Positions 1 to 64,000 of a stretch of DNA of 64,000 nt are shown here, piece after piece. Numbering within the stretch: position 1 is the first letter of the stretch; each line of letters begins with the position of its first letter. Under the pieces are notes generated by a model. That model had not been told where the DNA came from, did no database searches, and saw only the letters and a program-made list of their open reading frames with translations. A program made the position numbers and the translations under genes. Where the stretch lies: the NCBI GenBank assembly GCA_951406725.2, contig OX597829.1, positions 29,512,001 to 29,576,000 of the forward strand, given 5' to 3'. Source of the DNA: Octopus vulgaris. Its lineage: Eukaryota.

Positions 1-216
1 TTGCTTGTGAAAAGCACTTTCATAAGTTTGTTCTAAACACCCTTACTCATTTTCAAACTTTTAGTTAATCCTTATTTCATACATTCTGAGTAATATAAAG
101 ATTTCTTTTCATAAGTCCTATATTAATCTTCTCATTGAAAAACTTGGGAATGTGTATCGTATATGTTGTACGGATGTTAGGGAAATATGTCCTGTGTATC
201 ACCGGCAAAGGGTTAA
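1..216. mobile_element. Right end of a piggyBac-type non-autonomous element
   Basis: Ends in ...GGCAAAGGG|TTAA, the same AAAGGG-TTAA terminus as complete MITEs elsewhere in the window; the left end is not visible. Confidence 0.4.
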
Positions 217-1209
217 AGAATTTGTATTACTGCTACTGTTGTTGTGGTCAGTTGGTTAGCTTTTTTTTTTTTTAATCTTTTGTGGTGATGGTGGTAAGTG
301 TGAGGTGGGTAATAAGTACTATTGTTGCTCTTGTTTTTGTTATCCTTAGTCCAGTAGCAATTCAGATAAAAATATTCTAGTTCTGAATTAAAAGTGCTTT
401 CTGGAAATGTAATCTAAAAAACCAATCTTGTTTGAAGTGGCAGTGGTAGTGGTTGACTTGAGCTTTGTACAAGGTACAACCATGTATGCATGTGGAACTA
501 ACAAGGCCAACCATTGGGTGTAATGTTCTTGGGCACTATATACTAAGGGATTCATGGAAAATTATGATTTACTTTTAAAATAAAATGAAATAAAATTGTT
601 ACCTTCTACATTTTAAAAATATTCCCCCACTTTCACACATTTTAGTATTTACTGATCTCATAATTTTTAAGATCGGTAAACAAGGGGTACTTATATGTCT
701 GTGTATATACATTTTGTGTGTGTATGTGTGTGTGTATGTATATATATATATATCATAAACTTTTTTCCTTTTTCTTTTTTGTTTAACATTATACATACTA
801 ATACACAAACACACAGCTTTCTTTTCTTTGTACATATGCATATGTGTGTGTGTGTGTGTATATATATTACAAAGTGACTCAAAGTCTCAGAGTTTTGTGC
901 ATGGCACTCTCTGCCCTTGAGTGACTTTGATGATTAAAAATAAAAAATGTATATGTATAGATGTGTTTGTGTATATATGCATTTATATATATATATTTAT
1001 ATGTATTTATGTATGTGTATGTAATATAATATCTATATGTATAACATATAAATTTTGTGTGTATGTATGTATGTATGTATATATATATATATATATATAC
1101 ATATATATAGGGCATCCGGCCATAGAAAATCTGCTACAAACTGTGACCCCTGTAAGTATGGAGAAATGAATATTAAATGATAATAATATTTATATATGTG
1201 TATGTATTA

Positions 1210-1425
1210 TGAATATATATATATATATTATTAAATATATATTTATATATTAATATATATATATATTAAATATATATTTATATATTAATATATATATATA
1301 TATATTTATATATATATTAAATATATATATTTATATATTAATATATATTAAATATATATTAACGGTGGTGCATCAGCATAGCCGCAGTTATGAGCTGGAA
1401 CTACAGCAATATATATATATATGTA

Positions 1426-1479
<54 letters not shown>

Positions 1480-1480
1480 C
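1210..1480. repeat. AT-only minisatellite and (TA)n tracts with a short SINE 3' fragment (about 1360-1410)
   Basis: Repeating ATATATATTAAATATATATTTATATATTA units; GGTGGTGCATCAGCATAGCCGCAG matches the 3' end of SINE family A. Confidence 0.7.
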
Positions 1481-1560
1481 ACACACACATATATAATAGT
1501 TTGTAGCTGGGGTCCAGCATTGATTCAGTTCCTTGTTGAATGTGTGTATGCTTATGTCTA

Positions 1561-1610
<50 letters not shown>

Positions 1611-2594
1611 TTTGTTTTTTATGTATAATTTTGTGATATTATAAACCATGTGTTTATTGATGGATTGTTATAGTTTTTTGCTTATAGCACTGAAATTCAA
1701 AACCAATTTTTACTTGTATAGTGATATATCTACATTTTTTTTTGTTTTGAAAAAAAAAATCATCTTTCTGTACTTAGTAACCCTGTCTTTTAGTATTACA
1801 TATATTTTGTTTTGTTTTTTTTGTCATAGCTACTTGAATATATGTTTTCTAAACATTTTTTTCTCCTTTTCTTTTGGGATATCCAATATGTATTGTCTTT
1901 CATATATTCATTTTACCTTTTTTTCTGTCAGATATATTTTCACTCATTACTTCAGAAAGAAAATGAGTGCAAAACAAAGCAAAAAAAAAAAAAAAAAAAA
2001 ATTATGATGCATTGTCTTTCAGTGAAGTCCAACTCCAGTCCAAATGATTCCGTCTTAGTGCTGCTTCTTTTTTTCTTTGTTTTTCTATTTTTTTTGTTAA
2101 ATATAACAATTTAGACTTACAAAAATGTCTAAGTCTGCTGTTGTCCTATTTAAAATATTTTTCTTTTTCTTTATTTTCTTTATTTTTTTTTTTTTTTTTT
2201 TTTTGCAACTATATTTTTCGGTCCAATCTCAGTGTTCGTTCTGATATTTTACACGATGTTAACTTTTGACTTTCAAGTGTATTATTGTACACTCTCATGT
2301 ACCCGTGAAAGACGCATTTTACTTTAGCATTTAAACGCATACACACACACACATACACACATTTATATATACATACATGGCATCATATACTTGTTGGCAA
2401 GTCAAGTACCGCATTAGTTCAAATGAAATAACAACATGCATACATACATACATGCAAATATAAACACACAATGCACATATGCATTATTGCATTTGTTGTC
2501 CAGAACCATAGTGGTTCGAACCAAGTAAAGGTCATTTATCATTTTTTTACTTTTACTTTTATATGTTCAGTCTTTCTCTCTTTCTCCACTCTAT

Positions 2595-2621
2595 CTCTCT
2601 ATATATATGTGTGTATATGTA

Positions 2622-2673
<52 letters not shown>

Positions 2674-2718
2674 CACACATATATATATATATATACACAC
2701 ACACATATACATACACAC

Positions 2719-2798
<80 letters not shown>

Positions 2799-2833
2799 GT
2801 TTGTATATATATGTATATATGTTCGTATATATG

Positions 2834-2880
<47 letters not shown>

Positions 2881-2905
2881 ACACATACACATACACACAC
2901 ACTTG
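2595..2905. repeat. Compound (TA)n/(TG)n/(CA)n microsatellite
   Basis: Directly visible; source of the YIYI/HTHT ORFs. Confidence 0.95.
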
Positions 2906-4182
2906 GATACATGCATTCTGGCTATACTCTTTCCCTTCTACTTACCTCAAAGAAATATTTTAGGTTACTAATTTTTACCTAATGAATATTTTCTTATTTT
3001 GTCTTTTTCTTTATAATATTTAAACAAATTATCATTAGTAATATGTAATTATTTCTTTTCCCTACACCCTCCACTTTTAATAACATCCGGTGACACAAGT
3101 TTTGTAGATATACATACTCTTTCTGGTGCTTTGTTACTCTTAAAACAAAAAAAAGTGAAGAAAATAAAAGAAAAAAACACAAACAAAACCAACTATCTGC
3201 CTCATTTGATCTCACTTGAATCCTATTCTGAAGTGAAAAAGAAAAGAAAAAAATATGATTAGTTTATTTTTCATTCTAAAATACATTCTGAAACCAAAAT
3301 ATTAGTTAGAAATATTTTTTAACTAATTTCACTTTCATATTGTCAAATTCCATTTCATTTTCAAAACTGTTCTTTTTATCCAATATCAAAGAAAAAAAAC
3401 AAAAAATGTCCATTTATTTTGTTCAGTTTTTTTTTTCTTTCTTTATACATCACCCACAAAACATCTTTGATTTTATTTTATTCAAATGTATTGTGTAAAT
3501 ATAAAGTTATATTATTATACAAAACAAAATTTATTATTAATAATAAAAATACCCTATTTTATCAATTTTTCTGTTATATAACAAAGAAATAATATAATTC
3601 CAAAAATATCTATTTCATGTTATCTTATTAACAAGTGTTTTCATTATTATTATTATTATTATTATCATTATTATTATCATTATTGTTTTGCTTGTAAATT
3701 TGATGCTGGTTTAAAAATCCATTATTAACATGTATTATAGTTTTTAAAATTTATTTATTTGGATTGAATACAGTTAATGATGTAATTTCAAAAGAATCAT
3801 TTTTAATCAGTCTTATAATGTTTGAATTAACATTTTCAACATATTTACATCATCATGCTTGAGTATATTAAAAAAAAAGAAGTAAAGGTAATGTGCTCAG
3901 TTTTTTTTCAGTCATGTTTTGAGTATACACATATACACACTCTTCCACATTCGTATATGTGCATGTATAAGTGGAGTGTGTGTGTATATGTATGTATATA
4001 TATGTGGTGTGTATATTTGTGTATGCATATATATGTGTATGTACATATATATATATATATGTGTGTGTGTGCTTATATATATATATATATATATTGGTAA
4101 TGGTTGGAAGCAGGAAGAGAATCCAACCATAAAACCCTGCATCAATTAATTCCTCAGCCAAACCCATGTTAACTTGGAAAAA

Positions 4183-4249
<67 letters not shown>

Positions 4250-4394
4250 GTATGTATTTGTGTGTGTGTATGTAAATACACATCCACCCAAGTATGCATG
4301 CACATTTATTTGCATAAGCTTCTTTGATTTTAACTTGGATATCTTTTTTTTTTCCCCACCTCTTTCTTTCAAGTCTGTCAATTTACACAACTTC

Positions 4395-4998
4395 TGGCAA
4401 AGTCATTAGAGCATCAAAAGAGTACCTCATTTTTGCTCCAGGTTTTTGTTTTTAAATTTTTACATTCTGAGTTCATGATGCACCAAAGGCAACTTTGCTT
4501 CTTATCCCTCTGGGAGTCAATAAAATAAAGTACCGGTGAAGTATGAAGTGTTAATGTTCATGTAACTCACTAACCCTTCTAAAAATTGCTTCCCTTATGC
4601 CCTTGTTAGAAAGAGTTAATATTATTAGGACAATAGAGGGGTAAAATTAAAAGAGTACAACACTAAATGTTTTGTGGTATTTATCATATGTTCCTTTACA
4701 TTGTGAGTTAAAGTCCTGTTACGGCTGACTTTCGCTTTTATCCAGGGTCGATAAATTAAGTGCAGATCATGCACCAGGGCTTGTTATAGTCATTCTTCAT
4801 CCTTCCCTAATATTCAGCTTTTTTTGCCATATTTCAATAGTTTATTAATACTATTTTCATTGTTGCTGTTGCTTTCTTTTATATGAGCTGTTTCAAGTCT
4901 CACTCAGAGACCTTAAGTATCAGCCAGTTGGACATTTTACTATAGGTGTTATCTATAAATAGCAATGATATATTCTGCAAGACCAAAATCTGAGAACT

Positions 4999-5035
<37 letters not shown>

Positions 5036-5775
5036 TATGAAAGTAGTGCTGCCAAAGTTGATGTTGCCTTTTCGGGGATCAATAAAATATGTACCAGTGA
5101 AACACTGGGGTCGATGCCATTGGCTAGTCCCCTCTGCAAAAATTTCTGGCTTTGTGCCTTTAGTAGAAAGGATTATTATTATTGTTGTTGTTGTTGTTGT
5201 TATTAAGGCAGTGCTGCTGAGGTCAACTTTGCCTTTCATCCTTTTGGGGTTGATTAAATAAGTACCAGTTACGCACTGGGGTCAGTGTAATTGACTTATC
5301 CCTCCTCTGAAATTGCTGGCTTTGTGCCAAAACTTGAAAGCATTATTACAAAGGCAACGATCTGGTAGAGTTGTTAGTACGTTGTCCAGATTTCACCAAG
5401 GTCAACCTTTCATCTTTTTGGGGGTCAATAAAATGAGTACCAGTCAAGCACTTGGATCAGTCTAATCAGCTAATCTCCTCTTCCAAAATTTCAAGCCTTG
5501 TGCCTATAGTAGAAAGAATTATTATTATTATTATTATTATTATTAAGGCAGTGAGCTGCTAAAATCATTAGCATGCTGGACAAAATGCTTAGCTACATTT
5601 TGTTTGTCTTTATGTTCTGAGTTCAAGTACTGCCAAGGTTGACTTTGCCTTTCATCCTTTCAGTGTCGATGAAATAAGTACCAATCAAGTGCTGGGGGGT
5701 GGGGGTGATATAATTGACTAGTCCCCCTTCTCCAAAATTTCAGGCCTTGTGCCTATAGAAGACATGATTATTATC
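4395..5775 (+). mobile_element. Head-to-tail cluster of about 6 tRNA-derived SINEs (family B, (ATT)n tails)
   Basis: Repeated AAGGCAGTGAGCTG...TTCTGAGTTCAAA (B-box-like)...GACTTTGCCTTTCATCCTT...AAGTACCAGT...GGCCTTGTGCCTATAGTAGAAAG followed by ATT repeats. Confidence 0.85.
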
Positions 5776-5794
5776 ATATAATAGAACACAAAAG

Positions 5795-6192
5795 TTTGGA
5801 TTGATAAGGTTTTACTAAGGGTGTGGGCAGTACTTGTCAACACAATCTTTTGGATTTCTTTGAGATATGGTTCCCTTCGGATGTTTAGATGTTTTTGACA
5901 TCTTTTTTTTTTTTATTATATCTAGGACACCTACAATAACAGGAAGAGTTTTTGCTTAAAGATGACACATTTTTTTTTGTATTTCAACTTCCAGGTCCTT
6001 ATATTTATTAAGCTTGTCAAATTCCTTTACAGATATATTTTTATTAGTGAGGCCACTTACATCTATCAATCTACAAATATTTTCTTTCCTGTCTTTAATA
6101 ATGTCTGGTCAATTAGTCCAGATTCTTCTGTCAGTATTGACTGGGACATCCCAGAAGATGATGACATTTTTACCTTTAACTCAGGATGGTGT
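5795..6192 (-). mobile_element. R4/Dong-clade LINE 3' fragment (restriction-like endonuclease, decayed)
   Basis: Translates IFWDVPVNTDRRIWTN*PDIIKDRKENICRLIDV...KEFDKLNKYKDLEVEI...LPVIVGVLD...EIQKIVLTSTAHTL, a PD..D RLE domain; flanked by TAA/TTA repeats. Confidence 0.8.
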
Positions 6193-6364
6193 TTATTATT
6201 ATTATAATTATTATTATTGCTATCACCTGATATTTTGGAATAAAAAGAAAAGTATAAATATTTGACCAGTCAACTTTATGGTTCTACAAAGGTAAACTCT
6301 TTTACTTCAGTCATTTGAATTTAGGATTAAATTACCATCATCACCACCATGAGCCAACAAGGAA

Positions 6365-6580
6365 GCCTCTATGCAAATACTTGAAGTGCTAGAAATGGTG
6401 ATCAAAACTCCATCACATCTTAATCCTACTGTCTTAAAAAATGATAAGGACACATTAGATAATGTAGTCCTAGATATCCTTTAATAAAAAAAAAAAATGA
6501 AATGATCACAGTTGGAATGGCCTTTGACTATAGGTCAGCTCAGTCAGATTGACCTTGGGCTAAACAATAACAGCAAAGAT
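6365..6580 (+). repeat. Interspersed repeat with CAA-like tail (second copy about 7290-7500)
   Basis: Both copies share GACACA(TT/TG)..ATAATGTAGTC.TAGATAT...TGGAAT...GACCT...TAAA. Confidence 0.6.
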
Positions 6581-6679
6581 AAAAACCACCACTTTTGCTA
6601 GCAGATGAATTTCACTGTAATTTTTTGCACCCACTTCGATTTATATATTCACACAAAAAAATTAATGTTAGCAATGAAA

Positions 6680-7030
6680 TCCTTTTATCTTGTTTTAGTC
6701 ATTGGACTGCAGCCATACTGGGGTACCTCCTTGAAGGGTTTTTTGTTGAATAATTTGACCTCAGCACTTATTTTTTAAGTCTCTGGTATTTATTCTCTCA
6801 TTCTCTTTTGCTGAACCACTATGTTACAGGGATGTAAACAAACCACTCCAGCTGTCAGGCGATGGGAAGGGTGTCAGACAGACACATGCACATATATATG
6901 CACAGTTTCCATCTATTTATATTCACTCACAAGATATTTCTCAGCCTGGGGTTACAGTAGAAGATACCCAAGGTGCTGCATGATGAGGCTGATCCTAAAA
7001 CAGCATAGTTGCAAAGTGAGCTGCAAACTG
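6680..7030 (-). mobile_element. tRNA-derived SINE family A
   Basis: Reverse complement of the element ending ...CAGCATGGCTGCAGTCAAATGAC.GAAA, as in the plus-strand copy at 58410-58655. Confidence 0.75.
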
Positions 7031-7744
7031 GTGAATTAATTTGAACTTCAGTATATTAAACTGTTAAATATAAGCTGGCAAGAATGAGTAGTACCCCTAA
7101 TTCAAAAGGCCAGCTTTGTCACATCTGTGTCATACTGTCTCCCTGAGAACTACATTAAGGATACACGCATCAATGGAGTGCTCAATGACTTGGACATTTA
7201 TTTCATGAGCAGGCTTTTCTGTTGATTGGATCAACTGGAACCCTCATCGTTGTAACCGAGTGCCAGAGACAAGTGAAAGAAGTATCAGTACAGTTACTTG
7301 ATTGGTGAACAAAAGCGTCCAAATATCCTTCAAATCTTGCCTCATTGTCTTACAAGAAAAAAGAGACACATGGATAATGTAGTCGTAGATATGTTTTGCT
7401 TACAAAAGTAGATCAATTAAATAGATGGGACAGTCATATCTGGAATTACTTTCATCACAGGTTTACTGAATCAGGACTCACCTGGTTAAATAGTGATAAC
7501 AAAATATTTTAAAAATTAATTCCACCCAGGTTGACTTTGCCTTTCATCTGCTCGGGGTTGATAAATCAAGTACCAGTTGCGTACTGGGGTCGATCTGATT
7601 GATTGACCCCCTTCCCCAAAATTTCGGGCCTTGTGCCTAGAGTAGTACAGAATATTTTTTAAATTGTTTTAATACAATATTGAAAAAAAAACTGTTTGCC
7701 ACTGTCTTGTAATCAACCATGCTTGTTAGTAGTTAATTAGATCT

Positions 7745-8245
7745 ATCATCATCATCATCATTTAACATCTATTGTCCGTGCTGGCATGAGTTGGACAGTT
7801 TGACTAGAGTTGGCAAGCTGGGGAGTTGTACCAGGTTCCATCCTCATTTGGCTTTGTTTCTATGGCTGGATGCTCTTCCTAATGCCAACTACTTTACAGA
7901 GTGTGCTGGGTGCCTGAATGTAGCTCTACAAGGGCGCTTTTAAGTGGAGCTGCATTGAGTGCTTTTAGGTGGCATTGCATGGGTACTTTTACTTGGCACC
8001 ACACAAGCGCTTTTATGTGGCTTTTTCACAGGCTCCTTTACACGGCACTGCACGGGTGCTTTTATGTGATATTGCACAGGCACTTTTACATAGCACCAGC
8101 ACAGGTCTCTTGAGGTCAATCCTCACCAGAGGACCAGTATTTAACACTTCTACTGAGGAGTACAGGTCTTCTTGAGTACAGCAAGGCACCAGGCATCTTG
8201 GTCTTTTGTCATCTTGTCTGAAAGGTTCAGCATCCTTGGGTCATT
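7745..8245 (-). mobile_element. SINE/LINE 3' fragment with RTE-like (GAT)n tail and about 20-bp internal tandem repeats
   Basis: CATCATCATTTAAC.TC...TGCTGGCATG..TTGGACAGTTTGACT shared with the 19410 copy; repeated G.GCTTTTA..TGGCAC units. Confidence 0.7.
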
Positions 8246-9954
8246 AATAAAATAAAAAATTGTAAATAAGTGTAAATGTGTTTATGTTCCTTGACAGTTT
8301 ATAAACAATGTAACCCTTTTTTTTTTCTTTTTCTGTGATAATTGGTAAAAGTAAAACATTCGATTTTAAGGACTGGAATAAATTTTAATATCAGAAAGCC
8401 TTATTTATGATAGGAAGTTATAAAAATGTAAACTGATTCTTTTCTTGCTTTCAATTTGTGAATAAAAAGAAAGATGGGGTATGGGTTGACTTAAAGCAGA
8501 CCAGTTCACAGTTTGTTGATTGCTTTTCAGACATACCCACTTACTTTCTCCAATCAATAGCACTAGATATGCTATATAAAACAGTCAAGAATTATGCTAT
8601 TACTATAGTGGATAGCTTAATTTGCATATTTCTATTTTACACATTCACAGTTTTAATATTTATTACTGTTTTCTGTTCTATACAAATCCTTTGATATAGC
8701 CATATCCTTTTTCTCTTATTAATAATGCTACAGCTTTACATTTTGTTTAAGACTTTAGTTTTTGATCTAGAATAAAGAAATGACATTTAAAACTGTTGAG
8801 CAGTAGATAAAAAAATGGGGGTCAGGACAAAGGAAGTTTTCCACTAGATGAAGAAGTGTATTACATCCATAACAACTGGAGGTGAGGAGCTATCTATTTT
8901 GCTTGATTCTAATCTCATATTAATCCCATGTGATCTATGAAGATGCCCTGATTGCAAAAATTCTTCTGAAATGGAAATGTTATTAGCTATTACACATTTC
9001 TCAATGAAAATTACTACTATTAATGGTTGGATGCGTGATGATTATAGTGATAGCAGTGAAGGTAATGATGAATCAACAGTGAAACTAATAATAATAATAA
9101 TAATAATAATAATCCTTCAAAGTCAACCTTGGTGGAATTTGAACTCTGGATGTAAAGCAGGACGAAATGTCACTGAGCATTTTGTCTGGCACACTCACTA
9201 CCTTTATGATAATAACAATAATAATTCTTTTTTTCCGTTTGGAACATGGCCATCAATTTTGAGGGGTGGGGTGGTGCAGATCAATTGCATCAACCTCAGT
9301 ACTTGGCTGGTAATTATTTTATCAACCCCAAAAATTAATGATTCTGCCAGCTCGCCACCTTAATGATAATAATGATGGTTTCAAATTTTGGCAGAAGGCC
9401 AGCAATTTTAGAAGAGAGCTCTAGTTGAATATACCAACTCCTTTTACTTATTTACTACAAGAGCACAAAAGAAGAGATATTACAAGGATAGAATTGATCA
9501 TTAATTCTTCTTCATATTATTATTACTAATAATAATATTCATGGAAACTTTTTTGTCTGTTTATTGCAAGACGAAGTTATATGTCTGCTTTTCCCAACAT
9601 AAATGAAATAAACCAATTAACTGAGAACTAAAATAAATATATAAAAAAAATGGTATCAGTTGCTAAAAAAAGATTATTCTCACCACTCCATGCCATCCCA
9701 TCCCTAGGTCTCTATCTTTAGTCAATGAATTGATTTCAGTTAATGAGACACACAAGACGCTGTTTAATAGTGATGATATACAAACATCTGTAATAATCTC
9801 AGTTACATTATACACTGAATTAGCATTTAAAAGATAATGGTTTCCCATTTAAGTGCAAAATATTTTCCTTCACATGGGTCTTTAAGAAAAAAAATTAATT
9901 TAATTTTTTTGCATGTTGTTCACTTCTTTTCATGAGATCTTTTGTCATTTAGCC

Positions 9955-10280
9955 ATTATTTGTTTCAGTCATTGGACTGGAACATTACCTTGATGGGTTT
10001 AGTTGGAAAAAAAATTGATCCCAGGACATTTTTTAAAAGTCTTGTATCGTTTTGTCAGTCTTGTTTGTTGAGCTGCTAAGTTACAGGGGTATAAACAAAC
10101 TGACGCAGGTTGTCAATTGGAAATGGACATGGTGGAGACAAACACTGACTCAAAGGTGCACACAGGCATTGGTTGACCAGAGCTATATTAGAAGACACTT
10201 GCTTGAGGTGCCACGCAGTGGGACCAAACTTGAAACCACGTGGTCACAAAGTATTCATTTTAACCACAGTCATGCCTGCT
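9955..10280 (-). mobile_element. tRNA-derived SINE family A
   Basis: TGTTTCAGTCATTGGACTG...GAGGTGCCACGCAGTGGGACCAAACTTGAAACCACGTGG...TAACCACAGTCATGCCTG, the reverse complement of a tRNA-like head with A/B boxes. Confidence 0.8.
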
Positions 10281-10554
10281 AGTTCTTTATTTTGAATGGT
10301 CTCCTTTTTCAATGACATTTACAATCAGTACAATATGTCCACCTTTTTTCTGTAAACTTTGCCCTCAGTTGAATGAAAGGGAAAAGTTGACCTGAATTCA
10401 AATCTTGCCATGTTTCAGTTTGTCTTCCTTTGTTCCAGGCTCAGCTAATTACTGAATAACCATTTTAATGAACTCTACCTACTCTACCATCTTTCTTTTA
10501 AAATTCAATATATTTTTGAAGTTAGAAATTATTAATATTATTACTATTATTATT

Positions 10555-10990
10555 AAGGTGGTGAGTTTGCAGAATCATTAGCATGGTGAACAAAAGGCTT
10601 AGTGGTATAACTTTACATTCTGAGTTTAAATTCCATGAATGTTGAATTTACTTTTTATCTTGTTTCAAGGTTGATAAAATAAGAATCTGTCAACTCTAAG
10701 GTTGATGTCAACTTGTCTTCTCCCCTCAAAATTGGTAACCCCCATGTCATATTACTATCGTTATTGTTGTTATTAAGATGGTGAGCTGGAAAATTTGTTA
10801 CTATACTGGACAGAATGCTTAGCATTTCTTCTAGCCCTTTATATTTTGAATTTAAATGCCACCAAGGTTGACTTTGCCTTTCATCCTTTCAGGGTTAATA
10901 AAATAAGTGCCAGTTGATTAGGGAGTTGATGTAATTGACCACCTTCTCCCCTAAAATTTCAGGCCTTGTGCCCACAGTAGAATAATATAT
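10555..10990 (+). mobile_element. Two tandem family B SINEs
   Basis: AAGGTGGTGAG.TTGCAGAATCATTAGC and AAGATGGTGAGCTGG heads, each preceded by ATT repeats. Confidence 0.75.
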
Positions 10991-11409
10991 TATCATTGTC
11001 ACATCATTGATAACTGGCATCTTAAATTCATTTGAGTCATAATCTTGGTAAATAAACTTTTTTTTTCTGCTGCTAGAATACAAGACTATCAGCCTATATC
11101 ATTCAAGATTTTTATTTATTTATATTGTCTTCATACACCACCAAACATTTGTATGTTTAGCATTTAGCTGACAGTCATTGATATTTTCAATCATAATAGC
11201 ATTTGATTTTATAGTCCTTCAATTGCTTCCAGTTTGTACATGTGGGAAGTTCTGTTGGAGTTACTTGATGTTTTGCCTATTAATTTTTTAACTGTATATA
11301 TAGCAACACAATTCATGAATAGAATGAAAATAGTCACATCTACTTAGGATAAATCTTAGAAATCACATACACACACACACACACGTATATGTGTGTGCAT
11401 ATGTATGTC

Positions 11410-11439
<30 letters not shown>

Positions 11440-11440
<1 letters not shown>

Positions 11441-11740
11441 TTCGTTTTTGGATTTGGTTGGCAAGATTCTTTATGTGAGTGTTGAAGCATATTCTGTTGT
11501 ATCTGGGGAGAGTCATTCTCTTTTGGTGCCTTATAATTTAATAAAAGAGTCAAAACTACTGAAAAGGTTGCAAGATGCAACGAAAATTTTAGAAAAATAA
11601 AAAAGAAATAAGTGAAAATTTTACCGGTGAGTGTGTTAAATTATAAGACACCAAAAGAGAATGACTCTCCCCAGACACTACACACACACACTACACATGA
11701 ATCATTAAGATGTTTCCAAGTCATTTTTAATCAAATAAGC
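11440..11740. repeat. Rearranged repeat forming a 40-bp inverted repeat
   Basis: 11502-11541 and 11636-11675 are reverse complements with one mismatch. Confidence 0.8.
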
Positions 11741-11814
11741 ACCATATACACACACATGCATTTTTACAAGTTTCCTTATTTCATGCTTATATTTCTCCAA
11801 GAATATGAAATATA

Positions 11815-12165
11815 TTGTCATATGGGCAGTTAGTATACATCTGACGTGTAACATATGGGGAGCTTCTGTAGGTATAATGTATATAACATACGTACAGCTA
11901 GTGTAGTTAATATAATATATATCACCTATAGGCTGCTAGTATGCATCTTTTTTCTATAGCCAGTTTGTGTAGATCTTATAATATATAACTTATGGGAAAC
12001 TGGAATAAACATCATGTATTGCATACAGGCAGCTTGTGTTGATATAATGATATATAACATATGCTGTTTTATGTATAAGTTTTTGTCAGTTTTATATGGG
12101 CAGATAGTGTAAATCTTGTAAAATGTAACTTATGAGCAGCCTGTGTAGATCTTATATAATAACAT
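11815..12165. repeat. Degenerate minisatellite, unit about 35 bp
   Basis: Recurring CATATGGGCAGCTAGTGTAGATCTTATAATATATAA-like units, about 9 copies. Confidence 0.6.
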
Positions 12166-13384
12166 GAATCTTTGATTACATCTTTATTTTTCATATACAA
12201 AATCATAAAATTGATTGACACATGTTTATAGTGGTAATGTGTGGTGTTTGAAATTAAAAATCCATATTTTAAGATACCAATGGCTGATCTTATGCTCTGA
12301 TGACTAATTCATATTATCTATATGCATATGTCTATGTTTTTTTTCATTCACTTTTTTTTCTTTCTTTATCAGTTGAAAATATATTTCTTGTTTCTCTCTT
12401 TAAACTATATATATACCTGAATATCTTAGGAAATAGGGGAGGGGTTACAAAAGACAAAAAAAAAAAAAAGCGAAATGAAAGCATTATTTGTGAATATTTA
12501 GAAAGAAATGGCTTCATTACTAAAATGTATTCACAATATTCTGAGTGTTTTAGAGCACTGGGTATATTGTTGGAAGGCCAACTCTGATAAATGGTCCCTT
12601 GGGTTGTAGGCAATTTTTCTTTCTTCCTGTAATCCACAATTTCCTGTTTTCTCTACCTTAAAACATAAAACTTTTGAGACTCATCAAAAGAGAAACTAAA
12701 AACTTAGATTAACATTCATTATAGAAATCTGCTTTCTTAAAAAAAAAGTTTCTGTCATTTTCTCAATAATTTCTCATAGTGTTATTAACGTAATTTTTTT
12801 AATATTCTTAAAATGAAAAAAATGTAAGCGCCAACTCTTCTTCTTCACACCGAAAACAAATGTCAGAACAACAAAAAAAAATCCCTGAAACAATATATTT
12901 TGAAATTTAAAGGAGATACCAAAAATTATAATAAAAATAGGTAACAAAGATGTTAAGAATAATAATTTTAACTTCACCTTAACAACAACAACCCTTCTTT
13001 TGTAAAACTTCAAACCTCTGCCAGCTGACTTGTTTTTTTTCTCTTTTTTTTTCAATAGTTGAATCTCAAAGTAAAAAATGAGTGGTTTTTTAACCAATGA
13101 TTGAATAATCTTAAATATTACGCTTGGTAAATGGTAAAAAGTCATGGCTACTTTTACCAGTACTACAGAGTCATTTGATTTTTATTCTATTTTTCAGGTT
13201 AGCATGGTTTACAATGCTAAGGATATGTTTATTTGGTTATTCCACTCTTACTTTGCCTGTTTTTATTGACTAATTCACTACTCTCTCTCTCTCCCTCACT
13301 CCCTCCCTCTCCCCCTCTCTCTAACAGACATATACACACACAACCACCAATTACAAATGGTGAAATATTTTTGTTGGTTGTTGA

Positions 13385-13715
13385 ACCTATTTGTTACTAT
13401 ATTTCTGTTGAAATACACAACCTTTTTTCCCAGTTAATTTTGAAAATGATGAATTTAGTAAAATAACATTTTGATGGAAGGTTTTAAGTTAGATCACTTT
13501 AACACATCAGTTATGATATTTCTGTTGAAATATACTGCCTTTGTTTCAGTTAATTTTGAAAATAATATATTTCGTAAAATAACCATACTAAGCCAGTGTT
13601 TGGAACATACGTTAACAAGAAATTTTGGTGGAAGGTTTTAATTTTGTTAACTTTAAAATAGGAAGTTTGTATCACAAGACCAAGGGCAGACTTAGGTGTG
13701 TCGATAGTAAAAGGC
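13385..13715. mobile_element. piggyBac-type MITE with internal duplication (family of 33352)
   Basis: TGTTACTATATTTCTGTTGAAATA...TTAATTTTGAAAAT occurs twice; homologous to the reverse complement of 33352-33573. Confidence 0.6.
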
Positions 13716-14399
13716 TTGATGCTTTTTTTTTTAATATCATCATAGTTACCAGTGTTGATGCATTTTATTTGTTGGTTGACTCTTTTTTTTTTCTGTTTGT
13801 TTTTGTTTAAGCTAAGTTAATAAATGTTAAAGTGTTTCCAGGAGTATAACAGGCAAAAGAAAAAAAAATTACAATATATAAAATATTGTATTATATTTAG
13901 ATAGTTCTATGCCAGTCATTGATACTTACACTGACCTTGCTCATTGCTGCTTCACTTTCATTGGGTATTTGCTGAAAACTTTGTCTTCAGTGCTGTTGAA
14001 GGATAACAACCTAACTGAATTTGCTTATTTCATACTTTTTTGTTAATATAATCTCCGTGTTCTTTCCCTCCATGCACACACACACATACACACAGATATT
14101 TGTATACCCCAAAACGTTTTTTTTTTTTATTTTGTGGTATTATTAATTGTGGATTGCTTGCTCCTTAAAAGCATTGGGCAAAATGTATTACAGCATTTAG
14201 TTACTCCCCTTTATATTTTGAGTTCAAATCCTGCCAAGGTTATATTTGCCTTTTATCTTTCTGGGGTTGAAAAAAGAATAAAATATCAGTCAAGGGCTGG
14301 GGGATGATTTATTTGACTTTTACTCCTTCCTGCGGGGGAAAAAAAATGAGGCCTCTATGTCTGTGCTAAAAACTATTAACTCCACTTATTGCAACTGCT

Positions 14400-14764
<365 letters not shown>

Positions 14765-15228
14765 GCTGCTAAATATTGATGATTTTTACTTTAACATATA
14801 GGACATGTTCATCACAAGCATTTGCATCCATGTTTAGAATGTTAAATTTTAGAATTTTTTTGTTTCTTGTTACAAAATATATTGCCTATATATATGTGTG
14901 TTTATATGTGTGTGTATGTATATATATGTATGTATGTATATATAGATAGATAGACATCCTTTCAACTTTACTGTGGTATGAGGTTTCAGTATTTTTCAAA
15001 TTAAACCTGGATTGTTTATGGAATTTTCTATACCTTTTTATTCCTGTTGTTTCAAAGACATTAACATTAATATTTGGTTGCTTTGCTTCACCATTTATGA
15101 GAATAATGAACTTTATCTCCATTTCAACTTATTTCTTCAGTTTACAGCTGCTTTCTTTTCAAAGTCCATGCATTTTTCAGAATTGGGGAGTGGGGTGTAA
15201 TAAATTTTACTAACCGTGTCACCATTAA

Positions 15229-15444
15229 CCCTTTAGCAATTAAACTGGCCATATCAGGTCCACGTATTCTGTTTTGTAGTCAAACTGGCCAAATTTGGCC
15301 TCTCACACCTACCATAAAATGTCATTCTAAAAACATACTATCATGTGATTCAAATGTAGGAGCAATGAGATAATGCATACTTAATTCAAGCCAATTTGAA
15401 TAGATAAGCATTATGCTTAACAAAATAATATCAATGCTAAAGGG
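15229..15444. mobile_element. piggyBac-type MITE (CCCTTTAGCA TIR)
   Basis: TTAA|CCCTTTAGCA ... TGCTAAAGGG|TGAA. Confidence 0.75.
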
Positions 15445-16536
15445 TGAATCTGGTGTTTGTAAAAATAATGTACTTACATAAAATTGTGATTGGAAGTTGA
15501 CTTATACATTCTCATGAATATTTTGATATATCTGTAGTGTCCTGCCTTACCTGCAGCTTCTATAACCTGATAACTAACTTGGCATGCTTTGGGTTTCAAC
15601 AGCTTAGTTGATCCTATTAACCACTTGTTTATTTGTTCATTTCAGATTATCATTAATACTATAGAACATTAGCAATGTTACTGTTAGAGACTTTGGTCCA
15701 AGTCTCATATAATAGAAGCAACATTAATTGAATTAACCATTTTAATTTGTTGTCCATCTTCTTTCTCCTCTTTCCATCTCCGTTTCTCTCTTCTATTCTC
15801 TCTGTCATAAAGGTTTAGGGAGTTTTTCATTCCCATACCCTTTAATTAGCTTACTTTGTGTTTATCCCTTTTTGTATGTTTTTTTAAATATTTTTTTGCC
15901 CTCTTACTTCCAATCTCTGACACGATATTTGTAATTATGGAAACTGGAACTACTATTAACTGTATATTTCTACAAGATTTGTTACCCATAGATCAACTCT
16001 ACCTTCTTTCCTACCATAATTTTACCCCCCCCCCCTCTCTCTTATTTGCTCTTTATTTTCTTTCTTCAAAGTTGTTTTCTTTAAAAGAAAATCTTCGAGA
16101 GAGAACTCTAATACCTTCGCTTCAATAATGTTTCCATTTCTTATGTATGATGGATGTATTTACACTTTATGGTACCTATTAACTGTTTCATAGTCAAGGC
16201 CAGCAGCTGTTTGCCTTTCTCAAAGACAAAGTGTGGCACTGGTAATAATGGTTTAATAATACTGTCCTAACATAACCTCTTGGTGCCTTTTCTTTCTTAT
16301 AAATTTCTTTCCCTACTAAAGTGATTTTTTTCTTCTTTTTTTTTCTTTAAAGAAAGGCATCAAATTCTAAAGCCTTTTATAATAAGAAATATTTAGTATT
16401 TTATCAGATTTTGGCACAACACTCATATAAAACGACATAGAAATATAAATGCTCAGGTACATCACTATATGGACATGGCCCGAAAATGAAAATATTAACG
16501 GAATATATGTATGCAAACATGCATTTAGCTTCAAAT

Positions 16537-16648
16537 ACTTACCATGCATGATTATTATATTAAACAAAATTATGGTCTACTCGAGTTTCCCCCTGCAGTT
16601 AGACTGACCTTAACTGTGACTGAAATGGAGGGACCTGTAGTATTTATA
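16537..16648 (-). promoter_or_regulatory. Candidate Pol II core promoter and first exon (TATA, Inr, ATG, splice donor)
   Basis: Minus strand: TATAAATA (16648-16641); TCAGTCACAGTT Inr-like 27-33 nt downstream; AATCATGCATG|GTAAGT consensus donor at 16542. Confidence 0.45.
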
Positions 16649-16921
16649 GAGTTGGTGTGGAGGGGTGCACAGAAGCATTGAATTTTTTAGCTGCTAATAT
16701 TTGCACATTAAAGTATTTCTAACTAATTAATTTAAGCTATAATTAATTGAATACGATTCTGTATATTGAATACAAATGAACAAGTGATGAACCACACAAA
16801 CTCAAAAGACAGATGTGTTATAAACGAAAACACAAGATAAGTTCATTTTCATAGTTGTTGATCAATAGAAAATTAGTTAATTATTGATAATATTGACAAA
16901 GATAGCAATGTTTAAATTTGA

Positions 16922-17800
16922 TTAATCTTTCTCTTTCAAGAGAGTTTCTATGTCATTAGCCAAACTAATTTCATTCAGGAATGTCTGGTGGTTACCATCG
17001 TAGTAATTAATGCAGACTTTGGTGCACAATTTTGAGAGGCCATAATCGGACGATAAAGGGAGAGAGTCTGTTGGTTCCGTTTTGATTCGTAATAAATGGA
17101 TGCAACCATTGTATTTTTTTCTGGGATTGTATTGATAACCAGAATGGCAGTTCTGGATGAAGTCCCGACATTTCTGTGTCTGAAAGATTCGTAGGACTTC
17201 CGTCGTTGTTGAGAATATTGGGTGTTGTTTCATTCGTAGTTTCGTATAAACCTTCAACCAGTTTTTCTTACCTGATGGAGGGCTCATTAATGGTCGTCCA
17301 AATAAATACTTAATGGCCTACCTGAGTTTTGATTCAGTACCTTTTAGTTTCAGTAAAGATGAGCGAATCAGTAATTTAGTGTCCTGACTAATTGACTTGT
17401 AATTACTAATGAAGTTCAGGATGAAACCAATATCCAGGAACTCTTTGAACAGTTTAGTCGAGCAATCTGTTGGTAATTCCCTGGTTATATAATTACAGTG
17501 AGAATGGAAGTAATGTGGAGAGCCATCGAACAGGATCAGAACCTCAACTGGTTTGTTGCCGGTTTCTAACTGTAGGGCCATTTCGAAAGCTATGCAGGCA
17601 CCGAAAGAATAACCAGCAAGTCTGTAGGGACCACAGGGGTTGGCAGCCTTCATTATGCAAATATAAAACGCTGCCATTTCCTCCACTGAATTTCTTGGAG
17701 TTTTATCAGTCATTCTAATTCCAAAACATGGTATTGTTAGCATCCGTCCCAAGGATTTCAATACATGAACATCACCTGTTACTGGGTGGACAATAAAATG
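16922..17800 (-). pseudogene. Fatty-acid-synthase (FASN/FAS-like PKS) C-terminal thioesterase domain; 5'-truncated, one in-frame TAG
   Basis: One frame reads HFIVHPVTG...GPYRLAGYSFGACIAFEMALQL...LFDGSP...LKLKGTESKLR*AIKYL...YQYNPRKKYNGCIHLLR...DYGLSKLC...YDGNHQTFL. This matches animal FASN TE motifs (LFLVHPIEG, GYSYGACVAFEM, DGSP, QYTP, DYNLSQVC, EGDHRTLL). No introns, no start codon before the domain, TGA five codons upstream. Confidence 0.85.
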
Positions 17801-18004
17801 TATGATATATATTTTTCAATCCTTACATTATAATACTATATATAGAATGTATAGCTTCATATTTTGATTTCTCCTGTTTGTCTATATATACATTTGTTTG
17901 GAGTTGCAAACAAGAGAATGGGTACTCAATATACACACTACAGCTTTTTACTATGTATTATCATATATAACCAAGAAACCGAGTAGTTACAGAATAAATC
18001 CTCA

Positions 18005-18410
18005 TGTTCTTTTATTCCATTACTTGTTTCAGTCATTGGACTATGGCAATGCCAGGCTAACACTTCCAAAAGTTTAACTGATCATGTTGCCCCATACTTA
18101 TTACTGCTTGGTTTTATTAAGTTCTATTTGTTAAACCACTGAGTTACTGGATGTAAAGAAAATACAACAGGAATAACATCCAGACATAAACACAGACCAT
18201 ACATACACATGTATGTGTGTATGTATATATATATACACACACACACGCACACACACTATGCTTCAGCACAGTTTCTGTCTACCAAATTCTGCTCTCAGGC
18301 CAAACTGAGACTATGGTAGAATTCACTTGGCCAAGATGCCATACATCAGGATTGATTGAGGAACCATGTGGTTCTTGCATATTTCTTAACTTCAAAACTA
18401 TATCTGTGTA
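18005..18410 (-). mobile_element. tRNA-derived SINE family A (decayed)
   Basis: ACTTGTTTCAGTCATTGGACT...AGTTTCTGTCTACCAAAT...GAACCATGTGGTT. Confidence 0.7.
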
Positions 18411-18824
18411 CACACACACACAGATATATAGAGAGTGATTGACTGAAACAAAATATATAGCATTTAGAACTTCTTTATGATAAGTTTGTGTGGAATCAAT
18501 TAATATATATTTGCATAAATATGTATTTCTTTCTGGAAGCTCACTTCACTGAAATTTCTATTCTGATAATAATTGCTTTTTAAAGAAAAGTACCAGTATA
18601 TGGTATTGCTAAATTTCATATGCATACACACACATATACATTATTTGTTGAAAGTATGATTGAATTCATTAAAAAATAACTTCTATTTTAAAATAGCTTT
18701 AAAAAATTCTTTTAATTGCATATCATATTTTCAGCATAAAATGTTTATGTTCTCCACAATTACATACACATATATATTTGTGTGTAACTTATTTTTATAT
18801 ATATATAATATATTCATTCATCAT

Positions 18825-19015
18825 TAGGGTGGCAATCTGGTAGAATCGTTATCACACCTGGCGAAACGCTTAGGTTGACTTTGCTTTTCATCCTTTCAGG
18901 GTTGATTAAATAAGTACCAGTTGTGCACTGGGATCGATGTAATTGACTTAATCCCTTTGTCTGTCATTGTTGCCCCCCTCTATATTTAGCCCCCTGTGGG
19001 CAATAAAGAAATAAA
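18825..19015 (+). mobile_element. Family B SINE variant
   Basis: AGGGTGGCAATCTGGTAGAATCGTTA...GACTTTGCTTTTCATCCTTTCAGGG...AAGTACCAGT. Confidence 0.7.
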
Positions 19016-19248
19016 TATATTCAATCATCAACAACTATGTACATACACACACAAATGAATATATGGCAATAGGTCAGTGTTTCAGTGCTATAGATATATA
19101 ATTACCGATTAAGTAAACAGAAGATGGATTTGTAACGACGATCGCTTTGACTCATCCGGTGACTGTTCTTTATTGATGGGATGCTGTGCATCATATTGTG
19201 TTGCATCAATTTTGCAATCTGGGTTACATCAGGTACATTCACACACAT

Positions 19249-19280
<32 letters not shown>

Positions 19281-19409
19281 CTTGTGTGTGTGTATTATAT
19301 ATATGTGTGTGTGTATATATATATTTTTATATATGTATTCATATATGTATATGTGTATATATATATGTGTGTATATGTATATATATATGTGTGTGTGTGT
19401 ATATGTATA

Positions 19410-19975
19410 TCATCATCATCGTTTAACGTCCGCTTTCCATGCTGGCATGGGTTGGACAGTTTGACTGAGGGCTGGTGAGCCAGAAGGCAGCACCAATCCA
19501 ATCTGGCAATGTTTCTACAGCTGGATGCCCTTCCTAATGCCAGCCACTCTGAGAGTGTAGTGAGTGCTTTTTACGTGCCACCAGCCGAAGGCCAGTCAAG
19601 CAGTACTGGCATCAGCAACGCTTGAATGGTGCTTTTTACGTGTCACTGGCACGGGAGCCAGTCAGGTAGTACTGGCAATGACCACACTTGAATGGTGCTT
19701 TTTATGTGCCGCCGGCATGGGTGCCAATCAGGCGGTACTGTCATTGGCTATAACAATGACTTCATTTGCCTCAACAGGTCTTCGTAAGTGCAGTTTACTG
19801 CCCAATGATTGAAGGGTCCTCTTAAATGGGCTGGTTATGCTGCACTGGTATAGGCCACAGTTACAGTCTCATTTGGCTTGCCAGGTCTTCTCAAGCACAG
19901 CATATCTCCAAAGAACTTGGTCACTTGTCATTGCCTCGGAGAGGCCCAACATTCAAAGGTCGTGCTTTACCACCA
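19410..19975 (-). mobile_element. SINE/LINE 3' fragment with (GAT)n tail and about three 63-bp internal tandem repeats
   Basis: CATCATCATCGTTTAACGTCCGCTTTCCATGCTGGCATGG; repeated GGTGCTTTTTA.GTG.C.C.GGCA...AGTACTGGCA...CTTGAAT. Confidence 0.75.
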
Positions 19976-22056
19976 TATGTGTTTGTGTATATATATATAA
20001 ATGTGTGTGTGCATATATATATATATGTATGTGTGTGTATATATATATAGTTATATATATATATGTATGTATATGTGTATATATATTCATTTTGCAATCC
20101 TCACTAGTACTGGTGTCACAAAAAAGCACCCAGTATACATGTGGTTGACATTGATGCATAACAGTCCTCTCTTTCATCACACCCTTTTGAACTGTCCAGT
20201 GAGCCAGCATGGAAGCTGGATGTGAAATGATGATTATGATTCTTTTATTACTAGCCATCTCAATTATAAACATGGTTGTACGTGTCTCGAGAGTCTTGTT
20301 TGTATAAACGATAGTGAATTAATTTAGAATATTTTACTTTTAGGAGACAAGACTTAAGCAAACATATTAGTGATTAACACAGGAAATTCATCAACTATTA
20401 GATTAATTTCATGGTTGATTGATTGTAATGTTTTTTAAATTTCAATATAGTTCACATTGTTTTTATATGCCATTTTTTAGTCTTTCAATATTTTCCTCTT
20501 TTAATTAGATTTCTGAAATTTGTTTCCACATTTTGTATTCAGTTAAACATGCTCTCTCCACATGAATACCAATTTCTCTGCTGCAATTTCCACGTGATGT
20601 ACACATAATTACTTTTTCACCCTTCTATCCCAATCCCTTCTGCCTTTTAACATAATCCTTCTATTCTATTTTATTAGCCTTATAACTTTTATTCTCTGTA
20701 TGTATACCTTTTTTTTTTAAATATCTTTTTCATACTCATTCCTCCCTTCTGCATGAGCTTCTTTGTATACATTTCTTAACCATTCCATTTTTCTCTTCTA
20801 TACCTTTTTACATACTCATTCATGCTCAGCTGCTCAACTGTTTTCCTGGGATGGGTGATTTCGCTAACCATTGATTTTTTTCCATGTTTTTTTTTCTACC
20901 TTTAGCTATTTTGTAACTTTTCAACTTGTCCCTGCTTTAAATTTTGTCTCACATACACCGTTTTCTTCAGTTTCCTCCTCTCTTTGCTTCCATTCTTCTC
21001 CCTCACTTTTACTGCATTCACATCCCACTTGACTTCACTCTTCCCCAGCCAATCACCTTCACCCCCACACCACTTATTCCTTACCATACCCTTCTCCCTA
21101 CACAAATACTCTTCTTTACATGCACAAAAATCACCACCACTCCCTCTGTTCTTAATTCCTGTAAAACTGCATACCCACCCAGCCCCTAACTGTTCTTCTC
21201 TCTCTCTCTCTCCTCCTTTCTATCACCTTTCTCTTTTTACTCATCAAGGACTCTGTCCAAAATGTCTGAGACCTTTTTTCCTTTTTCTTCTCAAGCATGA
21301 AACTAATAATGCCTTTGTGGAAACTTGCCCCTCTTGTCTTTCCTTGTTTTTGTCCATCCATATATATATATATATATACTACATTGGTTTATGTCAAACA
21401 AAATGTAGAGGATGTTGTTTTTTTTAAAATTCAAACTGAAACTAAGAGTCTGTGCTGCACACACACACACATACACACACACACATACTCGCACCCCGAA
21501 ATTTTTACTTTAAAAGATAAATACATGAAAAGCAAAGACAATCTATAGATTAAAGAAATTTTTTGCTGTCATTATTTTGCTACTTGATATTTCCATAATA
21601 ATTTTATTTACTAAGGTTGTGCCATCAGTATTACAAGAACTGATATTTTATTTTTGTAGCTTTTAAATATTTAAAACAAAGGGAGAAAAAAAAACATAAA
21701 AAGAAAAGAAAGCCAAAAACATTGTGCAATTCAAATATGTCTGATTTTAGTGCTTTCCCTGGCCATGTCCCTCTTCCTGCTTCTTATTTCTTAACTGCAA
21801 AACAAACAAAAAAAATGTACATGTCTTTTAAATGTGACCCGGTGTAGGAGTGGTTGAGAATGCTAAGGTTTCCTCTCTTGTCTGTTGATGAAATAGATCA
21901 CCTGCTGTATTCTGATGTAGATTTCTTTGACTATGTCCTCAACCCTACAAAAACAAAAAAAAAGAAACTTGGTTCTTAAATATGAAATTGATATTTTAAG
22001 AAGAAATGATAAATAAGTGTAATGCATTTTAAATATACTGTTTGTCAATTAATTAA

Positions 22057-22204
22057 CACTTTAACATTCAGATTACTCTGTGAAATGTAATGCTTATTCA
22101 CATTTTGATGATGTGATTATCTATCTTTTGAATGACTTGTAGGTAGGTTTGAACATAAAACAACATATTTGAGCTTGTTATATGCCAGTTTGAATGCTAA
22201 AGGT
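22057..22204. mobile_element. Decayed piggyBac-type MITE (CCCTTTAGCA family)
   Basis: TTAA|CACTTTAACATTCAGA ... GAATGCTAAAGG. Confidence 0.55.
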
Positions 22205-23744
22205 TTATAGATGATATTTGATAGAGGTAACTTTCAGAACTTTGAAGAAAAAATATATATATAAATAATGAAAAAAATACCCTAAAATTTTAAGGGTTTT
22301 AAAAAAGTACTGGTTAAATGAATGTGTTGAAGTTTTTAGTGTTCAAAAGAAAAAAAAGTTGTTGAATAAATACCTTAACATTTTGACAGTTCATAAAAAT
22401 ATATCTGATATCAAATATTTTGGAAGTAGGCAAAAAAATACAAAATTCCCTTAACAAGGTACTGAAAGAAATAATATATCTCTATTGATTTTTATTGGCT
22501 TTAAAAGATTTGTGTTCATAGAAATGCACCATTGTAGATAAACTTATTTACTACTTTTTAGCTTGAGTTACATTACAGATATGGTTTTGTTGAAGGAGTT
22601 GTGTTTCCAAAAATATTACAAACAAGAAGGAAAAAGAATGTCAAAAAAGAAAAACACTTCTTTTTTAGTATGAGATGAAGTTTTAAGGAACATTTGTTGT
22701 CTCCCCAAACATTAAGATTTTTTTTTAGGAGATAAGCATTTGCTCCACAAATCTGCTTCAACAGATATTCTAACTCAAAACTCCCTTTCTTATACCCATT
22801 TAGTGAGAAATTTATCATAAATGTCTTTTATATTGGTAGTACTTTGAATGTTTCATATATGGTTTATATCTAAACACCCTGGTTCATTTTGGAATGCCAT
22901 TTTTACCTCCTTTTAGTACCATCTGGTTGATAGAAGATGCTCCTAGTGACTTCCATGAAAAGTGCTGTGCTCTTGAATGGACTTTTTGTGAGAGTAGTTT
23001 TCTGTTCCCTTCCTTTGGAGGATTTATCAACTCTGGAATGACGAAAGGCTAAGTTGACCTTGGCTCATTTTGAACTCACCAATGCTCTAATACTCTAACA
23101 ATTCTGCCAATCCACCAGCCTGCACTGGTATTCATTTTATTGACCATAGTGGGATTTGAACTCAGAACAAATTATACAAAGCATTTTATCTAACACCCCT
23201 AACGACTATCAATTCACTACTGTTTTCGTTCTATGTCAGATACTTCATGATATTGCCAAGGCATATTTTTGTCATAATTTTAACCATCATCATCTACTAA
23301 ACACTGACCAGTCTCTAATGAAAACAATATGCTACACAGATGTCATGTTTCCATTGTTTATTAGCTTTCCACAACAATTACTACAAGATGAAAGTATTTT
23401 ATGCTTCTTGTTTATGTTAATATTGTTATTGAATTTTACCTTTCTTTCTAAGAGCATCAAAATATATATCAGTCATTTATTTGGATTGAAGAACTTGACA
23501 TGTTCTACTTTAAAATAGGTCCCTCTCTCACCCCACCCCCAAAATGTGGTTTCTGTTTATGTTAGAAATCATCAGTTTCTTGATTGACAGTCCTCTCCTC
23601 AGGGGGCTATCATACCTTTGTGTTCTATATATAACATTCATTCTTTTTTTTTAATCCCTTTTTGAATTTATTTGATTTCTATTTAACTTTCATGTCTTTG
23701 TGTTTCATGTCCTTTAATAGTTTCTCATCTGGAGCCCTTGTGGT

Positions 23745-24162
23745 AAATATTTATTTTTATGTTCTGAGCTCATATTCTGCTTAGATCAACTTTGCCTTTC
23801 ATCTCTCTAGGTTTAATAAAAATAATATACCAACCAATTACTGGAGATGATGGTATCAGTTTACTTCTCCTTTCAAAATTGCTGTCTTGGGCCTAAATTA
23901 GAAACCATTATTTTTATTAATTTTATCATTATCATCATCATCATTATTATTATTATGATATAGCAGAATCATTAACACACTGGACAAATGCTTAGCGATA
24001 TTTTTGCCTGTTGCTATATTCTGAGTTCAAGTTCAGCCAAGGTCAACTTTGCCTTTTATCCTTTCAGGGTCGATAAATTAAGTACCAGTGTAACACTGGG
24101 GTTGATGTTATTGACTAATCCCTTATCCAAAAATTTCAGGCCTTGTGCCTTTAGGAGAAAGG

Positions 24163-24226
<64 letters not shown>

Positions 24227-27200
24227 CTCTCAATACATGGCTATGATGCTCCCCCACTACTTCTGCTCGTGATCAGAGATGCACATATCATCAGCTGCTA
24301 AGGGACAAACTCAGCTGGTTAAGGTCAAACAACTGACAAGTAAATCTGTGATATTGAACAGAATATTTGCTGTAGCCCATCTTTTATACCAAGACAAAAC
24401 AATATACATGATAACACTTCCAATCATTTAAAAAGTGAAGCCATGAGAACTACTGCCTGGTACTGTATCTATTATTAACATCATTATTATTATTATCATC
24501 ATCATCATTATTATTTAAGGTAGCGAGCTGGCAGAATTGCTAGCATGCTGGGTGAAATGCTTAGTGGCATCTCACTCGTTGCTACATTCTTCCTTCAAAC
24601 TCTTCCGAGGTTGACTTTGCCTTTCATCCTTTCAGGGTCAATATGATTGACTATTCCTCTCCCATCAAATTCCAGGTCATGTGCCTATAGTAAAAAGGAT
24701 TATTATTATTATTATTTACGTAGTGCGGTGGTAGCATGCTTGGCAAAATGATTAATGGCATTTTGTTTTGTCTTTAAGTTCAGATTTTGCCAAGGATGAG
24801 TTTGCTTTCCATCCCTTCGGGGTTGATAAAATAAGTACCAGTCAAGTATTGGGGTTGATGTAATCAACTATCCCTCTCTCTCAAAATATATATCAGGCCT
24901 TGCACCTGTAGTAGAAAACATTATTATTAAGCCAGCAAGCTGGCAGAATTGTTAGTACTTTGGACAAAATACTTTGCAGCATTTTTTCCAGTTCTTTACA
25001 CCTTGAGGTCAAATCCTGCTAAAGTCAACTTTGCCTTTCACGGTTGATAAAATAAAGTACCAGTCAAATACTACAGTCATTGTTATCAACTACCTCTTTC
25101 TCTCAAAATTTCAGCCCCTGTGCCTTTATTAGAAAGGATTATTATTGTTTCACTAATGTGGTGCGTTGGCAGAATTGTTAGCATACCAGACCAGAGTTCT
25201 TAACAGCATTTTATTTGACTCTATATTCTGAGTTCAAATTTCACCAAGGTTAGCTCTGCCTTTTATCCTTTCAGGTCAAAAACAATAAGTACCAGTTGAG
25301 TACGAAGGTTGATGTAATTGACTTAGCCCTTCTCCTAAATTTCAGGCCTTGTATTATAATTATTATTACAGGCAAAATGCTTAGCTGTATTTCATCTGTC
25401 TTTACAGTCTGAGTTCAAATTCTGCTGAGGTTGACTTCACCTTTCATCTTTTCAGGGTCGATAAACTAAATATCAGTTGTGTACTGGAGTCGATGTAATT
25501 GACCGTCCCCTTCCTCAAATTTCAGGCCTTGTGCCTATAGTAGAAATTATTATGATTATTATTATTATCATTATTATTAATATTATTATTATTATGGTAA
25601 CAGGCTGGCAAAGCCAGTAGCATGCCCAACAAAATACTCCGTAGCATCTTGTCTTAATTTGAATTCTGCCATGGTCAATTTTGCCTTTCATCCTTTCAGC
25701 ATCGATAAGATAGTCAATTACTGGTGGGGGTTGATGTAATCGACTTCACACTTCCCTCAAAAACTGCTGGCCTTGTGCCAAAATTTGAAACTATTATCAT
25801 TACTGAGACAGCAGATAAAATGTTATTTACACTTTTATTACTCTATTTCTGTTGAAGTACAATTAATTTTGAAAATATAATGTAGGGAAATGTCTTTGTT
25901 ACTATTAAACTGGGTGTTTGGAACATGAATTAATATGAAATTTTTAATTTTTAATTTAGAACACTTTAACCTTCTTGTTGCTATATTTCTGTTGAAATAC
26001 ACTTTCTTTTAATTAATTTTGAAAATGATGAAAAATTTAGTCAAATAACTTATTTGGAACGCATTAACATGAAATTTTGATGGAATGTTTTAATTTAGGC
26101 CAATCAAAAACAAAATATTTGTGTCATAGAACTGGCGCTGAAAGGTTTAAGGATTGTTGGAATTAGAATAACATCAGAGAGGACATTTTACAATATAGTA
26201 GCAGTCTTTTAATATAGCATCAGATTGATGTCTCATAGTATTTGTGTCAAGCAGAATGTCTTGTGGCATTGTGGTTGACAGAATGTCTTGCTGTACAGCA
26301 CCAAACAAAATATTTAATTTTATAGCATCAATCAGAACTGTCTTGTATCATTATGAGAATGTTCATATGGCAGGAATGGTAGTGCTAGATTAAATACCAT
26401 TTAAGATGGTATATCATCAAATCAAGTGTCCAGCATTTTTTTGTTACAATCTTTTATGTTCTGAGTTTCAAATCTCTTCAAGATCATCTTTATCTTTCCA
26501 TCTCCCGGTGTCAATAAAATAGAATGGAAAAGCAGTAATGTATTGGGGAGTTCAAGTAATTAACTGTTCCCTCCCCACAAAATCTGTGCTTATGTCAGAA
26601 AGCATTGTTATTTGTTGCCTTAGTTAGTAAAGGACAGAATTGTCAGAGCTTCAAATAAAAATGCTGTATCTAGGTTGACTTTGTTTTTAACTCTCCTAGC
26701 GTGGGATTTATAAATTCAGTTCAGTCAAATACTGGAGTCTATTTAATCAGTTGTTCACCCCACGTGTGTGACCATGTGCCTACGTTAGAAACCATTATTA
26801 TTAAGGTGGTGAGCTGGTTGAATAGTTACCGCGCCGGGCAAAATGTTGCTTAGCATTTTGTTCATTTTTATGTTCTGAGCTCAAATTCTGCTGAGGTCAA
26901 CTTTGCCTTTCATCCTTTTGGGGTCAATAAAATAAGTACCAGTTGAGTACTGGGGTCAATGTAATCAACTTAACCCTTCTCCCAAAATTGCTGGCCTTGT
27001 GTGAAAATTTGAAATCATCATCATCATTATTATTATTGCAAGAATCGTTAAAGTGTTAGAAAACATGCTGTTTGGCATTTGTCTCTTCACTTTATCCTTT
27101 CTGGGTTGATAAAATAAGTACCAGTTGAGCTCTGGGGTCCATTTCATTGACTTATATTTTCTCCTCAAAATTGCTGTCCTTGTGCTAAAATTAGGAAAAA
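23745..27200 (+). mobile_element. Array of about 12 head-to-tail family B SINEs, interrupted by other repeats (24226-24465; MITE about 25840-26150)
   Basis: Same head, core and tail motifs repeated about every 200 bp, separated by (ATT)n/(ATC)n spacers. Confidence 0.85.
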
Positions 27201-28073
27201 TTTTTGTTTTATTATTAAAACCTGTACATTCTAATTTAATTAGCAGGATTGTTATCTTGAGGTTTGGCAGCAAGTCTCTTCAAATTTCAAGAATCATTCT
27301 TAGGATTCTTACAGGATGGTACTTTTCTGCAGATCAACAATGTGAATCTCAATTCGAATAACTCTCATTTTCTTAAGTAGCAGTTAGGGTGGTGTGCCAG
27401 GTGCATCACTTACCACTGGAATAAATGTTGGACCATAGAGATGATTGCATCCAAAATATAGCCTCACTAGGTTAGTCAAAATTCTTTACATTCACCTCTT
27501 TTTGGCTTAGATCAAATTCAGGGTCAACTTTATTTCTATCTGTGTCTCTGGAGTTCACAAATCAAATAAGAAATCCGTGATATTTAGTTGTTTTTGAAGA
27601 TGTTTTTCCTTTTTTTTTACTTGATTTAAATTATTAATATTTTTTCCAGATATCATTCCTTTTCTTAAATCTTAAAGCATTTTACTAACATAGCAATCCT
27701 TTTAATAAATTTCTACATATTTTTTCTAAATTGTTAATTACTTTATTAATTGATTAACCATATTGCTATCTTGTCAATCAATAATTTAACAATATTTTTA
27801 CTAAATTATCAATCAAATTATCTACCATATCAATAATTTTACTAAAATGCACCAAATCATTTACTATCTTAATAGTTTTGTGAAATTATTGATCCTTTCA
27901 CTAAATATATCAATTGTGGATTGATTTACTATATTATCAACAATTCTAGAACTCTTAATGAATTAAAAATAAATATGAGATATAATTAAGAATATCTAGT
28001 AAAGAAAAGTTAATGTGTTCTTTCTTTTAAAGGCATTTAGTTAAGGGAAAGACATTTTCATTCTGCTTCGCCA

Positions 28074-28108
<35 letters not shown>

Positions 28109-28937
28109 CTCTCCTCTCTTTCTCTTCTGAAGTCAGTTTGCTCTACCCTTCTGTTTCTTTCACTCTATCTTTTACTAATTTTATTTACTGTACTCTCTCA
28201 CATTTTCTGTCTGTTTTTAATGAAGTCTACTTGCCTTTCTCCTACCTCCCTCCCTCTCTTTCTATACATATATAATTTTGATGTTTATCAACACTTTTCC
28301 CACTTCCTAATCTCTTTCACTTGCCCTTCTTTCTTCATTTCCATATCTTATAAGACACTTTCTTCTACAGAGTCCGTCCTTAAGGAAAAAAGAGATTGAA
28401 ACTAAAAGACAATAGTTACTCTCTCCCTCCACCAGTATGAATATTATTTGGAAATGTTTCTCATACGTGCAACTAATATCTAATGGTTAATAATATTAAT
28501 AATAATAATAATAATTTTTCTAATCCAGCTCATTTTATTTAGTTCTATCTCAGGAACATGTCAAAGTTTTGATTACAATTTTATTGCACTGCTAGCAAGT
28601 TATACAAGCTATAGTTTTAATAACATTATTTTGCTGAAAATTTTATTTTCTTCCCCCAAAACAAGTGTCCATTTCCTACATGAAACCATGACATTTCAGT
28701 GGCCAATATATTAAAATTACTAATACTTGAAGTTTAAATTATATTCGTGTGTGTGTGTGTGTGTGCACGTACATATGTGTGTGTGTTTGTGTTGAGTTCT
28801 AACATCAGGTTATTAGTATTGTTATGCCAAGGTGAAATCTTAAAATGTGTGTGTATATGTATATAATGTGACCGCGTGTGTATCGTTGGCAATTTTCTTT
28901 CTCCGTCTTCCCTTCTTTGGACCGTTCCTTTTTCTAT

Positions 28938-28972
28938 GTTTCTGACGAAGAGCTCCGTTCGAAACGTTAAAT
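28938..28972 (+). ncRNA. Minimal type I hammerhead ribozyme motif in a Penelope-like repeat (about 28880-29070)
   Basis: GTTT-CTGACGA-A-GAGC(TCC)GTTC-GAAA-CG-TT-AAAT: intact core, 4-bp stem II, palindromic AACGTT stem III. Confidence 0.6.
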
Positions 28973-29139
28973 CCTCCTTTCTTTCCTTTCTTGAGCATCC
29001 AGTAACACTATACTTGTTTCACATCCTCGCGTTGTTGTGATTTTTCCTTGTTCATGTTTAGATTAACTATATATATGTATATATATATGCATGTGTGTAT
29101 ATATATGTATGTATCTTTGCATCTACATAGGTATATACA

Positions 29140-29360
29140 AATGTATATGTGTATGTTTGTACCCCACTACTACTTGATAACCAGTGTCGGTTTGTTTAAG
29201 ACCCCATAACTTAGCAGTTCAGCCAAAGAGGACCAATAGCATAACTACAAGGCTTTACAAAAAAAAAGGTCTGGGGTCAGTTTGTTTGACTAAACTCTTC
29301 AAAGTAGTGCCCCAGCATAGCTGAAGTCCAGTTGCTAAAACAAGTAAGAGATAAAAAGAT
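29140..29360 (+). mobile_element. SINE family A, 3' half
   Basis: CCCCATAACTTAGCAGTTC...CTGGGGTC...GTAGTGCCCCAGCATAGCTG. Confidence 0.7.
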
Positions 29361-29689
29361 ATGTATATGTATTTACTTATATGTATGTGTATGTTATGAG
29401 ACCTCACACGACTTGCTTGTCCAAATCCAGATTTGCTAATTCTATGAGATCTCAAGACATCATTTACTAATTGAAGTAACAGCCTTATTCTATAAAGAAA
29501 TGGCAATCCCCATGTATATGTATTATATGTATATATCTACTATATACATGTCTCTCTTGCTGTATATACACATATATATATATAATGTACATATACAGAT
29601 TGCTTTTCCATATTAAAATATTGCGTAATGAAATCAGTTCATTCTTTTTGAATAATCCCGTGTATACGTATGTGTGTGTATTGGACCAC

Positions 29690-29860
29690 CAAACTCAACC
29701 CTTTTTTAATTCTCTCTATTTCCTCTTATTCCTTTCTGTCGAAGAGCATAGGCTTGAAACGCAAAAGACTTTTCCATTTTTTCCTGAGCATGAAACTAAT
29801 ACACTTGCTTGTTGTTCCTACACCTGTTTTATCTTCATTTTTCTATAAATTTGAACTATA
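29690..29860 (+). mobile_element. Penelope-like pLTR fragment with degenerate hammerhead (homologous to 59130-59340)
   Basis: CTTTCTGTCGAAGAGCATAGGCTTGAAACGCAAAAGACTT...TTCCTGAGC...ACTAATACA. Confidence 0.6.
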
Positions 29861-29913
29861 TGTATGTTTGTATGATGTATGTATGTATGTGTGTATATAT
29901 GTATGTATATGTT

Positions 29914-29955
<42 letters not shown>

Positions 29956-30428
29956 TGTGTGTATGTGTATGTATATATATATATATGTGTATATGTGTAA
30001 ATGTATGTATATATGTATGTATATGTGTAAATGTATGTATATGTGTATATATATGTATGTATGTATGTATGTGTAAATGTATGTATATGTGTATGTATGT
30101 ATGTATGTATAAGTATATATATATATGTGTGTGTATATATATATGTGTGTGTGTATATATATATGTATATGAGTATATATATATATGAATATGTATGTAT
30201 ATATATATATATGTATGTATGTATATGTGTATATAAATATGTATGTGTCTATATATATGTATATGTGTATATATGTGTGTATATATATGTATGTATGTGT
30301 GTGTATATATATATACATGCATATATATATGTATATATAATGTATATATGTATGTGTGTATATGTATATATGTGTGTATGTATATCTATATATATATATG
30401 TGTGTGTGTGTGTATGTATACATATACA
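29860..30428. repeat. Compound TA/TG microsatellite
   Basis: Directly visible. Confidence 0.95.
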
Positions 30429-31309
30429 TTGGGTCATCCTATACATAATGCAGTTTTTTTCAATTGCATGAACTAAAAGTCAGAGGAGGATGGGGAAAAC
30501 TACCTGTATCAACTTGTTATAAAACTAGGTAGTAATTTTAGCTTGTACATATTCTTAGTGGAAGTTTTGAAGAGTGCAGTTCGATCTTAACAGTTACTTT
30601 TTCAAAGCTATAATGGAAGTGACAAAAGAGCATATTCAACATATTTTGCCTTATGAATTCTATAAAGGCAACAACACAATGGAAAGTGTGAGGAATATTA
30701 ATGCAGTATATGAGGATTGGACAATAAGCCAGTATCAATGGTAGTTCCAGAAATCTGAGCCAGAAACTACAGCCTGGAAGACATGCCTCATCCTGGAAGA
30801 TCTGTAGAACTCGAACAAAATCCCATCATAACTGTTGAGGAACTAGCAGAGAAGCTTGGATTTGGTCATTCAACCATTCATCAGCACCTGCTTTCCTTTG
30901 GAAAAGTCAGCAAATTGGGTCAATGGGTTCTGAGTCTAATGCTTGGCCACATACACCGAGGATGACATTCCAAAGCCTGGAGCAGTTTGAATTGGAAATG
31001 ATGCCCCACCCACTATATTTGCTAGACATTGTCCCATCTGATTATCATTTATTCCACAGTCTTCAAAATCATCTGCATGGAAAAAAATAAGAATTCTGTA
31101 GATGAGGTCAGAAGAGTACTGGAGGAGTATTTTTGGTCATGGACAATTGAATTTTGGAAGAGGGGCCTTGTAAGTCTACCAGATAGATGGAAGAGCATTG
31201 TAGAAAATAGAAGTAGAGTGTATTTTGGATTAAAAAATAACTTTGTTTATCTTAATTTTGAAAAATATAGAAAGTATAAAAACACCACATTATTCATGGG
31301 ATGATCCAA
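30429..31309 (+). mobile_element. mariner (DD34D-type) transposon, internally deleted and decayed
   Basis: TIRs TTGGGTCATCC...ATAATG / CATTAT...GGATGATCCAA|TA. Peptides MEVTKEHIQHILPYEF, TVEELAEKLGFGHSTIHQHL..GKVSKLGQWV, PHPLYLLDIVPSDYHLF (YSPDLAPSD motif) and FWKRGLVSLPDRWKSIVE. The first catalytic D region is missing. Confidence 0.9.
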
Positions 31310-32382
31310 TATACATATATATGTATGTATATGTATATATATTATGTATTGAATCTTTATATATTCTTATACCTATCACCACTACCTCTGGAAATATATA
31401 TTAACCCTGTGTATTTATTTTTTATATTCACTTTGAAGATTTTTTTTCCATTAATCCCTCCACAATTTATAGTTGATATATTGGTCATGCAGTTCCATTT
31501 CCTTCTTACAGTTTATAAGCTATAAAACACACACCCAAATTGTTTAAGATCTTTGGATGGTTTTGGTTTTTTTCTCTTGTTGTCTTATTTAATTTGTTTG
31601 TGATTCTCTGTAGAATTCCCTGCTTTTTGAATGCCACTGTCTGAGATTTTAGAATCTTCAATTTTTAAAAAAGTTATTTCCGTTTCTTCCTCTCCTTTTG
31701 TTACTTTTATGACATAATGTACAAGCATAAAAGTTTACTTTTGAAGTTGCAAGGCTTTTGCGTTCATTGCCATTATAAGATATTTCATTGTCACAGAGAG
31801 TGGCTCTGAGTCTTTGTACTCCTAAATCCGTCTCTCTCTTGATACCTGATGTCTCCCCCAAGTCTAGTTCATTTAGAAAGGCTTCAACAGAATACTGCAA
31901 ATTAATTTATTTTACAGTGCTGTAAACATTGTAAATATTTTAAAAAATTGTTCTCAATTAACAGTGTAAAACTTGTCTGGGTAGTTTTTTGCCAAATATT
32001 TTGCATATTCATGGTACCTATTTACAACAAAGGCTAGTTAATCATCAACTTTAAGTATATTAGTATGGACACAGTTAAGTATCAATAGCATAACATAAAC
32101 CAGTTTACTTTAATGAGATTTGTATGTAACTTTTATAACCTAATAGTTTTCATCCTTGGTTACTATCAGGGTACTATGGAATTCATTTCATTCATCAAAT
32201 AATTCTTCCCCACTTTTGTTTACTGCCGTTGATAATGTGTATGTTGAGCAAACAATTATGCATGTATGTTTGTTTATCAAAATGTATGTCAAGATTTTGA
32301 ATTAAAAACTTATTTTAGTGCTGCCTTGGTTATTGTATGTGAGTGTGTGAATGTATTTGTATATAGATATGTGCAATGTGAA

Positions 32383-32620
32383 AGCATGTGGCTGAGTGGT
32401 TATAGTATTAGGTTCATGATCATAACATCATGAGTTTGGATCCTGGACTTGGCAGTTTGTTGTGTCCTCAAGTAAGGCTTGTCATTTCACGTTGTTTCTG
32501 TCAATTCAACTGAAAATGAGTTCCAACCGAGTGCTGGTGCTGTACTCTCTTCCTCTAGCTGTCACAACCATGATATCCCATCAAGTCAGTGGGCTGGGAG
32601 AGCTGAGAGAGAGAGTACCT
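32383..32620 (+). mobile_element. Decayed tRNA-derived SINE
   Basis: GCATGTGGCTGAGTGGTTA (A box) ... GAGTTTGGATCC (B-box-like) ... TTGTGTCCTCAAGTAAG. Confidence 0.55.
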
Positions 32621-33351
32621 GTATCAGCTCATAACTATATAGGTACCTAAAAAACAATTAGCAAAGACATGGTACACATGCCTGGTTGTATGCATTTGTG
32701 AGTAACAGCTATGGTTATATATGTACTTGCAGCTATTGATAGATAACTTATACTAATAAGATAAACTTATACTAATACACCAATAATTTTAAAATATTTA
32801 GTCTTCTTCCAGCATTTTTTTCTTTTTTGAATGATTAAGAAAAATCTGTTATGTCTCAGGACAAGTTCCATGCAAAATTGTGAATTGAATTTAATTAACA
32901 ATGAAAAGAAACAAAATGTTAAGACCAAAGAAAATTTACAATGCAATAAAATTTAGCAACAAGAAAGAATAGAATATAGATATTCAGTTTTCATGCAGCA
33001 AGAATGTTTTGTTTTGAATTTAAAGTTACTTTCATCACTTCAGGTTCACATTTGTTATGTTTAAAGATTTAAGAAAAAAAATTTTTTTAATGTATTTTGT
33101 AATAGCTACTTGTTAAGTTACACTAAGAGACAAAGTTTCAGTTCTAGGAACTTAATCAATAAAATGGAACCTTAAACACACATATAGACACAAAGAGTAT
33201 TTTAGTTTTTAAAGATGCATAACATACAATTTGTATAGGTGTTTGGCAATTTGAAATGTCTAACGTGGACACATATATTCTTGTTATCTTTTGTTTTTCT
33301 AGTAAATGTTGCAAATATTAAAATATTAAAAAAATCTTCTCATTTCATTAA

Positions 33352-33573
33352 CCCTTTTGTTACCAACCCGGCTGAAACTGGCTCTGGCTTTGTAGTACAA
33401 GTGTCTTGTTTTTAAAAGTTCTGAATTAAAATCTTCCACCAAACCTTTAGTCACAATTTATGTTCCTAACACTAGCTTAATTATAACTAAGTTATTTTAA
33501 TAAATACTTTGTTATACTTAAAATAATTGAAAGAAACACAGAGCATCTCAAAATAAATACAGTAACAAAAGGG
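33352..33573. mobile_element. piggyBac-type MITE, intact ends
   Basis: TTAA|CCCTTTTGTTAC ... GTAACAAAAGGG|TTAA: perfect 12-bp TIR with TTAA target duplication. Confidence 0.9.
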
Positions 33574-34698
33574 TTAACAATGTAAAACTTATCTTGGCAG
33601 TTGTTTGCCACATTTTCCATTTTTTACACACCATTAATTCCAAATCTCTCTCTCTCTCTGTATACATAATCATACTTATGGTGTTTCTTTCAGAGTTATA
33701 TGTTGTGTGACTTTTCCCCTTGGAGTTTGTGTTCTTTATTTTTCAAATAAAGCTGAAGTGTGTGTATGGTATGGAATGAAACTTACTTTCAATGTATTAT
33801 AAAACAGTGCTAGCTATGCAGTGGCCACTCAAAGAAAATAGTAATAATAATATTTTTATTGGCCTTCACCCCAAATGTGTATCTATAGTATAGCGAATTA
33901 TTTCAATTCTACTTTTCATTGCAATAATGAGTTTGTTAGAGTGAACCAGTAGTACAATTATAGCAATCAATTATAATTTTACAACACACACACTCACACA
34001 AATATTAATATTCTAGAGTTGCACTTGTTTAACATATACCACATTGATGCATGTTAAGACAAAGACACTTTCATCACAGCAAAGTTATTGCAGCCATTAA
34101 AAAGCACATATATACTCTTATGTTCACTTTTGTTTTGTTATTCTAATGGTGAATATTTTTTTATAATATAAGTCATTACTCCAAAGACAATAGGTTTAAG
34201 GAACACTATAAATTATTTTCTTACACACACTACACATACATAAACATACATAATAGAAGATGGGAAAATATTTATAAGTTTTCACCTGTGGAAATTGAAC
34301 CTCACATCTATCATAAACTGTTTGGCCTTGCTAACCACTACAGCAAAGCAACCCTTACTCTATGCATGTTTGTGTGTCAGTTCATATAGAGCTCAAATAT
34401 TAGTGTTTTTTCCTTCAACAATGAAACAGAAGGTTGATGTAGGGTTTTAAAGTATTGGTTTCCCTACATATTTTATGGATTTCTTTGCTTATATTTTGAT
34501 ATTTAGTATTTATTTAAAAACTACATTTTTCTTCTGCTTTTAAAACAAATATTCATACTCTTCTGAATGTAAGTAAACAAACAAGGCTTCAGGGAAATTG
34601 CTGTAGTTGTGATATGTCAGAAATATAACTCGTCCCTATATCTCTTTTGTTTTTTTTCATCCTTCCTCTAACCTGTCTTCTCCTGGAATCAAAATGCT

Positions 34699-34743
34699 GC
34701 TGTACTGATGATGTCTATTGAGGCAGAAACACGTGCCCTTAGC
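34699..34743 (+). ncRNA. Degenerate type I hammerhead motif
   Basis: CTGATGA-TGTCT(ATTG)AGGCA-GAAA-CACGTG-CC: core and stems II/III present; cleavage U changed to C; stem I poor. Confidence 0.5.
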
Positions 34744-35789
34744 TGTACTCTTGTCTCAGAAAAAATCAGACTCTTCTATTTTTTTGCTTTAATGAATTTT
34801 CAATTCAAAAAAATTTTTCATGTTTGAGATGAGATTATCTCCCTTTCTCATTTGGAGGCAGTCCCTGTTGCCACTAGGCTGTTGTTCACCTTCTTAGAAA
34901 GTGAACATACAAGAATTTTTCTTGTATGTTATTTAATATACCTTTATTAGTCTTTGTTCAAATCCTTAGTACTAGTCACCCTGTACCATTTCCCTTAGCT
35001 TATTTTAATTTTAATTATATATGTATGTATATATTTGTAGATGCATGCATGTATGTATTTTCATGATACATATATATGTTATTGTTTCATCTGTCCTGTC
35101 CAAGCCTGTTAATTATTTTGTAATTTGAACAAATAATTACTTATATGACTTGACTGAATTAATTTTTAATTAAATTTCTATTATCTCTTTGAATTTAGAA
35201 GACAACACAACTCAACAACAAAGTTTCTATATAATTTCTTTTGAAATGGTATATCTGTTAAAGATAAAAAAAAAAAAAAAGATTGTCCAAAAAAAAAAAA
35301 AAATCAATAAATGAAAGGCAGCAAGCACTGATATGTGTCTTATTCTGAACCTACTGTACAGAGTCCTTACCTTTGTAATGGCTATATTACTATAATTACC
35401 TACATTATTCTCAGTACCTCACTAATAACAATATACATATATATATATACATATATATATTATTTTTTTTTAATGGCTTAGCCAAAGAACAAAGGTCAAT
35501 GCCAATGACCTTTTTTTTGCAGACCTCTGGAACTTGTGGGAGGAAGTTATCCTCATGCTTGAGACCTGGCCAAAATGCTTGCAACAGAATGGTCACTGTT
35601 AAATACACCCAAGGGCTAGGTGGTTGTGTTAAACCAGGCGATGGGTTATAACTACACTGCTGTCATTACCTGCTAATGATCACATTACGTTCTAATAACT
35701 ACAATACTGTCATTCTCCTCCTTTCAATGACTACATCATTGTTCTTTTCATGTTTTTCTTTACCTTTCCTTATCCCAATTGATTTAACC

Positions 35790-35812
35790 CTCATCCTAGT
35801 GTGTGTATGTAA

Positions 35813-35875
<63 letters not shown>

Positions 35876-35904
35876 CATATATATATATACATACATATAT
35901 ATAT

Positions 35905-35947
<43 letters not shown>

Positions 35948-35975
35948 CATATATATATACACATACATATATACA
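35790..35975. repeat. (TA)n/TACA microsatellite
   Basis: Directly visible. Confidence 0.95.
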
Positions 35976-36015
35976 GTATGTGCATGGTGTGCGTATGTGT
36001 TCATTACACTTTTAC

Positions 36016-36060
36016 TGACAGTCTGATGAAGATGAAACCAAAGCTTCAAAGTCACTGTCA
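36016..36060 (+). ncRNA. Hammerhead motif with perfect stem I and collapsed stem II
   Basis: TGACAGT-CTGATGA-AGAT-GAAA-C..AAGCTT..G-TC-ACTGTCA. Confidence 0.5.
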
Positions 36061-36294
36061 AACTGTTCCTTGTAAAAGTTTAACATGTATTCTACTAAAA
36101 AGTATTGAGTAATTCTTCAGTTTAATGTTAAGACTGAAACATTCACACACATGCACACACAATATGTATGTATATATGAATGTGTGCTTGTATGTATACT
36201 TTTGTTTGTCTGTATAATGATACATGTGTTGTTTAATTTGGTTGGATTACTGTCAGAAATATGCTGATATATATATAGTGTGTGTGTGTGTATG

Positions 36295-36336
<42 letters not shown>

Positions 36337-39300
36337 GTATTCAAATGTAATTTTGATGTGTTTTGTAATATCATGTAAATATTATGTTGCTAGAACAGTG
36401 TTATGTAAAAAAAAGTCTCAAAAATGAAATCCTTAAAATATTAAAATAATTCAATCATTTATTATTGTGCCTTAATTTGGTTGTTAGTTTTTGGACACAT
36501 ATTCATTTCTGACCTTCACGCCACCCTCATGTCATCCCCACTTCACAGCACCTTCTCGCTTTATTTTCACCAAAATTTCATTTTTAATTAATTGATACCA
36601 GCTTTTTTGACAATAGAATCCATAAAGTTGTCTTGTTTATTGGTTGTATTTGCTTCTTGTGTCTCTGTGTAAAATATAAGTATTTTATAACATTTCTAAT
36701 GATACTGTCTGTGTGTGTGTGTTCATTTGTTTGTGAATACACTTTATGTAACAAAAACAAGATAATCAATTTCCATTCAGCTATCTGAAAAAAAACCCTG
36801 TTAGGGTTAAATATACCATGACATCTTAGTTAAAAGAGATCCATATTAAATAGAATTAAGACAGACAGTTGCTTTTTTTGGTTGTTTCTTATTACTATCT
36901 ATGTGACACGGGTTCTAGCTCTTGAATGACTCAAAGTAATCCTATGTAACTCTAGGCTTTGGATTAATTAGTGAAGAAGATTATAAAATTTCATTTTATT
37001 TATTATCTGTGTGTATGTATGGATGTCGTTGGCTTCAATAAAAATGACATGTCTAAATCTGCCATCCCAAATAATGTGATTTTCTTTTTACTATTAGTTA
37101 TTTTATAATAACTGTTGTAGCCATATATAATTGTCTCTCATCTATGCAGTATATCACACTGCTGATGATGATATTAATGTTGCTTGATTGACTAATTAAT
37201 TGATGATATGATATTATGGTAGAATTGAAGATATAAAATTATGGTAGAATGGAGTACTTTTTCAGTTTTCCCACTGACCATTTAAATGTTAAGAGAGAAA
37301 ATGAGGGAGGTGACATAGGTCAGAGAAGTTAAATGGTACATTTTAATCTTGTCTGCGTCTGTTTAAAGCAACAAAGACAGTCAGTTTTTCTTTGTTGTTA
37401 TGTGTGCCAGACAATGAAAGACTACCACAAGTGGTAAAATGCTATGAAACCCATCCAATCTATGCCAGCATGTAAAACTGAGCATAGAATAATGTTGATA
37501 ACAAAGAGACAAATTGATACCAAATATGGACGATAGATTAATAAAAAAGAACCTGAAAATGAGAATAACGGTGAATGTTTTTATTTGTTTGTAATTTTGT
37601 GCTTGTATGTGTGTGTGTGTCTAAAAGAAATTTTAGTAAAGTTATTGCTAATCATTAAATATCCAAAGTTTCTTTGGTTCAGACCCGGTGATTAACCAAG
37701 ATTTTGAAATTGATGAAGTCTGGATTTGTAAGGTTTAAAGATATGCCTTAATAGAGTGCTGGTCTTCACCTTCACACTATATGGAATATATTTTACTAGT
37801 CTTTACTAGTAGTTTGTTTTGTACTGCTACCTTCACCATCAATGTGTGAAGAGAAGTATTTACATGGCAGCATGAAAGGAAAGCAGAATATTCTCTGCTT
37901 CAAAATCAGCATTCAAATGTGTGTGGGTTTGTTTGCAAAAAATGAAAACAAATTGGTATTGACACGAGTTTCTAATTAGCATTTATTTTTAACAACCTGA
38001 GTCGTTTCGTCTTTCTTTTTGTTTTGGAACGCTATGATTATGTTATTGTATGACCATCCCCAGTAATCAGTGGAACATTAAGTGCTGTACTATTGAACTC
38101 TTTGGCTAAAAGCCTTGTGTCCGACAAGATTTACAGGCTGCTCAATTTATTGCATACATTGCTAATTCCTAACAATTCTTGGAAAAATTTCTAAGTTTAC
38201 AGAAACTCATGAGATTTGTGCTGTGAGGGAGAAATGCTGTTGTGCAGTTGAGAGCAATCTGTTGTTGCAATTAAAAGTCAATCATTTTACCCATGGCAGC
38301 ATTTTTGGTGATTAATTTTCAGTCAGGTATGGCTACCAGTTTGGAATTAAACATTAATCAACACTAATGCACAGTGTGTTGGTAGACCATGATTTTGGTT
38401 ATAATGGTATGCCATATATTTACTTAACTTTCAAACATCAAATATCAATTTAGATAGACTGATATTTAACAATCTTTACAATCTGCTTTATAGCAAAAAC
38501 AAAAAATATATTTCCTTTTTAAGAGCATAATTTACTGTGAGATTAATTGGATGACTAATATGTTGTTTAGTCTATAACATTATTAGCTAAATCCTTGGTT
38601 AAGTTTACCAAATATACATCCTTGATACTTTTGCTTTTTTTTTTGTCAATCTTTAAATTGAAGTATCCTAACTCCATTAAGGCAGAATTTGTATTGCTTG
38701 TCAAATTTAGTTTGCGGCAACCATTTATGAAAATACTGGAGCATTGTATTGTTGGTGATATTGAGTTCTATCATTTGACTATGTAAAAATAACTATACTG
38801 CCAAGCTGATGGCAGACTATTTGCTTTAACACTGTCATGGAAAGTTACAAATAATGTACATGCATTCACATTCTCGGGTCTGAAAGCACTTCTGTAGTGT
38901 TAAAATAGGAAAAGTCATTGGATACAAAATGTATTTCATGAAGTCTTACTGTCTTCAGTTGTAATTTTCTCTATTTAGCTGTTTGGGCAATAATTGGTGT
39001 CCTTCAATTAAAAAAAAAAAAAAGAAAAGAAAAAAAATAGCTTTCAGTAATACTGTCTTGTTACATAAGCCAGTAGTTTCTAGTTAAATGTAAAATATTG
39101 TGCATGTATGCATTCATTCATTTCTGGTGATTCTGCCAGGAAAAATCAGTGTTTCAATTACTTCAATTAATTAATGTGCAGCATTATTAAAAGTTTAGAC
39201 TTAATTAGTTGCTCTACAATTATTACTAGTCTGCTTTATTGTACCAAACTTCCATCTGTTATATATATATAGTGAGGTAGGGTATTCTCATGAAGCAAGA

Positions 39301-39490
39301 ACAACAATCTTGGAACACTATATCAAAAATATTAACATTTGATTTTTTTCAAAATCTGTTTCTTTCAGTATTAAATAATTATTTTTCTTACAATTTTGTT
39401 CTTAATTGTTATAATTATTATTAAGAAATCCATCAATATTCTTGGAAGCCTTGTTTAAACTTCAGGAGTATTTTATTATTATTTTTATTT

Positions 39491-39529
<39 letters not shown>

Positions 39530-39532
<3 letters not shown>

Positions 39533-39760
39533 GGTAAGCTGGCAGAATTGTTAGCTGCATTTCTACCAGCTTTATGTTCTGAGTTCAAATTCCACTGAGG
39601 TTGACTCTATGTTTCATCTCATCCGTTTGGGGTTGATAAAGTAATTACCAGTTAAGGACTGAGGTCGCTGTAATTGACTTGTTCCCCACCAAATTTCAGG
39701 CTTTGTGCCTATAGTAGAAAAAATAGCTATTGTTGTCATTATTATTATTATTATTATTAT
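39530..39760 (+). mobile_element. Family B SINE between ATT tracts
   Basis: GGTAAGCTGGCAGAATTGTTAGC...TTCTGAGTTCAAATTCC...GTGCCTATAGTAGAAA. Confidence 0.8.
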
Positions 39761-39899
39761 CAAAGGAATTTGACTTGATTTTTGTAATTGCTTGTAAGAT
39801 GTAACTATATATATATTATAATATGCATAGTTGTCTACAGGTGGATATATATATATATATATATATTCATTTATATGTTTCAGCCTTGAGGCTGTGGCC

Positions 39900-39963
<64 letters not shown>

Positions 39964-40964
39964 TTGAATTTCCTACCTCTCCTCTTTTATCTTAAATTTT
40001 GTTTGTGATTATATATTATTACATATTTGTGTACATATGTATATAAGCCCTACCATCTTTAGATATTTTTTTCTTGCTCAGAGGGAAAAAACACTAAAGA
40101 TGTTTGTATATATTTCCTTCTTGATTATCAACTTGATTAAAATATGCACTATTTTTTAGCTAATTTTGTTTTTTCCATAGTTTAATGACATTTAATTTGT
40201 AAATGATAACTGCTAACAAGTAGTCTTTAAAAAAAGAAATGAATTCCACTTTTTAATATTTGTTGGATGTTTTTGATTTGTTGTTTAATAGCTAATGGCT
40301 CATAACGGAGTCAATTCATTTCATGTTTTGTAGTTCACAAAAGTTTTTGCTGAAAATCTTATTTTTCTGAAGAACATAAATTTTTCTGCTCTACTCCATC
40401 AAACAATGGTATGCACATTGTCCCATTTTGCTCTAAGTTTATTTTCTGAGAATGACATTTGTTAAGGTTTTTTTTTTCCTTGAATTAAAAATGTCGGTAA
40501 TTTTTTCTTTTTTTTTCTTTTTTTTTCTTCATTTAGAATTTTGATGAAGTCTTAAATATCTTGTTTAAGCCTTAGGTGACTCAGGACTTGAGATGTTGCA
40601 AAGATTTTCTCTTTGCAATTATTGGAGGCCATTTTGGTGATATTTGTGAATTTAACAATTGAAAGAGAGATTTGTATTATATAACCATAGTAAAGAGTGG
40701 CGTTATATGACCTTATTGTCCACTGATTATCAACAGCCACAGACAACATCCCATGTTTTATCCTGAAACAGTTCTGACGAAACTATTAAAGTACCTCTCT
40801 ACCATCATCTACACAGAATGATGAAAGCAAATGTGTAATTCACATTTAGAGAAAGAAACATTTCTGACTCTGTTAATGTTGATCCTTCTTACTTTCACAT
40901 TTAAAACTAAACTTGTTTCACATATATCTATCATTTCTATGTGTTATTTCTTTTTTATTGAATT

Positions 40965-41325
40965 ATTATTTTTTTCACTAAACTATTCACTATTAGTTAT
41001 ACTTAATGAATTATGTCTAATAAGTCACTGACCTATACATTGTTAGTTATTCCAATTTAAGTAAATCTTATTTCATTAAACTACATACTACTAGTTAGTC
41101 CAACGGAATTATGACATCATTTATTTAGTCCTGTTAAAATATTCCTATTTGTTATTCCTAATGAATTATTGATTTAACTAAACTACAAACAACTAGTCAT
41201 TCCAATTGAGTTATTACTTATTTCATTAAATTACATAGTGTTAGTTATTCTTATTAATTTATATTTCACTAAACTATGCACTGTTAATTATTATTTATTT
41301 CACTAATTAAACAGTTATTCCTATC
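40965..41325. repeat. Degenerate minisatellite, unit about 45-55 bp
   Basis: Recurring TTTCA(C/T)TAAACTA...TAGTTATTCC..TGAATTA. Confidence 0.55.
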
Positions 41326-41504
41326 CATTTCTAAGTTTCTTTATTGTTTTTTTTATATTTGTTGCTAATCGCCATTTTATCATCTCAATCACAATTTATC
41401 AGCTGTTAATATATAAACATTTCAAACCTTTTTAATCACAAACCATTTAAGTAATATTTACATTTATTGTAATTTTCACTGGCAGAGCAAGTCCTTTTTT
41501 GCCT

Positions 41505-41856
41505 TAATTTAGTTGAAATATTCTTTCTTTGATTGAATTAATTTTGAATTAATGAAGAATATAGTAAAATAACTTAGTCATTATTTCTCTAATGTTTAGA
41601 ATATAAATTAACATGAAATTTTGATGGAAAGTTTTATTAGATCACTTAAGCTCTTTTGTTACCAAATTTCTATTGGATTATACTGCCTTTGTTTCAATTA
41701 GTTTTGAAAATAATGAAGAATTTAGTAAGCTAGGGTTCAGAACATAAATTAACATGAAATGTTGGTAGAAGGTTTTAATTTAATTCACTTTAAAACAAAA
41801 AGTTTGAATTGTAGAACGAAGGGTGATCCCTGGTAGGATAGTATCACAAGGGTTAG
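41505..41856. mobile_element. piggyBac-type MITE, tandem partial duplication (family of 33352)
   Basis: Two copies of TTAATTTTGAA...AATGAAGAAT.TAGTAA...AATTAACATGAAAT; ends CACAAGGGTTAG. Confidence 0.6.
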
Positions 41857-43583
41857 TAATCTTGATCTTGTGGTTTGAAATATACACCATTGTTGGTCCG
41901 TACTTCTAGGTATTTTACCAATTAAAGGAATTAACGACATCCATGTTTAACTTGGACATTGTTTGGTCCTATCTCTCATCTCACATAGTAATGCTGTCGT
42001 GATGTTTTTATGAATGGAAGAATACATTGCGTAACAATATAATGACATTGTGAATCTTTAATTAAACATTGCAAAAAATTTTTTTCTTGTTTTTTTTTTT
42101 TAATATATAGCTGTTAATAAATTCTTCAAAATATAAAATAAACAACTACTGCTAAATTACTAAAGAATTTCTTTATTCCTGTGTTAATTGTAATAATTGT
42201 TAAGGTTATACTGCATGTTTTTGACTGCTTGACAATATTTCAAGGATTGTGAAATGCCTTATTGAAAAAGTTTAGATTTTTATATTTTATAAGCAATTTA
42301 AGAAAATTGTCCAGAATTACTTTCAAGTTACTAATTGTTGAAATTTATATTTTATTTACTTGCATTTATTGAAGTTTATTTTTATTTAGTTTTTTTTTCC
42401 AACTACATTTAGTTCTTAAGAAATTTCCTAAAATATATGGTTATAGTTTGGTAGAGCTGTTGTCACAGTTCTTAATTTTTTTCCTTTTACTTCATAATTT
42501 ATGGCAATAGTATCAGCAAATGTCCTTGTCTGGTGATCTGGTGCAGATTAATATTTTTTTGTCTTGTTTTTCTAATCAATATATAAATTTGGTAATGTAT
42601 AAATGAAATGGAGTGTAATATTTTTTATTTCTTTAGTATAAAAAAAATCTATTAATTACAACATTCTTTAAAATTTTGTAATTAATGATTTACTTGTAAA
42701 ATACAATTTATTTTTTAAGCTTCATTCTATTCCTTAAATTTATATTCCTTGTTATTTTCTTTTACTTCTTTGATTGTTTAACAATTTTATCCCCCTACTC
42801 TACCTAAACTTGGTTACTTCACTTTGTCTGTATAAATGGAAGTTAACCTACTAATAAGGAGGATCTAAAAGAATTATCACAAGATCACAGGCTTACAAAG
42901 AAGATAGTTTTTAACTTAATTTCATGGCATTCTTACTCAATCTTATCAACCAATCCAGCTTTCTGAAAATAAGCTAAATGGTTAATTCTTCAAATTTTCT
43001 TGAAACTGGGTGACTTACTCTACTGGACGTGAAAATATGATTTCTCCTTATGCAAGAACTTGGCTAGTTGTCAGTAGAACTAATTAATCCTTGTAAACAT
43101 TAATTATAATGTTCTGATGATTGAGGCCTTTTCAATACCAGTGTTATCGTCATGTTCCTGTGAAAAGCAAAAACCAACTATATTCACTCTATTTAACCTC
43201 AATGTAGTTGAAGAAAGCTGTGGAGGAGGGTAGAATGAATTGATGTTATTAACAAAACTATGCAAAATTCAAAGTCTTTGGTGATAGAATTAATAACTCC
43301 AGGAGTTCTGTTCTATGAAATGTTTAGGGATTATTTGAATATTTTAACTCTATGAAGACTTGTTTTTGTTTTACTTATTATGATATCCTTTTTCTGAATC
43401 TTTTCTTTTTATTCTTTAGTCTTTCCCCTCCTTTCTCTCTCTCTCTCTCTTTCTCTCTCTCTATCTATCTATCTCTACCTCTCACTTTCACATATAGCTA
43501 AAACCTTTTTTTTAATGTGTACTCAGTAAAATGTTTTGAAAGGAATTTCTAAATTTAGAAACTGACCATTGTTTATAGTAACA

Positions 43584-43585
<2 letters not shown>

Positions 43586-43678
<93 letters not shown>
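43586..43678. repeat. Perfect (TC)n microsatellite
   Basis: Directly visible. Confidence 0.97.
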
Positions 43679-43680
<2 letters not shown>

Positions 43681-44023
43681 CTCTGATATTAACAGAACAA
43701 GTCACTAGAAATATCAGATGCGATTTTTAACCTGGTTCTAATAAATTTTTACCATTATAAACAAAAACCCTTCACAACATGTATATTTTGATGTAGTACA
43801 AGTCTGCAATATATATTGCTGGTAGCAACTTAGAATTAATGAAAGCAAATGGTGCATTAACTACACACATTGCTGATGGAATATGGGATTATTTTAATCT
43901 TGATAAACTTTTTTTTTATCATTAAGTAGACTTCCAGAATATCATAGAAATAATCCATATATATCTATGCCACCAATTATTGTTTTAAAGACACCTTATA
44001 TATACCAGTCTATCATGTAAACA

Positions 44024-44024
<1 letters not shown>

Positions 44025-44079
<55 letters not shown>

Positions 44080-45010
44080 ATATATATATATATATATATG
44101 GGTGTATATGTATATCTCTCTATATATATATATGGGTGTATATGTATATATATATATATATGGGTATATATGTATATATATATATATATATATGGGTATA
44201 TATGTATATATATATAAATATATGTGTGTGTATATGTATGTAATTATATGTATATATATATGTATGCATATATATATATGTATATATCTATATATATATG
44301 TATATATACATATATGTACATATATGTATGTATATATATATATATATGTATATATATGTGTATGTATATATGTATATGTATGTATGTATATGTATATATA
44401 TATATATATTGTATATATGTATATATATATATATATATGTATATGTATGAATAGATATATATATATATATATATTTATGTATATGTGTGTGTGTGTGCAT
44501 ATATGTATATATATATATGTGTATATATAATATATATGCGTATATATATATATATGTATATATATGTGTGCATATATATGTGTATGTATATATAGATATG
44601 TGTATGTATATGTATTTATATATTATATAGATATGTGCGTGTATATATGTATATATATATATATGTTTACAGGTGCCACCAATATACAAAGTTCTCAGTC
44701 TTTTTGTTAGAGTTACGAAACTGAGTATCAGAACTTTTGGTTGATAGCTGATGAAGAATTAGGGTCCTTCTGTGTCTGTCCTACGTGTATGTCTTGTAGT
44801 ATTTAATGCATTTTTTTGTTTATTGAGTAACTGAATACCATGCATGGTGACTTTTGTTAACAGTAAGCTTTTTATATTTGTGTATATGTGTGTATATATA
44901 TATATCGCTTTTTTAGTAAAACATAAATCCGGGGAAGAAGCACACTTTAAGAAGTAGAGCAGTCTATATTTATTACTGGTGAAGGCCAGTTTATAGACCC
45001 TACAATATAG

Positions 45011-45091
<81 letters not shown>

Positions 45092-45150
45092 GGATATGTA
45101 TATTTATATATGTACATGTATGTATATATATATGTATGTATTTGTGCGTG

Positions 45151-45215
<65 letters not shown>

Positions 45216-45220
45216 ATAAT
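44025..45220. repeat. Long compound TA/TG microsatellite interrupted by a Penelope-like fragment (about 44670-45010)
   Basis: Visible tracts; the insert carries GAAACTGAGTATC, GCTGATGAAG and ACTGGTGAAGG hammerhead-like pieces. Confidence 0.75.
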
Positions 45221-45626
45221 TGCTATTGTAACCATTGTTTTAAGTTTTGTTCAAATATATGTTATAATGACAATTAATTTTAATTAAAAATAATAGATAT
45301 CTACTGTATGTATTGGGTAATACTTTCTTTGTTTACAACATAAGCAATTCTATCATTGATTATATATGCATATATATATATATATATAAAACATAATTTA
45401 AGGATAAAAATCATTAAAATTAAATAATTTTATCAGTAGCCAGCATATAAGAAAACTTTATATCTATATAGATGTATACATACATACATGCATATATATA
45501 TATATATGTATGTATAGTAGTAGTAGTAATAATAATAATAATAATAATAATGATCCATGGATGGAATTCATAAATATTTTAATATATCTCTATGCATTAA
45601 AATATTATTTAAATTCCATCCATGGC

Positions 45627-45662
<36 letters not shown>

Positions 45663-45667
<5 letters not shown>

Positions 45668-45943
45668 TAGTATATTTTTTATAGCGTGCTTTCACTTCAC
45701 TACCGAGCGCAGCTCTGTGTGCCTTGGGTATGTGCTGTGATTTGTTGTGATGCTCTGATGGTTACTGTATGGAAAGTGTTCTGCGTAGGATGTGTGCAGT
45801 GCCTAGTAGTGCAATTTTCTGTATGTTATATGTGTTTGTAAGTCCTGGTGTTTTTGTTATGTATTTGTCTGAATATTTTTTTATCATGTCTAATGCACCT
45901 ATTATGATAGGAATTGTTTCTGTTTTTAGATTCCACATTCTAA
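45663..45943 (-). mobile_element. R4/Dong-clade LINE 3' end inserted in (TAA)n
   Basis: RMWNLKTETIPIIIGALDMIKKYSDKYITKTPGLTNTYNIQKIALLGTAHILRRTLSIQ* (stop 45762-45764), short 3' UTR, then TAA repeats; TAA repeats on the other side too. Confidence 0.88.
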
Positions 45944-46121
45944 ATATTATTATTATTATTATTTTTATTATTACTATATTTATCCTACATTATATCAGCA
46001 TAGCTCAGTGTGACCCCTACCAAAAAAACTGATATTGCCAGTTGATAACATTAGGTTGCAGCTGGCATAATAAATTAGAGCTTTTGTATGTATATATATG
46101 TATATGTATGTAAATGTATGA

Positions 46122-46168
<47 letters not shown>

Positions 46169-46207
46169 CTATATGTATATGTATGTATATGAATATATGT
46201 ATGTATG

Positions 46208-46249
<42 letters not shown>

Positions 46250-47959
46250 TCTATACACACACAAACAGACACACTCATGCACTTATGCTTTAGTCTATTT
46301 GCCTGTTTACCAATTTATCCAGCCAAATGTTTGTTTTGTTTGTTTTTAAATATATATTTATTTTGTTTTAGATTTAAAATCCTTGTTGAATGTTTATTAC
46401 AATTCTTTTTACCAAAAAACCTTGTTAACCTCAGATAAATTGGCTTTTGTTTTTTTTGTTTTTAAGATGGAAACAAAACCATCGCTGTTAACCTCGAAAG
46501 GAGAATATAATTTTTTGTTTTATTAAATAAAAAAAGGAACTCTGGGTAAATATATAAGCTCCTTTTCTCCCTGCAAAGCAACACCATTTTATCAAATCTC
46601 AGAGGAATGACAAAACCTTAACTATCAGAACTGTTCTGTTAGCTTTAGAGGGCCAATATCATTCTACTGAAACCTTTTCAGTTTTGCATCAGTGGAATGG
46701 TGTAACTCTTTTTATCAAAGCCATTTCACTCACCTGGGAACAACTCCAATTTTTTTTTTATCTTTTCAGCCTCTGAGAAATGACACCATTCTTTAAAAAT
46801 CATTCTCTTAAGCTTTAGTGAAATAATAATAATAATAATACCACCCTTTCTTACACAAAGTATTATTGTAGATCATCTTGGAACAAGACTAAAATGGTAT
46901 TTTAGCTACCATTATAAAAGTCCACTTTATTTTCCTTAGTATTGTTTCAATAATGATAATAATCCATTCAATGTTAGTCTGTGTTTTTTCTTTTTCTTTT
47001 TCCTTTTTTTTTTTTTCTCCTTAACCTTATGTGCCCGGTGCAGCTTCTACCGTTTTCTGGTCTCTGATTTCTTTCTATGTAAATTTACTGTTCCCGGTGA
47101 GGTTCTTACCTATTGGTTATGAGTGGCATTTACTTTTATCATTGTTTCAATTTCAAATTCTTCAAAATGCCCTCATGTGTCTAAAATTTAAAAAGAAAAA
47201 TTGCCCTCAAAAATAATGATTTACTTACATTCATATTTTATTTCATTTTATTCTTTCAATAAATAACTCACAGGTTTTTTTCTTTTGTTGTTATTTTTCT
47301 TTTCATATTTCTGTCCTTTTGGTGTTGTTATTTTTAAATTACAGCTAGGCTGTTTGGGTCTTTTTTTTTTTGTTTTGTCTTATGGTGATTTTTCAATTCT
47401 TCTCTATAAAATTAATGATTGCTTATAGATTTACGAAAAAGAAAAAAGAAAAACGAACTTTATTTCTTTCGGTAGGCATTTAATTATAATAAACTTTACT
47501 GTTTACTTACATGAGTTTTATCTTTAATTTTTTTCTATAAATCATAAATCTAAAAAAAAAAAAATGTTCAGCCACTTAGCATAACTACTCTTATTTCAAT
47601 TCTTCGTGTATCTGTGTGTGTGTGTTTGTATATATGTATATATTCTCAAATCTCTTTTGTTGCTTTCTCTCTTTATCATTTTCACACATACTTGCATATC
47701 TACCCATTTTTGTAATTGTTTTGCAAAATTCTTGATATAGAACTATGCATTGAAGTATTTCAGTATTTTGGGCAGGTCATTCTGCTAATAAATATAGACA
47801 TGCACGTTGGTTGGGTTGTAGTTTAATTATTTATTAATTTGTGAAAGTCTTTTGTTATGCTTCCATAACCTTCTTAATGGAGTCTGTGCTTTGGGGCAAG
47901 AGTTTGTTGTAGCTTTTATGTGCACAGTTTCCATAGTGTCTATTGTGATGTGAGTGTTC

Positions 47960-48312
47960 ACTCACCATCATAGTTCACAATGATATCAGTAATATCTATA
48001 ATGTATAATGATACCTAATACAAAGGCTGCATCTTTTTTTATGTGTGTATATATATATTGGTGGTCTGCTGGGAATAAAGGCAAGGAGTTGGCTCTGGAT
48101 TTGGTACAGCTCATGTTTCTTTGTGCTCCTGCAATCCTGTTCATTTGAAGGAGGTGGCACCTTTGTCTGTGTAGCTACACCAGGCAGGGCAGTCCTGTGC
48201 TTGCATTTCCCAGGTGTCATGGCTGATCTGAAAGTACCTCTGTGAAGTATTCAGTATGTCTTTGAAGCACTTCTGTCCACCTTGCGTGTGTTTGACTTCT
48301 ACCAGTTCATTG
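47960..48312 (-). mobile_element. RTE-clade (BovB-like) LINE 3' fragment
   Basis: ELVEVKHTQGGQKCFKDILNTSQRYFQISHDTWEMQAQDCPAWCSYTDKGATSF resembles the RTE C-terminal GGQKKRFKD...WE..AQDR..W motif. Confidence 0.75.
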
Positions 48313-48327
48313 CATATATATATATAT

Positions 48328-48875
48328 TTAATTAAAAAATCTTAGGGTAGCAAAAATATTTATAGAAAAATTCTTTGTTACCAGTGGTCTAGCGAGAAGG
48401 AAAAATTTAGTCAATAGACTATACATTATTCATAGAAGAATACAGTGTACATTCAAACACATAAGAGATGACCAATAATAGGACATCTGACTCACTAGAA
48501 AGAGCAGTTAAAACTCCAAGCCACTAATAGTTGCAATTCTGAAAGGGAATGAAAAATAAAAACATTTACCTTATTTTTCCTAGACTATGCATAGTTTCTG
48601 CAATCTTATATAGATTGAAATAAAATAATTTTAATTTATATCTGGTGTTGCTTCGTCAGTAGGATGCCAGGGATCAACATATAGATACAAGGTGATAAGT
48701 AACATGCCACGTGTCTATATGTTATAATTTTTCGAATCCTCCGTGCAAATGTGGAACTATCCAGCAGTAAATAAACTGCCAATTTTCTTTCAAAATTAGC
48801 CAAAAACCTTTTATCATTAATTAAAAAACCTTAGGGTAGCAAAAATATTTATAGAAAAATTCTTTGTTACCAGTG
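48328..48875 (-). mobile_element. Non-coding retrozyme/Penelope-pLTR-like element with 59-bp terminal direct repeats
   Basis: 48328-48386 is nearly identical to 48817-48875 (period 489 bp); flanked by (TA)n; contains a hammerhead. Confidence 0.7.
48578..48664 (-). ncRNA. Type I hammerhead ribozyme, near-intact
   Basis: TCCTA-CTGACGA-A-GCAA...TTGC-A-GAAA-CTATGCATAG-TC-TAGGA: perfect stem I, full core, palindromic stem III, GUC site (cut between 48583 and 48582). Confidence 0.75.
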
Positions 48876-49220
48876 CTATATATATATATATATATATATA
48901 TAATGTATGTATTTTAAGATTTTGCTTAGGCATAGCAATACTAATAACTAGTGTTGGAACTCACTACACATATGCTAGACAATAAAGCATTGATCAAGTA
49001 CAGTGTGTAATATGAATTTAAAGAAATTACTTGTGAATAGAAATTATGTAATCAACTTCAATAGCTGTTTCTGCTACAAGATGCAGTGCACTTATAGCTA
49101 AGTGTTTGTGCAATGCTATATAACTTCCCCAGAGCTTCTGAAAAAAAGCTCCTTTGTGATTTATTTAATTCATATCTATATATATATATAGACAGGTGGA
49201 TGTGTGTGTGTGTATATATA

Positions 49221-49253
<33 letters not shown>

Positions 49254-49654
49254 GATTTGCCTTTAAATTTAAATATGTGGCCTTTCAGTGTTATTTTTAT
49301 GCTGGTACCAGCTGTATGTGAAACCATGTTTCTAATTTTATTGTAATTTGCTGAAATTTCAATGACTTTAGCTAACCTCTAACATCTATCAGAGATTTTT
49401 TAAACTGTTGAGGTAATGATGGGCTATGTACCTAATTTGGATTTGGTTGGATAAGCACTTTGTAAGTCATATTAGTTGAGACAGTCCTTCTTACATGTTA
49501 GCCATAGAAGATATATTTAGTGAACATCAGCATTATGAAATGTCACATCACTCAGGAATATCATTTCCACATTATTCCACAGCAGAATCAGCATTAGTAC
49601 ATATAGGATTACTACCATTATGCTACTTATAATGCAACCTGTAAGGTAGCTGGA

Positions 49655-49882
49655 TCAGTTACTATCATCGGTCTTACTCAGGAGGGTCTTTGGCTCCTCT
49701 TGTGCACATTTAGAAACATCTTGATTATTGGGTGTATGGTCAAGTGGAAATATTACAGCCCGTTTTTCAGTAGAAATATTGACACTCCAAACAGGCTGGG
49801 TAGGCTGTCCATCAAAAGAATTAAATATATATCTGTACACTGTCATAAGTCCATTTGTTGCCCCATTTACACTATCAACATA
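49655..49882 (-). CDS. Putative terminal coding exon of an unidentified gene
   Basis: Strong acceptor TTTCTCTTGATATGTTGTGTTCTTCAG| followed by 75 open codons of complex sequence (YVDSVNGATNGLMTVYRYIF...VIFPLDHTP...) to TGA; not repeat-like. Confidence 0.55.
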   Translation of the reverse strand, partial: YVDSVNGATNGLMTVYRYIFNSFDGQPTQPVWSVNISTEKRAVIFPLDHTPNNQDVSKCAQEEPKTLLSKTDDSN

Positions 49883-50056
49883 CTGAAGAACACAACATAT
49901 CAAGAGAAATATTGAAATAGAAGCCCTATCCTATTACAGGCACAAACAGCTGAACACATACAAGAGAACATGTATGAGGTGACAGAGACAACGTCATAGA
50001 TAATACAATGAATTATGGAACAATATAATATGAATTACTGATGTAGACAAGATTAA

Positions 50057-50164
50057 CCCTTAGTATACTGTAGGTGCATCATGCTACTGTATGAGTTTTT
50101 TCCCCTGTAGTAACAGGACAGTGGCAGGGGAAACAATTCTAGAGAAAATGCAGTGTGCTAAAGG
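50057..50164. mobile_element. Short piggyBac-type MITE
   Basis: TTAA|CCCTTAGTATACTG ... CAGTGTGCTAAAGG|TTAA. Confidence 0.6.
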
Positions 50165-50394
50165 TTAATTTGGTAAACAATAAAATAGTAAATATTTAGT
50201 TAGACAAATGAACAGTGGAAACAGCTATATGTATGCAAGTTGCTTTGGAGCAGATAAAAGGAAGAAAAATATTATAAGGGTACCCACAACAATTGGAGCA
50301 TGTCTTGGGATGATTCAAAGATTCAAACCAATTGAAACAGGAATACATATGGAAATAGCAGAGGAAAAGACCCCATACACAAACATGGACACTC

Positions 50395-50547
50395 ACTACA
50401 GGGGTTGCCACCACCCCCTGCCGGAGCCTCGTGGGGGTTTTAGGTGTTTTCGCTCAATAAACACACACAATGCCCGGTCTGGGAATCGAAACCATGATCC
50501 TCTGACCGCGAGTCCACTGCCCTAACCACTGGGCCATTGCACCTCCA
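50395..50547 (-). mobile_element. tRNA-derived SINE head (family C)
   Basis: TGGAGGTGCAATGGCCCAGTGGTTAGGGCAG (A box) ... GGTTTCGATTCCC (B box), followed by a non-tRNA body. Confidence 0.8.
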
Positions 50548-51019
50548 TAGTCCATCAGTAGTGATCTTGAATTAAATGAAAATGGCCATTGTAAAATTTG
50601 GGATGGACAATCAAGCAGCATAAAAATTTTGGCAAGAAGAAATAGGACCATAAAAAAATAGTTGAGTAGTTCTTGAGATGTGGACATCGAAGCAAATGAG
50701 CATCCGTCAGTTTCAAGGTTAAACATTTTTTACAACCTGGACAAAAATTTAATGCAAGTGAGCATATTATAACTGGAAAGGAGCAGAATGATGCTTAGTG
50801 CTACTAAGTACCATTTTCTGATAGGGAACAAGATAGCAGTAACAGCAACACAAAAAGAAAGAAGAATGATATTTTCAATGAAAATAAGTGTAATTTATGT
50901 GACAATCAATAACTCTATTACTACATCTAACACCATCAACAACTTCTAATCAAAACCAGAATCATGATCAACAGCACAAAGAAAAACAAAACAACAATGT
51001 TAATATACATAAAGGTATA

Positions 51020-52335
51020 GTATCAATCCTGCTTGAACTCCAGTCTTTCCACAAGTAACACATGAACACAAAATATGAATTTCTCATTATCAAATGTCTA
51101 GAGACTCTCACCCATTCCATAAAATTGGGTGGCATTTACTCAGAAAGATCACTATCAGGTGTGCAAAGGATGCTTTCAAGAGTACACAACTCATACTTTT
51201 CTACATTCCATCAGTATGGCTTTCACAGAATCAGATTTACTGGAGACCTTTTATATCATTCAGCAATGGGGCTTAATGAAAGAAATGTTGCTTTGCACAT
51301 CAGCAAAGTTTTTGATCATGTTCAGCATGCAAATATCCTATCCAAACATTTCACATACAGAGTTCAGCCATCTCTCATTACTTGGATCACTAGCATTCTA
51401 TCACATCATACAACTTTGGCATGTATTAACAGCATTCTTTCTGTTCTTCTCTCAATCAACTCTGTGTTCTCCTGGATTTAGATTTGACCCCCATTCTCTT
51501 CATTCTGTACTTCAATGACCTACTTGCCACCACATTCCTCAGTACCCACTCTTGAACAGATGACACAACCCTTCATTCTTCCTTAACCTTTTCTGCAATC
51601 TACACAACAAACTTACATTGAATCAGTAAGTGAAGATTTTAAGATCACCCAACAATCAGGACACACCAACCTTGTCTCTGTTAATAGCAAAAGACTCAAG
51701 CAACACTTATATCAAGAAAACACCACCACAGACCATCTAAACTGGGTAACATTCAGCTAGAACCTCCAGTCACTCCAAATACTGGCCCTCACTATCACTA
51801 AAGATTTCTACTAGCAAGAGCACATCCTTAGCATAACTATAAGTGTATCCCAAAGACTGGCTCTTTTCTGGCAGATATTTCAGCTCTTAACAACTAGTGA
51901 CGTTCTATTAGACTCAAGTCAAGCTCAAGTACTGTGCCTACAGCTGAAACAGGGCTGTTGCTATACACATTGTCATTTTGGACAGCATTGAGAAAAGGGA
52001 CAGACAACTGATAAATATAACCTCTGACCCATAAGTATTCTGTCTCCACTCTGTCTATTCTACTTCTATTATATTGGTCTCTGCTTCTCAGAGGTAGCTG
52101 GTTTCATACCTTCATCACTCAGGCACTCCCCAGCCCATTTATCTCTCCACTTGGTGCTTCACCCTTGATGCATCCAGTCTCTCCTGCTCCACCCCACAAC
52201 TCTCATTGTACCCAGTCTGTTTTCCTAAGAAAATTTGCCCTTTTGAAACTTTACTCTGTTCATGTTCTTCCTGTAGGTGTTGACCTGCAGTAATTTTAAC
52301 AGAACATTTACAGCATCGAACTTACCAGTTTCAGG
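51020..52335 (+). mobile_element. CR1/Jockey-group LINE reverse transcriptase remnant
   Basis: HQYGFHRIRFTGDLL...VALHISKVFDHVQH..LSK...PSLITWITSILS matches QYGFR..STGDLL, ALDISKAFDRVWH; many stops and frameshifts. Confidence 0.8.
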
Positions 52336-52406
52336 ACTGTAAGACCATTTAGTAAAAAGCAAAGAAAGAAAGAAAGAAAGAACGGGAGAGGGAAGGAGGG
52401 CGAGAG

Positions 52407-52449
<43 letters not shown>

Positions 52450-52739
52450 AAAACAAAATGACGCAAAATGAATTTGAGTTACTAGTGGGTGTACAAGGCC
52501 TATGAACGATGCAGACTTTCCTAATTGCTCAGAATGATGTGCGGTGTTCGGCTAGTACTATTTACTGGTGGCATACAAGAAGAAAAAAACCGTTACAGTG
52601 AGGGAATGTTTCATTGGAGCGAATGTTTCATTAACGATATCTACGGGCCAAATGATAGTGTTGGACTGATTACCAAATGGTAGTGTTGGAATGATATAAG
52701 CCACAGATTATACTCGATTGAGCAAGGATTAGAGAATAA

Positions 52740-52950
52740 TTGTTTTTAATCCAGGCACAACACTAATAATTTCGAGGGAGAGGTTGAATCGATACTTATA
52801 TTCCTAGCACTTTATTGATACATCATTTTACTGATCCCGGAGGAATGAAAGGCACAGTAAATCTCAGTGGGATTTGAACTCACAATGTACAGTAGTGTAA
52901 CTAAATACCACAAAGCATTTTGTCGGACGCTCCAACGTTTCTTTCAATCT
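52740..52950 (-). mobile_element. Family B SINE
   Basis: GGAATGAAAGGCACAGT...GGATTTGAACTCACAATGTA is the reverse complement of the family B core. Confidence 0.65.
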
Positions 52951-53314
52951 TTCATATAACAAGCACTGTGGACTCATCTGACAGTTAATAGCAATGCTAA
53001 AGGGAAGTAACTCTTAAATTTTTCACAGGGGAAACAAAACGTTGTCTTGGTTTTCCTCTCCCCATCTACATCTCTCTTTCTCTTTCTTTCTCTCGGTAAT
53101 TTTAGTTTAATACAACTAGACGCAATTTTTATCGACACAGACTACATACAAGCCTTCTGCTTTCTTTTTAAAGATACATACAGGCGCGCGTGCACATATG
53201 TATATATACATATGAATGTGTGTGTGTATGTGTTTATGTATATGTGTACACACACATACACATATGTTAATAACACCTATAAGGAGGTGCTTTATCCATT
53301 TACCAAAGTGAATG

Positions 53315-55745
53315 GAGCCTTGGTCTAGAGGAATTGATGTCGTCAGGCGGTATCCAACGTTCATCAGGTGTTTTGACCCAGAACTGCAACACCCTCCCGT
53401 TGGTGGGTCAGCAGAGGTGACCAAGTCACTGCTCCTCATCTCCTCCTGGCTTCCAGCTTACCTCTTCTCTCTTACTCCAAAGCCAGTATGAGGCTCTTTC
53501 AATTGCCTCTCCCATCCTGTGCACAGTCACCCTTTGCTCCTTACCTCTCATTCCAATTGCTGTAAGCATCTTCTATGCCAAGTGAGCAAGGAATCCCCTA
53601 CAGTCATCCTTAATTGGGAAAAGCCATGTCTGCTATCCCTTCTCCCTGCAATCCTGCAGAAAGCTCTCATATCTAGCATGCTTCTGTTCATGGGCCTCAT
53701 CACACCCCTCTTCCCACAGTTCCATTATGATAATTTTCCTGGTCTTTTCAGACCACAGGACTACATCTGGCTTCAGGGTTGAATGGACAACCTGGGGAAA
53801 CTGCAATCTCTCCTTTAAGTCTACTTTCATATCCTGTGGTTGCACCAGCATAACTGGGAGGAGGGCACTTTTAAAGCAGCACTACTTTTGGCTTTGCTGT
53901 AAGCAATATGTACATTTTGTGGGGTCTGGGGTGGCACACACTCTAGCTACACCAGTACATGGTTGAGATCCTTGCAGCAAGCTATGTATTGTTTTTGCTA
54001 ACTTTACTGGTCTCTCTCCCTCTTTCAGAAACTTAATTACTGCTGTTGCCTTCCCTGGTGATGATGTTTCTTGTGCCTTTCCTGCTCCAGCGTATGAGCA
54101 AGTGTTACAAGTACCCGATCATGGCGCAATTTATATCTGCCTTGAGAAAGTGCTATTCTGCACTCTGCCAAGATTTGTGCCAGAGTGCCCCTTTCTCCAC
54201 AAAGTCTACACAGCTTGACTTCTCTCAAATCCCATCTGTGCAGGTCTGTTGGTGTCAGGAGTGTGTCATACACCACCTGCAGCAGGAAGATACAAAAAGG
54301 TTCCAGCCTCCACAGGCCAGTCTATGTGAGCTTCCACATAGGGAGATCCCATTTAGTCCATGCACCTCGAGATACCAACTCCACAGCTCTTGATTTTCTT
54401 CTTTCTTCCTCCTGGTACTGCATCGCTTTCTGGGTCATTGCAAGCCCTTCCCTGGTGTCTGTTTTCTTCCATTGTTGGAAATAGGAAGAACCAAGACCTT
54501 GGCGACCCTGCATGTAACTCTAATGATGTCACATCCCTTCAGCCTGAGTGACTGTGGTGCTAGCTTCCCACTTCCACCCAGATCTTGTAGTAATACCTGC
54601 ATGTTTAACAAGCTCACCCTTAGAGCCTCTGTACATCATTACAACATTACATTTTGCTACTTTAAATACTTCCACTATGGATGCCAGGGGAAGTTGTAGT
54701 TGTCCTGATCTTATGCACAGACCTATTGAAGTGAAGCTTGGAGAACACCTAGCCATCTTCAGAGGTTTTTATTTATGTTACTCTCCACCCTTTCCACACT
54801 TGTCATCAGAATACTAAACAGCATCAACAACCATATGAGTCTTGGGAGCAGTCCATGCTGATAGAACCATGCCCTGAACTTTCCTGGAAGCCCTGATCTA
54901 TCAATCCTCATCAGCCACTCCTCTGCTTGCTTCACAATGTTGGTGACATTGCTTCTGTCTGAGAGTGACTTGTAAATATCTTTCCAAGGCGTTTAAAGGA
55001 TTTTCCTCTACTGATGCATTTGCAGCCTGATTTTGTTGGTTACTTTGCCTCCTATTGATCACCATGTTCCTCAATTTTGGGGGCTTAAACCTCATTCTTG
55101 CCCATTTTGCCATGTGTTCTAGTGAAGTCAGCACTCTTTCTTCATCCACATGGGTTGCAGTTGTTACCATAATATCATCCATGAAGCCCCTTATACTGAC
55201 AGCTTCCTGATTCCATTGTTGGTCCTTGGGCTTCTCTATTGGCAATTGATATTAGGAGATTCATAACCATGATGAATAGAATGGGGGGAAATCGTGCACC
55301 CAGTTATGATTCCTTTTTTAAGGTCTTGTCACTGAGTTGTAAAATGGGTTATTCTGAAATATAACTGGATGCCTCCAAAATAACTGTTGATTATTCCCCT
55401 GATATGTGAGGGAACATGATTGCAGTCAAGGGTTGCATATATGAAGGCATGAAGAATTGATCTGTTTGCATTTTCTAGATTCAGCCAAAACCACTGACAG
55501 GTCACCTTTACTTTTCTTAGCCTCTTGAATCAACTGACTGAGAATTCCAGTGTGTTCCAGACATCCTGAGAACCCCACCTTTCTGGAAAGATGTGTTTAT
55601 ATACCCAGTCTCAGTCAGGTATGATGTGATCCTTTTGGCCAGTATAGAAAAGAAGATATTCTCTTCAACACTTAGGAGGGAGATGGTCCTGAACTGATTA
55701 ACGGCTGTGGAGTTTTCTTCTTTTGGCACAAGACATCCTTCCACC
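53315..55745 (-). mobile_element. Hero-clade (RLE) non-LTR retrotransposon, 5'-truncated and decayed
   Basis: RT: EGCLVPKEENS..NQFRTISLLSVE...QKGGV and RGFMDDIMVT. Zinc knuckle CRLCGERGTLAQILAEC..ALSQGRY..RHDRVL. RLE: LKPDVVLWSEK...WEEGCDEAHEQKHARY. Multiple frameshifts. Confidence 0.85.
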
Positions 55746-56739
55746 TTGAACTCAAGACAAAATCAAAATTGAAATGGTAAAAACATAATATGTCATTGTT
55801 CATTTATATGAATCTGATGTATTTTGCTTTGTTTAGAAGAGGAGAATATTGTTTTTGTTTTTTGGGAAAAAGAGGGAGAGAGAGAAAGAAAAGCAAAGAT
55901 GGGGAGAATAGACAGAGAGAGGTTTCAGGACAATCAAGAAAGAGAAAAAATAATAAAGGATGGGGAAAGGATAGAAAGATAGATAGATAGATAGAGAGAC
56001 AGAGAGAGAGCTTTCTTTTCTTTTTTTCTTTCCATTGTATACCTATCAACATATTTGTAAACAAACGCATTTTCTCACAAGGCCTGGTGACCTTTCAAAG
56101 ATGTCAATTTTAGTAAGTAGGATGGAAAAAATAAGAAAAGAGGGGAGGGTGCAGCCATCACTGAAAAATAAAAAAGAGTTCAAAGTTCAAAATCCTATGA
56201 AAATGTATATTTTTTTACACTTGTATTGTCAAGTCCAATATTTTGTGTAATTCCATGTTTTGCATGAACAAACATTAAATATTAGTACAATATTCATAAA
56301 TTCGGAAAATAAAGTCAGAATATAAAAAATTAATTTGGTATTGTTTATAATTCAATCTATTCTCTATTTACATATAATCAAACATCATAAAGGAGTTTTG
56401 TAATAGCATATATATTGTATATTTAGCTGGAAGTTCACTCTGTAGGATATAAATTATATAATAAAGTGGAGTCTGCTCGAATATATGTTTCATCCTTTCG
56501 TAGGATTTCTTTTTCTTTTTCTTGCTTGCTTGAATACGATGATTCAAAAGAGATATTTTCACAAATTACATTGCCAAGTAGCTACACTAGATATCTTTTT
56601 TTAATCAGTGGTATAATAGTTCTAGTATTCTCTCTTGGGCATATGTAAGTTCTATAAGAACAACAGTTTTTTTTATTAATATAACCAAAAATACATGTAA
56701 ACACAATGTTTTTAAAGTATCTATCTATTCCTCTCTCTC

Positions 56740-56784
<45 letters not shown>

Positions 56785-56859
56785 GTGCGCGCGCGTGCGT
56801 GTCTGTCTGTCTGTCTCGCTTTCTCTATTCCCCCCTCTCTCTCTCTATATATATATATA

Positions 56860-58655
56860 TATAAGATGTGGATGTGTGGTAAGAAGCTTGCTTCCCAACC
56901 ACATGGTTCTGGCCAAGCAAAGTCTTGTGAGTAGATTTGGTAGACAGAAACTGAAAGAAGCCTGTTGTACATTGAACCACAAAAGAAACATTTTACATTT
57001 TTATATGGTAAATTCTGAAAATTTATTTCGGGGCTGTTAGTGTAAATATTCCAAGATATGCTGGTTTATGGCTGAGACCCAAATTACAGGTAACCTTTCA
57101 ACTTACCCTGAAATGAGATACCAAAATGCAGCTGCATTGAATGCTGTGGGTTATGAAAACTGAAATACATGTGCATCTTGTGGAGGTTATGGGTACAAAA
57201 TTCAACCTGGACCATGTTCCTGGCATTCGTGATTTGGATGCATCAGGTATGATCCAATTTTCAGCAGCACAGAGAGAACAAGCTATTGGCTGATTGCAAG
57301 CAGGGCAGTGTGCTCTGGTTGTTGCAAAAGCTTATAGTGTCTATGTCAGCACCATCTACCGCCTGCAACAGCAATACAACAACACAAACAGCACTGCATA
57401 CTGTGCCCAAAGAGGGCACCCCCTGGGTGACCACGCCCAAGCAGGACTGCTTCATCCACCTGCAACACCTCCATGATCACTTGAGACTGACCAGCATGAT
57501 AGCTAGCAACACTGTTGGCACTGGACAGCGACCCATCAGTGACAATACAATGTTGACTGGCCGCCAACAACCTGCATTGCCTTTGTCCTGCTCGAGGGCA
57601 TGTCCTCACCACCTGCCACCATCAGGCACAACTACAGTGGGCTACACAGCACCTACATTGGTGGCATCAACAATGGAGGTCGATAGTCTTCTCCAACGAG
57701 AACTGGTACTGTGTTTCCACCTCAGATGGCAGAGTGAGGGTGTGGTGTAGGAGGGGTGAATGCTACAGAGATGCATGTATCATGGACAGGGACACGTGGG
57801 GTGGCAAAAGTATCATGGTTTGGGGTGCTATAAGCCTGAATTAGAGAAATGAGCCCCGTGTGTTCCAAAATGTTGGTGCTGGCAGAGGGAATGGTATCAC
57901 AGTGTAGCATTACATCACCATAGCCACGTGTTCCAGCAGGGCAATGCTCCCTCCCACACGGCCAGGGTCACCATGGACTTCCTACGTCAGCACAACATCA
58001 GAACCAAGCTGTGGGCAGCTCTCAGCCCAGATTTGAACCCAATTGAGTACCTGTTGGATGAGATCCAAGGCCGACAACTCGTGTGGAACTGGAGGTAGCT
58101 TTCCTCAGGGTGTGGGCATGGGTGCCAATGGGTTTTGTGGACTACCTCATGCACTCCATGTACTAATGGTGTTTGGCCGTTTCAAACATCCAGGGAGGGT
58201 ATACATGGAATTGAACATGTCACAAACTACAATTTCAATGTGCTGGACCTGCCCACAACAAGAACACATGACAACGACCTATAGACTGTGATCAAAGTGC
58301 ATCCACGAAATTGACTTTATCAGATTTATCAAAATTTATCTCTGACATAATGAAATTTAAACATATTTCACAGTCACACATGTCTTGCATTTCTTTTGTG
58401 GTTCAGTGTATATTTATATTTGTGTGTGTATGTCTTTGTGTCTGTGTTTGTCCCCCCACCATTACTTTACCACCAATGTTGGTATGTTTACGTCCATGTA
58501 ACTTAACAGTTTTGCAAAAAAGAGACTGATAAAATAAGTACCAGGCTGACAAATAATAAGTCCTGGGGTCAATTTCTTCGACTAAAACCCTTTAAGGTAG
58601 TGCTTCAGCATGGCTGCAGTCAAATGACAGAAAAGTGTAAAAGAATAAAAGAATA
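56860..58655 (+). mobile_element. SINE family A split by a Tc1 insertion
   Basis: 5' half (GTGGTAAGAAGCTTGCTTCCCAACCACATGG...GAAACTGAAAGAAGCC) at 56860-56968; 3' half at 58410-58655. Confidence 0.8.
56970..58408 (+). mobile_element. Tc1 (DD34E) transposon, full-length ends, decayed transposase
   Basis: TA|CATTGAACCACAAAAGAAA ... TTTCTTTTGTGGTTCAGTG|TA. Transposase starts at ATG 57249 (REQAIG*LQAG...STIYRLQQQY...VTTPKQD) and includes FQQGNAPSHTAR...WAALSPDLNPIEYLLDEI. Confidence 0.9.
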
Positions 58656-58959
58656 ATACACACACACAAACTCTTGAAAAAATTGGAGTTGGAGTTAGAC
58701 ATTTATCTTTTAATCACTACAATTGTTTCTGCACAACATAGTTCTCAGGTGTGCAGGTACTTGATTATGCAACTGTTTCCCTGCATTGTGAGATTAGATC
58801 TCATAATGCAGTGAGTGCATCTTTTTTCTCCCCCCTCACCCTCACCTCTCCCCCTTACCTCCCCCTCTTCCCTCATCTCCTCTGTCCATCTCCTCTCTCT
58901 ACACTACACCATACGACTTTACACATCACATCATATATATATATACACACGTCCAGACC

Positions 58960-59339
58960 TCTCATACGCACTAATACTCTCTCATACACACACACACACT
59001 CTTCTCATACACATATACACTCTATTATCCCTATTATCTCCCCTAATTTCGCTCTTGCGTCTCACGTTTGATCTTTGACTTCTGGCCGAAATCAGATCGC
59101 CATGTTGATTCGCTAGCCTCTGCACGCATATTTTTTTTCTCTCCTTCTTTCTGTGTTTTTTCTCTATGTATCTTTCTGTTGAAGAGCGTAGGCTCGAAAC
59201 ATTAAAGACTTGTTTTATTTATATTTCCTGAGCGCCATACTAATACAATTGTTTGTTTGTATTCCACCTGCCTTCATCTTTTGTTTATTTCCGTAAACCT
59301 GCCTTCGTCTTTTGTCTATTTTCATAAAGCTTCCCGTTA

Positions 59340-59340
<1 letters not shown>
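58960..59340 (+). mobile_element. Penelope-like pLTR fragment with minimal hammerhead variant (59171-59209)
   Basis: TCTTT-CTGTTGA-A-GAGC(GTAG)GCTC-GAAA-CATT-AAAGA; homologous to 29690-29860. Confidence 0.6.
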
Positions 59341-59390
<50 letters not shown>

Positions 59391-59397
59391 GTACATA

Positions 59398-59428
<31 letters not shown>

Positions 59429-59439
59429 ACATACACACA

Positions 59440-60345
59440 TGGGAAGAGGCAGGCTGCTCTTGTAGTGTGTACGATGACTGTCCAGTGTGAGGCTGAGGGA
59501 GTCATCTATGAAGCTGTGGTGACACCCAGGCCTAGTAACCACAGTAGGTAGTGACATCCAGGCCTAGGAGCAATGGATTGTCCAATAACAACCACAGTGA
59601 CAGCAGCCACAGCAGCATCACTGGACCTGCATGTCATAATGATAACAACACTGACCGTAGCCCCAGTAAAACTGGTGGCAAACAACAACATCCCCAGGCT
59701 CAGAGCCAACCAGAGATGCATGAGTAATATGAACACAGCCAACACCCAAGCCTGAAAATATATTGGATCAGCCAGTACAGCATTCAAATGACACTTTTAC
59801 AACCACAAGTCCTCCTTCAGGGTCCCAGAAAGATGATTTGTCACATCCCTGGCCAGCCACGTGCTGCATCTCAAAGATCAAGAGACCCCATACAATATCA
59901 AGTGGAAGAGCTTAGAATGACTGGGCCCCTACACCAACAGGAGCTAAGATACTCAAAGGCTCCCTGAGACCTGGGTTACTGAGTACTTGCCAAGAAATCT
60001 TCACACCATGTATCCATTTCAAGTGCTACCTGCTGCAAACATAGAATTCCCTGTTCACTGACCAAGCCCCGAAGAGTCCTTGCAATCCATTAACACACCA
60101 TGGGATAGGTCCCTTATTCCCCATCTCCAAATAGCTGGTCTGGGGGAGATAACACATCCTCACTATCACTGGACCTTTTATTCTCTGATGATTTTTTGAC
60201 CATTGACCATAACAACTTTCCACCTCCAAGAGGTGAAGAGTTAAATTTGTCTTCGGACTAGAATCTGATGAGTTGTCCACAAAGCTACGTCTTTCATGGA
60301 TGCGAAACCATTGATCACTCTATGACCAGACATTAACTTTATTAC
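59440..60345 (+). mobile_element. Penelope-like element 3' part: GIY-YIG endonuclease remnant plus hammerhead-bearing pLTR
   Basis: CSC....CPV...GVIYEAVVT ... KYIGSASTAFK*HFYNHKSSFR...TSLASHVLHLKD...YNIKWK...PY; hammerhead at 60259-60322 on the same strand. Confidence 0.8.
60259..60322 (+). ncRNA. Type I hammerhead ribozyme (GUC site changed to AUC)
   Basis: TAGAAT-CTGATGA-GTTGTCCA...TGGATGC-GAAA-CCATTGA-TC-ACTCTA. Confidence 0.7.
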
Positions 60346-60352
60346 TTTAATG

Positions 60353-60429
<77 letters not shown>

Positions 60430-60506
60430 TCAGTGTATCATATATCCAAAAAAGAAGCACACTCTAAAGTAATGTATTTATAAGTAGTTCAGTATATGTC
60501 CTGTCA

Positions 60507-60570
60507 TAGAGTGACCAATGGTTTTGCATCCATAAAGGGTTTAGCTCCACGGATGACTCATCAGACTCCA
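60507..60570 (-). ncRNA. Type I hammerhead ribozyme (G12A lesion), inverted homologue of 60259-60322
   Basis: TGGAGT-CTGATGA-GTCATCC...GGATGC-AAAA-CCATTGG-TC-ACTCTA. Confidence 0.7.
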
Positions 60571-60714
60571 AAGCCGAAGGTATATAATTTTTCATATAAT
60601 TATATGCCTCTAGCTTCAAAGTCTGATGTGTCATCCATTGGACTAAGCTCCATGGCTGGGAAACATATGACCAAACATATACTTAACTGCATATAAATAA
60701 TATATATATATATA

Positions 60715-61200
60715 CTACAAAATTAGAAAATGGAGAAACATACTTAAATCAATAAAACATCAACTATCAGATGATACCCAATCAATACTTTATTACACCA
60801 TTACATATCAGTAAAGGCATTATACAAAATATATAGTAAATATAAATAGACAAGGAAATAGGAATATAAAATATAAAATATAATATGTAATTATATCATA
60901 TCTGACAGCTGTTTCGGCAGTAAGGGCAGTCATACCTCATTTAACCTATAAGCCATAAAGGCAGGTATAAATGAGGCATTAACATATATATAAAATGTTA
61001 TAATGAAAGCCCTGTGAAATGCAGCTACCTAGGTTTCGTAACTGAAACATTAACATATTTCAGCATTTTTCAAGCTGAGAACAAGACCGTTTGTCAGTTG
61101 CTTTTAATGCTGATGACATTTGAACAGGGAGCACTCATAAGGAAGAAGACAGAGAGGAAAAAACAAGGGAGATAACCAACGTTACAATGAACCAGGAACA
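60715..61200 (-). mobile_element. Penelope-like/retrozyme-like fragment between TA tracts
   Basis: Minus strand has GAAACCTAGGTA and GAAACAGCTGTC (hammerhead 3' halves with palindromic stem III) and internal hairpins. Confidence 0.5.
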
Positions 61201-61729
61201 TATATATATACACACACACATACAGTTCTTTGTGTAAAATTTTTTAATAATTACCTTTGAAAACATTATCCAATATCTCTCAATAGTGATGCAGTACTAT
61301 GCGATGCTGAATATATATTGCTATTAATGTGTTTCAAAGGCCGACATTTCGCCCACGTGGACAACAGTTTATTGACTTGGCAAGCTGTCAGTCTCTTGAA
61401 ATACAAAGCAAATATTTTTACTACATCATCCTTTAACCAACTGGGTGTAGCAGCTAAATATCTTCTTTGACAAATTTTGAAATTTAGGCCCTGTGATTCT
61501 GTATAGTTACTTGGTCTACTCAATGTTGTTACTAAATTTCTAAACCAATAAACCATTATTTTCTTTAGAACAAGAATCACCTGAATTAGGTTGAATCTAT
61601 ATAATAGCCAAATCTAAGTCAACAAACATCCTATCATCTTAGATAATGGATCACATGAACCACTGAGAGAGCTTCCTTATGACCGACTCATTTTAAACTG
61701 CATAATTTATTTGCATTTTTAATTTTTTA

Positions 61730-61925
61730 TCTTTTATTTTCTTCAGTATTTAGCCTGCAGCCATGATGGGGTAATGCCTTGAAGAATTTTTAATTGAATG
61801 AATTGACCCCAGCACTTTTTTTTTCAAGCCAGGCCTTTTTCTATTGTTCTCTTTTTCCTGAACTGCTAAGTTCTGGGAATGTTAACACATAAACTCTGGT
61901 TGTTTAGTAGTGATGGTGAACAAAA
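61730..61925 (-). mobile_element. SINE family A, 3' half
   Basis: CTGCAGCCATGATGGGG...GACCCCAG...GAACTGCTAAGTT. Confidence 0.65.
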
Positions 61926-62589
61926 TCTTTTTCAATAAATTCTATACTGCTTTTAAATTAGAGTGGAGGGGAAGGCACATGAGTCAACATAGTGGCTCCT
62001 CAGTTGTCAGTCACTTGACCAGGTGAATGTAGTAGTCAAATTTCCCTCAATAAGCTTTCAACTACCTAAAAAATTAAAGATAGTGTGATGTCAGCCTGTG
62101 AGAAAGCTTCTACATAACAACCAAATCCCCATCACCTTTTAAACAAGACAGTTAAAACTGCCCCTGGTCTTGGAACAGAATGACCAACATCAAGGACAAG
62201 ACAGATACTGTTAAATCATCAATAGATCAATTAATCAATCAGCTACATCTGAGTTGAGAAAAGACATTTAAGAGCAACAACAACAACAGCAACAAGGACA
62301 AAAGCAATGATTATGGCAACAACAAACGTGCATAACCTTTTTCTTTCTTCCACCAAAACAGTTCTAATAGAGCTGGCTACTAGCCAAATGGATATATAAA
62401 TGAAACATCAGGAAAATGTCTAACTTATAAGAATAATTTAGCACTTTGGTTAACTTGTTTTGGCACCTCATTGTACATTAGACAAATTTGGCAATGTGCT
62501 ATTGATTTTTTTTACCTCTCTCTTTTTTTCCTTTTCTCTTTCTCTCTCTCCCTCTCTTTCTCTCTTGCTCTATCTCTCACTCTCTTCTT

Positions 62590-62807
62590 GTCATCATTAT
62601 CACCATCATTATGGGCAGCATCGACATCTTCATCATGGTCATTGTCATCATCATCATCATCATCATCATCTTCATCATCAACTTCATTATCATTCACCAC
62701 TGCTGCCACCACCGTCGCCACTGCTTCCACCACCACCAACACCACCACCACCACCGCCACCACCACCGCCACTGCCACCACCACCACAACCACCACCGCC
62801 GCCGCCA

Positions 62808-62839
<32 letters not shown>

Positions 62840-62890
62840 ACCACCATCGCCGCCACCGCCACTGCTGCCGCCGCCACCACCACCACCATC
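62590..62890. repeat. Compound (CAT)n/(CAC)n/(CCG)n trinucleotide repeat
   Basis: Directly visible; gives poly-Pro/His/Thr/Gly ORFs in several frames. Confidence 0.9.
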
Positions 62891-63367
62891 TTCTCTACTT
62901 ACATTCTCTAACCCCTCCGTTAATGTCACTAACATCATACCACAAACTACAATCATGGGGTGGGGAGGTGGTGGTATGGTGGGGATGATGATGATGATGA
63001 TGACAGCAATGATGATTAGTAGAAGTGGTGATGATGATAAAGAGAAAAATTTACCAATACTGTTTTGAAGTTAAATCCAAACTAGCGGAACCCCCCCCCC
63101 CCAAAAAAAAAAAAAATTAGGGGAATCTATTTAAGAAATAAAGGATGATTTGCATATTTTTATTGCATATAAATCTTGTTGTTGCCTGTGAAAAATATAT
63201 ACAATAACAATCTATGCAATACTTAATGCATGTATCATTTGTTAATACTTGATTCTATTGAAACTCCAAGACCAATATATAATTGCACATTCCTTATTAT
63301 GTAATATTTTATCATAATATACATTATATACAAGGAGAGTATTGCAGTTCACTTGAAGCATTGTGTA

Positions 63368-64000
63368 CAGTGATCCCTTGTTTATCATGGTAGATTGGTT
63401 CCAAGACTGGCCGTGGTAACTGAATTTCCATGAAGTAGGGACACCATATTTACAGTATTTATTTAACATGTATTTGGACTTTTAAAACCCTCCCTGTACT
63501 GTTAACAACCCACGCATTATGACAACTGTTAAGCAATAACACTTTAGATTTTAAAAATATTGTTACTGTACTCAACACGAAAGAAATTGAAGTAAAATTT
63601 GAACGATGATGGTGATGAATTTGCTGTGCAGTAGAAATGATGATGATGAAGCTGACGGTGGTGCCCTTTCCTGGGACACCTCTTCCACTTCCAAAGGTGC
63701 AGCCGTAGTAGTAGCAGCAGGAGCTGGCTCTTTTTTGCGAGGCTGCAAGAACATTGTGATAAGAAGTTGCTGCCACTACTTCTTTTTCCGTTCAAAGAGC
63801 ATCTTGTAGGGATTCATGACTTTGTCGACCTTGTTGCAAAATTGCACAGAATGAACCATATCGTCGTCTCATTCCTGTGACCCTTCTTTCAATTCTTTGG
63901 CCAGGTTGCAGAGCTTGGCCAGCCATTCCAAAGTCAAGCCAGTTTGGTCGACAACTTCTGTTTCTTGCTGCATTTCTTCTTCTTTGGATTTAATGAAAAA
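63368..64000 (-). mobile_element. Tigger/pogo DNA transposon, 3' part (runs off the window)
   Basis: TA|CAGTGATCCCTTG..TATCATGG terminus; minus-strand GLTLEWLAKLCNLAKELKE..*DDDMVHSVQFCNKVD..MNPYK..KKK*WQQLLITMFLQ resembles the Tigger transposase C-terminus. Confidence 0.8.

What the first reader, a model, noticed from the sequence alone, without database searches (positions are those of the whole stretch)
16922..17800. Stand-alone FAS-type thioesterase with intact triad, interrupted by one UAG that A-to-I editing could recode
Seen: the two listed ORFs are one frame joined across a single TAG (17318-17320), the only lesion in about 290 codons; GYSFG Ser, DGS Asp and GNH His are all present. 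Known: UAG is the preferred ADAR triplet, UIG decodes as Trp, and coleoids recode extensively. Inference: either a young pseudogene fragment of FASN or a FAS-like PKS, or an editing/readthrough-gated thioesterase, since the catalytic His lies beyond the stop. The obvious nearby GT/AG pairs do not remove the stop in frame. The missing start codon favours the pseudogene reading unless an upstream exon splices in (AGs follow a pyrimidine-rich stretch near 17776-17783).
Basis: partly seen in the sequence, partly recalled or inferred. Interest (0 to 1): 0.7.

Follow-up and report, generated by a model that had tools for sequence, protein, structure and literature searches.

The report
Broken retrocopy of octopus thioesterase gene
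This is an intron-free, front-truncated copy of the tail of an octopus fatty-acid-synthase-like gene that sits on another chromosome; its single stop codon is in the DNA, and it is most likely an ordinary dead copy, though it preserves the thioesterase sequence that the parent gene has since lost.

Summary
In detail: one minus-strand frame, one TAG (17318-17320), intact Ser/Asp/His motifs. The editing interpretation is not supported. The segment (16707-17800) is a 5'-truncated processed copy of a multi-exon gene at G000:C2:5.76-5.84 Mb. Three introns are removed exactly, the 3' UTR is included, and divergence is 2.9%. The parent is not FASN. It is a KS-AT-...-TE protein that groups with mollusc mo-clade 4 FAS-like PKSs. 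Parent and O. bimaculoides orthologue have Trp here, so the TAG is a derived G>A change. It is also in contigs of two DNA runs. A probable RNA contig spans the site unspliced with the unedited letter; low-level editing is untested. There is no unusual dsRNA at the site. One lesion is what neutral decay predicts (P 0.39-0.76). The only in-frame ATG would drop the domain's first strand. Side finding: the parent's thioesterase end is destroyed (early stop shared with O. sinensis, lost Ser exon, inverted exon, SINE, deletions). The copy is therefore the only near-intact record of that domain found in this genome. Verdict: ordinary processed pseudogene with a small evolutionary story.

The parts
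16707..17800 (-). Whole processed copy: last ~291 codons plus ~215 nt of 3' UTR of the C2 parent gene
   Evidence: blastn to four C2 exons at 92-99%; protein homology starts at FIVHP, 17797
16922..17797 (-). Thioesterase-derived reading frame, matching aa 732-1022 of P0002
   Evidence: 88% identity, no gaps
17318..17320 (-). Premature TAG; parent exon has TGG, O. bimaculoides has Trp
17600..17614 (-). GYSFG nucleophile motif (Ser codon 17606-17608); this exon is missing from the parent locus
17519..17527 (-). DGS motif (Asp codon 17525-17527); the parent has Asn in an inverted exon
16988..16996 (-). GNH motif (His codon 16988-16990); the parent has a 12-nt deletion just before it
17741..17743 (-). 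First in-frame ATG; lies 18 codons inside the Pfam domain; gives 141 aa to the TAG
17449..17450 (-). Exon-exon junction A/B (intron removed exactly)
17283..17284 (-). Exon-exon junction B/C (4.2-kb intron removed exactly)
17107..17108 (-). Exon-exon junction C/D (3.2-kb intron removed exactly)
16707..16921 (-). Copied 3' UTR; no poly(A) tail and no target-site duplication over 6 nt found
14929..18046 (.). Extent of one 3118-nt contig of probable-RNA run X4. Only 16450-17990 was laid; the ends are inferred from record coordinates and fall at repeats; strand unknown

Best explanation
The segment is an intron-free, 5'-truncated copy of the last exons and 3' UTR of a FAS-like gene on another chromosome, likely made by reverse transcription of its mRNA and likely non-functional. 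Shown: exact loss of three introns; Trp in parent and orthologue; TAG in the DNA; the parent's thioesterase end is broken. Inferred: the cDNA was inserted after the split from O. bimaculoides and before the split of organisms A and D, while the parent still had an intact thioesterase. The copy then drifted and took one TGG>TAG transition. The parent separately lost its thioesterase end. RNA coverage is inferred to be passive (part of broad unspliced transcription, or DNA carry-over), because non-parent flanks are in the same contig.
For: Four C2 exons match the copy end to end, with GT/AG at their borders and exact fusion in the window. Divergence is 23 substitutions in 798 sites, 2.9%. Coding changes are 7 synonymous and 11 non-synonymous of 18, not different from neutral (p 0.08-0.30). 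Neutral model: P(at most 1 disabling lesion) 0.39-0.76, P(triad untouched) 0.91, and about a third of random nonsense changes would be TAG. There is no ATG before the domain starts. The X4 contig has 0 other letters and no joint. Best duplex partner of the TAG site is -22.7 kcal/mol against a mean of -24.7 for 40 other adenosines, 25 of 40 at least as stable; local fold z -0.49. Organism D holds both insertion junctions (records 1 and 8).
Against: No poly(A) tail or target-site duplication was found, so the insertion route is not shown. The copy has fewer lesions than the parent: 3 versus 6 polarised amino-acid changes, 2 unresolved (p 0.51), and 0 versus 2 coding deletions. The one listed difference in D's copy is synonymous. 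Four probable-RNA runs of one study hold all 108 sampled words, and two other studies have low-depth pieces. The indel rate and the even split of divergence are my assumptions. The codon state in D's copy was not seen.
Confidence: 0.87

Rival explanations
1. The copy served for a time as a stand-alone thioesterase replacing the domain lost from the parent, and the TAG is a recent or lineage-limited loss.
For: The parent lost its thioesterase in both lineages examined. The copy kept frame and triad and has fewer derived changes. Probable RNA coverage.
Against: The asymmetry is not significant. There is no start upstream of the first strand and no splice joint in X4. X5's copy carries a Met>Ile change.
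Confidence: 0.06
2. One reading: ADAR recodes UAG to UIG (Trp), or readthrough occurs, gating a functional thioesterase.
For: TAG replaces an ancestral TGG, so A-to-I would restore Trp. Such restorative editing is documented in fungi (PMC10776026, abstract). The locus is in probable-RNA contigs.
Against: The X4 contig has the unedited letter. No special duplex. Trp is not kept in Solemya, which has Met there (by eye). An edited transcript would still start at 17743 and lack the first Pfam strand. Transcript strand is unknown.
Confidence: 0.03
3. The copy matters as non-coding RNA, for example antisense to leftover parent transcripts or part of a long UTR or lncRNA.
For: It lies inside an unspliced 3.1-kb probable-RNA contig and is 92-99% identical to parent exons.
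Against: The matching parent exons lie beyond the parent's stop and are broken. Flanks are in the same contig, whose ends fall at repeats. No host exon among 29 frames scanned except menin about 22 kb away.
Confidence: 0.03
4. The TAG is a sequencing error or one allele of a TAG/TGG polymorphism in an otherwise open copy.
For: X5 has a contig with the TGG letter at depth 9.6 of 27.5.
Against: That depth matches the 9.4 of another X5 contig carrying three parent alleles, and the parent exon has TGG. X5 record 20, X7 record 27 and X4 record 13 cross the site with the window's letter.
Confidence: 0.01

Closest known systems
Processed pseudogenes (retrocopies)
   Same: Exact intron loss, 5' truncation, 3' UTR retained, different chromosome, premature stop, near-neutral divergence.
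   Different: No poly(A) tail or target-site duplication seen; the parent's copied region is more damaged than the copy.
Mollusc mo-clade 4 AFPK (animal FAS-like PKS; PMC10764717)
   Same: The parent has the KS-AT-unannotated-TE layout. Its KS groups with listed clade-4 member XP_041375027.1 (87/97). The window's TE falls with the same mollusc proteins, apart from FASN (99/99).
   Different: The window holds only the TE. The parent here and in O. sinensis ends before the TE. The parent KS reads EADGTG where relatives have EAHGTG.
Animal FASN thioesterase
   Same: Same fold family and Ser-Asp-His motifs (PDB FASN TE, E about 1e-39 for P0002).
   Different: True FASN is a separate locus at G000:C1:93.21-93.26 Mb with its own GYSFG exon, only 44-48% identical.
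Fungal premature-stop pseudogenes restored by A-to-I editing (PMC10776026)
   Same: In-frame TAG at an ancestral Trp codon.
   Different: Those are described as edited genes with shown functions; this is a truncated retrocopy with no editing seen.

Membership tests
Processed pseudogene | Introns of the parent removed at exact splice sites | tested here: met
   3 of 3 testable junctions
Processed pseudogene | Intron-bearing parent at another locus | tested here: met
   G000:C2 exons
Processed pseudogene | Disabling lesions | tested here: met
   5' truncation and TAG
Processed pseudogene | Neutral divergence | tested here: inconclusive
   7 synonymous of 18 changes, p 0.08-0.30; no DNA outgroup
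LINE-1-type retrocopy | Poly(A) tail and target-site duplication | tested here: not met
   Longest direct repeat across the two ends is 6 nt; no A-run
mo-clade 4 AFPK (parent gene) | KS groups with clade-4 members, apart from FAS | tested here: met
   87/97 support, 11 rows, one paper-listed member; below the tool's starred threshold
mo-clade 4 AFPK (parent gene) | Only KS-AT-TE recognisable | tested here: met
   KS and weak AT in P0046, TE in P0002 and P0040, which overlap P0046 at 92%; TE lost in this genome's parent
FASN | Orthology to FASN | tested here: not met
   44-48% to the C1 FASN exon versus 92-99% DNA identity to the C2 gene; tree
Editing-restored stop codon gene | A>G at the stop in RNA but not DNA | tested here: inconclusive
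   Majority letter unedited in 1 of 1 probable-RNA contig covering the site; contigs hide minority variants
Editing-restored stop codon gene | dsRNA around the edited A | tested here: not met
   (prediction only, partners within 14300-20300)
Editing-restored stop codon gene | Otherwise complete gene with a start before the domain | tested here: not met
Editing-restored stop codon gene | Protein made and active | not testable with these tools
   needs ribosome profiling or proteomics

The most novel reading that the evidence does not exclude
Gene fission by retroposition: the clade-4 FAS-like PKS lost its thioesterase in this octopus lineage, and the transcribed retrocopy supplies it in trans, switched on only where ADAR recodes the UAG.
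Probability: 0.03. Interest if true: 0.75.

Novelty: new member of a known kind. Interest (0 to 1): 0.2.

Why it matters
As a processed pseudogene it is ordinary. Its modest value is as a molecular fossil. It records the intact thioesterase of a pan-mollusc FAS-like PKS of unknown chemistry, and it shows that the domain was lost in the lineage of this genome and O. sinensis while the upstream 1401 codons stayed open. It is also a trap: the parent exon carries G at the same site, so short reads from the parent would mimic A-to-I editing of this stop. If the editing-gated reading were true it would be an animal counterpart of fungal restorative editing.

Tried and rejected
FASN origin: rejected. 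Upstream exons in the window: tblastn of P0002 finds only the copy. Missing parent exons (aa 716-809): not found in C2 5.76-5.85 Mb or by genome searches (the tool says counts are floors). No RNA holder is on record as RNA; X1-X4 are guesses. X1 and X3 showed no cover over the copy although indexed at 1.00; the tool says a filter drops records, so this is no evidence. X15 and X19 pieces do not reach 17319, and no copy-derived contig covers it in X11. No silent control stretch was laid, as both lay calls were used. Inverted repeats near the copy: the 25 longest of 501 do not involve it. Host gene: 29 of about 186 candidate frames scanned; only menin and transposon remnants hit. Near-length protein search found no close stand-alone relative (5 hits, best E 2.5e-18). 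ESM Atlas: one hit at 0.75, a lead only. Earlier findings: none. The role of the HPxxG loop in the oxyanion hole is recalled; searches did not give a source, so I rely on the Pfam boundary. dN/dS on each side of the stop was not computed separately: there are only 18 changes, and the Ser exon has no DNA comparator.

Full report
Observation. On the minus strand, ORFs 17318-17815 and 16922-17317 form one frame broken by a TAG at 17318-17320. The first half matches Pfam Thioesterase (E 4e-21, from residue 7); the second half matches nothing alone. Read with X at the stop, the protein is 88% identical without gaps to the C-terminus of O. bimaculoides LOC106872932 (P0002), which has Trp at the stop. 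The GYSFG, DGS and GNH motifs of P0002 align to those of human FASN thioesterase.

Source gene. A DNA search of the own genome gave, besides the window, four matches on contig C2 that tile the copy from 17548 to 16707 at 92, 99, 95 and 94% identity; the other 35 of 40 matches are a 50-nt repeat in the flank. These are exons with GT/AG borders. In the window they are fused exactly at 17450/17449, 17284/17283 and 17108/17107. About 215 nt of 3' UTR came along. The rest of the parent lies upstream on C2: tblastn places P0046 aa 198-1401 at 5,760,783-5,817,751, mostly at 90-100% identity where not running into introns (aa 1-197 lie outside the fetched stretch). No upstream exon is in the window. 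I found no poly(A) tail and no direct repeat over 6 nt across the ends, so a cDNA origin is shown by intron loss but the inserting machinery is not.

What the parent is. It is not FASN, which sits at C1:93.21-93.26 Mb with its own GYSFG exon at 44-48% identity. Database proteins from the parent family show KS, a weak AT, a long unannotated region with an ER-like trace, and TE. PMC10764717 (I read section 8, find passages, and search hits in its supplements; file 8 was unreadable) describes mollusc mo-clade 4 AFPKs as having only KS-AT-TE recognisable and as present in cephalopods. It lists XP_041375027.1 as clade 4, and this accession is my hit P0058. In an 11-row KS tree P0046 groups with it and four other mollusc proteins at 87/97. 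In a 20-row TE tree the window copy is separated from parrot FASN and the C1 exon by a 99/99 branch, although the two PKS outgroup rows and Strigamia fall on the copy's side. The paper scores the O. sinensis KS (XP_036356673.1) but I saw no clade label for it. Membership is therefore likely, not certain.

The parent's thioesterase is destroyed. There is a TAA at C2:5,817,752, and the O. sinensis and O. vulgaris database proteins end at the same residue. The exons for aa 716-809, with the catalytic Ser, were not found. The next exon is inverted and has Asp>Asn. A roughly 220-nt SINE-like insert splits the following exon (identified as a SINE from recall). There are deletions of 3 and 12 nt, the latter just before the His. 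DNA run X11 (organism D) shows the same insert as a loose end at 17296 and a 1-nt deletion in the next parent exon, and it holds both insertion junctions of the copy. The copy lacks all these lesions, so it predates them. It is closer to the parent than to O. bimaculoides, so it postdates that split (inference).

Is the stop real and edited? The parent has TGG. DNA runs X5 and X7 have contigs that cross the site and a copy-specific junction with the window's letter. X5 also has a contig with the other letter at depth 9.6, the same depth as a contig bearing three parent alleles, so I read it as the parent exon; a heterozygous copy is not formally excluded. Four probable-RNA runs of one study hold all 108 sampled words. 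Of five probable-RNA runs laid (X1, X3, X4, X15, X19), only X4 covers the site: one 3118-nt contig at depth 20 with 0 other letters and no joint over 16450-17990. The tool warns that RNA is a guess and that this run may be the same source as the window; strand and minority variants cannot be seen. The site has no unusual predicted structure.

Is one lesion surprising? No. Copy and parent differ by 23 substitutions in 798 sites. With half assigned to the copy, neutral decay gives 0.4-0.6 stops and 0.5-1.5 frameshifts under assumed indel ratios, so P(at most one lesion) is 0.39-0.76 and P(triad intact) is 0.91; about 34% of random nonsense changes would be TAG. Coding changes are 7 synonymous and 11 non-synonymous (p 0.08-0.30 for a synonymous excess). 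Polarised by O. bimaculoides, 6 are parent-derived, 3 copy-derived and 2 unresolved (p 0.51). This leans slightly toward constraint on the copy but is not significant. Even a recoded transcript would start at 17743, 18 codons inside the Pfam domain, unless an unseen exon is spliced in.

Comparison and novelty. It fits the processed pseudogene class, without the LINE-1 tail features. Restorative editing of premature stops is described in fungi (PMC10776026, abstract and outline only). I found no paper on this copy or on the thioesterase loss in four searches, seen as listings only: animal FAS-like with polyketide synthase and octopus (1 paper, on Elysia), AFPK with mollusc (5 listed), cephalopod editing with stop readthrough, and octopus retrocopies. 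The library lacks most subscription journals. No earlier scan findings were returned.

Verdict. Real feature, ordinary mechanism: a drifting retrocopy (confidence 0.87). Interest 0.2, mostly for the record of lineage-specific thioesterase loss in a poorly understood mollusc synthase. The editing-gated reading keeps about 3%.

Noticed in passing
G000:C2:5,760,783-5,835,565 (L061-L028): The clade-4-like parent keeps a 1401-codon open frame (98% between P0046 and P0043, 92% to P0002) but has lost its thioesterase through a stop, exon loss, an inversion, a SINE and deletions; shared with O. sinensis and organism D. It may be a truncated live gene or a slowly dying one.
   Followed up: partly
P0046 / P0047 KS and AT motifs: KS keeps the Cys and second His motifs but reads EADGTG where four of five related mollusc proteins have ExHGTG; the AT motif reads CGYGLAE with no Ser. 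Suggests altered or lost condensing activity.
   Followed up: no
L054:3622-4734 (+) and L053:1-378 (+): Menin exons; the 371-aa open frame ends about 5 kb before the window and about 22 kb from the copy. A possible source of plus-strand read-through; untested.
   Followed up: no
G000:C1:93,211,481-93,259,295: Canonical FASN exons with an intact GYSFG thioesterase exon.
   Followed up: partly
window 51059-55251, 57557-58095, 30759-31087: Decayed reverse-transcriptase, DDE transposase and HTH remnants.
   Followed up: no
window 14380-14790: About 400 nt of perfect AAT/TAT triplet repeat, 140 nt beyond the end of the X4 contig.
   Followed up: no
window 17319 and G000:C2:5,827,445: Parent and copy differ A/G at the stop inside a 99%-identical exon, so mis-mapped parent reads would look like A-to-I editing.
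   Followed up: partly
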